The notes below the pieces were generated by a model. The model saw nothing but the letters and a program-made list of their open reading frames with translations. It did not search any database and was not told the origin of the DNA. A DNA stretch of 55,779 nt from a virus (taxonomy: Duplodnaviria > Caudoviricetes), in the IMG/VR virus record IMGVR_UViG_3300000162_000007, positions 1 through 55,779 of that record, one strand, 5' to 3'. Position 1 is the first letter of the stretch; the number at the start of each line of letters is the position of its first letter. The translations under genes and the position numbers were made by a program. Below, one piece after another: positions 1 to 55,779 of this stretch.

Positions 1-911
1 TATATATTGATTTTATCCTGTCCTTTAATGTGTTGAGTAAATCTTTCATAGAGATACTTTGCAGTTAATGGTGGGAAGTTTACGGCTGGTTGAGAACCCA
101 TACCAATTCGAAATGCGGCTGTTGCTTCAGGAAAAATTCTCTGACCCAATGGGTACACCCTGATTTGAATTGGTTGTTTGGGTAAATCAACTAAGTTATC
201 TATATTCTCACCCCAATCTGCTGTTTTTAGGGATGCAATATGTTTATATTCTAACACACCACTTTTGTATAATTCTCTTACTTCATCTGCTGAAATTGGT
301 AAACTTGGTATTCTACTATCTGCTTGTGATAATGCAAATCCCAATCCATCTTCTTTATCACCACTTTGCCATTTCTCAATCCACTCCTTACCAGTTGTTA
401 AGTGTGAATTATGGAACTCTGGATTATCTTTATGTAGAGTTTTAGAGAAACGATACATACCATCTTGTCTTGTCAATCTTCTCATTTGCTTTGTGAATAA
501 CTCTAAATAGTCATCCGATGCAAATATTTCGTAGATAGATGGTTTTGGTTTATCATATGTACTACCACCGATAGCAGTTTTGTACATAGCAGGAAAGAAT
601 TGATTTACTGGAGTTGCAAACTTATTGAAATTGAATATTACTTCATTTCCATCATCATCTTTTTCCTCAAACTTAGTTATCTTATAACCTTGTAGTTTAG
701 AAAAATTCTCAATGATTTCTGCTTCATTAACACCAATCTTAGGAGGAGCACCAGTCTCATCCCATTGTTTCAATGCAGTTTTCTTAAAGTTGGCTACCCA
801 CTTTTCGAAGTCAGGGAATGACATCTCAAGCACTTGTTCGTACTTGAGATTCATTTCCGGATCATAAAACCAATCACTTCTTTCGTAAAAATATTTCTTT
901 GTATAATTCAT
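1..911 (-). CDS. Putative DNA methyltransferase-like protein, N-terminal part (runs off the window edge)
   Basis: Not in the ORF track. Hand-translated from ATG at 911: MNYTKKYFYERSDWFYDPEMNLKY...AVNFPPLTAKYLYERFTQHIKGQDKINI. The FPPLTAKYLYE segment parallels FKPNVAKALYD, which precedes the SAM-binding motif in the 14706-15938 methyltransferase. Catalytic motifs would lie outside the window. Confidence 0.6.
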   Translation of the reverse strand, partial: MNYTKKYFYERSDWFYDPEMNLKYEQVLEMSFPDFEKWVANFKKTALKQWDETGAPPKIGVNEAEIIENFSKLQGYKITKFEEKDDDGNEVIFNFNKFATPVNQFFPAMYKTAIGGSTYDKPKPSIYEIFASDDYLELFTKQMRRLTRQDGMYRFSKTLHKDNPEFHNSHLTTGKEWIEKWQSGDKEDGLGFALSQADSRIPSLPISADEVRELYKSGVLEYKHIASLKTADWGENIDNLVDLPKQPIQIRVYPLGQRIFPEATAAFRIGMGSQPAVNFPPLTAKYLYERFTQHIKGQDKINI

Positions 912-1051
912 TATGCTGATTGATTAACTGCGTCATGTAATTCATAATCCAGTTTAGCTAAAAGTTTTTGTGCTTCATCTATTTTACCGATAGATATTAA
1001 ATAGGCAGATTCATGCACTGCTGAATGCCATTGTTGTAATTGATTATTCAT
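911..1051 (-). CDS. Small hypothetical protein (46 aa, MNNQLQQWH...)
   Basis: ATG at 1051; its TAA overlaps the next ATG (TAATG), indicating translational coupling. Confidence 0.6.
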   Translation of the reverse strand: MNNQLQQWHSAVHESAYLISIGKIDEAQKLLAKLDYELHDAVNQSA

Positions 1052-1055
1052 CTTT

Positions 1056-1658
1056 TTATTTATTTTTATATTTCCAATTTGGATGTTTATCACTTTTTAA
1101 GAAATAATATGCTGTTGATTTTAATATTCCTAATTTTTTATAAGCGTGAGCTACATTTGGATAATCAACACCATCTATTATAACAGGTTCACCTTTTCCA
1201 TAATTTGCATTATTTTCACCATGCCTATCTGGTAAACTTGCTTTCATATTTTCAATATGTTCTTTAGTTTTTTGTTTACCTTTATGTGCTGCTGATATTT
1301 TTTGTTTATGCTCTTCGGTTTTAGGTTTTGCCATAATCATTCTAATTTTTTCACTTTTATAATGATGATTTTCAGAAAATGATATTCTTGCTTCCTCATA
1401 TGTGTTTCCCCATTTTGTGTTGAAACGATTACTCATCATTAAAAATGACATCATCCTATTGTAATTTGTTGGTTCTATAACATATAATAATTTATGTGCT
1501 ATAAAATGTTCTTTTGCAGTTAAATAAACCAAATTGGTATTGCTGTTTGAACCTCCTTCACTTTTTGGAATTATATGATGTTTCTCAAGATAACAAGTTG
1601 GTTTATTTCTACATTGTGCATTTTCAATTAGTTGATTGTATATTTTTATGTAATTCAT
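1056..1658 (-). CDS. Free-standing HNH homing endonuclease with NUMOD3-type DNA-binding repeats
   Basis: EKHHIIPKSEGGSNSNTNLVYLTAKEHFIAH HNH motif; KTEEHKQKIS and KTKEHIENM repeats. Confidence 0.9.
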   Translation of the reverse strand: MNYIKIYNQLIENAQCRNKPTCYLEKHHIIPKSEGGSNSNTNLVYLTAKEHFIAHKLLYVIEPTNYNRMMSFLMMSNRFNTKWGNTYEEARISFSENHHYKSEKIRMIMAKPKTEEHKQKISAAHKGKQKTKEHIENMKASLPDRHGENNANYGKGEPVIIDGVDYPNVAHAYKKLGILKSTAYYFLKSDKHPNWKYKNK

Positions 1659-1719
1659 ATATTCTTTTATATAAATATAAGAAAATAATATTTTGTTACA
1701 CTTCTACTAAATAAAAATA

Positions 1720-2439
1720 TTAAGCGGAAAGTTGCACTTCCACTAGGTAATAGCGACAAACGAAATCATCAATGATGAATTGAATGTGAGCTAATCCTTT
1801 TGTAGATACTAATAATTTTGCAGATGTTGCTTCTTTGTTAGCTGTTAAAATCTCTTTCAAATACTTTGCAGAGAATGAAATAGGTTTTACATCCGTACCA
1901 TAGTTTTCTGCTGCTTTGAATGTAATTCTGTTTGAGTTTACATTTGAGTAACCCATAACGATATTCAAATTACCTTTTTCAGTTAAGACAGTGAATGTAT
2001 CAACATCACTCAATGCGTTCTTAGCTTTGATGAATTTGTCAATAAACTTACCATCTAAATCAATCTCCACATCAAATGGTGGTAATGATTTTAATTCAGG
2101 AACATTTGGAATAACACTTAAATCAGCTAACTGATATGCTGCCTTAATACCATCTGTACCTAAACCTAATGCGATAGATTTGTCCTCTACCTTTTGAACT
2201 TCTAAATCAACATCATCACCTAATACTGATAACATTTTATTTAAGTTAGAAGTTGTATAGATACCTAACTCAGCTTGTTCAAAGTTAAAGTTATCTAAAG
2301 TGATTTCACCTAATACTGTCTTATCATCTGCGATAAAACGAGTATTCAATTTTTGTCCATCGGTAGTCCAAGCTACTGATTCAACCAATCCAGCTAAATT
2401 GTATTTGCTGATAAAACGGGTAATTCTTGTTTTGTTCAT
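1720..2439 (-). CDS. DNA polymerase sliding clamp (T4 gp45-like)
   Basis: 239 aa, ELGIYTTSNLNKML and SFSAKYLKEIL segments, YYLV near the C-terminus; adjacent to PolB. Confidence 0.8.
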   Translation of the reverse strand: MNKTRITRFISKYNLAGLVESVAWTTDGQKLNTRFIADDKTVLGEITLDNFNFEQAELGIYTTSNLNKMLSVLGDDVDLEVQKVEDKSIALGLGTDGIKAAYQLADLSVIPNVPELKSLPPFDVEIDLDGKFIDKFIKAKNALSDVDTFTVLTEKGNLNIVMGYSNVNSNRITFKAAENYGTDVKPISFSAKYLKEILTANKEATSAKLLVSTKGLAHIQFIIDDFVCRYYLVEVQLSA

Positions 2440-2463
2440 TTTGTTTATGTTTTATTTATATGT

Positions 2464-2495
2464 CTAATATACGAAATTATTTTCAATCTACCAAA
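2464..2495 (-). promoter_or_regulatory. Bacteroidota sigma70-type promoter (variant) for the clamp gene
   Basis: TTTG-N20-TATATTAG on the minus strand. Confidence 0.6.
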
Positions 2496-5021
2496 TTAAA
2501 AGGAGAAAAATTCCTCTAATTTCTTTGAACTGAATGATGATTTTTCCCAACCTAATGCTTTATAGAAATCATCCATTTTGTTTTCTAATTCTGCTTCAAA
2601 TATCTTATCCACATCAATATACTTTTGAATAAATTCTAATACTTCTGGAGGGTCTTGATAACCTTTGAATGCGGCAGTATCTAATCCAAATGGGTTTTGT
2701 TTAAGATATACCCATTTAATTTTATCACCATCTTTCATTGGTTCATATTTGAATGCACAATTGTAATGTTTAAGTAATCTATTATAAGTTATACCAGCTT
2801 TAATGTGTGCAGGTGTTCCCTTTTCAAAATCACCTAATTGTTTATTCTTTCCACCTCTATCATATTTACTAATCTCTTTTACTGCACCACCCTTTGCAAT
2901 TACTGAAACATCTAATCCGGCCAATGATGCTTTGAACTCTGCTAATTCCTTATCTACTTCATCGTTTGATTTACCTTGTAGGATATCTCTCAACATTCTT
3001 GCCATAAAATCTTGGAATGCTTTAGGAAATGATGAACGAACTACATCCAATCCTTTTACATCCAACTTATCCATTGGTAAACCATTGTTTGCAACTATCC
3101 ATTGTGCATATCGTTTCTTTGCAATCCATATACCCGCTTTACTGATATACTCTTTCTTAATTTCAAATCTGTGTTTGTTGATATTAAAGAACTTAACTGC
3201 CATCATATCATAAAACTTATTAAGAAACTCCTGTACCTCACCTGCAATTTCATCAATTTTAGTTGCCATTGTTTCATCATTAAATTCTGCCCAATTAGGG
3301 AAACGATGTTTAACCAAAGGTAGTGCCGAAAAGAATACTGAATCCGTATCAATGTAAATGTTGTAATCCTCATTAGTACCTAACTCTTTATTGTACTTAA
3401 TGTTTACCATTTTTGCAGTATTCTTAATTACTGTCTGACCTGTTGTAGTTACCGCTGCTGCATTATCCACATCATAGAAACGGAATGCTGGTAATCCTAA
3501 TACTCCATATAACGAGTTCAATAAGATTTTTTGTACCAACTGTCTTTTTGCATAGAATTCGTGTTGTTGTTTGTTCCCCTCTTTACCATATTTTTTTTCT
3601 AACTTACGGAACTCCACACGTTGAAAAAACCACTCATCTAATATATCTGCAATTAGACCTGGTTTATCTTGTGTATAAAGAACTCCGTTTGATGATATAG
3701 ATAGATTTTCCTCAGTTAATTCCTTTCTCAATTCCTCTGTTGTATAATTAAGAGCTGTATTTTCTATATTCCATACTCTATAATCACCCTTAACAAATGC
3801 TTCCGCATCAAAGTTTGCAATCTTACCTACTTTTGTTTCTGGTGAGATATTCAAACTCATAATGATTGAAGGATATAGTGAAGTCAAATCCAAGTCATAT
3901 AACCAATCATACTTACCTGGTATCGGGTCTTTTACATATGCACCAATAAAACCTTGTTCACCACTTTCTTTTAGTGCCTCCATTTGTTCCCTTCTATCTG
4001 CCGGTTTGTTAGGTGCTACTAAATTTCTTTTCTTTAGGTAGTTTAAACATGCTCCCTCTAAATATTTTGATGAGAACATATAATCCTCATATGGAACGTG
4101 TCCGGCGTGACAAATACCTCGACACAAGTCAATATATTGTAACTTCCTATCAAGCTCTACCACCAATTCAACGTCCACAATATTATATTCAATGAACTTC
4201 TCAATATCCTCTCTGAAAAGGTCATCCAAACTTCCTTCGTATGCAATTTTCTCTCTACCTAATTCTTTCTTTGCAATATAATTCAATGCGTAAGAAGGCA
4301 TTAGTGAATAAGTAAATTTCTTATATAGTGTAATGTAATCCAAAATAGATACCCCAGCTAAACTCCACTTCTTTCGGTATGGAGAATAAAATCCATCTCT
4401 AATTGGTGATAATCGATATGCGTTTTGTTTACCCAATACATTTGTTAAACGATTGAATAAGTAAGGAATATCGAATGCATCAATGTTCCAACCAGTAAGA
4501 ATTGTAGGGTTAATATGTTCGTAGACTGTTAGAAATGCATTAAGTAATTCTCTTTCACTTCGAAATGCTTTGATTACTCTATTATCTTTTTTAATTGTAG
4601 ATTGTAACTTACCACCCTTATCTAAAATTAGTGCATAGTAAGTATCAGTTGGTCCATCGTGCATTGCTATCGCTGTAATCTCATTCTCAGCTTTCTCAAC
4701 ATCGGGAAGACCTGTTTCCATTTCTACCTCAATGTCAAATGTCATAACCACATGTCCTTCGGATGGGATATCACTTTCTGAATATAAATCTACTAAGATA
4801 CGAGTTGTTTCCGGTACATCGGTTTCGTAATATGCGGGGTCATCTTTTTGGAACTCATAGATTTTGGTAACTTTCGTTCCATCTAATGCAGTTGATTGAC
4901 CTCTTTCTGCAGGTGCGTAGGCGTAATTAAATGTTTTGTAAGGGAATGTTTGATAACCTAATTTATCATCCCATAAATGGACTAAATCCTTTCCTTTTTG
5001 TAAATAGACGTTTTGATACAT
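2496..5021 (-). CDS. Family B DNA polymerase (T4 gp43-like)
   Basis: Exonuclease motifs FDIEV and GWNIDAFDIPY; polymerase motifs DLTSLYPS, KILLNSLYG and YIDTDS. Likely start is MYQNVY at 5021, just downstream of a promoter; the upstream ORF-track extension overlaps the next gene. Confidence 0.97.
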   Translation of the reverse strand: MYQNVYLQKGKDLVHLWDDKLGYQTFPYKTFNYAYAPAERGQSTALDGTKVTKIYEFQKDDPAYYETDVPETTRILVDLYSESDIPSEGHVVMTFDIEVEMETGLPDVEKAENEITAIAMHDGPTDTYYALILDKGGKLQSTIKKDNRVIKAFRSERELLNAFLTVYEHINPTILTGWNIDAFDIPYLFNRLTNVLGKQNAYRLSPIRDGFYSPYRKKWSLAGVSILDYITLYKKFTYSLMPSYALNYIAKKELGREKIAYEGSLDDLFREDIEKFIEYNIVDVELVVELDRKLQYIDLCRGICHAGHVPYEDYMFSSKYLEGACLNYLKKRNLVAPNKPADRREQMEALKESGEQGFIGAYVKDPIPGKYDWLYDLDLTSLYPSIIMSLNISPETKVGKIANFDAEAFVKGDYRVWNIENTALNYTTEELRKELTEENLSISSNGVLYTQDKPGLIADILDEWFFQRVEFRKLEKKYGKEGNKQQHEFYAKRQLVQKILLNSLYGVLGLPAFRFYDVDNAAAVTTTGQTVIKNTAKMVNIKYNKELGTNEDYNIYIDTDSVFFSALPLVKHRFPNWAEFNDETMATKIDEIAGEVQEFLNKFYDMMAVKFFNINKHRFEIKKEYISKAGIWIAKKRYAQWIVANNGLPMDKLDVKGLDVVRSSFPKAFQDFMARMLRDILQGKSNDEVDKELAEFKASLAGLDVSVIAKGGAVKEISKYDRGGKNKQLGDFEKGTPAHIKAGITYNRLLKHYNCAFKYEPMKDGDKIKWVYLKQNPFGLDTAAFKGYQDPPEVLEFIQKYIDVDKIFEAELENKMDDFYKALGWEKSSFSSKKLEEFFSF

Positions 5022-5027
5022 ATGTTG

Positions 5028-5059
5028 TAAAGATAACGAATAACTTTTAAAGTACAAAA
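5028..5059 (-). promoter_or_regulatory. Bacteroidota sigma70-type promoter (variant) for PolB
   Basis: TTTG-N20-TATCTTTA. Confidence 0.6.
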
Positions 5060-5590
5060 TTATTTTATCTTTAATTTGTATTTCTTGCCAGATGGAACTG
5101 AATAAATTGCAAAGATAGGAGTTACTTGAAATTGTAAATCTCTCATTCGATTTGTATATGCTTGCCATCTACCTTTTTGTAAATAGGCAATTGTCATATG
5201 TGGTCGGTAATCAGGATATTCGTTTGAGTTTGGTAGTTTCATTAGTAAATGATTTGCTTTTTCTAATCCATCACCAACCGCATCCATTTTTAATACATCA
5301 TAATTAGAATTTTCAAATACTGAAACATTACTAAGTGTTATATCACCAAAATGTATATTATCTAAAATTTGTTGAACTATTTGTGGAGTGACATTAGAAT
5401 GTAGTCCATATAATAGAGTTACATGTGGCTCGGTTTCTTTACCATATTTACCACTACCATCTTCGTAAATATCCTTATCATCTATTATTGAAGACATTTG
5501 AGTTTCATCAAAGTCAAAATATAACATTACACATCCATACTCATATGGACCACTCTCAATTTCTTTTAATAACTTTCTTAGTTTTATCAC
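5060..5590 (-). CDS. 2H phosphoesterase, Acb1/T4 gp57B-like
   Basis: Two HxT motifs (PHVTLLYG, PHMTIAY) in 176 aa. Confidence 0.8.
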   Translation of the reverse strand: MIKLRKLLKEIESGPYEYGCVMLYFDFDETQMSSIIDDKDIYEDGSGKYGKETEPHVTLLYGLHSNVTPQIVQQILDNIHFGDITLSNVSVFENSNYDVLKMDAVGDGLEKANHLLMKLPNSNEYPDYRPHMTIAYLQKGRWQAYTNRMRDLQFQVTPIFAIYSVPSGKKYKLKIK

Positions 5591-6144
5591 GATACCTTAA
5601 AATCTTCTTTTAATTTTTGTAGAAATAAATCAATACCTTTTTTATGATTCTCTGCCCAATCTATCGGGTCACCACTATCACTTATATATTTGTATGAAGT
5701 AAAATCAAATCCGTAAATCTTACATACTTTTGCAATTGAGTATGCTTCCATATCACATATTTCTGATGGTTTCTTTTCAAATTTATCTTGTGTGTAACAA
5801 ACTGTCCCTGTTCCAAATGAAATAGAATCACCATTACTTAATTTTGGATAAACCACATCATCAAAAGGTGTAATTGTTTTTTTAGCAAATGGTCTTGCAT
5901 CAATATCATTTTGAACAAATGTTTTACACTTAAATAATTGTCCAAACATAGCTTCATGTGCTCCTGCTGAACCATAGTTAATAACTATTGTTTCTGATGG
6001 TGATATGTTTTCAAGTGTTTGAGTAGCTTTGATGGCTGCGTTAATTTTACCAACTCCCGTATAAATAACATCAACTCCCATAGGAGCGTTTTCTGCTGGA
6101 AACTCACTTGGTAATGCAACAAATAATTTAATTCTCATACTCAT
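5587..6144 (-). CDS. MTA/SAH nucleosidase-like (nucleoside phosphorylase fold) protein
   Basis: TGVGKINAA, INYGSAG, DMEAYSIAKVC and KYISD motifs. Confidence 0.88.
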   Translation of the reverse strand: MSMRIKLFVALPSEFPAENAPMGVDVIYTGVGKINAAIKATQTLENISPSETIVINYGSAGAHEAMFGQLFKCKTFVQNDIDARPFAKKTITPFDDVVYPKLSNGDSISFGTGTVCYTQDKFEKKPSEICDMEAYSIAKVCKIYGFDFTSYKYISDSGDPIDWAENHKKGIDLFLQKLKEDFKVS

Positions 6145-6157
6145 AAATATAACACTT

Positions 6158-7186
6158 TTATTTTTGGAACATATCCCATTTTAAGATAACTTCTTCTGTG
6201 AACTTTTTATAATTACAACTACTAACATGTCCGGTTGGTCCCATTTCATTGTTACGAAGTGCTTCTAATACTCTACTTTGTGTTTTAAAATCAGTATATT
6301 CCATCCAAATAGGATTAAAATCATCATCTGTGCTTTTTATTTGATTACGAATAGTCCATTCAAATACACCACCTTTAGAATGAACTCCTTCCTCTTCAAA
6401 AAACCAACAATATTTATCCCAGTCTATTGCTTTATATAAATAACTGCAATATGGATAGATATCTCCTCTATGTTTTTGTTCACCCCAAGTATTAATAACT
6501 TCTCTTTGAGTAAATAATTTATCAATCATATCATCTGCATCTTTCCAATTATAGGGCATTAAACCATAATCATATTGCAATGAAAATGAATTATGCATAA
6601 AGAAAGATTTCATTTGAATACCATTATTTTCACAAAACTGAATTAAATAATCAAAATATTCCATCCATTCAAAATATCTACTCTCATCGTTGTATAAAGT
6701 TTCAACATATGCAGTATTATATTTAAACATTCTTTTATTTTCCCCAGTCTCTAAACTAGATTTACCCATATTAGGTACTGCTAAATTTATCCAATATCCG
6801 TTTTCACCAGGTTCTGATTTTTCTTTTAGATAATCATTTGCATAATTTCTATGTTGTGCTAACGGAATATGTTCTTTGATTTCGTTTGAAATAAAATGAC
6901 TTCTACGGAAAAATGATGACCATTGAATAATCATCGAAATATCTTTCGCTTCAACACCACTATTAAGTAATTCTTTTGCTTTATATATTGCCGATCTAAC
7001 AATCATAGAATTATTGTTTGCCGGACTTCCCATATTAAATACCTTTAAATCTGGAAATTTATCTTGAATCCAATGTGGATAATACCAATTTCTAATATCA
7101 TCTACTAAAGATTTGTCTTCCGCTCTTTCTAAGTTTACTCTATGTGCGGATGTAAACGAGCAACCAGATGTAATTAAATACTTCAT
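6158..7186 (-). CDS. SGNH-like phage protein
   Basis: N-terminal SGCSFT, NMGSPANNN block and C-terminal GH; same layout as 13969-14721. Confidence 0.6.
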   Translation of the reverse strand: MKYLITSGCSFTSAHRVNLERAEDKSLVDDIRNWYYPHWIQDKFPDLKVFNMGSPANNNSMIVRSAIYKAKELLNSGVEAKDISMIIQWSSFFRRSHFISNEIKEHIPLAQHRNYANDYLKEKSEPGENGYWINLAVPNMGKSSLETGENKRMFKYNTAYVETLYNDESRYFEWMEYFDYLIQFCENNGIQMKSFFMHNSFSLQYDYGLMPYNWKDADDMIDKLFTQREVINTWGEQKHRGDIYPYCSYLYKAIDWDKYCWFFEEEGVHSKGGVFEWTIRNQIKSTDDDFNPIWMEYTDFKTQSRVLEALRNNEMGPTGHVSSCNYKKFTEEVILKWDMFQK

Positions 7187-7198
7187 ATTTTATGTTTG

Positions 7199-7368
7199 CT
7201 GTAGCGGTAGGATTCGAACCATACAAAGGGAGATTCGGAAAGTAACACAATCGCTTGCAAGCTGGTGGTCAACCCCATATTACTTTTCTATTTCTTTATC
7301 CCCGCCTTCGAGACGAGAAGGTGTGTTTGCCTGAATATAACTGAGATATTCGTTTTCACCACGCTACA
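7199..7368 (-). ncRNA. Oversized (170 nt) tRNA-like RNA with an Asp-type GUC loop, D-loop insertion and 80-nt variable arm
   Basis: Acceptor TGTAGCG/CGCTACA + G; T-loop TTCGAAT; anticodon arm CCTTC-TCGTCTC-GAAGG. Confidence 0.7.
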
Positions 7369-7570
7369 ATGTTCGGCCCAAACTAATATTAGATTGTAAC
7401 CTTATATCTTTATTACTTAATACCCATATTTCACCATTATCTAAACCACACACAAAGTGAACATAGTGTTCCTGTGAGTAATCTATAATAGCGAATGCAT
7501 ATCCTTTCATTCCATCACTTACCCTAACCATTGGAATAGTAGGGTTAAGTTGTAGCATTGATTGTGTCAT
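7364..7570 (-). CDS. Small hypothetical protein
   Basis: ORF (..MLQLNPTIPMVRV..IDYSQEH..) directly downstream of a TATTTATA motif at 7574-7581; exact start uncertain. Confidence 0.7.
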   Translation of the reverse strand: MTQSMLQLNPTIPMVRVSDGMKGYAFAIIDYSQEHYVHFVCGLDNGEIWVLSNKDIRLQSNISLGRTL

Positions 7571-7589
7571 GCATATAAATATCAAACTG

Positions 7590-7674
7590 CGGAGGCTCAG
7601 GGATTCGAACCCCAGAAGCTGTTACACTTGCCGGTTTTCAAGACCGGTCCATTCAACCACTCTGGCAAACCTCC
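7590..7674 (-). tRNA. tRNA-Ser(TGA)
   Basis: GGAGGTT/AGCCTCC acceptor, CCGGT-CTTGAAA-ACCGG anticodon arm, long variable arm, G73. Confidence 0.95.
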
Positions 7675-7682
7675 GTTATATT

Positions 7683-7919
7683 CTAATAGATATTATCGTT
7701 ACTATCTATTTTAAAATCTATTGTTTCATCTTTCTTTTGCTGATGTAGATGTTTATATGATACAATTGCAAAGTCCACAGGTCCTAAAACCCAACCAATA
7801 CATAATACCATTAACAATTCCATTGCATTTGAACCAGTCTCATCTTGTTCTGCCCATTTCTTATATAAACGAGCGATACAATAAAATACACATGCGAAAT
7901 AATACAAAGTAAGTAACAT
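7683..7919 (-). CDS. Small membrane protein
   Basis: Two hydrophobic segments; own promoter at 7946-7977. Confidence 0.7.
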   Translation of the reverse strand: MLLTLYYFACVFYCIARLYKKWAEQDETGSNAMELLMVLCIGWVLGPVDFAIVSYKHLHQQKKDETIDFKIDSNDNIY

Positions 7920-7945
7920 AATTTTTAATTTTAGTGTTTATAGAT

Positions 7946-7977
7946 TAAATATACGATTTTATTTTTATTAAACCAAA
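7946..7977 (-). promoter_or_regulatory. Bacteroidota sigma70-type promoter (variant)
   Basis: TTTG-N20-TATATTTA. Confidence 0.55.
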
Positions 7978-7984
7978 TATTTTG

Positions 7985-8058
7985 TGGGAAAGAATGGATT
8001 TGAACCAGTGACCTTCGCATTATGAGTGCGCTGCTCTAACCATCTGAGCTACATTCCC
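7985..8058 (-). tRNA. tRNA with CAT anticodon (Ile2 or elongator Met)
   Basis: GGGAATG acceptor, CTCATAA loop, TTCAAAT T-loop; identity cannot be resolved by eye. Confidence 0.85.
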
Positions 8059-8061
8059 CGG

Positions 8062-8152
8062 TGCCGGTGGTGAGGTTGGTTACTCACATGAAGTCCCTTT
8101 CGGATTAATCTCCCTTACTAGTTCGGATGCGTCTAATTTTCGCCACACCGGC
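8062..8152 (-). tRNA. Aberrant Leu-like tRNA (perfect acceptor, degenerate anticodon arm and T-loop)
   Basis: GCCGGTG/CACCGGC + A; Leu-type D arm; loop ACTAGTA on a stem with only 3 bp; T-arm GTGAG-TAACCAAC-CTCAC. Confidence 0.6.
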
Positions 8153-8158
8153 ATTTTG

Positions 8159-8231
8159 TGGAGGATAACGGATTCAAACCGTTGACCCCTTGCGTGCAAA
8201 GCAAGTGCTCTATCAGCTGAGCTAATCCCCC
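8159..8231 (-). tRNA. tRNA-Ala(TGC)
   Basis: GGGGGAT/ATCCTCC with G3:U70; CTTGC-TTTGCAC-GCAAG. Confidence 0.93.
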
Positions 8232-8831
8232 CTATTTTTTATTCATCAAGTATCTTTCCTTTCTTGCTGAATTTTTGTTTTTAGATTTGTATGTGTCTAA
8301 TTGAGAGTCACAATTAGGACAAACTAATCTTAAGTTTTCTCTTTTGTTATTTGATGCATCACCATCAATGTGGTCTAAAACAAATACAATCGGTTTTCCA
8401 TTCCACTCATTTTCAATCGAACATATACTACAACAATTGTTTTGTTCTTGTAATATATGTGGTTTAAGAAATTTAATACCACTCTGTACACTACAATATT
8501 CACTTTGATTGTTCAAATAATGTTCTAATTTTTTAGATTTAATGTACTCACCATTACATTTATTTGAACAAAATTTTGCACCAGTATACGCTAGAACAAA
8601 TGTGTTATCACAATTAAGACAAATTGATGATTTAACTTTGCCTTTATTATGTGGAACCCATCCATCTGGAAATTTAGACCTTTTTTGTAAAGAAATACCA
8701 AGTTTACCACATATTTTTTTAATATAAGTGTCCGATACTCCATACATTCTGCCTATCTCTCTATAAGATAGATTTTTATTGAAAATTAAATCTTCAAGTT
8801 CAAATTTTTCGTATTTTCCAAATAATTTCAT
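8232..8831 (-). CDS. HNH endonuclease inserted in the tRNA array
   Basis: N-terminal HTH-like segment, CxxC pairs, LDHIDGDASNNKRENLRLVCPNCDSQ. Confidence 0.9.
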   Translation of the reverse strand: MKLFGKYEKFELEDLIFNKNLSYREIGRMYGVSDTYIKKICGKLGISLQKRSKFPDGWVPHNKGKVKSSICLNCDNTFVLAYTGAKFCSNKCNGEYIKSKKLEHYLNNQSEYCSVQSGIKFLKPHILQEQNNCCSICSIENEWNGKPIVFVLDHIDGDASNNKRENLRLVCPNCDSQLDTYKSKNKNSARKERYLMNKK

Positions 8832-8894
8832 ATTATTTATTTAATATAAATATCATAAAATAAAAAAATCGAACCAAAAATTAAATATTTTTTG

Positions 8895-8967
8895 TACAAC
8901 TAATAGGGTTCGAACCTATACAAAAACTTTAGAAGAGTCTTATGCTATCCAGTTACATCATAGTTGC
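8895..8967 (-). tRNA. tRNA-Arg(TCT)
   Basis: AGACT-CTTCTAA-AGTTT anticodon arm; cloverleaf. Confidence 0.9.
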
Positions 8968-8989
8968 ATATACTTTGTCTAATATATTT

Positions 8990-9064
8990 TGGCGGTCTAT
9001 AAGGGTTACGCTCCCTTTACTTCTGCGTGACAGGCAGATATGATAACTACTTCACTAATAGACC
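8990..9064 (-). tRNA. tRNA-Asp(GTC), CCA encoded, atypical T-loop
   Basis: GGTCTAT/ATAGACC + GCCA; TCTGC-CTGTCAC-GCAGA; T-loop AGCGTAA. Confidence 0.88.
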
Positions 9065-9070
9065 TTTTTG

Positions 9071-9142
9071 AGCCTCCGCCCGGAATCGAACCGAGTTATC
9101 TAGATTACAAGTCTAGCGCATCGCCTGCAATGCTTAAGAGGC
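9071..9142 (-). tRNA. tRNA-Thr(TGT)
   Basis: CTAGA-CTTGTAA-TCTAG anticodon arm; TTCGATT T-loop. Confidence 0.9.
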
Positions 9143-9147
9143 TTTTG

Positions 9148-9221
9148 TATTCCGGACGGGCCACGATCCCGCAATCTCCACTGTGAAAGAGTGACGACTT
9201 AACCAATTTGTCCACCGGAAC
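9148..9221 (-). tRNA. tRNA-Glu(TTC), atypical T-loop
   Basis: GTTCCGG/CCGGAAT; TCACT-CTTTCAC-AGTGG; T-loop ATCGTGG. Confidence 0.88.
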
Positions 9222-9222
9222 A

Positions 9223-9314
9223 TGTAAGGAAAGTAGAAGATGGGTGCGTGGACGACTACTTTTATGATTGGCGTTACTATCCGATGTTTATGTTTTTTCC
9301 CAATCAACCTTATA
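9223..9314 (-). ncRNA. Unknown three-stem structured RNA
   Basis: TAAGG/CCTTA closing stem; TGATTGG/CCAATCA and AAAGTAG/CTACTTT inner stems; begins just after a promoter. Confidence 0.55.
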
Positions 9315-9317
9315 TGT

Positions 9318-9349
9318 TAAATATACAAAAATTTTCCTTATATACCAAA
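9318..9349 (-). promoter_or_regulatory. Internal sigma70-type promoter splitting the tRNA array into two blocks
   Basis: TTTG-N20-TATATTTA, same geometry as the other promoters in the window. Confidence 0.6.
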
Positions 9350-9406
9350 AATTATCCTCAAAAAAATTTTCGGACTTTTGATAAAATCGAAAAAAAGTAC
9401 ATTTTG

Positions 9407-9481
9407 TACCGGTAATAGGATTCGAACCTATAATTGTATGGCTTCTAAGACCACTGCGTATGCCAATTCCGCCATACCGGT
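9407..9481 (-). tRNA. tRNA-Leu(TAG) lacking the long variable arm
   Basis: ACCGGTA/TACCGGT + A; GTGGT-CTTAGAA-GCCAT; 5-nt variable loop. Confidence 0.88.
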
Positions 9482-9488
9482 ATTTATG

Positions 9489-9573
9489 CGGAAAGTGTGA
9501 GATTCGAACTCACGGACCTTTAACAGTCGGCAGTTTAGTAAACTGCTGGTTTAAACCACTCACCCAACTTTCC
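9489..9573 (-). tRNA. tRNA-Ser(ACT), unusual A34 anticodon
   Basis: GGAAAGT/ACTTTCC + G73; long variable arm; GCAGT-TTACTAA-ACTGC. Confidence 0.9.
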
Positions 9574-9579
9574 TATTTG

Positions 9580-9651
9580 GGTCAAAGGACGGTATCGAAC
9601 CGACTTATCCGGCTCCACAAACCGGCGCATCACCTTAATGCTTCTAAGACC
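9580..9651 (-). tRNA. tRNA-His(GTG)
   Basis: Encoded G-1 opposite C73; CCGGT-TTGTGGA-GCCGG. Confidence 0.9.
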
Positions 9652-9710
9652 ATATGTGGAATCGAACCACTTTCCCAACTCTTACGTTAGGCGATACTCC
9701 TTTATCCTTT
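9652..9710 (-). pseudogene. tRNA remnant lacking an acceptor stem
   Basis: GATA-AAGGAG-TATC, CCTAAC-GTAAGA-GTTGGG and GTGG-TTCGATT-CCAC arms occur in tRNA order, but no 7-bp acceptor pairing is present. Confidence 0.5.
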
Positions 9711-9714
9711 ATCG

Positions 9715-9785
9715 AGGTGTGTATTGGATTCGAACCAATGTTAGAGGTTTTGCAGACCTCCACCTAGCCACTCGGACAACTCACC
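9715..9785 (-). tRNA. tRNA-Cys(GCA)
   Basis: GAGGT-CTGCAAA-ACCTC; U73. Confidence 0.93.
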
Positions 9786-9791
9786 TTATTG

Positions 9792-9864
9792 TAGTTTCAG
9801 TAGGACTCGAACCTACACTCTAACATTCGTAGTGTTATGTGATAATCCATTTCACTATGAAACT
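9792..9864 (-). tRNA. tRNA-Arg(ACG)
   Basis: AGTTTCA/TGAAACT; TAACA-CTACGAA-TGTTA. Confidence 0.93.
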
Positions 9865-9869
9865 ATTTG

Positions 9870-9938
9870 CACGCAGTGAAGGAATCGAACCCTCTCGTAA
9901 AGATTTGGAGTCTTTTTAGCTGCCATAGCCTACCACGC
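9870..9938 (-). tRNA. tRNA-Trp(CCA), compact D arm
   Basis: AAAGA-CTCCAAA-TCTTT; G73; wobble-rich acceptor, 5' end approximate. Confidence 0.8.
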
Positions 9939-9943
9939 ATTTG

Positions 9944-10017
9944 TTGGAATAAAAAGAATCGAACTTTTAACCTTTCGCGTATCAGGCGAATGCTCTAACC
10001 AATTGAGCTATATTCCA
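9944..10017 (-). tRNA. tRNA-Ile(GAT)
   Basis: TGGAATA/TATTCCA; TTCGC-CTGATAC-GCGAA. Confidence 0.93.
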
Positions 10018-10023
10018 ATGTTG

Positions 10024-10100
10024 TAGAGTGAACAGGATTCGAACCTGTGAGTTCTCTTGCTCCCAAAGCAAGCGGGGTAACCGGACTCCCCAACCACTCT
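10024..10100 (-). tRNA. tRNA-Pro(TGG)
   Basis: CTTGC-TTTGGGA-GCAAG; TTCGAAT T-loop. Confidence 0.9.
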
Positions 10101-10106
10101 ATTTTG

Positions 10107-10178
10107 TTATCGGACCTGGATTTGAACCAAAACTAATAGAATCAAAATCTATTGTGCTGCCAATTACACCATCCGACA
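10107..10178 (-). tRNA. tRNA-Gln(TTG)
   Basis: U1:A72; ATAGA-TTTTGAT-TCTAT. Confidence 0.9.
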
Positions 10179-10183
10179 ATTTG

Positions 10184-10256
10184 AGCAGATGAGAGGAATC
10201 GAACCTCCGTCTCCTACTTGGAAGAAAGGAGTAATGAGCCATTATACGACATCTGC
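10184..10256 (-). tRNA. tRNA-Gly(TCC)
   Basis: GCAGATG/CATCTGC + U73; loop CTTCCAA; one U-U mismatch in the anticodon stem. Confidence 0.88.
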
Positions 10257-10267
10257 TTTTATGTTTG

Positions 10268-10339
10268 CGCTTTCGGATGGATTTGAACCAACGACCAATT
10301 GATTAACAGTCAACTGCGCTACCACTGCGCTACGAAAGC
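10268..10339 (-). tRNA. tRNA-Asn(GTT)
   Basis: GCTTTCG/CGAAAGC + G; GTTGA-CTGTTAA-TCAAT. Confidence 0.93.
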
Positions 10340-10342
10340 TTT

Positions 10343-10427
10343 TGGTGAGAGTAGATGGACTCGAACCACCGAACTCGAAAGAGAGCTGATTTACAGTCAG
10401 CCGCAATTGCCACTATGCGATACTCCC
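10343..10427 (-). tRNA. tRNA-Tyr(GTA), CCA encoded
   Basis: GGGAGTA/TACTCTC + ACCA; GCTGA-CTGTAAA-TCAGC; long variable arm. Confidence 0.95.
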
Positions 10428-10465
10428 AAAAACAAAAAACCCCAACTAATTAAAGTCAGGGTTTT
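10428..10465 (-). terminator. Intrinsic terminator (attenuator 3:4 hairpin) immediately before the first tRNA of the array
   Basis: AAAACCCTGAC-TTTAATTA-GTTGGGGTTTT followed by TTGTTTTT. Confidence 0.85.
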
Positions 10466-10496
10466 CTAAAATTCTTAATATAAATCTAGCCTAACT

Positions 10497-10565
10497 TTAC
10501 ATATCTCTGCCATACCAAATCTGATTCGGTGTGCTACAAAGTGTATGTAATGTTAATGCTTTCAT
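10497..10565 (-). CDS. Leader peptide MKALTLHTLCSTPNQIWYGRDM
   Basis: ATG AAA GCA TTA ACA TTA CAT ACA CTT TGT AGC ACA CCG AAT CAG ATT TGG TAT GGC AGA GAT ATG TAA; too short for the ORF track; TATTTATA motif 4 nt upstream. Confidence 0.8.
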   Translation of the reverse strand: MKALTLHTLCSTPNQIWYGRDM

Positions 10566-10665
10566 TTGTTATAAATATAATCGAATTAAAAAAGTAATCA
10601 ATCTTCAAAATACGCCACGTCAAGTCATGCTCCGGTTAATACAAGCCTCGATAAATTACTTTCTG

Positions 10666-10706
10666 CTATCATTATTGGAATCGAACCAACATTAACCATT
10701 ATGATA
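10666..10706 (-). ncRNA. tRNA minihelix-like element (acceptor plus T arm only)
   Basis: TATCAT/ATGATA + G-CA; GTTGG-TTCGATT-CCAAT; about 9 nt replaces the D and anticodon arms. Confidence 0.5.
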
Positions 10707-10715
10707 AAATAAAAT

Positions 10716-11575
10716 AGGGATGAGAATACTCCATATTGTGAACCAGCTTTAGAAAGATTATTAGTTCCTTCCGTTTCCACACCCTTTTGAGATGTACCAA
10801 TTCAATGTGGGTTAATTGAGTCAACCAATCTTAAAGTTATAAACTACTCTCTTTTTACTACGCTTCCTTAAACCTATCGGCCTAACTAGTCCTTGCGGGA
10901 TTAGAAGTTTTTCGAAAGAATCACAGACTTCTTGCGGAAGTATCGTGGCTGAGAACGGCTCTCAACTATGTACACACCTTTCGTTTACAACTGGCAAACA
11001 CTTAAGCTTTAAATTTAATTTATGGTTTGCACCGAAAGCAAATTATAAGTTTAGTTTGTAGAATTATTCAAGTAGTGGTTTGCCACCAGCTCCGTTATCT
11101 TTTGAACAACAGAATACTATACTACTCGATGTGATATCCCTACCACGTTATTTTGAGTCATCTTCGAATATAGGTTTTGGTAAACTCTATATAAGGATCG
11201 TAACAGCACCACCTGTACACAGTCTTATCTTACGTCCTTTCGGATAGCTTGATGTTAAGACCACTCTTATAATGAATACCGCAATAATGTAAAGGGATTA
11301 AGTTTACACTTCTTACTGATATTCTATGGGTTATTCTTATTGGTGTCCCCACCTCAACCAAAGTATCTACAATACCCCAGTTACTCAAACTCTTCGATGA
11401 TAGTGTTACCCCCACCTACAAAGCCCAAATAATATCCCACTTGCCTACTCAAGCTAATCTCTCCTTACGGGGAGAGTAGCCGCAAATGTACCACTTAAGT
11501 ACACTCACTTTATCCTACTTTCGTAGTTTATTTAACCACCATAGGCGGCGGTTATCTATTATGTAACACAAGGTT
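10716..11575 (-). ncRNA. Giant structured ncRNA, GOLLD-like
   Basis: About 860 nt with no credible ORF and higher GC than the flanks. Many capped hairpins (CTAC-GAAA-GTAG, TCC-GAAA-GGA, ACTTC-CGCAA-GAAGT, TCC-CGCAA-GGA, CTCTCC-CCGTAA-GGAGAG) and repeated GAGTAG segments. Lies in a phage tRNA cluster. Family assignment rests on size, context and recalled motifs; ends approximate. Confidence 0.75.
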
Positions 11576-11630
11576 ACTAGATAGAATATTTTTAATAATG
11601 TTAAAGAACTACTTCGTTGTTATATATATG

Positions 11631-11662
11631 TAAATATAAATTAAAAAATCAAATTTACCAAA
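11631..11662 (-). promoter_or_regulatory. sigma70-type promoter upstream of the giant RNA
   Basis: TTTG-N20-TATATTTA. Confidence 0.55.
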
Positions 11663-11735
11663 TATTTTTACAACTTTTTTTCTAAGATTAGATACCGAGT
11701 ATCTTTCATTGCCTATAAGTTCCAATCTTATATAT

Positions 11736-11767
11736 CAAAGATACGATAAGTTTTTCAAACTACCAAA
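11736..11767 (-). promoter_or_regulatory. Consensus Bacteroidota sigma70 promoter
   Basis: TTTG-N20-TATCTTTG. Confidence 0.8.
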
Positions 11768-11867
11768 TATCTTTGAGTATTTTTTTATTAGGGTATCCGG
11801 CTTTCTTCCCAGTCGAACTGGTCACTCAATCGGTTTTATTAGTTGATGGCTTCAACCCTAACATTTG

Positions 11868-11939
11868 TTGCGGAAGGAGGGATCGAACCTCCGACCTACG
11901 GGTTATGAGCCCGCCGAGCTACCTCTGCTCTATTCCGCG
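11868..11939 (-). tRNA. Initiator tRNA-fMet(CAT)
   Basis: C1:A72 mismatch; GGG/CCC in the anticodon stem; CTCATAA loop. Confidence 0.93.
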
Positions 11940-11945
11940 ATATTG

Positions 11946-12323
11946 TGGAGATGACGAGACTCGAACTCGTGTCTTACAAAGAACTAATAATACCAGCATA
12001 TCACACGTTTAGGTTAAAGTTTAATCTTATAAACTTTCCAAAATAATTGAGGTCGTATGGTTAGTACAACTTTCCACCAATATATTGTTTAGGTACAACA
12101 TATAAAACCTTTGTAGGCACTTCTGTTACTAGGCGTATGTGCACCGGCCCTATTGTTGCTAACTAAGCTATCGCCAAATCAGCACCTACGAAGTCCATAA
12201 GGTCTGCGAAGGTCATTGTTGACATTTCGTCGTTTATTGTTTTGTGCAGATTTAAGGAGAACTAGCACTTCTCTCCACGTGTGGTACTACCATTTACATT
12301 GTAATCAATTCCATAGCATCCCC
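11946..12323 (-). ncRNA. ssrA: tmRNA
   Basis: 5' GGGGATG pairs with 3' CATCTCC-A with G3:U70; T arm ACGAG-TTCGAGT-CTCGT; ATAAAC-GAC resume context; tag ORF 12163-12231 DEMSTMTFADLMDFVGADLAIA*. Confidence 0.93.
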
Positions 12324-12349
12324 ATTATTTCAATGAACTCTTTCTTAGT

Positions 12350-12381
12350 CAAAGATACAACAATTATTTCAATCTACCAAA
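12350..12381 (-). promoter_or_regulatory. Consensus Bacteroidota sigma70 promoter for tmRNA
   Basis: TTTG-N20-TATCTTTG. Confidence 0.8.
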
Positions 12382-12397
12382 TATTTTGGGAAGTTTT

Positions 12398-12428
12398 TTA
12401 TAACTTGTTGATTATCAATGAGTTATAT
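12398..12428. repeat. Imperfect palindrome
   Basis: TATAACTTGTTGA-TTA-TCAATGAGTTATA at the boundary between protein genes and the RNA island; no U-tract. Confidence 0.5.
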
Positions 12429-12429
12429 A

Positions 12430-12822
12430 TTACTTAGATTTAACCATTAAGGTCTTACTTATTTGCTCCAACTCATGTTCAAACCTACATTTATCTATTC
12501 TAATAGTGTTAGAGTCTTTCCATCTTGGATCTAAGAAAACATTTTTTGGATAATTACCAACAATTTTATCAGTAGCAGGATAATATTTTATATCATTCAT
12601 TATGTCACTAACTGAGTATTTGTATAATCCTGATTCTTGTTGTTTTCTCAAATTGCGTTCTAATATTCTTAGAACTTCTTTTTGTTTTTTTACATCTTTT
12701 AGACCATGTTTATCATCATACCAAACCAATTTTACCATAGGTGGTACTGCTCCAGGTGCAAAAGCTGCTTCTTTTATATTTTTGTTCTTTACTTCCTTTA
12801 GGAGTGCTCTTAAACTTATCAT
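12430..12822 (-). CDS. Hypothetical protein with an MISLRALLKE N-terminus
   Basis: Likely start at 12822 next to a TATTTATA motif. Confidence 0.7.
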   Translation of the reverse strand: MISLRALLKEVKNKNIKEAAFAPGAVPPMVKLVWYDDKHGLKDVKKQKEVLRILERNLRKQQESGLYKYSVSDIMNDIKYYPATDKIVGNYPKNVFLDPRWKDSNTIRIDKCRFEHELEQISKTLMVKSK

Positions 12823-12838
12823 ATAAATAAATATATAA

Positions 12839-13966
12839 TTAGTATCTTTTGAAACCAATTGTAGGTCTATCTTCTTCTGATTTGTCTTGCTGATTATCTA
12901 TGTTATAAATCTCAGCTAATGTCAATCCTTCCGTTGTTTCTGTCTTTTTGTCCAACTTATTGAGTAAAGTTTTGGTATCTTCTAATGATAACTTACCAAA
13001 CTTATGTTCTGCAATCAATCTTCCCTTTCTTAATAATGCACTATCAATCTTTTCTTTATCCATATTGAAAGTAGCAATTACATGTATGTTTAAGATGTCA
13101 CCTAAAATACCATCACTTAAATTCAATAGATTAGAAACCCCAACTGAACTACCACTATTATTTCTGTCTCCAATTACTTTCTCTGCATCCTCAATAATTA
13201 AAACACAATCTTTGTTCTCCATTAAGAAAGGAATAAAATCTGGATTCACAATACTCTCTGCCATAATCGGTGGTAAGAATAGAACTTTCTTTCCTAATTC
13301 ATGTGCTAAGTATTTCAAATAAGTTGTCTTTCCTGTTCCTGGTAATCCGTGCAGTAGAACTAACTTTGCATTATTATCATTGTTACCTCTAATAGTATCA
13401 ACAATATTCTTATGTAACTTACTAAAACCAGTTCCATAATTTAATTCCAAATCAATCGTTGGTCTTGTTAAATCAAATGCTTCAGTTTCAAATCCGTATG
13501 ATGTTGCTTTCAATAAATGGATTTGTCCTTTTAAATCTTTTTGTGTAAATGAAGGAAGTTCAGGTAATGCTTTGAATATATCCTCAACCGGTGAAGTAGT
13601 TTGAATCCAACCTTTAAGTGGAGCAACTTTCATCTTTGCTATTTGTTCATCGTTTGGTTCTTCACCTGGATAATTAGCTTCATCTGCTCTATTAGAGAAT
13701 CCTACGATTGCTCTATCTTCACCCATCTCTAATTCATAAATTTCAGTAAGTGAAAATGATTCGGGTTCATAGTAATGTCTTTTTTCCCAAATACATTTCA
13801 ATCCATTCTCTTTTAAGTAATCAATAACTTTTGTATCAAATACTACCCCACTACCATAATAAATTGCATTAACAGTCTTTCCTGTTTTTTCTGAAAGATA
13901 TTTCTCAACTGGAAATTCTCCACCATGTCCTGGACTATACACATTATACTTTGCTTCTTGTAACAT
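12839..13966 (-). CDS. AAA+ ATPase
   Basis: Walker A GLPGTGKT, Walker B LIIEDAE, SRH-like DSALLRKGRL. Confidence 0.92.
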   Translation of the reverse strand: MLQEAKYNVYSPGHGGEFPVEKYLSEKTGKTVNAIYYGSGVVFDTKVIDYLKENGLKCIWEKRHYYEPESFSLTEIYELEMGEDRAIVGFSNRADEANYPGEEPNDEQIAKMKVAPLKGWIQTTSPVEDIFKALPELPSFTQKDLKGQIHLLKATSYGFETEAFDLTRPTIDLELNYGTGFSKLHKNIVDTIRGNNDNNAKLVLLHGLPGTGKTTYLKYLAHELGKKVLFLPPIMAESIVNPDFIPFLMENKDCVLIIEDAEKVIGDRNNSGSSVGVSNLLNLSDGILGDILNIHVIATFNMDKEKIDSALLRKGRLIAEHKFGKLSLEDTKTLLNKLDKKTETTEGLTLAEIYNIDNQQDKSEEDRPTIGFKRY

Positions 13967-13968
13967 AT

Positions 13969-14721
13969 TTAGATTTTATTGTTTAATAATTTTGCTATTT
14001 CTTTGTGACCTTTAGGTGATGGATGTCCTCTTTCTTCAAACATACTATCATCTTTAAATCCTTTTAAATATTTTGTTAAATTGATATCCTTAAAACTTTG
14101 TGGAATTTGTTTCCATAAATCTACCAACCCAAAGTAATCTTCCGTATCATCAAATTGTTTAGCTACTTTTTCAGTATTGATATCTTTATTTAGTGTAAAA
14201 ATTTCATCTTCATCGTAATCGAAGAATGCATTTATACAAAGATAAGGTATTTTATTTGCTTCACAAAATGTTTTAAGGGAAATTATTTGCTGAAAAACCC
14301 TTAATAATGAAGGAGTTAGATTAGTTTGATGAATAACATACTTACTATCTGTTAAATGATGTTCATCAATTTTACCCCACTTATCCTTATGTGTCCATAA
14401 TCTTTCGTTTACGAATACATCACCATCGAAATAATCAAAACGGGTAGGTGCTGTAAATGAAAGTAATACAAACATCTCATCTACTTTAACATATCCTAAT
14501 TCTTCGTTATATATTGGTTCACCATTTACAAATTTACACAAATCTCTTAAAGTGTTTCTATAAATTCTATCATTGGATATACCACTACTAGCTACATTGA
14601 AATCTACCAATCCTTTTTCTTTGGCTAATAATGTAGAGAAACGATTAGTTCTGTCCTTTAATTCTGAACCCCAACTAACTGAATCCCCATTTGTATATAA
14701 TACTTTTAATTTTTTTTCCAT
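13969..14721 (-). CDS. SGNH-like phage protein
   Basis: NGDSVSWG, NVASSGISNDRI and GHPSPKGH motifs. Confidence 0.65.
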   Translation of the reverse strand: MEKKLKVLYTNGDSVSWGSELKDRTNRFSTLLAKEKGLVDFNVASSGISNDRIYRNTLRDLCKFVNGEPIYNEELGYVKVDEMFVLLSFTAPTRFDYFDGDVFVNERLWTHKDKWGKIDEHHLTDSKYVIHQTNLTPSLLRVFQQIISLKTFCEANKIPYLCINAFFDYDEDEIFTLNKDINTEKVAKQFDDTEDYFGLVDLWKQIPQSFKDINLTKYLKGFKDDSMFEERGHPSPKGHKEIAKLLNNKI

Positions 14722-15938
14722 ATCCACATTGGTTCACAAAATGTTTTATCTGCTGCTTCTCTAGCTTTTTCTAATGCTTCTTCCGTATATCTATCTTCAT
14801 CACCCTCTATAATTGCTCCTGCTCCTGCAGAACCAGGTCTTTTGGCCATTTCCATACCAATACACCCTAAGTATTCTGCTCCCTCTTGTTGCTCCAAGAA
14901 TTCGTTCATAGGAGTAGTGATTGCTCTATATCCTTTATCCGTTCCTTTTGAACTTGCATACACATCTGCAATATTTACAATTAGTGTTCCACCCTTTTTA
15001 AGTGCTTTCCAAATCTTTCCCAATGCTTTGTGTAAGAATTGTTCGTTCCAGTCATCAATTGTTTTATACCTAACCCAGCTTTGTGTATCATCATAAGAAT
15101 ACCTTTCCACACTAAAATAAGGAGGACTAGTGAAAGCGATATCGAAATAGTTATCATATCCAGCGTAGTCAAAATCCTCAGCTGGACTCTCCACAAAAGT
15201 AGCTTGCTTTTCGATTTCAAAAAATCCATTATTCTTCTTATAGAAATCAGCCTGTTGTCTATAAATAGGATGATTTTCTTTACGCGGGTCTATACCAACA
15301 TAGTGTTTACCATATTCACTTGCATAAAAACCACACAATCTATCACCCCAACCAGCTGCAAAATCTAATACTGTCTCTGCTTTAAAGTAATCATATAGTG
15401 CTTTTGCTACATTTGGTTTGAACTGAGAACAAATGTATTTACGGAGTGACAATGCTACTCTTAATGAACCTCTATTTATTTCATCGAACTTTAGGGTATA
15501 CATTGCACCCATTAAAGTTACCATAAATTCATAGGTTCTCCAAGTTCTATCTGGTCCAGGTGATACTGTCCCATCCACACCCCATCTATTAGCTTGTTGA
15601 AAATAATTTGAAGCTTGATTTCCGGTATTAATTCTTCGGAAGTATAATTGCTTTCCTTCAAATCCTAAACCAAATCTGCTATCCCCAGCCTTACGAATAA
15701 ACCATTCATCATCTCTCAATAATTCATTCCATCTGGTTTTCTTTAATGCCAAGTATTCTTTACGGGCATCATCTTCACTAATTTCTTGATATGGAAGTGG
15801 GTAGTCCATAGCTATTTTAGCTAAGGACTCACACACATCCTCTTTATTAAAAGTAGTTTGAATATATTTCCATTGTTCTGCATCTATGTACAGATATGGA
15901 GACATATTTTTGAATTGGTCAAAGTAATCTAAATACAT
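14706..15938 (-). CDS. Putative amino (N4-C/N6-A) DNA methyltransferase
   Basis: SAM-binding LDFAAGWGDRL and GIDP; catalytic FTSPPYF. Confidence 0.85.
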   Translation of the reverse strand: MYLDYFDQFKNMSPYLYIDAEQWKYIQTTFNKEDVCESLAKIAMDYPLPYQEISEDDARKEYLALKKTRWNELLRDDEWFIRKAGDSRFGLGFEGKQLYFRRINTGNQASNYFQQANRWGVDGTVSPGPDRTWRTYEFMVTLMGAMYTLKFDEINRGSLRVALSLRKYICSQFKPNVAKALYDYFKAETVLDFAAGWGDRLCGFYASEYGKHYVGIDPRKENHPIYRQQADFYKKNNGFFEIEKQATFVESPAEDFDYAGYDNYFDIAFTSPPYFSVERYSYDDTQSWVRYKTIDDWNEQFLHKALGKIWKALKKGGTLIVNIADVYASSKGTDKGYRAITTPMNEFLEQQEGAEYLGCIGMEMAKRPGSAGAGAIIEGDEDRYTEEALEKAREAADKTFCEPMWIWKKN

Positions 15939-17566
15939 TAATTTAATTTTAAAAATCCTTTAGTATTGCCATTTACTAAATCTTTATATTTAACAATCCA
16001 AAACGTTTCTGGATTTAATTTTGTATTTTCTAATACCTTTTTTGCAAAATTTCTTTTAGTTGTATTTCGTTTAAATTCATCCACTACAATTATATTGTAT
16101 TTTGCAACACCGGCTATACCACGTGTTAATGCACCATCTACATGTTCGGTATCTTCTGAACCATTCATAAATTCACAATGGATTATATTTTCTCCATTTG
16201 TATTACTAATAACTAAATCAAATTCTCTACCTAAATAGTTTTGTCTTACTGAATAATTACTTTCATCTACCAATTCTTGGTCAGTTAATTCATTATTAGA
16301 TAATTTTCTGAATGATGTTAATAAGGTTGCATTTAATATAGTTGAGGTATCGCCTGTTAAGTTATTAACAATATCATCCACTTTTATATCTTCACCTTTA
16401 GAAGAAGAATATTGTTTGGATTTATCATTTTGTATAAGTTGTTTGTGATATAAAGTACATGCTGCTGTTAAATCTGGATCTATATCAGATGTTTTAATTG
16501 TACTATATTGTAAATCTCCTATTTTTTCTACAAAAATTAAGTTTGTATAATACGCTTCATCCATGCCAACCTCTTTATGTACTTCTTTGTGTACAAGTTG
16601 TATACCATGTTTGTTAATGAATATCCATTTTGGATTTTGAGGTCTCCAATGTTTGGGATTTTTTTTCAGTAAATATTCAGGCTTTGTACAATTCATTAAT
16701 TGAGTCCATTCAATTCCATCTTTTTTCTCATTTAATAATTTGTAATAATATATATCCATTTTAACACCAGAATTTGGTATTAATTCAACATTAGAACCTA
16801 TCTTTTCAAGATCGGAATAATGCATTGGTACTTTTTTTCCTATTACAGTTTTTCCTTGTTTAACATCTACCAATGTAGGATATAATATGTGTTTAGTTTC
16901 ATACTTAACATTCTTAAATAAAAACCATGCATTAAAATTATGTACATTCATAAATGCAGCATTTAATGAATCCATTATATTTTCAGGTTCATGTTCAAGT
17001 TTTAAGTTACAATCTTTCCATCTTTTTATAGAAATAAAAAATGAAGGTATTCCATTTTTAAATTCATTAGTAAAGGTAAGTTCTTTATATGCATCTATAT
17101 CAATTTCATATTCATGTATTGTTACGATTTCTAATTTATCTAAATAGTTAAATGTAACATCATTATCAATATTTCCATAATCCCATTCTCTAAGTAAATA
17201 TTTATCGTTTTCAATACTACATTGATATTCAGGAATACCATGTTTATATACAAATACTTTACTACCACCAACACCCCAAAATCCAGTTCTAGAATTATCA
17301 GTTTTTGGAAAAGTATAGTTTATAAATTTCTTATTTAAAGTTTCCCAAGATAATGGATTTCCATTATTACCATATCTGATGTGAGATTCATTTAATATGA
17401 CTCCCAGTTCAGTACCATTATGATCTTTTGTATTATGTGCAATTTCATCTAAATAAGTTGAACTAATATCAATATTAGTATCACCTTTATATTGTGAATA
17501 AGCAGCGAGTTCATTATGAGTGAGAACTCTAACATTAGGGGTTTCAATCTTCTTTTTAAATTCCAT
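15938..17566 (-). CDS. Hypothetical protein with a divergent GHKL-type ATPase N-terminus and a possible PD-(D/E)XK-like C-terminus
   Basis: LDEIAHNTKD, YGNNGNPL and TGFWGVGGS resemble GHKL N/G1/G2 boxes; REFDLVI...IIHCEF near the C-terminus. Confidence 0.5.
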   Translation of the reverse strand: MEFKKKIETPNVRVLTHNELAAYSQYKGDTNIDISSTYLDEIAHNTKDHNGTELGVILNESHIRYGNNGNPLSWETLNKKFINYTFPKTDNSRTGFWGVGGSKVFVYKHGIPEYQCSIENDKYLLREWDYGNIDNDVTFNYLDKLEIVTIHEYEIDIDAYKELTFTNEFKNGIPSFFISIKRWKDCNLKLEHEPENIMDSLNAAFMNVHNFNAWFLFKNVKYETKHILYPTLVDVKQGKTVIGKKVPMHYSDLEKIGSNVELIPNSGVKMDIYYYKLLNEKKDGIEWTQLMNCTKPEYLLKKNPKHWRPQNPKWIFINKHGIQLVHKEVHKEVGMDEAYYTNLIFVEKIGDLQYSTIKTSDIDPDLTAACTLYHKQLIQNDKSKQYSSSKGEDIKVDDIVNNLTGDTSTILNATLLTSFRKLSNNELTDQELVDESNYSVRQNYLGREFDLVISNTNGENIIHCEFMNGSEDTEHVDGALTRGIAGVAKYNIIVVDEFKRNTTKRNFAKKVLENTKLNPETFWIVKYKDLVNGNTKGFLKLN

Positions 17567-17638
17567 AATTAATTATATTTTTAGTGTTTAATATAATCAA
17601 ATATACCAAAAAAGATTGAAACCGCCAAATAATTTAGG

Positions 17639-17911
17639 TTATTTTACTGCTTCATTTATAGCATTTACATATGCTATCTTAGAACTCAACCCAGTAAAGC
17701 GTTCTATCACTTCACCATCTTTCTCAATAATTACGGTAGGAACTGATGTTACTCCGTATTTTTGTGTTTCTTCTGTAAATTCATCTACATCATATTCTTC
17801 AAATACTACATTAGAATTACTACTGAAACTTTCTTTAATTTGCACCAACACTGGAGCTAATGCTCTACACGGTCCACACCATGTTGCACCAAATTTTTTA
17901 ACTGTTACCAT
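17639..17911 (-). CDS. trxA: Thioredoxin
   Basis: ATWCGPC active site and SVPT; likely start MVTVKK at 17911. Confidence 0.93.
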   Translation of the reverse strand: MVTVKKFGATWCGPCRALAPVLVQIKESFSSNSNVVFEEYDVDEFTEETQKYGVTSVPTVIIEKDGEVIERFTGLSSKIAYVNAINEAVK

Positions 17912-18620
17912 TTGTTTTGTTTTTAAATTCTTCATAGTGTTCCAATAATGCATCGACTACCGGATGTCTATGATTTGTTAATAATGTTTGTGAGTCCATA
18001 TCTTTAACTTTCTTAGCTACTCTTAATAAGAAATTGAACCCACTCTCTCCTTTATATTTTAAGTCAACTTGTGCGGAGTCTCCACAAATTACCATCTTAC
18101 TTCTAATACCTAAACGGGAAGTTATCATTTCCATCTGATCGTTAGTACAGTTTTGTGCTTCATCTACTATAATAAATGCATCTAAAAATGTTCTACCTCT
18201 CATAAATGCTAAAGGTACAATTTCAACTTGACCACTTTCTAAAATTTCATCAATTTTTTCTTTGTTATATAATTGATAAAAATTTGAATAAATTGGTTGC
18301 ATCCAAGGTTCCATTTTCTCTCTTAAATCACCAGGTAAAAACCCAATTTCTTCTTTACTTACCGTCGGTCTAGTAATAATTATTTTACTTACCGTCTTTT
18401 TAAATAACATATCTAATGCAGTTTGGCAAGCTAATAGTGTTTTACCACTACCAGCCTTACCACTCAATATTGTAATTGCATTGTTTAGGATTTTATCCTT
18501 TGCTATTTTTTGTTCTTCGTTTAATACGATTTGAAACTTTATCGGCCCTTTTGGTTTCTGCTTATCTTCTCTAATTTTCTCTGTCAATTCTTTGTGTTTT
18601 GTTGATTGATTTTCTGCCAT
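17898..18620 (-). CDS. phoH: PhoH-family ATPase
   Basis: GKAGSGKT, GFLPG, FMRGRTF, DEAQN, GDSAQVD and HRHP motifs. Confidence 0.96.
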   Translation of the reverse strand: MAENQSTKHKELTEKIREDKQKPKGPIKFQIVLNEEQKIAKDKILNNAITILSGKAGSGKTLLACQTALDMLFKKTVSKIIITRPTVSKEEIGFLPGDLREKMEPWMQPIYSNFYQLYNKEKIDEILESGQVEIVPLAFMRGRTFLDAFIIVDEAQNCTNDQMEMITSRLGIRSKMVICGDSAQVDLKYKGESGFNFLLRVAKKVKDMDSQTLLTNHRHPVVDALLEHYEEFKNKTNGNS

Positions 18621-18796
18621 AAAGATTCTAATTTAGTATTACCTTTTACATATTTTGGTTCAAAAGGACAATGGCGGCACTTACTACCACAGCAACTACC
18701 TCTTGCCATATGATACTCTGGAGTAAATACCACCTTTCCATTTTCCAAATAATAAAATTTTTCATCTGTTATTTTTGATTGTCCCATAAATTCCAC
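18584..18796 (-). CDS. Small Cys-rich protein (DUF5522-like)
   Basis: RGSCCGSKCRHCPF motif. Confidence 0.8.
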   Translation of the reverse strand: MEFMGQSKITDEKFYYLENGKVVFTPEYHMARGSCCGSKCRHCPFEPKYVKGNTKLESLWQKINQQNTKN

Positions 18797-18826
18797 TCAC
18801 TATGTTTTGAACTAACCCGTCGTGCA

Positions 18827-20683
18827 TTACTTCACCTCACACGCTCCACCTGCACACGCTAACTCACCACTTAAGTCTGTATTATCCTCTAACTCAACTA
18901 CTTGTGACAAATCCACATCGTGCAGAACTTTCATTAGTTCTTCGTATTTTTCTTTAGTACAATCTTCGAATGGTGCTTGAATATAAGTTCCACCATCGTA
19001 AGGTAATACTGAAAGACCATTGTAGTGTTCTTTGTTTTCCCACATCCACTGTCCAACTGCACCCCACTCATGCTCTCTAATAGATATAGTAGCACTTACA
19101 TTATGAGAATTATTTCCGTTTCTATGCCCAGGTTTAATCCATTCTTGGTGAACTCTCTTAACTCTTTCTAATAATTGAATTGGAGATTCAGTTCTAAAAA
19201 TTGCATCTGCTGGTGCCTTTTGTGGAATACCAATTACTGCTGTATCATGCGGTCTAAAATATTCATCTTCGATAAGTTCAGGATGATTCAATACTAAATA
19301 ATTGTAGATTGATTCATTTTTACCAACTCTTACTCTACGAATGTAATAATCATTATGCCAAGCGTGAATTCCAGATGATGTTCCTAAAGTTAATGATGTT
19401 GTTCCTGCAGGTTTTACAGTCGTTGTTCTTGCTGAGTGGTTGATACCTAATATATCTGCTACTCTAGCGTTCTCAACTTTAACAGTCTTTGCAGCTGCTT
19501 TCATATCTAATTTTAATACTGCTCCACTTCCTATACCTGTCATAGATACTCCAATAAGTGCATCTTTTTCAGTTGTTCTTTGCCAAATTGGTCTTAAGTA
19601 ATGGAAATCAGTATAACCTGCTTGCAATGTTCCGATGAATGATGCTGCTTTTACTCTTGCATTTAAATCATCCTGGTCAACTACATCACTTACATTTACT
19701 TCACATAAGTTACAGAATTGGAAAGGTCTTAATGCAATCTCACAACAAGGATTAGTTCCCCAATCTTTATCGTTTGATAAGTAGATACCGGGTTCACCTG
19801 CTCCACTTGCTTCAATTCTTTTCCACAAGTCCATAAAGTAATCTTTAGTGATTTTGTGTCTCATTAATACCGCGGAGTTATTTGCTCTACCTCTTTGTGG
19901 ATTTGTTTCCCACCAAGCACCACTCTTACAGCTAATCATTTGTTCATCAGTTGCAGAGAATAATGAAATCAATGCTGCTCTTCTAATACCACCTGCTAAT
20001 ACTGCATCTGCAATATGGCACACAATATCATGAACTTCAATTGGTTTTAATTTATCACCATCTTTTTTAGAATCTAAGATACCTTCAATTTTAATTAAAC
20101 ACTCTTTTAGGGGTTGAGGTCCTGGTGCTTTACCACCACTTGTAATTAAACGAGCACCCTTAGCTCTAATATCTCTAAAATCAAATACTGGCTTTGACCC
20201 ACCAAAGAAATAAGATTTAACTAATACTGAAATTGAATCAGCCCATCCTTCGATAGAATCACCAATTAAAAATCTTCTTGTCTTATCTGCGTTTGGTTTT
20301 CTGATTTCAGGTAATGCATCAACATGATGTTGTTGTACTGAATATCCTACTCCTGTTCCACCTAATAATAGGAACATAATTTCTGAAAATACTCTCCAGT
20401 CATCTATCGGTGCAAAAGCACAATTGTAGATTCTGTTTGGACTCATTTCGATTGGTTTACCTGCAAACTGCATTGAACGCATTGATGGTAAAACCTTTTT
20501 GTCATAAACGAACTTATAGTTCTCTTTGATTGCTTCTTCTAATTGTGGGTACGTTTTAATATGCATATTCATATTTCTCGTAACCAATTCTTCCCATGTC
20601 TCTCTCCTTTGTAATTCCGGTTGAAATTTTGCGTATTTCATATAAACCGTAATGTCCGAAAGGATTCTTTGTGAAATGTCCAT
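18827..20683 (-). CDS. nrdJ: Class II (adenosylcobalamin-dependent) ribonucleotide reductase
   Basis: TNPCCEI, CNLCEVN, TVKPAGT and C-terminal ACAGGACEV; no small-subunit gene nearby. Confidence 0.92.
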   Translation of the reverse strand: MDISQRILSDITVYMKYAKFQPELQRRETWEELVTRNMNMHIKTYPQLEEAIKENYKFVYDKKVLPSMRSMQFAGKPIEMSPNRIYNCAFAPIDDWRVFSEIMFLLLGGTGVGYSVQQHHVDALPEIRKPNADKTRRFLIGDSIEGWADSISVLVKSYFFGGSKPVFDFRDIRAKGARLITSGGKAPGPQPLKECLIKIEGILDSKKDGDKLKPIEVHDIVCHIADAVLAGGIRRAALISLFSATDEQMISCKSGAWWETNPQRGRANNSAVLMRHKITKDYFMDLWKRIEASGAGEPGIYLSNDKDWGTNPCCEIALRPFQFCNLCEVNVSDVVDQDDLNARVKAASFIGTLQAGYTDFHYLRPIWQRTTEKDALIGVSMTGIGSGAVLKLDMKAAAKTVKVENARVADILGINHSARTTTVKPAGTTSLTLGTSSGIHAWHNDYYIRRVRVGKNESIYNYLVLNHPELIEDEYFRPHDTAVIGIPQKAPADAIFRTESPIQLLERVKRVHQEWIKPGHRNGNNSHNVSATISIREHEWGAVGQWMWENKEHYNGLSVLPYDGGTYIQAPFEDCTKEKYEELMKVLHDVDLSQVVELEDNTDLSGELACAGGACEVK

Positions 20684-20841
20684 TTTTTGTTTGTAATTTT
20701 TGTAAGGTTAATAAATAAAACTTTTTTCGAAAAAAGTGTGAAATGTAAGTATAACTATCAGTATATTCATATATAGATACCCATTTTGAATAAAAATAAT
20801 CGACTTTTTTTCATATTTTTTTCCACATTGTTTTATACTTA

Positions 20842-22200
20842 TTAACCCATATTTTCTATGTATTTTTTATGCAAAAGTTTCTTTTCTAAATTACTTCCAT
20901 TGTTAGATTCCTTTTGTGCCATCACCCCATCCGAAGATTGTGGTTCAAATACATCTATCAATCCAACCATAGTATCCATTTTAGCTGGGAATGTTAAACC
21001 ATCCGCGCCAAAACGATTTTTCATAACGTGAAACCTTGCTGTGTTACTTAATTTATCTTTTGCTTTTCTACTTACACTCATAATGAAATCTGCTGTCATT
21101 ACTTTTGCATAAGAATCCGCAATTGAATCGGCTTGAATAACTTCGAAATCAATAGCTGAACGATTGGTTTGCGATGCTGTCCAAATTGGCACACCCAACT
21201 CACCACTCAATCCTCTGATTTCTTCATATACACCACCTAACTCTGCATATGTACTATCTCTTTTGTTTACGGGTTTTAACAAATCAGCATAATCGATAAT
21301 AATTAAATCCGGTTTGAATCCGAATCCTTTGTACTTATCTAAATGTGCTTTGATTGTTTTCGTACTTGCTCCTCTTGGTGGATAGTATTTCACCATTAGG
21401 TTTGCTTTGTGGTTCTTAAGTTTTGCTACAACCTCATCCTTTCTATCTCTTAATTCGTTAGAAGGAATACCAGTCATAATAGTATCGTATCTTGTTCCCG
21501 CATAGATTTCGGATAACTCTAAAGTATAGTGCATTACATTGTAACCTGCTCTTACAGCATCGGCTGCAATTTTGCACAATACCCAAGTCTTACCCACACC
21601 ACTCGGTGCTACGATAACTCCTAATTCACCAGGTCCTAAACCACCATCCATTAGTTCGTTGATAGGTTTCCATCCAGTTGGTACTGAACTTCTCTTTGTA
21701 ACTTCCATACGAGCTGCAATATCCTTATAGTAATCATGTCCTAAATTGTTTTCCATTCCCGCTTTTAATGCGTTCTGAACTACAACTCCTATCTCATCCC
21801 AACTCTTTTCGGATTTGATTAGGTCTACTGATTGAAATATTGCGGCTTTTAATTTCTGAAACTTTGAGAACTTAATGAACTCCTGTTTTACAAACTCCAT
21901 ATCCTCTGCACCAAATACATCATAGATTTGTTTTATTCTATCTACAATTTGTTTCTTTTGTGATTCGGAACTTAAGGATGATAACTTTACTTTGAATACA
22001 TCAAGTGTAGGTGCGGCGAATTGTTTACTTTGGTAATCCAAAATAGTTTCGATAATCCACTTATCCTGTTCACTCTCAAAATAATCTTTGCTGGTAATTT
22101 CTGAAACTTGGTTAAGAAATGGTAGGTCGGATAATAATGCAGCGATGACTTTAGATTGGTACGATTGTCCAAATTTTTCTAATGTGTCTACTGCTTGCAT
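20842..22200 (-). CDS. Replicative DnaB-like helicase (T4 gp41-like)
   Basis: APSGVGKT, IIIDYADLL, TASQTNR and KNRFG motifs. Confidence 0.95.
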   Translation of the reverse strand: MQAVDTLEKFGQSYQSKVIAALLSDLPFLNQVSEITSKDYFESEQDKWIIETILDYQSKQFAAPTLDVFKVKLSSLSSESQKKQIVDRIKQIYDVFGAEDMEFVKQEFIKFSKFQKLKAAIFQSVDLIKSEKSWDEIGVVVQNALKAGMENNLGHDYYKDIAARMEVTKRSSVPTGWKPINELMDGGLGPGELGVIVAPSGVGKTWVLCKIAADAVRAGYNVMHYTLELSEIYAGTRYDTIMTGIPSNELRDRKDEVVAKLKNHKANLMVKYYPPRGASTKTIKAHLDKYKGFGFKPDLIIIDYADLLKPVNKRDSTYAELGGVYEEIRGLSGELGVPIWTASQTNRSAIDFEVIQADSIADSYAKVMTADFIMSVSRKAKDKLSNTARFHVMKNRFGADGLTFPAKMDTMVGLIDVFEPQSSDGVMAQKESNNGSNLEKKLLHKKYIENMG

Positions 22201-22352
22201 TACTTAGCCTCTTTTACTTCATTCTTAACTGGTCTTACTGCGGCTTTCCATTCACTTTTTGGAATGAATTTCCACTCACTTGTTGCGTTGTAAGCTTCTT
22301 TATCACTTACTCTAATAATTTTACCGGTCTTTGTACTTTTTAAACATTTCAT
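22200..22352 (-). CDS. Small basic hypothetical protein (MKCLKSTKTGKIIRV...)
   Basis: ATG at 22352; stop overlaps the helicase ATG. Confidence 0.7.
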   Translation of the reverse strand: MKCLKSTKTGKIIRVSDKEAYNATSEWKFIPKSEWKAAVRPVKNEVKEAK

Positions 22353-22377
22353 AGGTTGTTTCCTCCGTGTTTTTATT

Positions 22378-23406
22378 TTATTTATGTAATTTGGCGAATG
22401 TACTTTGAATCCAACTATTAACATCACCGAATGAATTAATAGTTCTCATACCCATTGCCTTTTTGATGAATCCTAATTTATCCAATTTTGCTGAATTATC
22501 CAAATATTTATCGTTAATTGTTAATTTCTTATTAGTAGGTATATCTGGATCGGATAATTGCATCAGCTTATAGTTTCTTTCAACTACTTTTTTACCATCT
22601 AATATTTTATCATAGAATTTGTTTTCACTTTTGCGTTCTTCACATAGTTCAAACATTCTATCTATCGTAATTTCCTTTTCTTCAACCACCTCTGGAAATC
22701 TCTTAATAATAGTTTTAAGCCCACACCCAGGAATACCATCAATGTTATCGGACTTATCACCATCAAGAGTACGATAAACCATAAAATTTGAGGGATGAAC
22801 ACCATACTCATCCACAACCATTTTTGTATCGTAAACTTTCTTTTTTGTTGGTGAATAGACTGTGACTTTTTCATTTACTAATTGTAGGAAGTCTTTATCG
22901 GCACTCATAATAACTGCCAATTCATCTTCTTTTAAAAGTTGAGATGCAATATAGCCCATAACATCATCTGCCTCAATACCATCGTATAGCATTATTTCCA
23001 CCGGTAGGTACTCTAGCAGTTCGATTAAACCAATCATTTGTCGTTTCATAGATACACCTTCCTCTTCTTTGTTCATCAAATCTGAGTATGCTCTATTCAC
23101 TCTAAAACGATTGTTTCCTCTATTCTCTTTGTAACCTGAATATAAATCTTTTCTACTTTTAGAACCACCCTTACCATCAAATACAATAATACAACGAGTT
23201 GCATTTTGTTCTCTAATAGCAAAACCAATTCCTTTTAAGAATCCAACTATGCCCCCAATGTGGTCTCCATTATCATCCATAGTAGGATTTACTGTCCAAC
23301 TTCTTATAAAGGTATTAAGACCATCAACAATTAATACCTTTTCTTTTCCCAATTGTTGATGGTCTTTTTCTACCTCGTTTAGTAACTTTTTGTATGTTTC
23401 GTTCAT
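22378..23406 (-). CDS. rnh: 5'-3' exonuclease / flap endonuclease (T4 RNase H-like)
   Basis: LIVDGLN, YKENR, EADD, SADKDFLQL and GDKSDNIDG motifs. Confidence 0.93.
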   Translation of the reverse strand: MNETYKKLLNEVEKDHQQLGKEKVLIVDGLNTFIRSWTVNPTMDDNGDHIGGIVGFLKGIGFAIREQNATRCIIVFDGKGGSKSRKDLYSGYKENRGNNRFRVNRAYSDLMNKEEEGVSMKRQMIGLIELLEYLPVEIMLYDGIEADDVMGYIASQLLKEDELAVIMSADKDFLQLVNEKVTVYSPTKKKVYDTKMVVDEYGVHPSNFMVYRTLDGDKSDNIDGIPGCGLKTIIKRFPEVVEEKEITIDRMFELCEERKSENKFYDKILDGKKVVERNYKLMQLSDPDIPTNKKLTINDKYLDNSAKLDKLGFIKKAMGMRTINSFGDVNSWIQSTFAKLHK

Positions 23407-23412
23407 AAACCT

Positions 23413-24534
23413 TTATTCTGTTTCGATATCTGGTTCTGGAATTTCTCCGCCACTATCATATGTAATATCATCCGGATCAATTCCTTCTTTTTTATATTGT
23501 AAGATTGTTGATTCACAAATCTTTCTATAAATTTGGTCTTTCAAATCTAATCTAGTATCCATCATATTAATGAAATCTTTAGATTGGAATTTGATAACTT
23601 CACCAGTATCAGTGTCTACATATTCGTACCATGCTCCACCTTGCTTAACTAATTTGTTATCTTTCATAACCTTTAACCAACCACCGAAATTATCAATACC
23701 TCTATCAAAGAAAATATCGAAATCTGCTGAACGTAATGGTGGTCCTAAACGATTCTTAATAACCTGTGCTCTTACTTTGATACCAATGATTCTCTCACCT
23801 GCTTTAATCTGTCCCATATTCTTTAAACGAATACGAACCGAAGCGTGGAATGCTAATGCTTTACCACCCGATGTAGTCCAAGGATCTCCGAACATAACAC
23901 CTAATTTTTGTCTCAACTGATTAGTAAAGATAACTGATATTTTTTGTCTACCAATTACATTAGTAATCTTTCTCATTGCTTTTGAAATGATAATGGCTTT
24001 GTCAGTTGCGTAACCATCTTTATCATAATCTGCATCCATCTCCTTTTTAGTTGATGCTGCGGCTACTGAATCGACTACGATTGTAACTAACTTATCCTTA
24101 TCACCCTTACGAACTTTCTCAATGATTGTATCAATTGTTTCGAAAATATCCTCAACTGTGTCTACTGAAACATATAACAATTTAGAAACATCTACTCCGA
24201 TTGCATCAAAGAACTCTCTACTTACTGCGGTTTCGGTATCAATCAATACTGCTACCCCACCTTGCTTTTGAGTTTCAGCTAGTAAGTGAGCTGATAATAA
24301 CGATTTACCACTTTGTTCTAAACCGGTAATTTCGGTTATTCTTCCTACGGGTAAACCCCCATAAGGTCTATTTGAAACCGCCACATCTAACATTGCTGTT
24401 CCAGTGGAAACCCAACCTGGTACATTGGTTGGGGCCCCATCGGAATCATCATCTAAAAAGTATGCTACCTTTTGGTCTTTCCACTTTTTATTTAGAGAGT
24501 CGGCTATTTCTTGTGCTAAGTCAATTTTAGCCAT
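23413..24534 (-). CDS. uvsX: RecA/UvsX recombinase
   Basis: GLEQSGKS, VVDSVAA, NQLRQK and TSGGKALAFHAS motifs. Confidence 0.95.
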   Translation of the reverse strand: MAKIDLAQEIADSLNKKWKDQKVAYFLDDDSDGAPTNVPGWVSTGTAMLDVAVSNRPYGGLPVGRITEITGLEQSGKSLLSAHLLAETQKQGGVAVLIDTETAVSREFFDAIGVDVSKLLYVSVDTVEDIFETIDTIIEKVRKGDKDKLVTIVVDSVAAASTKKEMDADYDKDGYATDKAIIISKAMRKITNVIGRQKISVIFTNQLRQKLGVMFGDPWTTSGGKALAFHASVRIRLKNMGQIKAGERIIGIKVRAQVIKNRLGPPLRSADFDIFFDRGIDNFGGWLKVMKDNKLVKQGGAWYEYVDTDTGEVIKFQSKDFINMMDTRLDLKDQIYRKICESTILQYKKEGIDPDDITYDSGGEIPEPDIETE

Positions 24535-24539
24535 AATAA

Positions 24540-25400
24540 TTATGAATTAAATAAATCATCAAATGCTGCTGCCACATCTACTTTAGGTGCTGGTGCAGGT
24601 GTTTCATCATCCCAAGGTAAATCGTTAACTAAACCTGTACCACCGATTTCAGGTGCTGCATCTTTAGTTACTAATTGTTCTTCAACTTTCTTTGGTTGAG
24701 GAGTTAATGTTTGTTGGGTAAATGAAGGAGTTGGGTTTTCCTCTTCAGCTGCTACGGCTGTTGGATTCAACCAATTCTCCAATACTGTCTTTAATTCAGG
24801 ATAAGATAACTCTGAATAAATGTCAGTAATGTTTGTCTGCTCATCTAATAATTTTGCAGCGGTTGCTCCATTATCATGTAATAGAGAAACATTTGGTTTT
24901 ACTCTGATTCGAGTTTCAGGATATGTTTTACCTGCTTCCTCTACGATTTCAATAACAATATCTCTACCAGTTTTTTCATCTGTAATATCACCGTAATCAG
25001 GATCTGCTACGATTGCTAAGATTTCTTGGTAAACGGTCTTACCGAATCCCCAAAACTTAACACCCTCAGCTTCTTGTCCTCTTACGATAACAGGAGCAAA
25101 TGTTCTTAATTTTGGTTCCATTTTCTTACCAGCTTTCCAGTTTTCAGTATCACCTAATTTCTTAAGTTTTTCTGCGAACTCTAAAATTGGGTCAGGTCTT
25201 CCAAAAGAAGCTGGACTCAAATAAGTTTTGTTGTTAATGTTGTAGTGAAATAAAAGTTCAATGAAAGGATTTTCTGTGTTGAACTTGTAAGGAACGATTC
25301 TAACTTGGTACTTTCCAGGTTTTGGTTTCCACAATGAATCTGTCTTTTTGGATGTGTTTTGCAACGAATTCAAACGCTGCTTGATTGCATTAATGTTCAT
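24540..25400 (-). CDS. Single-stranded DNA-binding protein (gp32-like)
   Basis: VRIVP, WGFGK and GDITD motifs; acidic C-terminus AFDDLFNS; sits before uvsX. Confidence 0.88.
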   Translation of the reverse strand: MNINAIKQRLNSLQNTSKKTDSLWKPKPGKYQVRIVPYKFNTENPFIELLFHYNINNKTYLSPASFGRPDPILEFAEKLKKLGDTENWKAGKKMEPKLRTFAPVIVRGQEAEGVKFWGFGKTVYQEILAIVADPDYGDITDEKTGRDIVIEIVEEAGKTYPETRIRVKPNVSLLHDNGATAAKLLDEQTNITDIYSELSYPELKTVLENWLNPTAVAAEEENPTPSFTQQTLTPQPKKVEEQLVTKDAAPEIGGTGLVNDLPWDDETPAPAPKVDVAAAFDDLFNS

Positions 25401-25501
25401 GCTGTTTTTGTTTTAAGTTTTAAAAATTGTTTGTTTTAAGTTTTAAGATTATCGCGATTAATCTCATAGATAAATATCAATAATCTCAATTTCTTATATA
25501 T

Positions 25502-25533
25502 CAAAGATATACTATTTTTTTGAGACGACCAAA
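25502..25533 (-). promoter_or_regulatory. Consensus Bacteroidota sigma70 promoter for the SSB/recombination operon
   Basis: TTTG-N20-TATCTTTG. Confidence 0.8.
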
Positions 25534-25887
25534 TTATTTAGATAGATTTTCTATCTTTCTATTTAGGTAAAATGCCGCCTTCTTTAAATCTTCTAGTTCC
25601 TTTGCTGCATCTTTCTTTCCGGCTCTTGCTATGTATTTAGCTACATTGAATAGGTACGCATCTTTATCTAAACCCCATGCTTCACATACCTTTATTACTT
25701 CATATGGGTTATCAACACCACCATAATAGGCTGGGTTCTTTACTGCTTCTATTTTAACTGCTGATTTTTCTACTAACTCTTGAGCAATTCTCAAACATAC
25801 GTCTGCACCTCTTATTTTTTGTCTTTCAATTTTTTTTTCAGTTGCTTGATTAAATTCGTCTTTTCTTATCTTTGGTTTTGCTGGCAT
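25534..25887 (-). CDS. DUF3310-family protein
   Basis: VKNPAYY...NVAKYIARAGKK...EDLKKAAFYL. Confidence 0.85.
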   Translation of the reverse strand: MPAKPKIRKDEFNQATEKKIERQKIRGADVCLRIAQELVEKSAVKIEAVKNPAYYGGVDNPYEVIKVCEAWGLDKDAYLFNVAKYIARAGKKDAAKELEDLKKAAFYLNRKIENLSK

Positions 25888-25891
25888 TCTT

Positions 25892-26773
25892 TTATAATTT
25901 ATATGATATGTAATCTGCTATTAAATCTGCTACATTAATTTCACAATATTGTTCAAATCCTTTAAATCCTGGTGCACTATTTGCTTCACATACTCTAAAT
26001 CCTCTTTCATCAAAAAGTAAATCTATTCCTGCTATATGTAAATTTAATACTCTTGCTGTTTCTCTTGCTATGAAATCTATTTCATCTGTTAATTCAAATT
26101 TCTCACCTGTCCCACCATTAGTTATGTTTGCTCTAAAATCTCCTTCAGGTCCCATTCTTTTCATTGCACCAATAACTTTACCACCAATAACCAATACTCT
26201 TAAATCCTCACCTGGTTTAAATCCCAAATACTCTTGAACTAAAAGTGTTTTTGATGTTCCTAAACTTCGGATAAATTCCATTAATTTTGTGAAATCTCTT
26301 TTCTTTTCACATAAATAAACTCCTTTACCATAACTTCCAGTAACTACCTTAACTACACATGGAAATCCAATTCTATCTCTTACGATAATCTCATCAACAG
26401 GGTATTTAACCACCATTGTATTTGGAATGGGTATATTATGTTGAGAAAGTATTTGAGATGTTTGTAATTTATCTGCAACTTTTTCAATTGGGTCTGCTGA
26501 ATTGATACAGAGAACTCCTGCTTTTTCTAATTGTCTTAATAGTGCTAACATAAAATCATTAGTTCCACTACCAGTTCTTACTAATACAATTTTTGGTAAT
26601 TCTATTGTTTCTCCTGCATATAAAATACCTTGATTAATATTTTTATCTACAATAATATCAAAATTATCCGGTTGAACAATTTTTGCAGTAATTCCTTTTT
26701 TATCTAAACTTTCTAACAATCTTTTGTTTTCAAATTCAGTTTCGGTATTTTTTGAGAATATCCAAACACTCAT
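25892..26773 (-). CDS. RimK-family ATP-grasp ligase
   Basis: GSYGKGV, LVQEY, DLRVLV, FRANITNGG, GIDLL and EANSAPG motifs. Confidence 0.93.
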   Translation of the reverse strand: MSVWIFSKNTETEFENKRLLESLDKKGITAKIVQPDNFDIIVDKNINQGILYAGETIELPKIVLVRTGSGTNDFMLALLRQLEKAGVLCINSADPIEKVADKLQTSQILSQHNIPIPNTMVVKYPVDEIIVRDRIGFPCVVKVVTGSYGKGVYLCEKKRDFTKLMEFIRSLGTSKTLLVQEYLGFKPGEDLRVLVIGGKVIGAMKRMGPEGDFRANITNGGTGEKFELTDEIDFIARETARVLNLHIAGIDLLFDERGFRVCEANSAPGFKGFEQYCEINVADLIADYISYKL

Positions 26774-26776
26774 AAC

Positions 26777-26989
26777 TTATTTATCTTTTTTTAATCCGTA
26801 TTTAATCCACTTATACCAAACTCTTTCATGTATATAATATTGAATAGGTTTGTAAACTAATTCTGCTACACCAAATGCGGCACCTATTTTAATTGAACCA
26901 CTTATCAACCACATTAATAAAAACCCAATAGCGGTACTTACAATACGATATGATATGGATTTTGCAATATGTCTCTTAATCAACGGCAT
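26777..26989 (-). CDS. DUF2061-like small membrane protein
   Basis: RHIAKSISYR...YYIHERVW. Confidence 0.85.
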   Translation of the reverse strand: MPLIKRHIAKSISYRIVSTAIGFLLMWLISGSIKIGAAFGVAELVYKPIQYYIHERVWYKWIKYGLKKDK

Positions 26990-27353
26990 ATTCTATAACT
27001 TCACCATCAGTATCCATATACCCCTTTCTAATCTTAGTTCCACTAATCAATTCAACATCAGCCGGAGGATGATGATTAATTACATCGTATCCTACACCTC
27101 TACCATAGTTTACTGATTCTATATCAGGTATAATACTAACTAAAATTCTATCTGAGTTTTCTTTAAAGAATGGTTCTTCAACTAAATCTAACATAACTCT
27201 GTATGCTGATTTTGGATTGTTCTCATCTTCCGGAACATCTCTAATTGCTACCCATACATCTTTACCTTTGTCTAGTTGTTGACGGATTAACCACTCATGT
27301 CCTGCGTGCCATGTCTGCCATCTTCCGATGAATAATGCGTATTTTCTTTTCAT
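26976..27353 (-). CDS. HxGH nucleotidyltransferase (cytidyltransferase-like)
   Basis: FIGRWQTWHAGH and ISGTKIR motifs. Confidence 0.88.
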   Translation of the reverse strand: MKRKYALFIGRWQTWHAGHEWLIRQQLDKGKDVWVAIRDVPEDENNPKSAYRVMLDLVEEPFFKENSDRILVSIIPDIESVNYGRGVGYDVINHHPPADVELISGTKIRKGYMDTDGEVIEYAVD

Positions 27354-27376
27354 AACTCTAATTTACAACTTATTAA

Positions 27377-27814
27377 TTATATTTCCAAATATTCTCGTAG
27401 TCTTTTGAAAGTTTGTAATTCTCTTTCATCCGTAGTATCTAAATCTATAAAATTTTCGGTAGGTGGTTCATAGTTATCAACGTGAAAATGTTCCCTACCT
27501 CTTTCATTTGTAGTATGAACATATATTTCTTTTATACCCTCACCCATTTCGGCTTTAAATGCTTCTCTTTGGTCTTTATATGGAGAAACCAATGATACAA
27601 TTACATTAAATTTTTTACTATGTAGAAACTTAGCTAAGATTTGTGCTTTTTCTATATTTGCTTTCCGACCTGTTTCTGAATAATCTTTGTTTTGGAATAC
27701 ATCTCTAATATCATCACCATCAATTGTAATGGCTCTACGAATAAAATGTGTTTTCATCCAATTAGCCATAGTAGTTTTTCCACTACCTGGTTGTCCTGTG
27801 AACCAATATATCAT
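27377..27814 (-). CDS. cysC: Adenylylsulfate (APS) kinase
   Basis: WFTGQPGSGKTT, IDGDDIR, SLVSPY and YEPP motifs. Confidence 0.9.
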   Translation of the reverse strand: MIYWFTGQPGSGKTTMANWMKTHFIRRAITIDGDDIRDVFQNKDYSETGRKANIEKAQILAKFLHSKKFNVIVSLVSPYKDQREAFKAEMGEGIKEIYVHTTNERGREHFHVDNYEPPTENFIDLDTTDERELQTFKRLREYLEI

Positions 27815-27820
27815 AACTTT

Positions 27821-28219
27821 TTATTTTGTTAAATCTATCACATCAAATACTCTAGTGTATATTTTTTTTACACCTTCCGTATTTGTTACCAATATACAAT
27901 TTCTATATTTTTCCCAATCAACTTCAAACTTGTTATCTAATTGTCCACCAGTAACTTCCATAATAACATTGTTCAATGCGTTAATTGTATATAAAGTATT
28001 ACTATGTTTTTTTCTATGAACCAAAATAGTTTTCATTTCTAAATTTGGTTGTTCATTTTCTACTACTACATTATACGTTACAAATAATTCATTTGGAATG
28101 TTTTTGTTTTGTAAGACATAAATGTAATTATAAGCTAATGTATAACTGCTTTTAATTATTTCTATATGATTCTCAACATCTGTTTTTGTGCTGAATGTGC
28201 ATAATAATTGTGTCTTCAT
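27821..28219 (-). CDS. Hypothetical protein
   Basis: Clean ORF in the operon (MKTQLLCTF...HRKKHSNTLYTINALN). Confidence 0.75.
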   Translation of the reverse strand: MKTQLLCTFSTKTDVENHIEIIKSSYTLAYNYIYVLQNKNIPNELFVTYNVVVENEQPNLEMKTILVHRKKHSNTLYTINALNNVIMEVTGGQLDNKFEVDWEKYRNCILVTNTEGVKKIYTRVFDVIDLTK

Positions 28220-28227
28220 TTTTTTGT

Positions 28228-30162
28228 TTATCCGTATATTTCTTTATTAGCCTGTTCTAAAATTTTTGCAAATCTTCTATCTAATTGCATTTCAAATTTA
28301 ATTTGTCCTCCATATCCAACACCATCTTCTCTTGCAACAATTGTAGCGATTGGAATTACCTTTCCCTTTGCTCCTGCTCGATATGCCAAATAAGGTGGAT
28401 CTTCTTTTGTCATTGCAACTAATCCTTGTTTAATTTCTTCAAAATCTGATGTTTGGAATATATTTTGAAGTATTGCTCTATCTAAAGAATTAGGTCCTAT
28501 TGCCATAGATTCTTCACCTTCACCTACGGCTTTTAATGGAAACTCCTCTCTAATAGCGGATAACATTCCTTCTTTTAATTTTTTATTAGTTCCCAATGCA
28601 GATATAACTGCTTGTTGATGTTTTTTATGTTTCTTTTGAACTAAATCTAAATATTGTTGAGATGCTTTATCACCATTTTCTGCCGCCGCTTGTATTGCTA
28701 CCATTACAACTTTATTAGTATCTCTACTTCCTTTACCTACTTTTAATTTATCCAATGCTGTTTTTAAATCCATTTTTTTAGATTTGATTACAGCCTGTGC
28801 TTCTTTACTTTTTCCTATAGCATTTTGTAATCTTCTAACATTTGCTGTTCCAAATTTAAATAAATCCTTTCTTTCTTGTGATTGATAAACATTTGGGTTA
28901 ATATCATCAGGTAATTTTGGATCCCACTCTAATAATTTACCAGTTCCTGAATTTAAGAAGTTTACTAATGTTGATTTTTTTAATGATACTTCATCTAATA
29001 ATTCTTTACCATCTTTTGTTTTTATTTTAAAATAAACATCCGATGAAAATCCTTTATTCTTTTTATAATCTTTTAATCCCAATGCTTCCACTTCACCCTC
29101 AGTATCCCATGCACCTGCTTCTATTATTGCACCAGGATATTCTTTTGATAATCTATTTCTAATAGCTTTTCTATTATTCATAGCTGCTTGAATCCAACTC
29201 TTAGTTACAATTCTATCTTTATCATTTGCTAATTTAGGATTTGTTGCTATTTGTTTTTTTTCATGCTCTAATAAAGAATTATAAAATATTTGAGCTTGTT
29301 TGTCATCCAACGTAGTTCCAATCATAGTCATTAACTCACCTGCTTGTGCTGAAATTTGTCCTGCTCCTCCTGGTAAATCCGAAAAATGTGACCATTTTGC
29401 AGTTTGATTATCAAATTTAGTATTCATCATTCTAACTAATTCTACTAAATGTCTTGGTGGAACTTTTACATTTTGAGTAATTTCTTTTGGTAATTTATAT
29501 GGTGGAACTATTGCAAACTTTTTATTTTTAGCATCAAATCCTGCACCATTTGGTTTTGGTAATTCTAAAAATGCTTTACTTTTTAATGTATTTACATTTG
29601 CTAATGTTTTATCTTTACCACCAATTATTCTATTTTTTGTAGATACACCTTTACCTGCTGCATCTTTTGCTTTTTTATCTGCTACTTGTTGTTTTAGTTG
29701 TGCAAGTTTTTGTAAATTAGCTTTAGTTGTTGTTGGATCTTTTTGTTGAGGTGCTATTACTTTTTTGGTAGGAGCTACTTGCTGTCTATTAACTGGAACT
29801 AATCTACCTGTTTTTTTATCAGTAGTATGTGTAACTACTCCACCTTTCTTTTTACCATATCTGCCATACCCCAAATGAACTAAATGTAATTTTTCTGCTT
29901 CTTTAGAAGCCTGTGATTGTTTAGTATTTGTAGTATTTTGTTTTTTAGGTGCTGCTTCTAATGAAAATTTCTTAGGTGCTAAACTAATAGCTTCCATTAA
30001 TTGTTCATCGGTTAATGTTGCTGCACCAAATTGCTCCAATACTGAACGTAAATATTCTAATTGCTCCTTACTATTAAAATCTGGAATAGGATATGTAACA
30101 CAAAATTCTGCTAAAACCTCATCAATAATTTCACTAAGATTGTCTAAATTAAAGTTCGTCAT
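28228..30162 (-). CDS. Hypothetical protein with a possible PD-(D/E)XK nuclease-like core
   Basis: AGE...SSDVYF...EVSLKK pattern; acidic N-terminal segment followed by a basic linker. Confidence 0.5.
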   Translation of the reverse strand: MTNFNLDNLSEIIDEVLAEFCVTYPIPDFNSKEQLEYLRSVLEQFGAATLTDEQLMEAISLAPKKFSLEAAPKKQNTTNTKQSQASKEAEKLHLVHLGYGRYGKKKGGVVTHTTDKKTGRLVPVNRQQVAPTKKVIAPQQKDPTTTKANLQKLAQLKQQVADKKAKDAAGKGVSTKNRIIGGKDKTLANVNTLKSKAFLELPKPNGAGFDAKNKKFAIVPPYKLPKEITQNVKVPPRHLVELVRMMNTKFDNQTAKWSHFSDLPGGAGQISAQAGELMTMIGTTLDDKQAQIFYNSLLEHEKKQIATNPKLANDKDRIVTKSWIQAAMNNRKAIRNRLSKEYPGAIIEAGAWDTEGEVEALGLKDYKKNKGFSSDVYFKIKTKDGKELLDEVSLKKSTLVNFLNSGTGKLLEWDPKLPDDINPNVYQSQERKDLFKFGTANVRRLQNAIGKSKEAQAVIKSKKMDLKTALDKLKVGKGSRDTNKVVMVAIQAAAENGDKASQQYLDLVQKKHKKHQQAVISALGTNKKLKEGMLSAIREEFPLKAVGEGEESMAIGPNSLDRAILQNIFQTSDFEEIKQGLVAMTKEDPPYLAYRAGAKGKVIPIATIVAREDGVGYGGQIKFEMQLDRRFAKILEQANKEIYG

Positions 30163-31495
30163 AATTTTTACCGGTCGTTGTTTTTACTTGATATCTACCA
30201 TGTGGGCCCGTTAAAATGGGTATGATATCAGTATATAAATATTGTTTTTCTGTCGGATGCACATCAAAAACGAACGCATCGTAAGTATATAATATAAGTT
30301 TTGTTAATTTTCCTTCTAATTTCTCTTTAATCCTTAAAATTTTCTTTATATTTCGTTCAGTTTCATATGATTGAATGTAATAATTAAGAACTTTTGCAGG
30401 ATTAATAGGTTCAAATCTTTCCTCATTAAACTGAACATGATATAAATGTGTGAATAGGCATTTATTTTTAGTAATCGTCTCATATAATAAATCCGTAAGA
30501 TTCTGTATTTCTCTAAAATATGGTATATGTAATAACTCACTTCTAATTCCACCATATAAATTTTGGAATATTAAAGTTTTTACTTCGTTTCGGTCATCAA
30601 CACCCATTTTTTCACCAATCCATGTATAAAAATCTTTACCACTACCATAAAACTCATACAACCAAACCAATTCATTATCACCTACCATTTTACTTTTTTT
30701 GGTTTGATATATAGTATCCATTAATAATCTTGGGTGATATGCTTCAAAATCACAACTAACCAATTCGCCACCATCAAATCTACTAATAAATGATTTTCTT
30801 ACACCAGTATCTTTTTTAAGTGCAGCATAGTTTACACCCCCATGTCGATTTGATGGTCGGAGTGTAGATGTCATTAGGTTATATTCAGTATAAACTATAT
30901 TATCCTCCGTTAAATGAACTAGATTAAAGTTTGAGAGGTATTCCACATCTACTTTTAATCCCGCTTCTTCAATATAATTGAATGCTTCAGTTGCATCAAT
31001 TATAAATTTATCGGAATTGGTTGATACTGAAACTGAACATTTCATTACATATTGTTTTATTAGTTCCAATTGTTTCATCATTGGAATACTATCATTCAAA
31101 TATGGTTCACCCTTAAACTTTGATTTGTAAAACTGATTTAAAGTATTATCTCCTAATTCAACATCATGATAACCATATTGAATAAATCTACCCAAATCCA
31201 TATCAAAGGCATTTGTAAATGGTAATAAATGTTGAACTGCTTTAAGATTGAATACCCATTGTTGGTGTGGTGTATCTAACAATTCATTTAATGCTTCTAC
31301 TTTAATCCCTAACCCATCACCATTATTTACATTAATAACATATTCATCTTTATTAGTAAAAATATAAATAAATGATATACGATTGTTTGCCGCATGCTTT
31401 TCCTCATCGGATAAACGGACATAGATTTTGTTATTACTCTTTCGGTATTCCGTTAAAAATTCTTCAAATTCAAATTTATCCTCTACAAATATCAT
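30149..31495 (-). CDS. Divergent family A DNA polymerase-like protein
   Basis: TSTLRPS, motif A CDFEAYHPRL, motif B KTLIFQNLYG, NYYIQS, motif C YTYDAFVFD. Confidence 0.82.
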   Translation of the reverse strand: MIFVEDKFEFEEFLTEYRKSNNKIYVRLSDEEKHAANNRISFIYIFTNKDEYVINVNNGDGLGIKVEALNELLDTPHQQWVFNLKAVQHLLPFTNAFDMDLGRFIQYGYHDVELGDNTLNQFYKSKFKGEPYLNDSIPMMKQLELIKQYVMKCSVSVSTNSDKFIIDATEAFNYIEEAGLKVDVEYLSNFNLVHLTEDNIVYTEYNLMTSTLRPSNRHGGVNYAALKKDTGVRKSFISRFDGGELVSCDFEAYHPRLLMDTIYQTKKSKMVGDNELVWLYEFYGSGKDFYTWIGEKMGVDDRNEVKTLIFQNLYGGIRSELLHIPYFREIQNLTDLLYETITKNKCLFTHLYHVQFNEERFEPINPAKVLNYYIQSYETERNIKKILRIKEKLEGKLTKLILYTYDAFVFDVHPTEKQYLYTDIIPILTGPHGRYQVKTTTGKNYDEL

Positions 31496-31499
31496 AAAA

Positions 31500-31530
31500 C
31501 AAAGATACTACATTTTGGGTATAATACAAA
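31500..31530 (-). promoter_or_regulatory. Consensus Bacteroidota sigma70 promoter
   Basis: TTTG-N19-TATCTTTG just upstream of the PolA-like ATG. Confidence 0.75.
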
Positions 31531-31532
31531 AT

Positions 31533-31559
31533 AAAAAGGGGAGTATTTAAACTCCCTTT
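31533..31559 (-). terminator. Intrinsic terminator after the PhyH gene
   Basis: AAGGGAGT-TTAAAT-ACTCCCTT followed by T residues. Confidence 0.8.
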
Positions 31560-31562
31560 ATA

Positions 31563-32372
31563 TTAAAATCCACCGAAATTCTTTTCATCTGATTCTGTCC
31601 AGTGTTTTGCTTTTAATGCGTGCAAATCAATCGGTTCTCTTTTCATATGCCCACCTTTGTTAAAAATAGCTCCTTTTTTCAAATAACCACCTAAAAAATT
31701 TCTACGGAATCGGTTTGAGTTATTTGCTTCAGAGCCATGTACACAATGTGAGTGTAACAATACTACTTGTCCTTTTCTTAAATACCCTTCTACTTTACGG
31801 AAATCATGTCCTTCAGGCATTACACAAGGTTTACCTCTTTCGTTTCTCCAAAATGTAGGATTAGTTTTTGTTCTATCTTCATCTACTTCAATTGGTAAAA
31901 CGGGTAATCTATGTGAACCTTCGTAGTTCCACACTGCTCCGTTTTCAGGATCGTGGTTATCTAATGCCAATGCTGTGTTGATAATTTCATTATGTCCACA
32001 GCCTGTATAGAATGCGTTTTGGTGTTGGTCTCTACCTAATTGTCCTGGTGGTTTAAAATAACACCAAGTTTGCATTCCTTGTACTTCACCTTCCATTAAA
32101 AATTCACATGCTTCCAAAATTTTTGGATGACAAAATAACTTTTCTAATTTAGGTGAAAGTTTGTGTGGGTATGCAAATGGATCCCAATCACCCCATTCTT
32201 TACCATCTTCGGTGGTAGTACCAATTCTATCTTGTCTTAATTTTTCTAATTCTTCGTTTACTTCATCAACCTCATCTTCGGTTAATAACTCTAATACGGT
32301 GAATCCTCTATATCTCCAATCGAATGTAATTTGTTGTACTTCTAAATCGGTTAGATGTTTGAAATTGCTCAT
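31563..32372 (-). CDS. PhyH-family Fe(II)/2OG dioxygenase
   Basis: YFKPPG, HQN (HxD position), ENGAV..GSH and HGSEANNS..RR motifs. Confidence 0.88.
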   Translation of the reverse strand: MSNFKHLTDLEVQQITFDWRYRGFTVLELLTEDEVDEVNEELEKLRQDRIGTTTEDGKEWGDWDPFAYPHKLSPKLEKLFCHPKILEACEFLMEGEVQGMQTWCYFKPPGQLGRDQHQNAFYTGCGHNEIINTALALDNHDPENGAVWNYEGSHRLPVLPIEVDEDRTKTNPTFWRNERGKPCVMPEGHDFRKVEGYLRKGQVVLLHSHCVHGSEANNSNRFRRNFLGGYLKKGAIFNKGGHMKREPIDLHALKAKHWTESDEKNFGGF

Positions 32373-32443
32373 ATAACTTATTGTTTATTTTTTATAAATA
32401 TAACTCTTATTTTATTATTATCCAAATTTTGTTATGACTTTTA

Positions 32444-32800
32444 TCACCCTTTCCAAAACTTAAGATAATTGTTAATATATGTATCTAAATTTGAAATGGT
32501 TTGTTTTCCATATTCAACTGATTTTTTATTAGCTAATTCAGTTTCATTTTTATCACCATATATTTTCCATTTTATTTTTCCTGCAATATATAATGAATCA
32601 TTTTTAAATTCATCAAATTTAGATTTATTTATTTCATATATTAGTCCATTTGTTTCATTTCTTTTTCTTACAAAATAACGAATAATATATTGATTTTGAT
32701 AATCTTGGGAATTAGGAATTGGTTCAGATGTTTTTAATTCTAAACTATTGTATACCACAGGATTTAAATCATTCATGTAATGTTTTACTATTTCATCCAT
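32444..32800 (-). CDS. Hypothetical protein in the tail/baseplate operon
   Basis: Clean ORF downstream of the baseplate genes. Confidence 0.65.
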   Translation of the reverse strand: MDEIVKHYMNDLNPVVYNSLELKTSEPIPNSQDYQNQYIIRYFVRKRNETNGLIYEINKSKFDEFKNDSLYIAGKIKWKIYGDKNETELANKKSVEYGKQTISNLDTYINNYLKFWKG

Positions 32801-32801
32801 A

Positions 32802-34748
32802 TTACTTTATTTCGTTTGATACTCTAAATTTACATTCTATTGTAGTTTCCCATTTTCCATCATCTACTTTATGTTCAACCCCGGTTACTTGCCAATAACC
32901 AGTACTTTGTAACCAAGGTACAGGTGATGGATTTAGTTTTAATGCACTACCAACGGTTACTCCCGATAAACCCAATATTGTAAAACTAACACTAATTGGA
33001 ACTAGTGCATGTCTTCTTTCATATCCTTTTGGAAAATAAATATTTTTAACACAACTTACATCTTTAAATACACCATACATAGGATTTGCACCACCATCTC
33101 CAAATTTAGCACTTTTAGCAAATTTAATTCTGTTTTCTCCGGGTAAATGAAATGCTTGTTTCCAAGAAGTTGATACCCAATTCATTGCTTTAGTAATAGA
33201 ACCGGATGTATCCTCTCCTTCGATTGGTTTTCCTGATTTTGGTGTTGCAATTTTATCTGCTAATTTCATAACAGGATCTGGATTTACTCTTGCAAACATT
33301 CTAATTCCAGGATTATCATCTTGCTGAGCAGGATCTTCGGATGGAATTGCCATCATTGCTACAATTTCTTTTGGTAAATCACAATTTATAGAAATATTTG
33401 TTACTCTACTATGTGTTCCAAATATATTAAATTGAGTTACTTTTACTTTATCTTGTGCTAAATTTAAATCTGCAATTGTATAAATTAATTTTCCATCTTT
33501 ATTTGCTACTTCTCTTCTTACTAAATTAAATAAACCAGCTCCAGCAATATTTAATTCTGCAATAACTTTATCTAAAAAATCATTTACATTTTCACAACCT
33601 TTTGCTGTGTTTTTTAAAAATTCAGTATAAACATATATGTTTTTTATATGTCCCGCATTTCCACCTTTTATAGATGAATTTACACCTGCCATATTAATCT
33701 TTACTTCTGATTCTGGAAATACATGTGTTCCATTAAATGGTCCAAATGGTTGAGTTGCAGTTGTGGTTGGTGTTAATAATCTTGATTTATCACCTGATTT
33801 AGTATCTAAAAATCCCATTGTATTAGGATTTGGAAATAAAAAATTTTCAGATACACTAATCATATTTGGATGCCCCATTGCAATTGAATCTTCCAAATCT
33901 ATAATTAATTGAACGTCAGTAGGTGATGAACTTTTTTCTCTAAATTTATTAACTATTGCATTTATAGCAAATCCTAGTTGAACATATACATTATCGGTTT
34001 CACCCCAAGTACTTACTTTATCTATTTTATCTTCCGTAAAATTAATAGTATAACTTTTTACTTCCTCTTCATCTGTTCCTGTACCATCTCCATCTAAATT
34101 TAATGCCTGATATACGTTAACTAAATTATCCGAATCTGTTTTTGCTTCAGTTGAACTTACTTTCTTTTTTTTATTTAATGCTAAAAATCCTGGAATTTCA
34201 GAAGGTGAGCCTAATTCTAAAGTGCAATCGACTGTTGCATCATCATTTATTTTAAAATCAAAATTAACTAAAGGTCCTGCCATCATATCAACTTCATATC
34301 CATATTTGGCTATTTGATTTTCCCAATTTGTTATATTTGCTACAATTGAAGCGGCAGTTGATAAATTATTTCCTGTAAATTTAGTATTATTATTTACCCA
34401 TCCCCAACTTACCATTTGAGTATTACCGATTAATAAAAAATCTTTATATGTTGTTAATTGATTTACCGATGCAAATTTTACATGTATCTTTGCTCGTCTA
34501 ATTGCACCCAATGTTCCACTATTACCAACTTCTAATCCAGTTAAAAGTGGTGGAAATCTTTCAGTATAATTTTGTGCATTTGCTAATGAAAATGATGTGT
34601 AACTATTATATCCAATTGTTTGTGCACCATTTGCAAATTTAGTAAGCTGTATAAACGGGCTAGAACCACTAAATGTTTCTTTATTAGTGTTCTGTATTTT
34701 TTCAGCTATTTCTGATTTAAACGGTCTTATTGCTGGAAATGAACTCAT
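32802..34748 (-). CDS. Putative baseplate hub protein
   Basis: C-terminal YWQVTGVEHKVDDGKWETTIECKF is typical of hub proteins; position after the tape measure gene. Confidence 0.65.
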   Translation of the reverse strand: MSSFPAIRPFKSEIAEKIQNTNKETFSGSSPFIQLTKFANGAQTIGYNSYTSFSLANAQNYTERFPPLLTGLEVGNSGTLGAIRRAKIHVKFASVNQLTTYKDFLLIGNTQMVSWGWVNNNTKFTGNNLSTAASIVANITNWENQIAKYGYEVDMMAGPLVNFDFKINDDATVDCTLELGSPSEIPGFLALNKKKKVSSTEAKTDSDNLVNVYQALNLDGDGTGTDEEEVKSYTINFTEDKIDKVSTWGETDNVYVQLGFAINAIVNKFREKSSSPTDVQLIIDLEDSIAMGHPNMISVSENFLFPNPNTMGFLDTKSGDKSRLLTPTTTATQPFGPFNGTHVFPESEVKINMAGVNSSIKGGNAGHIKNIYVYTEFLKNTAKGCENVNDFLDKVIAELNIAGAGLFNLVRREVANKDGKLIYTIADLNLAQDKVKVTQFNIFGTHSRVTNISINCDLPKEIVAMMAIPSEDPAQQDDNPGIRMFARVNPDPVMKLADKIATPKSGKPIEGEDTSGSITKAMNWVSTSWKQAFHLPGENRIKFAKSAKFGDGGANPMYGVFKDVSCVKNIYFPKGYERRHALVPISVSFTILGLSGVTVGSALKLNPSPVPWLQSTGYWQVTGVEHKVDDGKWETTIECKFRVSNEIK

Positions 34749-34752
34749 AACT

Positions 34753-35040
34753 TTATTTTATTAAACCTGCTATTCTATTAATATCAGATGGTATTCTTAA
34801 TTGTGTTCCTGCTTTTAATTTTAAATCAATATCTGTTAAATTATTAGCTGTTGCAATTACCCACCATAAAGTTGCATCACCAAAATAATGTTGTGCCAAT
34901 AAATCTAACCTATCACCATCTACTGTCATTATTAATATATCAGTATCAACAGGTTCTACATATGGTAATACAACTGAATTATATACCAATCCTTTTCCTT
35001 GTTTAATTTGTGTTCCTATATTATCGTATCTTTGCATCAC
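34753..35040 (-). CDS. LysM-like baseplate wedge protein (gp53/tail X-like)
   Basis: GDRLDLLAQHYFGDATLWWVIATAN...LRIP. Confidence 0.85.
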   Translation of the reverse strand: MMQRYDNIGTQIKQGKGLVYNSVVLPYVEPVDTDILIMTVDGDRLDLLAQHYFGDATLWWVIATANNLTDIDLKLKAGTQLRIPSDINRIAGLIK

Positions 35041-35051
35041 TATTAAATATA

Positions 35052-36803
35052 TTAAGAATAAAAAGTGTATGTTGTATTATCTTTATTAGATACTACTTTA
35101 TACGTTATATCCATTTCAAATATAAATGGTTTTTGTGAACCATCTGTTATTTCCCAAGGTGAATCATCACTTACTGTTAAATTACATTGAGATAAAAATC
35201 CATATGTAGTATTTATAATATTACCAATTTTTAATGGAACTAATTGTCCAAATATACCCAATTGTCCTTTTGGTGTTGGTAATGTAAGTTTTTTAATTTT
35301 TTCTGCTTTTGACCATATTAAATCTAATTGTGTCTTATTTTCAGCATACATTTGAAATTTAAAACTTATTTCTCTTTCCCAACTATTATAAAGATAGAAT
35401 TTAAATCCACTACCAATTGGTTTTGCATCACTCCAACTTGGAGATGCGTTATCGGTTAAACCGGTAATAGTTCCTAATAATCTAATACCATTAATTGCTA
35501 AACTAACAATATCATATCCAGTATCATTTAATACATCATTTTTTCTAGTTAAATACGGATTTACACTTTGTTTAACTTTGTTTTGAGATTGTAATGAATC
35601 AGTTACAAATGCAACATCATTTGATAATATTTTATCTATATTACCGGCTGTACTTGCTTTTTGTAATGAAGTATTATATCTTATAATATTACTTGTACCA
35701 TCTGAATTTGTATATGTAATTTTATTTTCAATATCATTTTGTACATCTACACTAGGGGAGATATCATTTTTAGCACTTCCATAATATTGATTAAAATATA
35801 TAGTATCTAATGCAGTTGATGTTCCTAAAAATATACTATAATTACCAGTTCCATTTATTTTTTCGTAATTATATGGATTTCCATTTTTACCATCACTTGC
35901 TTGTGATAAATAAATACTTTGTTCAAATCCATCTAATTTACTTTCTAATTTTTTATATGTAGTATTATAATAATCATTTAATCGATTTGATGACCCTTTT
36001 ATTAGTCCTGCATCAATTGGATTATTTGATATTTTAGTAACTGCAATATCTGCTTCTGCTTTTCCTAATTCAAATCCTGCACCAAATGCTCCACCCAATA
36101 CACCAGGTCTATTTAAAAATTGTGACTGATTTATTGCAATTTGAGAAGTAACTCCCGATTGAAATGCAAATGTAGATGGAAAATTATCAGTATAATTTAT
36201 TAAATTTGGTATTTTAACCGATGGTAATTTTGGTTTCTGTAAAGTAAATTTGGTTTTATTTATCAATGCATTTGCACCAGCTGCTATTACTGATGTTGCC
36301 AATCCAATACCTTCACTAATTGCAGTATCTCTTACTTTTGCACCAAGATTTTTTAATCCTTCATTTGATTGTAAAAAGTTTCCTAATAATCCTTTATCAT
36401 TTCTAATTCTACCATATAATAAATCAGTATATAATGTTCCTATAACCGTCTTTGGATCTTCTTCTGTTCCAACAATTAAATCATCTGGTAATTTTGGGTT
36501 AGTTAATTGTGAAATTGCACCACCCACTATACCACCAACAATAGGAATTTTACTTGCTAAGTTTGCACCTATTTTTACGGCCTGTTTTTTTAATGATGTA
36601 GTATCAACTTGTCCTTGTCCCATTATACGAACAATATCTGCTCCATATAATTGGGGTGTTGCCTTTAACCAATCTGCACTTTGTTTTAAATTCACATCAA
36701 ATGCGTTACCCGGATCTGGTTTAATCATTCCTGCTTTTTCACTATTAGGGTCTAACCCTTTTGTGAACTGATGTGTATTTAATAATTCTAATAGTGTTGC
36801 CAT
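35052..36803 (-). CDS. Putative tail tube initiator / baseplate protein
   Basis: C-terminal tube-like domain (GLTDNASPSWS..YNSWEREISFKF..PWEI); lies between the tape measure and LysM genes. Confidence 0.6.
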   Translation of the reverse strand: MATLLELLNTHQFTKGLDPNSEKAGMIKPDPGNAFDVNLKQSADWLKATPQLYGADIVRIMGQGQVDTTSLKKQAVKIGANLASKIPIVGGIVGGAISQLTNPKLPDDLIVGTEEDPKTVIGTLYTDLLYGRIRNDKGLLGNFLQSNEGLKNLGAKVRDTAISEGIGLATSVIAAGANALINKTKFTLQKPKLPSVKIPNLINYTDNFPSTFAFQSGVTSQIAINQSQFLNRPGVLGGAFGAGFELGKAEADIAVTKISNNPIDAGLIKGSSNRLNDYYNTTYKKLESKLDGFEQSIYLSQASDGKNGNPYNYEKINGTGNYSIFLGTSTALDTIYFNQYYGSAKNDISPSVDVQNDIENKITYTNSDGTSNIIRYNTSLQKASTAGNIDKILSNDVAFVTDSLQSQNKVKQSVNPYLTRKNDVLNDTGYDIVSLAINGIRLLGTITGLTDNASPSWSDAKPIGSGFKFYLYNSWEREISFKFQMYAENKTQLDLIWSKAEKIKKLTLPTPKGQLGIFGQLVPLKIGNIINTTYGFLSQCNLTVSDDSPWEITDGSQKPFIFEMDITYKVVSNKDNTTYTFYS

Positions 36804-36805
36804 AA

Positions 36806-39334
36806 TTATGAAGGCTGTCTTTTATTGCTAATTGCTAATCCAATATTCATTTTTTTACCATCTAAATAAACGGCTATTTTGCCATCATTCATATCTTGTC
36901 TTAATCCTACAATTTCTTCTAATAATTTATCTTGATTATTTGATGCTCCACCTCCTCCACCACCAACTAAATTCATTAAAAAGCCACCACCAATTGCTAA
37001 ACCAGCTAATATTGGTAATGCCGATAAACCTGCTACTGATAATAGAGCTAAAGCTCCTGCTAATGCACTAAATGCTAAAGCTAACATAAATATTTGAGGA
37101 ATTACTGCTACTAATGTTTCTAATGTTTCACCAATACCACTCATTGTTGTACTTAATGAACTAACACCTTGTGCAAATAATGCAGTTCCTGCTCCTACCA
37201 AATATAAAGATGCACCAAATGCTAAGAAACCACCTGCTACCAAAAATAATACACCACTTTCTGCTAATGGTGCTAATAAAGTAGTTAATCCAAACATAGC
37301 TAATCCCAATCCAACTAATGCTACACCTGCTTTTCCTAATGATGCCCAATCAACCGTATTAAATTCTTGTAATGCTTTTCCTAATACAAATACAGCTGCT
37401 GCCATAATTAACATTGCAGCTGCTCCTTTTATTGCATCATTCATATTAATTTTACTACCACTTTTCATTGCTTCTGCTGGCCCATTTCCAGGTGTATTTG
37501 CAGGTGGAGTTGCTGCTGAACCAGGAATATCTGGTTTTTTACCACCTACCAATGCTTTTAATCCATTACCCATTGATTTAAAAAATCCTTGTCCATCTTT
37601 TAATGAACCTGTAACTGCACCTACTGTATCTTTTACTATACCAAATCCTTCTCTAACTCCTTTTAATTCTTTACCAAAATCACCCATCAACATTAATCCA
37701 CCACCTAATAATTTCAACAATTGTCCACCCCAAGTATTAGTAATTGCTTCTACTCCTTCTTTCATTGAACTGAATGTTCCTTCTAATATTCCTGCTGGAG
37801 TACTTGCTCTTTGTAAATTTGCACTCATTTGTTGCAATTCATCTACTTGTACACCCAATGCTTCTGCTACTGCTTTCTTTTGGAAGTAATCCATTTTATT
37901 AAATTCTTCGATACCACCTGCTGCTTGTAATGCTTCTTTTTGTGCACCGGCTATATCACCTGCATATGCTAATTCTCTTGCTTTTCCTAAATTTAAATCT
38001 CTACCTAATAAAACACTAGCTTCCATTTCTTTTGCAACTGAATTATTGTAATCTAATAAGTTATCACTCATTTTACCTGCGGTATTTAAATTACTTCCTA
38101 ATCTTGCTGCTTCAATTGCTGCTGTTGCAATATTTTTTCCACCATCTTTACTAAATAATGCAACCGTTTCTGCACTTCTAGCTATATCCTGCATAACTTG
38201 TTTAGGTGCTACACCATTTTGCATTGCCAATTCTTTAGTAGCTGCATATGTATTTAATGCCGTTTCGGATGATAATCCTTGTAAATTACCAAACGTATTA
38301 ATTAACCCCGCTGCTTCATCTCCACTTAATCCCATATTTTTAGCAATAAACCCAGTATCAAATGCTAATCCAGTTGATAATTCTCTTACATCACCTAATT
38401 TTGAACCTAAACTAATTACTGCTTTACCTGCTTCTTCACCTAATATTTTACTAATTGCAAATGCTTGTGTTTTAAAAGCGGTCATCTCCCAAACTGCACC
38501 ACCTATTTCATCATTTACTTCTACAAATTCTTCAAAAATTTCTCCAATACCAATTGCAACTAAACCTACTTTTTGTTGCCAACCTTGCATAAAAATTTCA
38601 GCATAGGCTCCAACTTTTCTAAATATATTACCTATATTTTTTATATCACCTTGTATTTCACCGTAAATTTCTTTTGTTTCTTCTGATATATTTGAAAATT
38701 TATCTGCTACTGGAATTAATCCTTCCAATGCACTAATCATTTTAAATAATTCTAATTTTTGTTCAGTTGATAATTCAGTAGAGGTTTGTAGTGCAGGAAT
38801 CAATTGTTTCATTGCACTTATTTGCCCTTGTAATGCAGTTTGCTTTGCCAAAGATTCTTCTCTATCTTCTCTACTTAATTTTGAAATGTCGATTAAATCA
38901 GTTAATGATTCATTTGCCATTTTAACAAAATTAGAACCAATATCAGATGTAAATTCATCCTTAATATCTACTATACTTTCAAATATTTTATTTGAAATAT
39001 CCATAGAACCTTTCAATTGGTCGGCAAATGGTTTGTACATTGGCCCCATATCCTTTAAATTCTTACCAATTGATAGTATTGAATCTGCCTGTTCTTCCGA
39101 AGCTTTATTTGCTTCTTTTATTTTTTCAACTAATTTTTTATAGTTTTCTCTGTTTTCTCTTAGATATCCATTTATTTCTTCTAATCGTTCTGCTTCTTTT
39201 TCAGTTAATGCATTTCCTTTGGCTTGTAACTCATTTTTTATTTCCAAATCTTTCTTAATTCTGGCCATAAGTTTGCCATATGACTCTAGTTCATTTGCAT
39301 TTAATCCAGATAAATCTTTTCTTTGAGCAGCCAT
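36806..39334 (-). CDS. Tape measure protein
   Basis: Long helical Ala/Gly-rich protein with hydrophobic C-terminal repeats and a VYLDGK ending; canonical position. Confidence 0.85.
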   Translation of the reverse strand: MAAQRKDLSGLNANELESYGKLMARIKKDLEIKNELQAKGNALTEKEAERLEEINGYLRENRENYKKLVEKIKEANKASEEQADSILSIGKNLKDMGPMYKPFADQLKGSMDISNKIFESIVDIKDEFTSDIGSNFVKMANESLTDLIDISKLSREDREESLAKQTALQGQISAMKQLIPALQTSTELSTEQKLELFKMISALEGLIPVADKFSNISEETKEIYGEIQGDIKNIGNIFRKVGAYAEIFMQGWQQKVGLVAIGIGEIFEEFVEVNDEIGGAVWEMTAFKTQAFAISKILGEEAGKAVISLGSKLGDVRELSTGLAFDTGFIAKNMGLSGDEAAGLINTFGNLQGLSSETALNTYAATKELAMQNGVAPKQVMQDIARSAETVALFSKDGGKNIATAAIEAARLGSNLNTAGKMSDNLLDYNNSVAKEMEASVLLGRDLNLGKARELAYAGDIAGAQKEALQAAGGIEEFNKMDYFQKKAVAEALGVQVDELQQMSANLQRASTPAGILEGTFSSMKEGVEAITNTWGGQLLKLLGGGLMLMGDFGKELKGVREGFGIVKDTVGAVTGSLKDGQGFFKSMGNGLKALVGGKKPDIPGSAATPPANTPGNGPAEAMKSGSKINMNDAIKGAAAMLIMAAAVFVLGKALQEFNTVDWASLGKAGVALVGLGLAMFGLTTLLAPLAESGVLFLVAGGFLAFGASLYLVGAGTALFAQGVSSLSTTMSGIGETLETLVAVIPQIFMLALAFSALAGALALLSVAGLSALPILAGLAIGGGFLMNLVGGGGGGASNNQDKLLEEIVGLRQDMNDGKIAVYLDGKKMNIGLAISNKRQPS

Positions 39335-39346
39335 TAATTAATTTGA

Positions 39347-39556
39347 TTATTTTAAATGATATTTTTTCATTACTCTTTCTAATTCTGCACTATCATCTGC
39401 CATTTTTTTCATCATTTGCTTAACTTCAGGATGTAAATCTGTATTTTTTACTTTATTGTAAAATTGTTCACCTGCTCTATTTTGCATAGATTTAAAAAAT
39501 TGATCTATAATATTATAAACTAATCCTTCACTTAATTTTTTTGGGTTTTGTTCCAT
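39347..39556 (-). CDS. Small hypothetical protein
   Basis: ORF behind a TATTTATA motif at 39574-39581. Confidence 0.7.
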   Translation of the reverse strand: MEQNPKKLSEGLVYNIIDQFFKSMQNRAGEQFYNKVKNTDLHPEVKQMMKKMADDSAELERVMKKYHLK

Positions 39557-39592
39557 ATCTTTACATGCTTTTATATAAATATCATATAAAAC

Positions 39593-39624
39593 AAAAAGTT
39601 AGGAGTTTATCTTCTCCTAACTTT
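39593..39624 (-). terminator. Intrinsic terminator after the chaperone extension ORF
   Basis: AAAGTTAGGAG-AAGATAAA-CTCCTAACTTT followed by TTGTTTT. Confidence 0.75.
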
Positions 39625-39814
39625 ACTATTTGCTTTTTGTATTTGTTCTTGTTCTTTCTTTTTAATATCTGCCAATTGATTAACATACATTCTTCGTATA
39701 TGTAATGGTAAATTATACACATCACCAAACGTAAATCCACCACCACCACTAAAAACCAAGAAAAATATTTCTTCGTATAGTGATTTTGTGTAATTAGGTG
39801 GTAGGGTAAAAAAA
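39607..39814 (-). CDS. Chaperone C-terminal extension ORF (gp51/gpT-like), probably reached by a frameshift
   Basis: Open frame FFTLPPNYTKSLYEEIFFL...YNLPLHIRRMY overlaps the end of the upstream gene and has no ATG near its start. Confidence 0.6.
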
Positions 39815-40621
39815 GGAAACCCCAAACGGGATAGAAAGTGCCTCCGTTTCACCCGTTAAATCAGATGTAAATTGAAATGTCATATCTAAGTCTGGAGAAA
39901 TATCTTTAAAGAATGCTCTTAATGCCTTAGTATCACCTGCTAACATATTTGGAACAAACTTATTAATAAATCCTCTATCACTATTACCATCTACTTCTAA
40001 AATCATATATTTGAATCTAGTTGTAACTTCATTTCCTACACTCTTACCTTTTGTTAATCTTTCTAATGCATTTATTTCAGCTGTAATATCCTTTTCATCT
40101 TTGTGTGTAAGTAACTTAACTACTAATTTCTTTTTAGAAACAGGTAATTCCAATTCGTATCTATTAGATGAATTCAATTTACTAAAATCGACGTCTTTAG
40201 TTTGAATTTGAGATAAATCAATTGTTACTTTTTGTTTTTCACCACTAAAAGGGTCCGTTACTTCTACATCATAATCAGGACCATATCCTAACATACGAGT
40301 TGCTAAATAAACTGCATTGATATCACCTACAATTAAATCATCTGGATTAACACCAGGTTGAACCACTACTGATTCTAATAATTTTTGTAAAACTATACCT
40401 TTGTTGATTAAATTTCTATCTGCTAAAATATCTTCTTCTCTAGCCGTCATATATTTAATTTCCAATGTTCCTTTACTAAGAGGATTTGATTCTGCATATA
40501 CCTTACCTTCTGATGGTAGGGATATTACTTGTGTTGGAAAATCAAATGTTGCTGCTGTTTGTTGAGGTTGTGTTGGGGTTGTTGGAACTCCACCTCTTTG
40601 TATACCTACGTTTTCTTCCAT
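39794..40621 (-). CDS. Baseplate hub / tail assembly chaperone (T4 gp26-like)
   Basis: LPSEGKVY, YMTAREEDIL, RMLGYGPDY and FFYP ending; lies between tube and tape measure genes. Confidence 0.82.
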   Translation of the reverse strand: MEENVGIQRGGVPTTPTQPQQTAATFDFPTQVISLPSEGKVYAESNPLSKGTLEIKYMTAREEDILADRNLINKGIVLQKLLESVVVQPGVNPDDLIVGDINAVYLATRMLGYGPDYDVEVTDPFSGEKQKVTIDLSQIQTKDVDFSKLNSSNRYELELPVSKKKLVVKLLTHKDEKDITAEINALERLTKGKSVGNEVTTRFKYMILEVDGNSDRGFINKFVPNMLAGDTKALRAFFKDISPDLDMTFQFTSDLTGETEALSIPFGVSFFYPTT

Positions 40622-40647
40622 AATAACTTTTTGTTTGTTTTATATAA

Positions 40648-41112
40648 CTATTTCTTTTTTATTTTTTTGTTTTTTGCATCCGGTCCTGTTGTATAAGGTT
40701 CGTATGTTGTATAAGTAACATTGCTACCCGATATTGGGAAATTTGCATTTGTTGTAGTTGTTAATGAACCAGAACCCCATGATACTAAATTAGGGTTAGC
40801 AATTGAAATAGAACCATATCCTGGTGTTGTTGTAATTGCGAAATTAGGTTGTGCTGTTCCCGTATTTGGATCCCCACAATATACTTTAAATGGATTAAAT
40901 GGGTCGTTTGGGTATGGTGGAATATATGGAGTTGGTGTTATTGGACTCATATTAGGTGTTCCCCATCCACCTGTTCCAATAGGAGTTCCAATGTTATCAC
41001 TTACTTTATTTAATTCTTCTTTAATAATATCCCATTGCTTTGGAGTTGGTGAATATTCATTACATGCGGTAATAAATCCTTTTAACCAAATTGTAAATTC
41101 TAATGATGTCAT
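40648..41112 (-). CDS. Hypothetical protein with a low-complexity Pro/Thr-rich tail
   Basis: EFTIWLKGF..QWDIIKEEL N-terminal domain; TATTTATA motif upstream. Confidence 0.7.
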   Translation of the reverse strand: MTSLEFTIWLKGFITACNEYSPTPKQWDIIKEELNKVSDNIGTPIGTGGWGTPNMSPITPTPYIPPYPNDPFNPFKVYCGDPNTGTAQPNFAITTTPGYGSISIANPNLVSWGSGSLTTTTNANFPISGSNVTYTTYEPYTTGPDAKNKKIKKK

Positions 41113-41148
41113 AACTATATATTTGTATATATAAATATAATGAAAATA

Positions 41149-41184
41149 AAAAAGGGAAACAAATAATGTCTCCCTTTTCTTTTT
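41149..41184 (-). terminator. Intrinsic terminator after the tail tube gene
   Basis: AAAAGGGAGACA-TTATT-TGTTTCCCTTTT followed by TT. Confidence 0.8.
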
Positions 41185-41196
41185 ATATCTTTTAGA

Positions 41197-41685
41197 TTAG
41201 AATTCTAAGATTGCGTAATCATAAGTGATAGTTAATGTAATCATAACTGGATCGTTTGAACTCCAATCTACATCACCAAATTCAGCAGAAGAAATCCAAG
41301 CACCAACGATTTTCCATTGTTCTACTTTATCACCAACAGGTCCTAACATATAGAAATCGATATTCTTTTTGTAGAAATCTGCATAACCGTCTCTACCAGT
41401 GATAGATTCGTGAGATGTTCTAATCCATTCCATTACAGATTGTGCACCACTTGGTACAATTGGATCGTATAATGTAATAGTAATATCAGTCCAATTTGAT
41501 TTACCTTTAATTTTTCTCTTTAAGTTGATATGATCTAATTCTACAACTTCACTTTCTAACTTAGGTCTGTTTGCAGTTTTTACCATGTAAGATGGAATAC
41601 CATCAATTTCCATAATAAAACGATTTGCTAACTTTGGTTCAAAGTTGGTATAAAATATCTTATCAAATGATAATACGTCAGCCAT
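41197..41685 (-). CDS. Tail tube protein (gp19-like)
   Basis: FEPKLANRF, WTDITITLYD, GAWISSAEFGDVDW and TITYDY motifs. Confidence 0.92.
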   Translation of the reverse strand: MADVLSFDKIFYTNFEPKLANRFIMEIDGIPSYMVKTANRPKLESEVVELDHINLKRKIKGKSNWTDITITLYDPIVPSGAQSVMEWIRTSHESITGRDGYADFYKKNIDFYMLGPVGDKVEQWKIVGAWISSAEFGDVDWSSNDPVMITLTITYDYAILEF

Positions 41686-41728
41686 TGTTTATTCTCCTTT
41701 ACTTATTATAAGTATATCTTTTTTTAAT

Positions 41729-43975
41729 TTATGCGTTAAAAGTTGCCCCAGTTGGTAAAACATTGAAATCAATTTGAATAAATTCAGCTGTTTTAGTTGG
41801 TTGTAAGAATATAGCACCTTGTAAGATGTTTCTATCAATTACATCTGGAGTATTGTTTGTATCATCCATTACAACTTTGAATGCGTATAAACCTTGTTTT
41901 TGTTGAATGTTTTCCAAATAAGGATTAACTACATTTAAGAATTTGTTTCTAGTATCAGTTGTATTTTGTTCGAATACTAAGTATCTACTTGTAGATGCAA
42001 TGTATTTCTTAACTGCAATTAACAATCTTCTTACATTAATTCTATCTAACGCTGAAGGTCTACTTTGTAAAGTCTTTTGTCCAAATGCTACAATACCTTG
42101 TCCAGGGAATTGAGCGATTGGATTTACTTTTCCTTCGTATAAAGTATCTCTATCAGAGTGAGTTAATCTATCTAATACTGCTACTGCACCAGTGATACCA
42201 CCTCTATTTAAACCTGCAGGTGCAAACCACTCAGCTGATGAAGCATCATTAGCTGCATAAACTCTTGGTAATAATACTGAAGGTGGAACTGCAATTAATT
42301 TATTTGTGTTTGTATCAATTGTTTTAACCCAAGGATAATAAACTGCTGTGTAGTTAGTATCTAATGATTCTGCTACTGCTACTGCATTTGCAATACCTTC
42401 TGTACTATTAGTTGTTAATGCAGTTGCATCCATAATATAGAATGTATCTGCTCTGTTCTCAACCATATCCATTGCGTATTGTGTTACCGCAGGATGGTCC
42501 ATATGATTTACACCAGGAGTTGCTAATAAGTTAATATCCCACTCATCTACATTTGATAAAGCATTTAAACATTTTACATATGCTTTTGTTCCATTTGAAG
42601 TTGAAGTTGAACAATCTAAACCTTGTGTATTTGTTGCTGTAATATCTGCACCTTTATAAGAAGGAGTTGTTGGATTTAAACCATCGAAACCACCTTGGAA
42701 AGCTACATTAAATACTCTCTTAGCAACATTAGATGCTACTGAACCAGTTAATGGTAAACCAGCTACTGAATCTAATCCAAATGCTGTATTAGCTCCAGGA
42801 GTTGCATATGTAGGAATTGGTTTTAAATAAATTTCATTATCAGTATTTCCTTCTAAATCTATACCAGCATATACATAAGTTGAACCAGTTGCGTAAGTTA
42901 CTGCAGGAACTAATTCATCATCACCATCTGTTGCAAATGTATTCGTATAAGCATCGTGTCCATAAGGTACTGCTACCACAGGATATAATGAAGAATCTTT
43001 TGTTTCAACTCTAATATATTTAGATTTATTAGCCCAATCACCAGTACTTGTTACTTTACCATTATCATCAATTGTTTCGTATGTATCACCAATAACTCTA
43101 CTAATGTAGTTTACTGAATTAGGATCTAAAGTTATATTATTATATTGTTCTAATACTGTTTGTTTTTTATCAGTATCATTATAATCTCTTACATATAAAG
43201 AGAATGTTCCATAATCAGAACCTGCTACTGAACCTGCTGGTTTTACATTACCAATAGTTACTTTAAATCTTGTGTTTTCAACATTACCATCCGCTAAGGT
43301 ATGAACCGTAAATAGGTTATATCTACTACCACCAATTAATTGAGATTGAATTGAAGGTGTAGAAGCGTAAGTTGCATCACTTGCATACTCTTGTGTTACA
43401 TTATAGTTAATAGAAAGTGTAGTATGTGAATTAAAATTAACATCACTATTTTTAAAGAATGCGTAAGTATATGCACCTTTTTGTCCTAATGGAGATGTTC
43501 CAAAAACATGTTCAATAGAAGCAGTTGAACTACTATTTAATGATGCAGATACATCACTAATACCATCATTAACTACAAAATTACCATTTGAAGTTGCTCT
43601 AAATGAACTTCCTGTAATTGAACCACTTTCAGTGCTATATAATACACCCACTACAGCTGTATTACTACCTGAAGTTGCAACAATATATGCGGAATTATTA
43701 TCAGTATATCCACCGATACCTGCTACTCTACAAATTGTTACTAAACCAGTTTCTCTTAAATAATTTTGAGCGGTTAATTCTGTGTAATATGTTCCATCTG
43801 CTGCACCAAAAATATCTGTTAACTCTGATGGTGATGTTACGATTGTTGGTTTAAATGCTGGTCCTTGTTTGAAAGGTCCTACGATTGCTCCACCAATTGC
43901 ACCAACTCCTTGAGCGATGTATGATAAGTCGTTTTCTCTTGTAAACACACCAGGTGATACTAATTTTTCAGCCAT
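41729..43975 (-). CDS. Contractile tail sheath protein (gp18-like)
   Basis: SPGVFTRE, YYPWV, WFAPAGLNRG, GQKTL, DRINVRRL and PTKTAEFI motifs. Confidence 0.97.
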   Translation of the reverse strand: MAEKLVSPGVFTRENDLSYIAQGVGAIGGAIVGPFKQGPAFKPTIVTSPSELTDIFGAADGTYYTELTAQNYLRETGLVTICRVAGIGGYTDNNSAYIVATSGSNTAVVGVLYSTESGSITGSSFRATSNGNFVVNDGISDVSASLNSSSTASIEHVFGTSPLGQKGAYTYAFFKNSDVNFNSHTTLSINYNVTQEYASDATYASTPSIQSQLIGGSRYNLFTVHTLADGNVENTRFKVTIGNVKPAGSVAGSDYGTFSLYVRDYNDTDKKQTVLEQYNNITLDPNSVNYISRVIGDTYETIDDNGKVTSTGDWANKSKYIRVETKDSSLYPVVAVPYGHDAYTNTFATDGDDELVPAVTYATGSTYVYAGIDLEGNTDNEIYLKPIPTYATPGANTAFGLDSVAGLPLTGSVASNVAKRVFNVAFQGGFDGLNPTTPSYKGADITATNTQGLDCSTSTSNGTKAYVKCLNALSNVDEWDINLLATPGVNHMDHPAVTQYAMDMVENRADTFYIMDATALTTNSTEGIANAVAVAESLDTNYTAVYYPWVKTIDTNTNKLIAVPPSVLLPRVYAANDASSAEWFAPAGLNRGGITGAVAVLDRLTHSDRDTLYEGKVNPIAQFPGQGIVAFGQKTLQSRPSALDRINVRRLLIAVKKYIASTSRYLVFEQNTTDTRNKFLNVVNPYLENIQQKQGLYAFKVVMDDTNNTPDVIDRNILQGAIFLQPTKTAEFIQIDFNVLPTGATFNA

Positions 43976-44053
43976 TTTATGTTGTCTCCTTATAAATTAT
44001 GTTATAATATTCTAATATAAATATACAAATATAGTTGTAAAAATATATTATTG

Positions 44054-44299
44054 TTATGCTTTAGGTGTAAATTCGCCAGTATTAGTATCTAAATTACCAT
44101 CTCCATATTCTTTTTGGATATTAGATAAAAATTCTTGCTCTTCTATTCCTAATTTTGTAAATTCTTCGAACATTTGTTCCTCTTCTATTTTTAACTCCTT
44201 TTGTCTTATTTGATTTCTACCAATTAAGAAAGTTAGTTCGTTGAATTTACCCTTTAATTCCTGTAAAGTTTGTAACTGCTCATCTCTAATTTTTGCCAT
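44054..44299 (-). CDS. Small coiled-coil protein
   Basis: Heptad-like helix ending in YGDGNLDTNTGEF. Confidence 0.75.
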   Translation of the reverse strand: MAKIRDEQLQTLQELKGKFNELTFLIGRNQIRQKELKIEEEQMFEEFTKLGIEEQEFLSNIQKEYGDGNLDTNTGEFTPKA

Positions 44300-44353
44300 A
44301 ATCTTTATTTGTTTATTCTATATATAAATATATATTTTTATTCCCAAACACTA

Positions 44354-45997
44354 CTAAACGTATGAAGTTCTTGTATGGAAGTTATTATATATTGCAGTAA
44401 TTTCAGCTGAACTTAATGCTCTTTGATAGAATAAGAAACCACCTAAAGCACCAGTATTGTTTTGCATCAAATAAATATCAGAAGTACCTGTTGTAGCTGC
44501 TGAAGTTGTAGATGATGTTGAAACTTGTGTACCATTATTATAGAATGTAGTCGTACCATTACCTGCTGTAACTGCTAACATTCTCCAACCAGTCAATGTA
44601 GTTGTAGTTGATGTTGCATTACCATTTGGTGTTGAAGTTAAACTCATTGAAGTTCCACTTGCTGCAAATGTGTAATCTGTACCTCTACTTAATATATTAC
44701 CTGCACTTGCATTTACTAATGCTATAATTGTATATCCTGCAGTTGTTGTGTTAAAGTATGTATCACCAGTACCACTACTATTAGCGTGTTGTTTGATACC
44801 ATATTTACCACTAGCAAATTGTAATGATTTTGGAGGTCCTGCATTTAATGTAGGAGCTGCAATTGCTGGATTAATACTACCACCAGTTAAGTTAAAACCA
44901 GTAGAATAACCTGCTAAATCGTTATAGTTTGTACCACTTGTATAAGATGCTGTAAAGTTAGTATCTAAATAACATACTAAGTTTGTCCAAGGAATTGGTG
45001 CGGTTGCTGCTCCTTTATTATGTGAAACAAATCCATTAGCTAAATAAGTATGTGCTACATCAATTGTTATTGTTGCAATTTCTAAAGTTTTATTTACAAA
45101 CTCTACTAATTCTACTAATACATTTTCAACTTTACCAGTTGTTGCATTATATTTAACTAATGCATCACCTTCTGCTACATCTTCTGCTCTTGTAAATTGG
45201 TAAGTTTCAGTTAATGCATCATATACAAAGAAAGGGTGAGCGTGAGTTGCTTTAATTGCACCACCATTGATTGATACATATTGGTCAATGAATGAAAAAT
45301 AGATATTACCAACGGTTGCATCTACTACATCACCATTACTACCAGTTTCGTTATACCACCAATACCATTCACCTGGATCATTTTCAGGTAACCAATTTGG
45401 CATATCTTTAGGTACAAATGTTTTAATTGTATCACCAACATAAAGGTCACCAGCTTTAACCGATGTACCATCTGCTAATAAAATATCAGTATCAGTACTT
45501 ACACATAATGCATCAGAGTTGATACCATTGTAACTATCTACTGAATAAATTGTTTTTGATGCTGCATTACCACTACCAAAGTTACCGGTTGCTGTATTAT
45601 ATCCATCATTGAAATATGCAGTTAATGTTGTTGCATTACTACCACTATACGTTGTACCACCTAAATTAGCTGCTGTAATTGCAGTTGTTGCTCCTTTTGA
45701 ACCAACACTAAAGTAGGTATTATCACTTACGGTTATTGTATAGTTTGCACTTTGAATTTTTATTCTGTTATCAAATGCTAAACCTTGTCCTGTAAATGCA
45801 AATGTTACATTCTCAGATGTGTTTTCTACTATGTATGTAAATGGTAAAGTAGCTGCAACATTACCTACGATAAATGAACTCATAGATACTGCTGTTCCTG
45901 CTAAACCATTTGCTGCATTTAATGAAGATGATTGAGAAGTACGTGCTGTACCACTCCATGCACCATATAATGCTCCTAAACTTAAATTACTTGCCAT
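44354..45997 (-). CDS. Virion-type protein with an internal Hint domain and a C-terminal LamG/ConA-like domain
   Basis: CVSTDTDILLADG...KATHAHPF...TYLANGFVSHN; C-terminal WRMLAVT and YQRALSSAEITAIYN. Confidence 0.82.
   Translation of the reverse strand: MASNLSLGALYGAWSGTARTSQSSSLNAANGLAGTAVSMSSFIVGNVAATLPFTYIVENTSENVTFAFTGQGLAFDNRIKIQSANYTITVSDNTYFSVGSKGATTAITAANLGGTTYSGSNATTLTAYFNDGYNTATGNFGSGNAASKTIYSVDSYNGINSDALCVSTDTDILLADGTSVKAGDLYVGDTIKTFVPKDMPNWLPENDPGEWYWWYNETGSNGDVVDATVGNIYFSFIDQYVSINGGAIKATHAHPFFVYDALTETYQFTRAEDVAEGDALVKYNATTGKVENVLVELVEFVNKTLEIATITIDVAHTYLANGFVSHNKGAATAPIPWTNLVCYLDTNFTASYTSGTNYNDLAGYSTGFNLTGGSINPAIAAPTLNAGPPKSLQFASGKYGIKQHANSSGTGDTYFNTTTAGYTIIALVNASAGNILSRGTDYTFAASGTSMSLTSTPNGNATSTTTTLTGWRMLAVTAGNGTTTFYNNGTQVSTSSTTSAATTGTSDIYLMQNNTGALGGFLFYQRALSSAEITAIYNNFHTRTSYV
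45017..45505 (-). other. Hint (intein-like) domain, residues 165-327, no endonuclease
   Basis: Cys1, TxxH block B and terminal His-Asn; the +1 residue is Lys. Confidence 0.85.
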
Positions 45998-46009
45998 ATT
46001 GTTTTCCTT

Positions 46010-47014
46010 TTAACTATTATAAATATCTAATAAACTATTAACCCATTTGTTTCTGTCCGAATACTCCAACATATATTCTTTTAATTTGTTGAACCAATGC
46101 CTTTTATATTCGTAATCACTATTCTTAATCCATTGTACCGTCTGTTCAAATTCAGTTTTACTTTCTGCTCTAAACGGATATGTCCAATCTTTCATCCAAT
46201 CTTTACTTAATATAGGTAGTTTTCCATAATCAACCGCTTGAAATATTGAATATCCAAATGGTTCATAATTAAAACAACTATGTGAAATTCCCCAATCTAA
46301 TCGATAAAACCAATCTAACTTTTGATAGTCAAACATATATCGTTTAGCTCTTTTGAAATTCACCCCATATCCCTTCTCCCACACATTGTTTAGTACTTTT
46401 ATAGTTGTAAATAAAAAACAATCTATATTTTCCAAATACCAAACTCTTTTTCTTGTTTCAGTTCTTGCTGCAAATCCTACTTTTGTACTATCATTCAATT
46501 CTAAATTATTTGTAAATTCATAATAATTAGGAATATCTATGAAATCATACTCTGCATGCTTTGGAGTTTGAAATAATCCTATCCAAATTCTTTTCTTAGC
46601 TGATTTAATTATATTCGTTTCCCACTCTGAATCTGCTCCATAATGTTGCATTCCAGGTGCTTCTGAAAATAATCCAGCTTTTAGAGACATATCAATTGAA
46701 TTATGCATTACATAACTTTCAATCTTGTCCAAATTGTTTAGGATTGCTGAGTTAGGGTAATAGTGTCCGTGTAGTATGTGTATTCGCCGAGCACTATTTA
46801 TAAGTTCATCGAACTTTTCTTTATCATCCACTTGCCAATAAATTTCGAGGGGGAACTTGTCCCCCTCAAAATCATCTGGTCTTTTTCTATGTATAAGTAG
46901 GATAGGTTTTACTTTTAAATGAGGAACAACGTATTCTACAAAGTTATTCACCCAAACATCACTACCAGCACCTACTTTATTTCCAAAACCTGTTGTATAA
47001 TATACATCATACAT
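46010..47014 (-). CDS. Putative GT-B glycosyltransferase
   Basis: GAGSDVWV, GFAARTETRK and YEPFGYSIFQAVDYGKLPI (GT4-like signature). Confidence 0.72.
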   Translation of the reverse strand: MYDVYYTTGFGNKVGAGSDVWVNNFVEYVVPHLKVKPILLIHRKRPDDFEGDKFPLEIYWQVDDKEKFDELINSARRIHILHGHYYPNSAILNNLDKIESYVMHNSIDMSLKAGLFSEAPGMQHYGADSEWETNIIKSAKKRIWIGLFQTPKHAEYDFIDIPNYYEFTNNLELNDSTKVGFAARTETRKRVWYLENIDCFLFTTIKVLNNVWEKGYGVNFKRAKRYMFDYQKLDWFYRLDWGISHSCFNYEPFGYSIFQAVDYGKLPILSKDWMKDWTYPFRAESKTEFEQTVQWIKNSDYEYKRHWFNKLKEYMLEYSDRNKWVNSLLDIYNS

Positions 47015-47016
47015 TC

Positions 47017-50000
47017 TTATAAGCTATTGTTCTTCTTTAATTTTTCTACTTCAATTGTTAAAGAAGCGATTTGTTGTTGTTGTTCTTTGATTGCTTCTAC
47101 TAATAAACCTATTGTTTTAGAATAATCTAATGCTAAGAAACCATCTCCTCTTTCTTTCACCACTTCTGGTAAAACTTCTTGAACTTCTTGTGCAATTAAA
47201 CCAGTCTTAGGTGTTTCTTTAGTTGCTGCATCTACATCATCATTCCATTCCCAAGTTACACCATTTAATTTAGTTACTTTTGATAAAGCATCTGAAATTA
47301 AAACAATGTTATTCTTATGTCTTCTATCTGATGTTGAATATGCTACTACATCACCAGTTGCAGTGATAGAACCACTTACGATTTGGTTTGTAGTAAATGT
47401 ATTTGCTGCACCTAATTTAGCATAAGCAGTATAAGCACTAGAACTATAAGCACTTGCAGATGCATATGCACCATTTGCAGAGTTTTGAGCTGTTGTTACT
47501 GTTCCAATAACCGTGTTTATAGTTGTATAGAATGAACCACTATAAGCTGAAGCACTTGCATAAGCACCTGCTGCGGCTGCGGTTGCAGTTGCAATATTAG
47601 TAGTTTGAGTATTATCAGTTGAAGCATTAGATGCACTAAATGAATTTAAAGCACTTGCTGCACTTGCACTATATGCTGAAGCACTTGCATAAGCTCCTGC
47701 TGCGGCTGCTGTTGCGGTTGCAATATTAGTAGTTTGCGTTGCATCAGTTGAAGCTACTGAACTACTTAGTGAACTTAAAGCACTTGCTGCACTCGCTGAA
47801 TAAGCTGAAGCACTTGCGAAAGCACCAGCTGCACTAGCAGAAGCTGCTGTGATATTTGTTGTTTGAGTACTATCAGTTGAAGCGATACTTGCAGATAAAG
47901 CTGTTTGAGAAGCTAAACTTGCAGAAAATGAAGTTGCTGCACTACCACTATTTGTTGAGATTGTAGAAGCTAAACTTGCTGAATAAGCACTTGCAGATGC
48001 AAAAGCACCAGCCGCACTTGCAGAAGCTGCTGTAATATTTGTTGTTTGTGTACTATCTGTTGATGCTACTGATGAACTCAATGAATTTAATGCACTTGCT
48101 GCACTTGCAGAATAAGCTGAAGAACTTGCATAAGCACCAGCTGCACTTGCAGAGTTTGCAGTTATATTAGTTGTTTGAGTTGCATCTGTTGTGTAAATAG
48201 AGGCACTTAATGTTGAAATTGAAGTTGCAGTTGCACTAGCTATTGAAGCAGAAGTTGCATATGTTGTTTCAATTGTATTAATTCTACTTGCTACTGATGA
48301 ACTATATGAAGCTAAACTTCCAGTTAATTCTGAAAATCCAGTAGAACCACTTACACTTAAATTAATAGGAATCCATAAAGTAGTTCCATCTTCAGTCATT
48401 ACTGATGAAGTTAAGTGGTCTCCTCCTTGTCCTTTTAATATTGCATTTGCGTTAGTAGTTTGTTCTTGTCCTAATGAGCCACTATTTCTTGGTCCACTAA
48501 TTAAAGCACCACCATGATATGAAGAACCACTAGATTTTTGGTAAACCCAACCTTTATTTACTGTGTCCCATAATAGAGATCCAGTAGATTGTGTTGAACC
48601 ACTATCTATAACCGCAATTCCACCAAATCTAACTGCTGGATTTGCTGCGTTTAGATATACTATATTTGAACCGATTTCAACTTGACTTGCTGTTACATTT
48701 AATAATGATGATGATCCGTAAACAATCATATTACCTTGCACATACATTGAACCACTTACAATTTGGTCATTGTTAAAAGTGTTACCACCACTTAACTTAG
48801 CAAATGTTGAGTATGCACTAGAACTTGCATTTGAATCAGTTGAAGCAATTGAACTACTTAAAGTACTTAATGCTGTTGCTGCACTTGCAGAGTATGCACT
48901 TGCAGTTGCTGCATTTGCAGTTATTTGGAATGATTGTGTTGCATCAGTTTGATATATACTTGAACTTAAACTTGCATCATACGCTGCTAAACTTGCAGAA
49001 TATGCAGATGCCGAAGCAAATGCACCATTTGCACTATTTTGTGCAGTTGTGATATTTGTAGTTTGAGTTGCATCAGTTGAAGCAATTGAACTACTTAAAG
49101 TACTTAATGCTGTTGCTGCACTAGCACTATAAGATGATGCACTTTGGAATGCTCCCCATGCACTTGCTGAAGCTGCAATTGTGTTTGTAGTTTGAGTTGA
49201 ATCTGTTAACGCAATTGAAGCAGATAATGCTGTTTGTGAAGCTAAACTTGCACTAAATGAAGTTGCTGCACTTGCACTATACGCACTTGCAGAAGCAAAT
49301 ACATTAGATGTAGTTAAAGTTTGATTTGCATCGGTTGTTGCAATTGAAGAACTTAATGAACTTAAATTACTTGCTGCACTAGCAGAATATGCACTTGCTG
49401 ATGCAAAGGCACCAAAGGCACTGTCTTGTGCTTTTTGTATATTTGAAGTTTGAGTTGCATCAGTTGAAGCAATTGAAGCAGATAATGCTGTTTGTGAAGC
49501 TAAACTTGCACTAAATGAAGTTGCAGCACTTGCTGAGTAAGCTGAAGCACTTGCAAATGCACAATTTGCACTATTTTGTGCAGTTGTGATATTTGTAGTT
49601 TGAGTTGCATCAGTTGAAGCAATTGAAGCTGATAACGCTGTTTGTGAAGCTAAACTTGCAGAGAATGAAGTTGTAACTGAAGAACTTAATGTACTTAAAG
49701 CTCCTGCTGAACTTCCACTTACTGCTTCTACTATTGATAATCTACTTGCTAGTGAACCAGAAAATGCTGTTGCATTTCCAATACCATTTATTGTAGATGC
49801 ACTAATATCATTTGTTACATAAATAGAACCAGTAAATGTATGTGTATTTGATGTTGAATTACCAAATACGTTTGAACCACTACTATAAACAACCGATGAT
49901 GTTTCATTGATTGTGTATACATTAGTTGCAGTTAATGTTCCTACATTAATTGTAGAAGCACTAATGTTACCGCTTGCACTAATGTTGCCATTAATAGTTT

Positions 50001-50997
50001 GATCTGCACTAAATGTATTTGCTACACTTAATTGAGAATATTTTGTTGTAGCACTTGCAGAATATGCAGATGCAGAAGCAAAAGCTCCAGCTGCACTATT
50101 TGCATTTGTAATTGCTACAACTGCTGCACTTGCAGAATATGCACTTGCAGATGCAAATGCTCCGTTAGCACTATTTTGTGCAGTTGTAATGTTTTGTGTT
50201 TGAGTTGCATCGGTTGAAGCAATACTTGCAGATAATGCCGTTACAGTTGCTGCACTTGCACTATCAGTTGTTGCTACTGATGAACTTAAACTTATAATTG
50301 ATTGTTCTAATGAAGAAGAATCTATATTAATAGTTGCTAAAGAAGCACTTATTGAAGTTGCTACTGAAGAACTTAAATTTCCTATTGTTGTTGCTATTGC
50401 ACCACTTAAAGCAGTTTGAGATGCTTTACTAGAACTAAAGTTAGTTGCTACTGATGCACTATATAATGTTGCATTTCCTAATCCTACAATTGTAGAACCA
50501 CTAATACTACCAGTTGCTGCAATATTACCACTTGTAGTGATATCACCACCCGCAGTTAAACCTTGATCTGCTCTTAATCCACCACCTGTATTTGTTAAGG
50601 TTGATAATATTGTACCATTATTTGTAAAATATATCGAACCTGTTGAAATGTAAAGGTGATTAAATGGATTATTAATACTTCCTAAATTAGATGTAAGCCC
50701 AGTTGGAACTACATCACCTGTTAAAGAAATAGTAGTAACTGCTAATGTATTTGGTATATGCACCGTTGTTCCATCATCTGTCATTTGTGATGATGAAAGA
50801 GATAGTGAACTACTAAATAATGCAATAGTTCCTGCTGAACCACTACCATGTAATTGACCGAATGAAGATGCTAATGTCACATCTCCGTTTGCACCACCGA
50901 TTTGTAATGTTTGTAAATCGGTATTAAAGTATGGTTCACCGAATAATAATGAACCTGATTTTTGGGTATCGCTACCTCTTCTAAAGCGTAATGCCAT
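47017..50997 (-). CDS. Ser/Ala-rich repetitive tail fibre with a C-terminal peptidase S74 chaperone
   Basis: N-terminal LRFRRG..GEP; many ASASAYSAS and TDATQTTNI repeats; SDRRHK, GLIAQEV and DYSK..LLVEAIKE motifs. Confidence 0.88.
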   Translation of the reverse strand: MALRFRRGSDTQKSGSLLFGEPYFNTDLQTLQIGGANGDVTLASSFGQLHGSGSAGTIALFSSSLSLSSSQMTDDGTTVHIPNTLAVTTISLTGDVVPTGLTSNLGSINNPFNHLYISTGSIYFTNNGTILSTLTNTGGGLRADQGLTAGGDITTSGNIAATGSISGSTIVGLGNATLYSASVATNFSSSKASQTALSGAIATTIGNLSSSVATSISASLATINIDSSSLEQSIISLSSSVATTDSASAATVTALSASIASTDATQTQNITTAQNSANGAFASASAYSASAAVVAITNANSAAGAFASASAYSASATTKYSQLSVANTFSADQTINGNISASGNISASTINVGTLTATNVYTINETSSVVYSSGSNVFGNSTSNTHTFTGSIYVTNDISASTINGIGNATAFSGSLASRLSIVEAVSGSSAGALSTLSSSVTTSFSASLASQTALSASIASTDATQTTNITTAQNSANCAFASASAYSASAATSFSASLASQTALSASIASTDATQTSNIQKAQDSAFGAFASASAYSASAASNLSSLSSSIATTDANQTLTTSNVFASASAYSASAATSFSASLASQTALSASIALTDSTQTTNTIAASASAWGAFQSASSYSASAATALSTLSSSIASTDATQTTNITTAQNSANGAFASASAYSASLAAYDASLSSSIYQTDATQSFQITANAATASAYSASAATALSTLSSSIASTDSNASSSAYSTFAKLSGGNTFNNDQIVSGSMYVQGNMIVYGSSSLLNVTASQVEIGSNIVYLNAANPAVRFGGIAVIDSGSTQSTGSLLWDTVNKGWVYQKSSGSSYHGGALISGPRNSGSLGQEQTTNANAILKGQGGDHLTSSVMTEDGTTLWIPINLSVSGSTGFSELTGSLASYSSSVASRINTIETTYATSASIASATATSISTLSASIYTTDATQTTNITANSASAAGAYASSSAYSASAASALNSLSSSVASTDSTQTTNITAASASAAGAFASASAYSASLASTISTNSGSAATSFSASLASQTALSASIASTDSTQTTNITAASASAAGAFASASAYSASAASALSSLSSSVASTDATQTTNIATATAAAAGAYASASAYSASAASALNSFSASNASTDNTQTTNIATATAAAAGAYASASAYSGSFYTTINTVIGTVTTAQNSANGAYASASAYSSSAYTAYAKLGAANTFTTNQIVSGSITATGDVVAYSTSDRRHKNNIVLISDALSKVTKLNGVTWEWNDDVDAATKETPKTGLIAQEVQEVLPEVVKERGDGFLALDYSKTIGLLVEAIKEQQQQIASLTIEVEKLKKNNSL
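47420..50500 (-). repeat. Degenerate coding tandem repeats (SASIASTDATQTTNITxAxxSAxGAFASASAYSAS)
   Basis: Near-identical DNA units, e.g. 49021-49100 vs 49561-49630; interrupted by a non-repetitive domain at about 48300-48790. Confidence 0.85.
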
Positions 50998-51073
50998 TGT
51001 TTTTTTCCTTTTGTATTATCATTTGAGACATTGATGTAAACTTTATTATATAGAAATAAATATTAGATTCTAA

Positions 51074-53668
51074 CTAAGAACCTAATTTATTTTCCAAATC
51101 TTTTATTCTATTTTCTTGGTTTTTTACAACTTCGATTAATAATCCTATAATCTTATCATAATCAACGCCATAATATCCATCATATCTTTGTTTAACTAAT
51201 TCTGGCATTATTGCCAATACATCCTGTGCAATTACACCATAATCATGTTCACCTGCTTTAGATTGAACTCTATCATTCCAATCAAACTCAACACCTCTTA
51301 ATTGTTGTACTTTTTCAATTGGATTAGATATTAATTGTATATTATCTTTTAATCTTTCATCTGAACTATAATAAGCCGTTACATCTCCAGTAACAGTTAA
51401 TGAACCAGTAATAGTTTGATTACCATTAAATTGGTTTGATGTACCTAATTTAGCATATGTCAAATATGCCGATGAACTTAAATTTGAATTAGTTGTTGCA
51501 ATTGAAGAACTTAAGTTAGAAATTGTAGTTGCTACACTTGAACTAAATACATTTAAAGATGAAGATACTGATGAACTATATGCACTTGCTGATGCAAATG
51601 CTCCATTTGCACTATTTTGTGCAGTTGTTATATTTGTGGTTTGAGTAGCATCGGTTGTTGCAATTGAACTACTTAATGAATTAATAGTTAAATAGAAACT
51701 TCCACTATAAGAACTTGCACTTTGGAATGCTCCCCACGCTGATGCACTATTTATAATATTAGTATTAGTTAAACTTGCACTATATGAAGATGCACTTTCG
51801 AATGCTCCCCACGCTGATGCACTAATTGTTGCTATATTATTACTTTGAGTTGCATCCGTTTGATAAATAGATGAACTTAATCCATTTACGTTTGTAACCG
51901 AATCACCAAATCTAGTATTTAATGAAGCACTAAACGCAACTAAACTACCTGTTAATTCTGTAAATGATGTTGAACCACTTTGATTTAATGAACCAGTAAT
52001 AGTTAATATGTTTGATACATCGTTACCAAAATTATTAGAACCACTACTATAAATAATAGATGAACTTTCAAATATAGTATGTAATTCATGTGCGTAAATT
52101 GTTCCACTTACAAATAAATTACCACTTGCTGTAATATCACCTGCAATGTTTTGAGAACCATTAAATGTATTTGAACCAGTTGTTGCATATGTAGTTTCAA
52201 TTTTTGTTAATCTACTTGCTACCGATTGTGAATATAAATAAGTATCACCTAACCCATATACTGCTCCACTAATAGAACCCGTAATATATTGTGTAAACTT
52301 ATTTTGGCCTGTAAATATGTTATCATTACCAACTTGTGCTCCTGCTCCCAATGCCAATGCATCAATTCTATGATTACTTGCACTAATTGAAGTTTCCAAT
52401 GAAGCACTATAAGAACTTGCTGATTGAAACGCTCCCCAAGCTGATGCAGAAATTACTGCTATTTGCAAATCTTGGTTTGCATCTCTTGTATAAATACTTG
52501 CTGAATATAAAGATGCACTTTGAAATGCTCCCCAAGCACTTTGTGAATTAATTAATACACTTTGTGTTGTATTATTTATTGTAGTATAAAAACTTGCACT
52601 ATATGAAGATGCACTTTCGAATGCTCCCCATGCTGATGCTGAATTTGTTGTGTTATATGTTGATAATGAAGAACTAAAATTAGCTAAACTACCACTTAAT
52701 TCTGCAAAACCAGTTGAACCACTAACACTTAAATTTAATGGTAGCCAAAGTGTATTACCATCTTCTGTTATTACCGATGATGTTAAATGATCTCCGCCTT
52801 GTCCTTTAAGAATTGCATTATGATTAGTTGTTTGTTCATCTCCTAAACTACCACTATTTCTAGGTCCACTAATTAAAGCAGCACCATGATATGAACTACC
52901 ACTTGCTTTTTGATAAACCCATCCGTTATTTAATGAATCCCAATATAAAGAACCGGTTGCACCAGTACTACCACTATCTATTACACTTATACCTGCAAAT
53001 CTAACTGCCGGAGTTGCTGTGTTTAATATTATTTGGTTTGTTCCGATGTCTAATATACTACCTGTTACGTTTTGTATTGATGATGTTCCAAATACAATCA
53101 AATCACCCGTAACGTATACTGATGCTGATACTATTTGATTTCCAGTAAATGTATTCGAACCTGTTGTTGCGTATTTTGTATCTAAACTTTCTATACTACC
53201 TAATCTACTTGCTACTGATGTTGATATTGTAGTAATTGATGTTTCTAAACTACTACTTACATTTGATAATGCAATTGCTCCTGAACTACTATATGCAGAT
53301 GCACTTTGGAATGCTCCCCACGCAGATGCACTTGCTATTATAATATTTGTTGTTTGAGTTGCATCGGTTGTATAAATTGATGCACTTAAATTTAATATTG
53401 ATGTTTCTAAAGATGAAGAATCAAATGATAACCCAGCTAAACTTGCACTTAAATCATGAGAAATACTACTACTTAAAGATATAATAGATGCTTCTAAAGC
53501 TCCACTAATACTATTAACAATTGAAGCACTTGACATCAATGTTATACTATTAATACCATCTGCACTTAATTGTAAAGTTTGTAAATCAGTAGCTGCATAT
53601 AATTCTCCTGCTTTTAATGAAGAACCAGTTTCGGTTGATACACCATATCTTATTTGAAAAGTTGCCAT
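51074..53668 (-). CDS. Second Ser-rich tail fibre with a peptidase S74 chaperone
   Basis: SASAWGAFQSASSYS repeats; SDERLK, GVIAQDV and VDYDKI motifs. Confidence 0.88.
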   Translation of the reverse strand: MATFQIRYGVSTETGSSLKAGELYAATDLQTLQLSADGINSITLMSSASIVNSISGALEASIISLSSSISHDLSASLAGLSFDSSSLETSILNLSASIYTTDATQTTNIIIASASAWGAFQSASAYSSSGAIALSNVSSSLETSITTISTSVASRLGSIESLDTKYATTGSNTFTGNQIVSASVYVTGDLIVFGTSSIQNVTGSILDIGTNQIILNTATPAVRFAGISVIDSGSTGATGSLYWDSLNNGWVYQKASGSSYHGAALISGPRNSGSLGDEQTTNHNAILKGQGGDHLTSSVITEDGNTLWLPLNLSVSGSTGFAELSGSLANFSSSLSTYNTTNSASAWGAFESASSYSASFYTTINNTTQSVLINSQSAWGAFQSASLYSASIYTRDANQDLQIAVISASAWGAFQSASSYSASLETSISASNHRIDALALGAGAQVGNDNIFTGQNKFTQYITGSISGAVYGLGDTYLYSQSVASRLTKIETTYATTGSNTFNGSQNIAGDITASGNLFVSGTIYAHELHTIFESSSIIYSSGSNNFGNDVSNILTITGSLNQSGSTSFTELTGSLVAFSASLNTRFGDSVTNVNGLSSSIYQTDATQSNNIATISASAWGAFESASSYSASLTNTNIINSASAWGAFQSASSYSGSFYLTINSLSSSIATTDATQTTNITTAQNSANGAFASASAYSSSVSSSLNVFSSSVATTISNLSSSIATTNSNLSSSAYLTYAKLGTSNQFNGNQTITGSLTVTGDVTAYYSSDERLKDNIQLISNPIEKVQQLRGVEFDWNDRVQSKAGEHDYGVIAQDVLAIMPELVKQRYDGYYGVDYDKIIGLLIEVVKNQENRIKDLENKLGS

Positions 53669-53714
53669 TTAAAATCTTTTATTCTTTTTTATAAATATCA
53701 TTGTTATTATTTTA

Positions 53715-55712
53715 TTACCAACTACTATTTGATAATTCTACTCGTTTCCAAATATTGTTAGTTCCACTTATATAATCTTCAAAACAATAATATATGTAAT
53801 TACCATCCGATGCAATCATACCATTCAAATCCCCCGCTTGTCCTTTACTTGTTGTTGGATAGTTTGCACCCAATACAACACCATTTACTTTAATTAAACC
53901 ATTAAATTCTGCATTTAAATTACTTCTTAATGTAAGTGCAGTATTAGTATGTACATCACCATCCGGACTTACATTAAAATCAATTTTACCAGGACTACTA
54001 CCATCACCAATCGTTATACCATCTGCATCATCTGCACTAAAAACGATATTAGCAAATTCTTTATAATCAGTTCCTGCCCAACCGGTTGCTACTATTTCTA
54101 ATAATGCCATACCAGGTGTTATATCGGTATCAGTATCATCATCACTATTACTACGAGCCGATGCTAATATTGGTTGAATTTCAGTTGAATGTCTGTGTAA
54201 TATTAATTGACCAACGTAATCACTTCCATAATTACTAATTACTAATTGTGAATTATATTCAGTTCCTGCTACTGTTATATTGTTATCATCACCTTCAACA
54301 TCACCAATAACCATTCTGTCGGTATCTACAATTGTTCCGGATACATACAATGAACCTGTAATTGTTTTATTACCCACCATCGTATAATTACCCGTTTGAG
54401 TATAATTACCGACCTGTGTCATTGAACCACTAATGTATTGGAATGAACCTGTTGCTGCAATAAATGATGCATTTCCAACCAATTGCATACCACCCGCAGA
54501 TATTAAGATGTTTCCACTTACGTTTGATAATGCCGTATTTGGTTGTCCTGGAATACCTGCTATGTTGATTGAACCCGATGAAACAAATATATCACTAAAA
54601 GGTCTATCTACCGTTCCTAATGTTGCTCCTCTTGCTGATTTTGGAACGATGTTTCCACCCAATTCAGTTGTTCCACTTATAAATAATGAACCACTTATAG
54701 TTTCGTTTCCGTTAAATGTGTTTGAACCTGTAGTTGCAAATCCTAATGCACTAATTTGAGAACTACCACTTATAACTCCATTAGGTAAAGTTGCATTAAT
54801 TCCATTTTGTCCAATTGTTGCTACTAATTGATCTCCTACAATGAATTTAATACCTTCGTTTGTAGGAACAATTTGTGAACTACCACTTACATTAGATATA
54901 AATGTTTTAAATCCAATTGGTGTTCCTACTTCTTGTTCCCATTCAAAATCTATAATATATTTTTTAGATTCATTATTAAATTCATTAATTGATGCTGTAC
55001 TATTAGAACTATAATCCCAACCATCAATAGGTAAATCATCACTAACTACACCTCTTAAACCACTACCATCTCCTTGAAATGAACCACTAAAACTACCACT
55101 ATTATTTCCTTGACTTAAATCAATTCCATTAAGATATAATGAACCTGTTATTTCTACTGAACCTGTAAATGTATGTGTATCATCAACCGTATCACCAAAA
55201 TTTGTTGAACCACTTTGATATATAGTAGATGATGAAATAATATTTATGTTGAACTGTCTAGCATTAACTGCACCAAATACATTCAAATCTTCTGTTATGT
55301 ATTGTGAACCACTTATAACGGTATAACCATGATTAACCGTCATTGTATCATTTACTTTTAATGACTCAAATGAACCACTTCCATTTATTCTTAATTCTGA
55401 ACCTGTGATACTTCCTAATACATCTAAATCTGTATTGCCTACTATATCACCTTTAATATAAGCACCACCACTTACATTTAAATCATTTTTAATTATGATT
55501 TCACCAAATGAACCCGTATCTGTAATTGAAATTGAACCTGTTGTTGTAGAATCCGTTGTTACGATTGTTTGTATAGACTCAACCGAACCTGATTTGTTAA
55601 AATAAATTTTACCATCGTAGGTATTAACTGCTAATTCACCCAAATGAAGTGAACCCGTATCAGGAACTTTACCAGTAAGCGAGGAACGCTTTAGTATAAT
55701 ATTTTGAGCCAT
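53715..55712 (-). CDS. Tail fibre-like structural protein
   Basis: IILKRS..GELAVNTYDGKIY N-terminal module, many SGS/TGS beta repeats, and a YIYYC..WKR C-terminus. Confidence 0.78.
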   Translation of the reverse strand: MAQNIILKRSSLTGKVPDTGSLHLGELAVNTYDGKIYFNKSGSVESIQTIVTTDSTTTGSISITDTGSFGEIIIKNDLNVSGGAYIKGDIVGNTDLDVLGSITGSELRINGSGSFESLKVNDTMTVNHGYTVISGSQYITEDLNVFGAVNARQFNINIISSSTIYQSGSTNFGDTVDDTHTFTGSVEITGSLYLNGIDLSQGNNSGSFSGSFQGDGSGLRGVVSDDLPIDGWDYSSNSTASINEFNNESKKYIIDFEWEQEVGTPIGFKTFISNVSGSSQIVPTNEGIKFIVGDQLVATIGQNGINATLPNGVISGSSQISALGFATTGSNTFNGNETISGSLFISGTTELGGNIVPKSARGATLGTVDRPFSDIFVSSGSINIAGIPGQPNTALSNVSGNILISAGGMQLVGNASFIAATGSFQYISGSMTQVGNYTQTGNYTMVGNKTITGSLYVSGTIVDTDRMVIGDVEGDDNNITVAGTEYNSQLVISNYGSDYVGQLILHRHSTEIQPILASARSNSDDDTDTDITPGMALLEIVATGWAGTDYKEFANIVFSADDADGITIGDGSSPGKIDFNVSPDGDVHTNTALTLRSNLNAEFNGLIKVNGVVLGANYPTTSKGQAGDLNGMIASDGNYIYYCFEDYISGTNNIWKRVELSNSSW

Positions 55713-55748
55713 ATGTATGGAAACGTTTTTTAATGTTATCTAACAACG

Positions 55749-55774
55749 AAAAAAGGGTACTATATAGTACCCTT
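55749..55774 (-). terminator. Terminator-like hairpin
   Basis: AAGGGTACTA-TA-TAGTACCCTT followed by TTTT. Confidence 0.65.
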
Positions 55775-55779
55775 ATAAA

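What the first reader, a model, noticed from the sequence alone, without database searches (positions are those of the whole stretch)
9407..10565. Leader peptide composition mirrors the tRNA block it precedes
Seen: the 12 tRNAs between the attenuator and the next promoter (9318-9349) are Tyr, Asn, Gly, Gln, Pro, Ile, Trp, Arg, Cys, His, Ser(ACT) and Leu(TAG). Leader codons 7-20, H-T-L-C-S-T-P-N-Q-I-W-Y-G-R, contain each of these 12 amino acids once plus two Thr. The Ser codon is AGC (the box served by Ser-ACT) and this Leu codon is CTT (the box served by Leu-TAG). Phe and Val are missing from both the leader and every tRNA in the window; Glu, missing from the leader, is the first tRNA after the internal promoter. 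Imperfections: Arg is AGA (its tRNA is in block 2), Gly is GGC while the tRNA anticodon is TCC, and Lys at codon 2 has no tRNA here. Inference: the leader is a checklist co-evolving with the tRNA inventory.
Basis: partly seen in the sequence, partly recalled or inferred. Interest (0 to 1): 0.9.

Follow-up and report, generated by a model that had tools for sequence, protein, structure and literature searches.

The report
Attenuator leader before phage tRNA genes
A tiny conserved reading frame followed by a terminator sits directly in front of a phage's block of tRNA genes and looks like a ribosome-operated switch that turns the tRNA genes on when decoding is slow; its near one-to-one match to the tRNAs in this phage is real but is not kept in relatives.

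Summary
On the minus strand, ORF 10565-10497 (22 codons) is followed by an intrinsic-terminator hairpin whose T-tract abuts tRNA-Tyr, the first of 12 tRNAs. Codons 7-20 hold those 12 amino acids once each plus two Thr. This is the only one of 48,693 stop-free 14-codon windows in six frames that does so (random expectation 2e-7 to 7e-7).

The ORF is a member of a family. I found 35 distinct leaders at 58 loci of uncultured freshwater phages, each just upstream of a tRNA array. The frame stays open (0 stops against 161 and 206 in the other frames), but substitutions fall evenly on codon positions, so translation matters and the peptide does not. Four segments can pair 1:2, 2:3 or 3:4, with covariation, as in trp-type attenuators.

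Leaders of 38-47 codons hold all 20 amino acids in 20 of 27 cases and 19 in the other 7.

Codon-by-tRNA co-evolution is not supported. Within clades, own leader and own tRNA set match no better than swapped ones (P=0.15, 0.22), and there are clear counter-examples. Only a coarse correspondence holds.

Best reading: a ribosome-mediated attenuator that senses general decoding capacity. All evidence is computational.

The parts
10571..10579 (-). TATATTTAT motif 14 bases upstream of the leader ATG. It is promoter-like and overlaps the -10 of the scan's TTGATT-16-TATATT site.
   Evidence: the motif occurs 8 times on the gene strand and 0 times on the other, and 6 of the 8 lie within 40 bases upstream of a start, including the leader. 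One search lists the site 10601-10574, but promoter-like sites are not enriched overall (22 found, 24.1 expected). Function not shown.
10497..10565 (-). Leader ORF of 22 codons plus stop: MKALTLHTLCSTPNQIWYGRDM
   Evidence: Homologous ORFs are found at 58 loci. Frame 1 is open over 1730 codons, while frames 2 and 3 hold 161 and 206 stops. Substitutions by codon position are 78:93:82.
10551..10560 (-). Segment 1 (ORF bases 6-15, codons 2-5), which pairs with segment 2 in the off state
   Evidence: In A2 the helix is 97% paired, with a CG to UA change in 4 sequences. In the window alone the duplex is weak (-4.3 kcal/mol, shuffle P=0.41).
10498..10550 (-). Hairpin within the ORF (bases 16-68), stacked on helix 1:2. 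The Pro CCG and Trp TGG codons pair near its tip.
   Evidence: In one search, helix 3 shows changes on both sides in 5 of 8 pairs and is 93% paired.
10489..10497 (-). Segment 2 (AAGTTAGGC), starting at the last base of the stop codon. It is the antiterminator strand and is complementary to the terminator's 5' arm.
   Evidence: -8.4 kcal/mol, shuffle P=0.053. In the family, 44 of 44 variants tested have a 2:3 duplex of -8 kcal/mol or better. The helix is 97% paired with a GC to AU change.
10433..10468 (-). Intrinsic-terminator hairpin. The core 5' arm is 10461-10454 (segment 3) and the 3' arm is 10447-10440 (segment 4).
   Evidence: (15 pairs). The terminator helix is 100% paired in 18 sequences.
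10428..10439 (-). T-tract (TTTTTTGTTTTT) that ends one base before tRNA-Tyr, leaving no room for a promoter
   Evidence: In the family the distance from T-tract to first tRNA is 7-21 bases in 40 of 44 variants.
9406..10427 (-). Block of 12 tRNA genes (Tyr Asn Gly Gln Pro Ile Trp Arg Cys His Ser Leu), with a decayed tRNA at 9713-9651

Best explanation
The ORF, the hairpins and the terminator most likely form a ribosome-mediated (trp-type) transcription attenuator that gates the tRNA array of an uncultured freshwater phage.

- **No ribosome:** segment 1 (codons 2-5 in the window, 3-5 in the longer leaders) pairs with segment 2, and the terminator (3:4) forms.
- **Ribosome reaches the 3' end of the ORF:** it covers segment 2 or separates it from segment 3, so the terminator again forms and the tRNA genes stay off.
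- **Ribosome stalls earlier** (about codons 2-18 here, 2-30 in the long forms): segment 1 is kept away, segment 2 pairs with segment 3, the terminator cannot form, and RNA polymerase runs into the tRNA genes.

The sensing stretch holds a codon for almost every amino acid instead of a run of one kind. The switch would therefore report general decoding capacity: shortage or destruction of any of many tRNAs. It would feed back on the phage's own tRNA supply.

Shown by computation: the ORF, its conservation as an open frame, the alternative pairings and the position of the terminator. Inferred: translation, stalling, read-through, and what is sensed.
For: - **Position.** The T-tract abuts the first tRNA, so block 1 can only be transcribed through the terminator.
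- **Family.** There are 45 unique nucleotide variants at 58 loci. 44 of 45 have a terminator by a strict motif, and the 45th has one with a GAGG stem. The stop codon lies 25-36 bases before segment 3 in all but one.
- **Open frame without peptide conservation.** Frame 1 has 0 stops in 1730 codons, against 161 and 206 in the other frames. Substitutions are 78:93:82 at codon positions 1, 2 and 3 over 13 pairs. Gaps in alignment columns 40-48 are 3, 6 or 9 bases long.
- **Structure.** The off-state structure on 18 sequences has 84.5% of cells paired, against 30-46% when partners are slid. 48 cells changed on both sides, against 19.9 +/- 3.4 in shuffles (0 of 500).
- **Antiterminator.** Helix 2:3 is 97% paired. 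One position covaries in segments 1, 2 and 3 together in L033, L050 and L053, with a G-U wobble opposite it in segment 4. The 2:3 duplex beats shuffles at P<=0.05 in 10 of 12 variants; the window gives 0.053 and L037 gives 0.35.
- **Fold of the window's region.** z = -3.8, with 0 of 200 shuffles as stable.
- **Diversity.** 20 of 27 long leaders hold all 20 amino acids. The null for 20 distinct is 0.3-1.4%. 13 of the 27 have 19 distinct amino acids in the first 26-30 codons, where the null is 5e-4 to 4e-3. C, D, E and R sit in 8-14 different alignment columns yet are present in 24-26 of 27 leaders.
- **Controls.** Unrelated ORFs that match the same search pattern have 11-19 distinct amino acids, and none has 20.
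- **No SD needed.** Only 5 of 40 genes of this phage have an SD-like core, so its absence before the leader is normal.
Against: - There is no experimental or transcript evidence. The RNA-run contigs did not cover the leader.
- The promoter is not established. The scan finds no more promoter-like sites than in shuffles.
- In the window itself, helix 1:2 is weak as an isolated duplex (P=0.41) and 2:3 is borderline (P=0.053). L037 has a weakened 2:3.
- Single sensor codons should give little sensitivity compared with the codon runs of classical attenuators (established knowledge of the trp and his leaders).
- The host is unknown, possibly a cyanobacterium, and close coupling of transcription and translation there is not established.
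- In several long leaders the only D, E or R codon lies at or beyond the predicted sensing window.
- Diversity of the short forms is modest: 13-14 distinct in 18 codons, P=0.08-0.26.
- The sequences are related, so the counts overstate independent support.
Confidence: 0.6

Rival explanations
1. Strict checklist. Each leader codon is there because the matching tRNA gene lies in the block behind it, and codons are gained and lost together with tRNA genes.
For: - The window's 14-codon stretch covers all 12 block amino acids, the only one of 48,693 windows to do so.
- TAT with tRNA-Tyr in the window, against GGT without tRNA-Tyr in L003, L007, L018 and their kin. These are 2 of only 4 variable columns in 217, and no hidden tRNA was found in L003.
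- Short leaders lack F and V where Phe and Val tRNAs are absent.
- Across 18 phages, own pairs show 39 mismatches against 64 +/- 6 for swapped pairs.
- The share of leader codons read by own tRNAs is above the gene baseline in 21 of 21 phages.
Against: - The across-phage signal is essentially one split between two clades. Within clades P=0.15 and 0.22.
- Counter-examples: L048 (Tyr, His, Asp), L014 (A, E, R, K, V), L051 (Ile), L002 (F, K, I), L117 (Tyr), L039 (Ile), L026 (Arg), L102 (Gln).
- Lys is in every leader, and Glu is in no short leader, whatever the tRNA content.
- The Arg and Gly codons of the window are not read by the block's own anticodons.
Confidence: 0.12
2. A structured RNA spacer without sensing. 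The hairpins and terminator end an upstream transcription unit (GOLLD or leader) or serve RNA processing, the tRNAs are made by constant leak-through, and the open frame is kept for an unrelated reason.
For: - The stems explain the invariant H, T, P and W codons.
- No transcript evidence exists for regulation.
- GOLLD lies directly upstream.
Against: - A pure RNA element would not keep one frame free of stops over 1730 codons while the other frames carry about 10% stops.
- It would not keep the stop at a fixed distance from the terminator.
- It would not keep a segment 2 able to pair with both segment 1 and segment 3, with joint covariation.
Confidence: 0.15
3. A functional micropeptide or a sequence-specific arrest peptide. 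In this reading the nascent chain (conserved L-H-T, P, W-x-G) acts on the ribosome or elsewhere.
For: - M1, H7, T8, P13, W and G are invariant in leaders found through a neighbouring protein, independent of the search pattern.
- Arrest peptides such as TnaC depend on a few conserved residues (recalled, not tested).
Against: - Substitutions are equal at the three codon positions.
- The C-terminal halves differ in length and sequence.
- The invariant codons are base-paired in conserved stems.
Confidence: 0.05

Closest known systems
Leader-peptide attenuators of amino-acid operons in enterobacteria (trp, his, leu, thr, ilv, pheA)
   Same: A short ORF before the regulated genes, an intrinsic terminator between them, and mutually exclusive 1:2, 2:3 and 3:4 pairings with the ORF overlapping segment 1. 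Peptide sequence is unimportant.
   Different: There is no run of codons for one amino acid; almost every amino acid occurs once or a few times. The regulated genes are tRNAs, not enzymes. It is found in phages. No Rfam leader family matches.
pheST attenuator (pheM leader) of E. coli (recalled)
   Same: Leader-peptide attenuation applied to a gene of the translation apparatus.
   Different: It senses one amino acid through Phe codons and controls a synthetase, not tRNA genes.
T-box riboswitches
   Same: A terminator/antiterminator choice that reports tRNA status.
   Different: T-boxes bind an uncharged tRNA directly and have no ORF. No T-box match was found here.
GOLLD RNA next to tRNA islands in phages
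   Same: The window has tRNA-Met, then GOLLD (284 bits), then the tRNA array. The cryo-EM preprint 10.1101/2024.12.08.627333 (passages read) describes GOLLD as often lying near tRNA islands, and one studied example as lying downstream of a Met-tRNA.
   Different: The leader, hairpins and terminator lie outside the GOLLD model and are not mentioned in the passages I read.

Membership tests
Ribosome-mediated (leader-peptide) transcription attenuators | Short ORF immediately upstream of the regulated genes, kept open in relatives | tested here: met
   0 stops in frame 1 over 1730 codons, against 161 and 206 in the other frames
Ribosome-mediated (leader-peptide) transcription attenuators | Intrinsic terminator between the ORF and the regulated genes | tested here: met
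   44 of 45 variants by strict motif. The T-tract abuts the first tRNA.
Ribosome-mediated (leader-peptide) transcription attenuators | Mutually exclusive pairings 1:2, 2:3, 3:4, supported by covariation | tested here: met
   Covariation is limited (one three-way position) and weak in the window alone.
Ribosome-mediated (leader-peptide) transcription attenuators | Cluster of codons for the amino acid that is sensed | tested here: not met
   no runs. The window has 17 distinct amino acids in 22 codons, and the long leaders have 19-20 in 38-47 codons.
Ribosome-mediated (leader-peptide) transcription attenuators | Read-through depends on translation and on the supply of charged tRNA | not testable with these tools
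   Needs in vitro or in vivo assays. The RNA runs gave no cover of the leader.
Rfam leader and T-box families | Match to a curated covariance model | tested here: not met
   no match at E<=1 between 10430 and 10716
GOLLD RNA (RF02032) | Score above the gathering threshold | tested here: met
   10717-11129 (-), 284.4 bits against a threshold of 150. This is the neighbour of the finding, not the finding itself.

The most novel reading that the evidence does not exclude
Phages carry a 'pangram' leader: a short ORF that spells nearly all 20 amino acids and works as an all-tRNA sensor. If any tRNA species is scarce in the host or is cut by host anticodon nucleases, the ribosome stalls, the terminator is bypassed and the phage's own tRNA array is switched on. 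Once the phage tRNAs restore decoding, the switch closes again.
Probability: 0.35. Interest if true: 0.9.

Novelty: new variant of a known kind. Interest (0 to 1): 0.75.

Why it matters
How phage tRNA arrays are regulated is largely unknown, and they are now discussed as a counter to host tRNA-cleaving defences and to codon mismatch. A translation-operated switch in front of such arrays would be the first case, to my knowledge, of leader-peptide attenuation controlling tRNA genes. Five full-text searches found no report of one. It would also show a new sensor logic: one codon of nearly every kind instead of a run of one kind. The element is small and is directly testable in a cell-free system. 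It also adds a defined regulatory neighbour to GOLLD RNA, whose function is unknown.

Tried and rejected
- **RNA evidence.** Four freshwater metatranscriptome runs, held as contigs, were laid on 9000-12400. Contigs cover the GOLLD part (about 10733-11621) and little else, with no cover at 10368-10595. Nothing can be said about leader transcripts, their ends or read-through.
- **Cultured relatives.** No cultured phage in the phage collection holds the leader region; only tRNA or tmRNA pieces match. One search used the wrong strand and coordinates of L027 by my slip and gave only tRNA hits. The closest cultured phage by DNA polymerase (Microcystis phage Mel-JY01, 50% identity) has a single tRNA and no array.
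- **Hidden tRNA-Tyr in L003.** Infernal found no tRNA in the 79-base spacer at E<=1.
- **Tail-completion test.** Tails were redrawn from the pooled tail composition of the family. Single P values were 0.035-0.72, so this was not significant. The null is conservative, because the pooled tails are already enriched in what the heads lack.
- **Within-clade permutation** of leaders against tRNA sets was not significant.
- **Functional small protein.** Rejected on the substitution pattern.
- **Papers.** Supplementary files were not opened. Supplementary alignments of the GOLLD papers might show flanks that include this element.
Full report
**Setting**

The window is a 55.8-kb fragment of an uncultured virus record, estimated at about 30% of a genome. 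All long ORFs are on the minus strand, including a family-B DNA polymerase, ribonucleotide reductase and tail fibres. The best cultured match of the polymerase is Microcystis phage Mel-JY01 at 50% identity, followed by Synechococcus phages.

On the minus strand the order of features is as follows:

1. An ATPase-like gene.
2. tmRNA (12323-11945).
3. tRNA-Met.
4. GOLLD RNA (Rfam hit 11129-10717, 284 bits against a threshold of 150).
5. The 22-codon ORF 10565-10497.
6. A terminator hairpin (10468-10433) with T-tract.
7. Twelve tRNAs (10427-9406).
8. A 184-base gap.
9. Glu, Thr, Asp and Arg(tct).
10. An HNH endonuclease ORF.
11. Ala, Met and Ser(tga).

**The observation**

The ORF reads MKALTLHTLCSTPNQIWYGRDM. 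Codons 7-20 hold Y, N, G, Q, P, I, W, R, C, H, S and L once each plus two T. The codon details and the stated imperfections are also correct.

- The whole ORF has 17 distinct amino acids. The window's tRNAs also serve 17. The ORF lacks E, F and V, and the tRNAs lack F, K and V.
P(all 12 in 14 codons) is 2e-7 with protein composition and 7e-7 with a codon null. In the window itself, 1 of 48,693 stop-free 14-codon windows in six frames covers all 12, and it is this one. Five windows cover 11, and three of those overlap the leader.
- The signal has two parts. High diversity has P(17 or more of 22) = 3-5e-3. Given that diversity, the match to the tRNA set has P = 0.015-0.047.
- At codon level the match is unremarkable: 17 of 22 leader codons are read by the phage's anticodons, against 60.6% in its genes (P=0.08).

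**The ORF is a member of a family**

I searched three ways.

- A search with the neighbouring ATPase-like protein gave 25 related loci. Sixteen of them hold a homologous ORF at the same place.
- A degenerate pattern taken from the first 13 codons found 34 stretches in viral contigs. Of these, 27 belong to the family and 7 are an unrelated ORF with no tRNAs nearby.
- The same pattern found more in metagenome contigs. Of the 80 listed stretches, 32 are followed by a tRNA within 500 bases, 4 more are family members cut by a contig end, and 44 are unrelated.
- It found 33 stretches in bacterial genome contigs. One is a family member, on a 1.6-kb contig of a MAG labelled uncultured Cyanobium sp.. 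That is a weak hint to the host.

In all there are 35 distinct leader peptides and 45 unique nucleotide variants at 58 loci. Each lies just upstream of a tRNA array, usually one that begins with tRNA-Asn.

**Translated, but not a protein**

- Frame 1 has no internal stop in 1730 codons, while frames 2 and 3 have 161 and 206.
- Gaps in alignment columns 40-48 are 3, 6 or 9 bases long.
- Substitutions fall evenly on codon positions (78:93:82 over 13 pairs), and the C-terminal halves differ in length and sequence.
- An open frame is therefore selected, and a particular peptide is not. This is the signature of a regulatory leader. It argues against both a micropeptide and a purely non-coding RNA.
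- Only 5 of 40 genes of this phage have an SD-like core, so the absence of one before the leader is normal.
- A strand-specific motif, TATATTTAT, occurs 8 times on the gene strand and never on the other. Six of the 8 lie within 40 bases upstream of starts, and one lies 14 bases before the leader ATG. Whether it is a promoter is open.

**Attenuator anatomy**

Folding shows the same plan in all variants. The segments are:

| Segment | Position | Pairs with |
|---|---|---|
| 1 | ORF bases 6-16 | Segment 2 |
| 2 | At the stop codon in 22-codon leaders; 19-39 bases before it in longer ones | Segment 1 or segment 3 |
| 3 | 5' arm of the terminator | Segment 2 or segment 4 |
| 4 | 3' arm of the terminator, nearly the same sequence as segment 2 | Segment 3 |

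- Helix 1:2 encloses conserved hairpins inside the ORF.
- On an 18-sequence alignment, the off-state structure has 84.5% of cells paired, against 30-46% for slid partners. It has 48 cells changed on both sides, against 19.9 +/- 3.4 in shuffles (0 of 500).
- Helix 2:3 is 97% paired.
- In L033, L050 and L053 one position changes together in segments 1, 2 and 3 (U, A, U instead of C, G, C), with a G-U wobble in segment 4. This supports both alternative pairings.
- The 2:3 duplex beats dinucleotide shuffles at P<=0.05 in 10 of 12 variants. The window gives 0.053 and L037 gives 0.35. The 1:2 duplex does so in 5 of 12.
- All 44 variants tested have a 2:3 duplex of -8 kcal/mol or better. The stop codon lies 25-36 bases before segment 3 in all but one.
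- The T-tract ends 7-21 bases before the first tRNA in 40 of 44 variants, and one base before it in the window. The block therefore has no room for a promoter of its own and must be transcribed through the terminator.

**How it most likely works (inferred)**

- With no ribosome, 1:2 and then 3:4 form, and transcription stops.
- A ribosome that reaches the end of the ORF covers segment 2 or keeps it from segment 3, so 3:4 forms and transcription stops.
- A ribosome stalled earlier keeps segment 1 away and leaves segment 2 free. Then 2:3 forms, and polymerase reads into the tRNA genes.
- With a footprint of about 12 bases beyond the A site, the productive stall positions are about codons 2-18 in the window and 2-30 in the long forms.

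**What it senses**

- Leaders of 38-47 codons hold all 20 amino acids in 20 of 27 distinct sequences, and 19 in the other 7.
- A random open frame of that length and base composition reaches 20 in 0.3-1.4% of cases. Windows of the phage's own proteins do so in 0.3-0.9%.
- Thirteen of the 27 have 19 distinct amino acids within the first 26-30 codons. The null for that is 5e-4 to 4e-3.
- C, D, E and R occupy 8-14 different alignment columns yet are present in 24-26 of 27 leaders. For example, Cys sits at codon 10 or in a VCDF insert in 24 of the 26 leaders that hold it, and never at both.
- Unrelated ORFs that share the search pattern have 11-19 distinct amino acids and never 20.
- The sequences are related, and H, P, W and C codons lie in stems. 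These figures therefore overstate independent evidence, but together they suggest selection to keep nearly every amino acid represented.
- The short forms are less striking: 14-17 distinct in 22 codons. The window is the extreme case among them.

**Does the leader track the tRNA inventory?**

Coarsely, yes.

- Phages with 22-codon leaders (no F, V or E, and mostly no Y) have arrays without Phe, Lys and Val tRNAs, and mostly without Tyr. Phages with leaders of 38-47 codons carry tRNAs for 17 to 20 amino acids, mostly 19 or 20.
- In four genomes estimated complete, the tRNAs are confined to this one cluster, with one exception in G004.
- Over 18 phages, own pairs have 39 mismatches against 64 +/- 6 for swapped pairs.
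- The share of leader codons read by own tRNAs exceeds the gene baseline in 21 of 21 phages.
- The window differs from L003, L007 and L018 at 4 of 217 columns. Two of them turn GGT into TAT, and only the window has tRNA-Tyr.

Finely, no.

- Within the short clade and within the long clade, own pairs are no better than swapped ones (P=0.15 and 0.22).
- L048 has tRNA-Tyr first but no Tyr codon, and no tRNA-His but a His codon.
- L014 has the window's tRNA amino-acid set but a leader that differs in five amino acids.
- L051, L039, L117, L043 and L076 lost a tRNA without a leader change. L026, L049, L102 and L024 lack a leader codon for a tRNA that is present. L002 combines a 20-amino-acid leader with an array that lacks Phe, Lys and Ile(gat).
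- Of about 14 gains or losses, one tracks clearly (Tyr in the window), and perhaps a second (Ala in L048).

**Comparison with what is known**

The plan is that of trp-type leader-peptide attenuators. It differs in one defining feature, since there is no run of cognate codons, and in its target, which is tRNA genes in a phage. No Rfam leader or T-box model matches. GOLLD RNAs are known to lie near tRNA islands, and one studied example lies downstream of a Met-tRNA (passages of 10.1101/2024.12.08.627333). Five full-text searches found no report of a leader-peptide attenuator before tRNA genes. I did not see the supplements.

**Verdict**

The element is best read as a new variant of ribosome-mediated attenuation that gates a phage tRNA array and samples nearly all amino acids. 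The exact mirror seen in this window is the best case within a family where fine matching is not maintained. All of this rests on sequence analysis. Translation, termination and read-through remain to be shown.

Noticed in passing
window 10717-11867 (-): GOLLD RNA follows tRNA-Met and a tmRNA with an unusually long tag (DEMSTMTFADLMDFVGADLAIA). Contigs from four freshwater metatranscriptome runs cover about 10733-11621, so GOLLD of this phage group is present in RNA libraries.
   Followed up: partly
window 10676-10700 (-): A T-arm-like motif (TTGGTTCGATTCCAA) lies just 3' of the Rfam GOLLD match and is conserved in L002, L003, L007 and L018. It could be a tRNA-like end or a processing signal.
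   Followed up: no
window 9651-9713 (-): The 63-base gap between tRNA-Cys and tRNA-His is a decayed tRNA. It aligns to the tRNA-Met(cat) that L002 has at this place, with an 11-base deletion and a lost 3' end.
   Followed up: yes
L002 7182-7248; L003 13287-13365: A conserved 67-79-base spacer element (begins AAACGGTTACCAATCCGGAACAC, ends GGTGATAACAAAATTGGAAAT) sits at different places between tRNAs in different phages and is absent from the window. It may be a small mobile or processing element.
   Followed up: no
window 9488-9573 (-): tRNA-Ser has anticodon ACT, which is unusual. Several relatives have GCT at the same array position.
   Followed up: no
L020 18278-18350; L179 (G003), reverse strand, 2455-2526: tRNA-like genes that ARAGORN reads with a two-base 'anticodon' (tc or aa) lie shortly upstream of the leader in several relatives.
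   Followed up: no
window 8232-8831 (-): An HNH endonuclease ORF is inserted inside the tRNA cluster. Relatives have gaps of other sizes (about 90-660 bases) between the same tRNAs.
   Followed up: no
window, whole: TATATTTAT occurs 8 times on the gene strand and never on the other strand. Six of the 8 lie within 40 bases upstream of gene starts, so it is a candidate phage promoter or start-region motif.
   Followed up: partly
L013 12050-12278: A more distant relative lacks the family's leader pattern. It has a different 26-codon ORF (16 distinct amino acids) with its stop inside a segment complementary to a terminator that directly precedes tRNA-Asn. It may be an independent version of the same design.
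   Followed up: no

What the first reader, a model, noticed from the sequence alone, without database searches (positions are those of the whole stretch)
10428..10577. Multi-amino-acid leader-peptide attenuator gating the phage tRNA array (candidate new system)
Seen: a 22-codon ORF, MKALTLHTLCSTPNQIWYGRDM, with 17 different amino acids, followed by a U-tailed terminator that ends exactly at the first base of tRNA-Tyr. All three classical alternative helices are present. (1) Protector: TTAACATTACATA (codons 4-8) pairs with TATGTAAAGTTAG around the stop codon, extended by CTTTGT/GCAGAG and ACCGAAT/ATTTGGT. (2) Antiterminator: TAAAGTTAGG pairs with CCTGACTTTA (10 bp, one G-U) and destroys the terminator 5' arm. 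(3) Terminator: AAAACCCTGAC/GTTGGGGTTTT. Established: this is the trp/his attenuator logic, but those leaders use runs of one or a few amino acids and control biosynthetic genes. Inference: a ribosome stalling on any starved codon in the leader melts the protector and leaves the antiterminator free, so loss of any one of many tRNAs (for example cleavage by host anticodon nucleases such as PrrC or PARIS AriB, or starvation) would switch on the phage replacement tRNAs. I do not know of a described phage tRNA operon controlled this way.
Basis: partly seen in the sequence, partly recalled or inferred. Interest (0 to 1): 0.97.

Follow-up and report, generated by a model that had tools for sequence, protein, structure and literature searches.

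The report
Twenty-amino-acid leader peptide gating phage tRNAs
A tiny conserved gene just upstream of a phage's block of tRNA genes looks like a translation-sensing switch whose peptide, in most relatives, contains every one of the 20 amino acids, so that slow decoding of almost any codon would turn the phage tRNAs on.

Summary
On the minus strand a 22-codon ORF (10565..10497) lies in a strongly folded hairpin (z -4.9). A canonical terminator follows (10468..10433), and its U tract ends at 10428, one base before tRNA-Tyr, the first of 19 tRNAs. I collected 106 loci, giving 75 unique sequences and 60 unique peptides. In all of them the ORF, the terminator and an abutting tRNA array recur. The reading frame is kept open through 14 different lengths. 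The antiterminator covaries with the terminator 5' arm, and a four-way covariation links regions 1, 2, 3 and 4. The stop codon sits at a fixed distance from region 2. 43 of 60 peptides (43 of the 51 that are 38 aa or longer) contain all 20 amino acids, against at most 1.1% of control small ORFs. Rare residues such as Cys sit at different positions in different clades. The window's copy is a truncated form with the weakest antiterminator. Nothing is shown experimentally: RNA contigs were uninformative and the host is unknown. Five literature searches found no description of such a system. I read it as a new variant of ribosome-mediated attenuation that controls tRNA genes.

The parts
10574..10601 (-). 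Promoter-like site TTGATT-16-TATATT. The second hexamer ends 8 nt before the ATG, so the transcript would have almost no 5' UTR.
   Evidence: scores it 9 of 12, but such sites are not above chance in this region (22 found, 24.1 expected). A TATA[CT]TTAT-like box recurs 5-20 nt upstream of the ATG in the relatives. Its function is inferred, not shown.
10497..10565 (-). Leader ORF of 22 codons plus TAA, encoding MKALTLHTLCSTPNQIWYGRDM. It is a truncated member of a family of 22-53 codon leaders.
   Evidence: The frame is open in all 75 unique relatives: stops between the ATG and region 2 number 7 in frame 0, 215 in frame +1 and 339 in frame +2. There is no SD sequence, but 31 of 38 long ORFs of this phage lack one too.
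10544..10560 (-). Region 1, the 5' strand of the protector (anti-antiterminator), covering codons 2-8. The UUAAC core is at 10556-10552.
   Evidence: Folds. Register-aware duplexes give native 1:2 -9.09 against -6.93 kcal/mol for permuted partners (0 of 3000 permutations as low). Pair 20/157 is AU in 27 sequences, GC in 11 and GU in 2.
10490..10503 (-). Region 2. It is the 3' strand of the protector and the 5' strand of the antiterminator, and in this clade it overlaps the stop codon.
   Evidence: Alignment columns 153-162 pair with 232-241 in 87.6% of cells.
10451..10468 (-). Region 3, the terminator 5' arm (10468-10454). Bases 10460-10451 can pair with region 2 instead.
10428..10447 (-). Region 4, the terminator 3' arm (10447-10433), with a U tract running to 10428.
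   Evidence: The terminator helix is 96.9% paired over the 75 sequences. RNAalifold recovers it.
7589..10427 (-). The gated array of 19 tRNA genes in the order Tyr, Asn, Gly, Gln, Pro, Ile, Trp, Arg, Cys, His, Ser, Leu, Glu, Thr, Asp, Arg, Ala, Met, Ser. A 199-aa ORF sits inside it at 8831-8232.
   Evidence: There is no room for a promoter between the terminator and the first tRNA: the gap is 0-14 nt in 71 of 75 unique sequences.
10602..10716 (-). Spacer between the GOLLD 3' end and the leader promoter. It holds a T-arm-like hairpin (10689-10675) and a conserved box.
   Evidence: A single-sequence fold is not significant (z +1.6). Role unknown.
10717..11129 (-). Context: the conserved 3' domain of GOLLD RNA. 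Its variable 5' part lies upstream, towards 11550.
   Evidence: Rfam RF02032 scores 284.4 bits against a gathering score of 150, E 3e-81. RNA contigs cover about 10733-11550 in 4 of 4 metatranscriptome runs laid.
11867..12323 (-). Context: a phage tmRNA (12323-11945) and tRNA-Met (11939-11867), upstream of GOLLD.
   Evidence: The same order (tmRNA, tRNA-Met, GOLLD, leader, array) is seen in relatives.

Best explanation
This is a ribosome-mediated (leader-peptide) transcription attenuator placed between a promoter-like box and the first gene of the phage tRNA array.

Proposed mechanism:
- Transcription starts just upstream of the small ORF.
- If no ribosome is on the leader, region 1 (codons 2-8) pairs with region 2. 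Regions 3 and 4 then form the terminator, and transcription stops one base before the first tRNA.
- If a ribosome translates smoothly to the stop codon, it sits on or against region 2 while regions 3 and 4 are made, and the terminator again forms.
- If the ribosome is held anywhere upstream of region 2, region 1 is occupied or unpaired and region 2 is free. Region 2 then pairs with region 3 (the antiterminator). RNA polymerase reads through, and the tRNA array is transcribed and cut out by RNase P.

Because the sensing part of the leader carries nearly every amino acid about once, a severe shortage of almost any charged tRNA would induce the array. Shortage could come from codon demand of the AT-rich phage, amino-acid starvation, or tRNA cleavage by host defences. 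That would be demand-driven feedback on tRNA supply.

What is shown by sequence: the ORF, the three alternative helices and their covariation, the geometry, and the amino-acid completeness. What is inferred: the transcription start, translation of the ORF, termination efficiency, and the inducing signal.
For: (1) Anatomy in the window.

(2) An unbiased set. 25 loci were fetched with the neighbouring AAA ATPase. 17 of them reach the site, and 16 carry the ORF plus a terminator in front of the array. They fall into five diverged peptide clades that share M-K-x-[LF]-[NT]-L-H-T-x4-P-x3-6-W, with synonymous changes such as TTA/CTA/CTG Leu, ACA/ACG Thr and CCG/CCT/CCA Pro.

(3) A wider set. Pattern scans gave 106 loci, 75 unique sequences and 60 unique peptides: 16 of 16 viral hits, 72 of 117 metagenome hits and 1 of 32 genome-contig hits. 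The first tRNA is Asn in 101 of 106.

(4) Coding signal. The distance from the ATG to region 2 takes 14 values between 69 and 137 nt, yet it is 2 mod 3 in 66 of 75. Stops upstream of region 2 number 7, 215 and 339 in frames 0, +1 and +2.

(5) Antiterminator. The best partner of the terminator 5' arm lies at the same place in 70 of 75 sequences. 87.6% of cells are paired, against 21-59% for slid controls. Five of 10 pairs change on both sides: 157/237 is UA 41, UG 18, CG 11; 160/234 is GC 46, AU 26; 162/232 is GC 41, UA 15. No shuffle of 500 reaches the observed values. In the swap test native pairs average -13.38 against -11.06 kcal/mol, with 0 of 5000 permutations as low.

(6) Four-way covariation: UU[A/G]AC, GU[U/C]AG, CU[A/G]AC, GUU[A/G]G. 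All 11 sequences with C in region 2 have G in region 1 and G in region 3.

(7) Mean duplex energies rise in the order 1:2 -9.1, 2:3 -13.7, 3:4 -18.1 kcal/mol.

(8) The stop codon's first base lies +22 (36 sequences) or +25 (15 sequences) from the region-2 core, or 3-4 nt before it (7 sequences).

(9) Amino-acid completeness. 43 of 60 unique peptides have all 20 amino acids, and so do 43 of the 51 that are 38 aa or longer. 10 of 17 clusters at 70% identity contain such a member. Control small ORFs of the same length from the same loci reach this in 16 of 1474, and some of those 16 are unfiltered leader copies. The stretch upstream of region 2 alone holds 19-20 amino acids in 29-43 codons. Cys occurs once in 52 of 60 peptides but at positions 10, 11, 17, 23, 25, 31 or 39, depending on the clade.

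(10) Leader codons are more often decodable by the array's own tRNAs than codons of long ORFs are: 619 of 757 (0.82) against 0.67, and higher in 21 of 21 loci, which are not independent.

(11) All-20 leaders precede arrays that cover all 20 amino acids. The window clade lacks F, V and Y in both leader and array, and only the window has both tRNA-Tyr and a Tyr codon.
Against: - There are no expression data. The RNA contigs gave no verdict.
- The window's antiterminator is weak: -8.4 kcal/mol, z -1.1.
- RNAalifold on the gap-rich alignment predicts only the terminator.
- Fixed-column counts for helix 1:2 (70.1% and 80.3% paired) barely beat partners slid by one column (66-73%), because the register shifts by one base between clades.
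- The wider set was retrieved with a pattern that demands the N-terminal motif, so conservation of those residues in that set is by construction.
- The shuffle and permutation controls ignore relatedness.
- One relative, L013, keeps a terminator and an array but has no ORF.
- In the six sequences of the L019 clade the stop codon lies 37 nt past region 2, too far for a terminating ribosome to cover it.
- The match between leader and array repertoires is imperfect: L002, L162 and L041.
- One codon per amino acid should give low sensitivity to mild starvation. This point is my inference; of the paper on attenuation sensitivity I saw only the abstract in the listing.
- The strongly conserved N-terminal peptide could have a function of its own.
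Confidence: 0.66

Rival explanations
1. The architecture is the same attenuator, but the signal is general translation status rather than the supply of individual charged tRNAs. Candidate signals are ribosome availability, translation-blocking defences or toxins, or loss of transcription-translation coupling. The amino-acid completeness would then be a by-product of the overlapping RNA-structure and coding constraints.
For: Each amino acid occurs only about once, which favours an all-or-none stall sensor. Much of the conserved peptide overlaps conserved helices: region 1 is codons 3-6, and the Pro CC and Trp GG lie in an inner hairpin. Ribosome-mediated attenuators that respond to any stall are known for resistance genes (bmrCD; I saw only the abstract, in the listing).
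Against: All 20 amino acids are present in 43 of the 51 long forms, against at most 1.1% of controls. Cys, Tyr, Asp, Glu and Arg move between positions in different clades, which is hard to explain without selection for their presence. Leader codons lean towards those read by the array's tRNAs.
Confidence: 0.17
2. The ORF encodes a small functional peptide (22-53 aa) with its own promoter and terminator. The tRNA array is expressed by constitutive leak through that terminator or under a phage antitermination factor, and the alternative pairings are incidental.
For: The N-terminal roughly 25 residues are conserved at the amino-acid level. The leader plus spacer is 97-98% identical between phages whose flanks are 76-84% identical. 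L013 has a terminator and an array without the ORF.
Against: The antiterminator covaries with the terminator arm, and region 1 covaries with region 2. The stop codon is tied to region 2 rather than to peptide length. C-terminal tails are unrelated between clades and lengths range from 22 to 53. No Pfam or PHROG family matches.
Confidence: 0.1
3. It is an RNA-only element, such as a processing or pause structure or a riboswitch-like or tRNA-sensing leader, and the ORF is not translated.
For: The leader folds far better than shuffles do (z -4.9). There is no Shine-Dalgarno sequence.
Against: The frame is kept open through 14 different lengths while the other two frames carry 215 and 339 stops. 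Synonymous changes occur at conserved residues. The phage's genes in general lack an SD. There is no Rfam hit, T-box or otherwise, in 10428-10716 even at E up to 1.
Confidence: 0.05

Closest known systems
Leader-peptide transcription attenuators of amino-acid biosynthetic operons (trp, his, phe, leu, thr, ilv)
   Same: A short translated ORF in the leader. Four regions form mutually exclusive 1:2, 2:3 (antiterminator) and 3:4 (intrinsic terminator) helices. The stop codon is placed so that a terminating ribosome interferes with region 2. Read-through happens when the ribosome is held early.
   Different: There are no runs of one regulatory codon; nearly all 20 amino acids occur about once each. 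The controlled genes are tRNAs, not enzymes. The element is phage-encoded. In most members region 2 lies inside the ORF, 22-25 nt before the stop.
Ribosome-stalling attenuators of resistance genes, such as bmrB-bmrCD of Bacillus subtilis (PMC4191407; abstract seen in the listing; other examples recalled)
   Same: A leader ORF without codon runs, in which any stall during its translation switches terminator to antiterminator.
   Different: Those respond to translation-inhibiting antibiotics and control transporters or ribosome-protection proteins. They have no amino-acid completeness and no tRNA output.
T-box riboswitches
   Same: They couple the state of a tRNA pool to a terminator/antiterminator choice upstream of translation-related genes.
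   Different: A T-box binds one uncharged tRNA directly and needs no translation. No T-box or other Rfam family matches here. This element contains a conserved ORF.
Known phage tRNA expression, such as strong dedicated promoters for T5-like tRNA-Tyr used to evade retron Eco7 (PMC11555353; passages read)
   Same: Phage tRNAs that replace host tRNAs depleted during infection or defence.
   Different: Those tRNAs are described as driven by strong promoters. No leader ORF or attenuator is described there.
GOLLD RNA loci near tRNA islands (bioRxiv 10.1101/2024.12.08.627333; passages read)
   Same: The genomic neighbourhood: GOLLD downstream of tRNA-Met and next to a tRNA island in a phage.
   Different: The leader is a separate unit downstream of GOLLD. 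It stays with the array when other genes intervene (L020, L023), and it is absent from another GOLLD locus. The passages read do not mention a terminator or a leader.

Membership tests
Ribosome-mediated (leader-peptide) transcription attenuator | A short ORF in the leader that is translated | tested here: inconclusive
   The ORF is conserved. The frame holds in 66 of 75 sequences across 14 lengths. Stops number 7, 215 and 339 in the three frames, and synonymous changes are present. Translation itself was not observed.
Ribosome-mediated (leader-peptide) transcription attenuator | An intrinsic terminator between the leader ORF and the regulated genes | tested here: met
   Stem plus U tract at 10468-10428. 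Present in 75 of 75 unique relatives, with 96.9% of helix cells paired.
Ribosome-mediated (leader-peptide) transcription attenuator | An antiterminator that uses the terminator 5' arm and excludes the terminator | tested here: met
   87.6% paired, five pairs with compensatory changes, slid controls 21-59%. Swap test 0 of 5000. In the window itself it is weak, at -8.4 kcal/mol.
Ribosome-mediated (leader-peptide) transcription attenuator | An anti-antiterminator (1:2) whose 5' strand lies in the early codons | tested here: inconclusive
   Supported by single-sequence folds, by register-aware duplexes (-9.09 against -6.93 kcal/mol, 0 of 3000) and by A-U/G-C covariation at 20/157. Fixed-column counts do not beat slides of one column.
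Ribosome-mediated (leader-peptide) transcription attenuator | A stop codon placed so that a terminating ribosome blocks region 2 | tested here: met
   The stop's first base is at +22 or +25 in 51 of 75 sequences and 3-4 nt before region 2 in 7. The exception is six sequences at +37.
Classical amino-acid operon attenuators (trp/his type) | Tandem or clustered regulatory codons for the amino acid made by the operon | tested here: not met
   There are no codon runs. 15-20 different amino acids are present, and most rare ones occur once.
Classical amino-acid operon attenuators (trp/his type) | The regulated genes are amino-acid biosynthesis genes | tested here: not met
   The downstream genes are 19 tRNAs. 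In 106 of 106 loci kept, a tRNA follows within 200 nt; that was a filter criterion.
T-box riboswitch | Stem I with a specifier loop and a conserved T-box sequence (Rfam model) | tested here: not met
   No Rfam match in 10428-10716 at E up to 1 or at gathering score.
Nascent-peptide arrest leaders (TnaC, SecM, Erm type; recalled) | A specific peptide motif that stalls the ribosome from inside the exit tunnel | not testable with these tools
   A conserved N-terminal motif exists, but whether it arrests ribosomes cannot be judged from sequence.

The most novel reading that the evidence does not exclude
The leader is a natural 'pangram' sensor. It is a peptide of 30-50 codons selected to contain each of the 20 amino acids, and the phage uses it as a test strip for every charged-tRNA pool. 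When any one pool collapses, for instance through a host anticodon nuclease or phage-driven codon demand, the ribosome stalls, the antiterminator forms and the whole replacement tRNA array is induced. The leader's amino-acid repertoire co-evolves with the array's tRNA repertoire. Short leaders that lack Phe, Val and Tyr sit before arrays that lack those tRNAs, and the window gained a Tyr codon together with tRNA-Tyr.
Probability: 0.45. Interest if true: 0.95.

Novelty: new variant of a known kind. Interest (0 to 1): 0.9.

Why it matters
If confirmed, this would be the first leader-peptide attenuator known to control tRNA genes. It would also be the first natural leader built to sample all amino acids rather than one. 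Five full-text searches found no description of either.

It would show that some phage tRNA arrays are induced on demand rather than expressed constitutively. That bears directly on the open question of why phages carry tRNAs: codon compensation, replacement of degraded host tRNAs, or escape from tRNA-cleaving defences.

The module sits in a translation-support island together with tmRNA and the enigmatic GOLLD RNA.

It also offers a compact, portable sensor of translation or tRNA status for synthetic biology. The prediction can be tested without the unknown host.

Tried and rejected
RNA evidence. The look-up of sequencing runs was busy twice and answered on the same request. It listed 24 runs, none holding half of the sampled words. 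I laid four freshwater metatranscriptome runs, all kept as contigs.
- GOLLD (about 10733-11550) is covered in 4 of 4 runs.
- The leader has a single depth-3 contig, in X5. It lies on 10424-10545 and continues for 70 letters unlike the window.
- Contigs cannot show ends, strand or level, and DNA may be present in these libraries. This gives no verdict on termination or read-through.

Consensus folding. RNAalifold on the 75-sequence alignment predicted only the terminator.

Fixed-column counts for helix 1:2 did not separate from partners slid by one column. The cause is a one-base register shift: codon 5 is AAC (Asn) in some clades and ACA (Thr) in others.

Protein family searches of five leaders. 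Pfam gave only DUF732 at E 0.047, below its cut-off. PHROGs gave E 0.012 and 0.18. I rejected these as noise.

tblastn of a 53-aa leader against 50,697 phage records found no match, so no cultured phage carries the leader. The ATPase neighbour is about 40% identical to those of jumbo phages, which does not give a host.

The genome-contig scan gave 32 hits. 31 are unrelated longer proteins or chance ORFs. One is a true leader on a 1.6-kb contig binned with a cyanobacterial MAG. I do not take that as a host.

GOLLD link. Another GOLLD locus, in LR745206.1, has no such leader, so the leader is not a general part of GOLLD.

The spacer 10730-10575 does not fold better than shuffles (z +1.6).

A blastn search of 10300-11900 against phage records matched only tRNA and GOLLD parts.

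Repertoire matching between leader and array is suggestive only. The overlap of missing amino acids is notable in the window clade but not in L041, L162 or L002.

I did not try to name the host. The lack of SD sequences in this phage only shows that a missing SD is no argument against translation. Supplementary files of papers were not consulted.
Full report
Setting. The window is a 55.8-kb fragment of an uncultured virus record, estimated about 30% complete, with 32% G+C. Everything relevant lies on the minus strand, in this order:
- an AAA ATPase gene (13966-12839);
- a small ORF;
- a phage tmRNA (12323-11945);
- tRNA-Met (11939-11867);
- GOLLD RNA, whose conserved 3' domain matches Rfam RF02032 at 284 bits (11129-10717);
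- a 116-nt spacer;
- the finding (10577-10428);
- 19 tRNA genes running from tRNA-Tyr at 10427 down to 7589.

GOLLD is known to lie near phage tRNA islands and downstream of tRNA-Met (passages read).

The observation. The stretch 10600-10428 folds at -41.8 kcal/mol against -24.8 +/- 3.5 for shuffles (z -4.9, 0 of 200 as good). The MFE structure is the protector hairpin plus the terminator. I then folded the nascent RNA without the terminator 3' arm. The antiterminator forms, both with no ribosome and with a ribosome masked on codon 5 or 12. With the stop codon in the A site the terminator forms. Taken alone, the window is not convincing. Small ORFs abound here (92 of 20 aa or more in 6 kb). 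The antiterminator duplex is only -8.4 kcal/mol, and 28 of 200 shuffles do as well.

Relatives, unbiased set. I fetched 25 loci with the neighbouring ATPase, at 97-50% protein identity. Seventeen of them extend to the place between GOLLD and the array. Sixteen carry a small ORF followed by a strong terminator that abuts the first tRNA. The seventeenth, L013, has a terminator and an array but no ORF. The peptides fall into five diverged clades of 22, 31, 42-43 and 47 aa. They share an N-terminal core and differ by synonymous codons, which is a coding signature. When tRNAs or a protein gene are inserted after GOLLD (L023, L020), the ORF-terminator unit stays with the main array. It therefore belongs to the array and not to GOLLD.

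Relatives, wider set. I wrote a degenerate pattern for the core motif. With the window this makes 106 loci, 75 unique leader-to-tRNA sequences and 60 unique peptides. Because the pattern demands the motif, conservation of those residues in this set is by construction. The tests below rest on features the pattern did not demand.

Is it translated? The distance from the ATG to the core of region 2 takes 14 different values between 69 and 137 nt, yet it is 2 mod 3 in 66 of 75 sequences. Between the ATG and region 2 there are 7 stops in frame 0 summed over the 75 sequences, all of them early stops lying directly before region 2. Frames +1 and +2 carry 215 and 339. There is no Shine-Dalgarno sequence, but 31 of 38 long ORFs of this phage lack one too and have A-rich upstream regions. 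A TATA[CT]TTAT-like box lies 5-20 nt upstream of the ATG in all clades. In the window it coincides with a TTGATT-16-TATATT site, although such sites are not above chance in this region. A promoter directly before a nearly leaderless ORF is therefore plausible but unproven.

Alternative helices.
- Terminator: 96.9% of cells are paired over the 75 sequences, and RNAalifold recovers this helix.
- Antiterminator, location: the best partner of the terminator 5' arm anywhere upstream lies at one homologous place in 70 of 75 sequences.
- Antiterminator, pairing: on the MAFFT alignment A1 that helix is 87.6% paired, against 21-59% for slid partners. Five of its 10 pairs show compensatory changes, and no shuffle of 500 reaches the observed pairing, cell count or covariation score.
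- Antiterminator, strength: where the terminator 5' arm has U at column 234, the antiterminator strand has A (26 sequences), while the terminator 3' arm often keeps G (U-G wobble in 16). The antiterminator is thus kept at least as well paired as the terminator at that position.
- Swap test: exchanging partners between sequences weakens the duplex from -13.4 to -11.1 kcal/mol, and 0 of 5000 permutations reach the native value.
- Region 1 with region 2: register-aware duplexes give -9.1 kcal/mol for native pairs against -6.9 for permuted partners (0 of 3000). All 11 sequences with C in the region-2 core have G in region 1 and G in region 3, which is a four-way covariation.
- Limits: fixed-column counts for 1:2 are not decisive, because the UUAAC core slides by one base as codon 5 switches between Asn and Thr. 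These controls ignore relatedness, so they show consistency and are not probabilities.

Geometry. The stop codon's first base lies 22 nt (36 sequences) or 25 nt (15 sequences) after the first base of the region-2 core, or 3-4 nt before it (7 sequences, including the window clade). In both arrangements a ribosome waiting at the stop codon overlaps the G-rich part of region 2. This rests on my knowledge that a footprint spans roughly 12-15 nt on either side of the P site. Six sequences (the L019 clade) have the stop at +37 and do not fit this simple picture. For them, re-pairing of 1:2 behind the ribosome would be needed, which is an inference.

The leader's composition.
- The window's peptide has 17 different residues in 22 (expected 12-13; P about 0.002).
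- 43 of 60 unique peptides contain all 20 amino acids, and so do 43 of the 51 that are 38 aa or longer. At 70% identity 10 of 17 clusters include such a member. The other seven are four short forms and three forms with 19 amino acids.
- Among 1474 other small ORFs of 38-53 codons in the same loci, 16 (1.1%) do so, and some of those are leader copies that my filter had missed.
- The part upstream of region 2, where a stall would free region 2, holds 19-20 amino acids in 29-43 codons. Several 30-codon stretches hold all 20.
- His occurs once in 60 of 60 peptides, Cys once in 52 and Trp once in 48. Cys, Tyr, Asp, Glu and Arg sit at different positions in different clades. That argues for selection on presence rather than on a structural role.

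Link to the array. In 32 loci the end of the array is visible. There, all-20 leaders precede arrays that cover all 20 amino acids. The window clade's arrays lack Phe, Lys, Val and (except in the window) Tyr, and its leaders lack Glu, Phe, Val and (except in the window) Tyr. The window alone has tRNA-Tyr inserted at the head of the array and a Tyr codon where its relatives have Gly. That is a single event, and other clades match poorly (L002, L162, L041), so I treat it as a lead. Leader codons are readable by the array's own tRNAs under strict wobble more often than codons of long ORFs (0.82 against 0.67 pooled). The fraction is higher in 21 of 21 loci, which are not independent.

Interpretation. 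The best reading is a ribosome-mediated attenuator that gates the tRNA array and is tuned to report slow decoding of nearly any amino acid. The window holds a truncated form. A stop codon replaces the Phe or Tyr codon that follows the conserved Met in its relatives, so region 2 lies just after the ORF instead of inside it. This short form is nevertheless 97-98% identical, together with the spacer, among phages whose GOLLD, ATPase and tRNA array are only 76-84% identical. It therefore seems to be under strong constraint. The rivals are a generic stall sensor, an independent small-peptide gene, and an untranslated RNA element. They are discussed in their own sections, and none explains the covariation, the stop-codon geometry and the amino-acid completeness together.

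What is known. Leader-peptide attenuation is textbook for amino-acid operons. Stall-responsive attenuators are known for resistance genes (abstracts seen in the listing). Phage tRNAs that counter tRNA-cleaving defences are described as driven by strong promoters (passages read). Five full-text searches found no attenuator before phage tRNA genes and no all-amino-acid leader. Subscription journals and supplementary files were not covered. No Rfam, Pfam or PHROG family matches.

Verdict. Function is untested. Confidence is 0.66 for the attenuator that senses many amino acids; my own estimate for an attenuator of any kind is about 0.8. It is a new variant of a known kind, of high interest.

Noticed in passing
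window 10717-12323 (-): A tmRNA, tRNA-Met and a GOLLD RNA (Rfam 284 bits) lie directly upstream of the leader, in the same order as in the relatives. RNA contigs of 4 of 4 freshwater metatranscriptome runs cover about 10733-11550. Together with the gated array this looks like a 'translation-support island'.
   Followed up: partly
window 10428-10716 (-) against L003, L007, L009-L012, L017, L018: The leader plus spacer is 96-99% identical to relatives whose GOLLD 3' domain is 81-91% identical, whose ATPase is 74-83% identical and whose tRNA array is about 78-84% identical. Either the constraint is very strong or this block was exchanged recently.
   Followed up: partly
window 10675-10689 (-) and 10602-10660 (-): The spacer holds a T-arm-like hairpin (TTGGTTCGATTCCAA) right after the GOLLD 3' end. 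It also holds a conserved box before the leader promoter, shared with L002, L014, L026, L031, L032 and L044. In L014 and L026 about 350 nt are inserted between the two, and L013 has that insert without the GOLLD 3' domain or the leader. Role unknown.
   Followed up: no
window 10343-10427 (-) and codon 18 of the leader (10514-10512): Only the window has tRNA-Tyr inserted between the terminator and tRNA-Asn. Only its leader has a Tyr codon (TAT) where close relatives have GGT or GGG.
   Followed up: partly
window 9488-9573 (-): ARAGORN calls a tRNA-Ser with anticodon ACT, which is unusual. The same call recurs in the relatives' arrays.
   Followed up: no
window 8232-8831 (-): A 199-aa ORF sits inside the tRNA array between tRNA-Arg and tRNA-Ala. 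It has Cys-rich and His/Asn motifs that look like an HNH homing endonuclease, but I judged this by eye and did not run a family search. Relatives have a shorter or different gap there.
   Followed up: no
window 12163-12225 (-), tmRNA tag: The tag peptide of the window's tmRNA ends in ...GADLAIA, while most relatives end in ...DYAVAA.
   Followed up: no
L195 (LR745206.1) 4700-5300: In a 635-kb uncultured phage, GOLLD is followed by two odd tRNA-like sequences with long inserts and then a terminator. There is no leader ORF.
   Followed up: no
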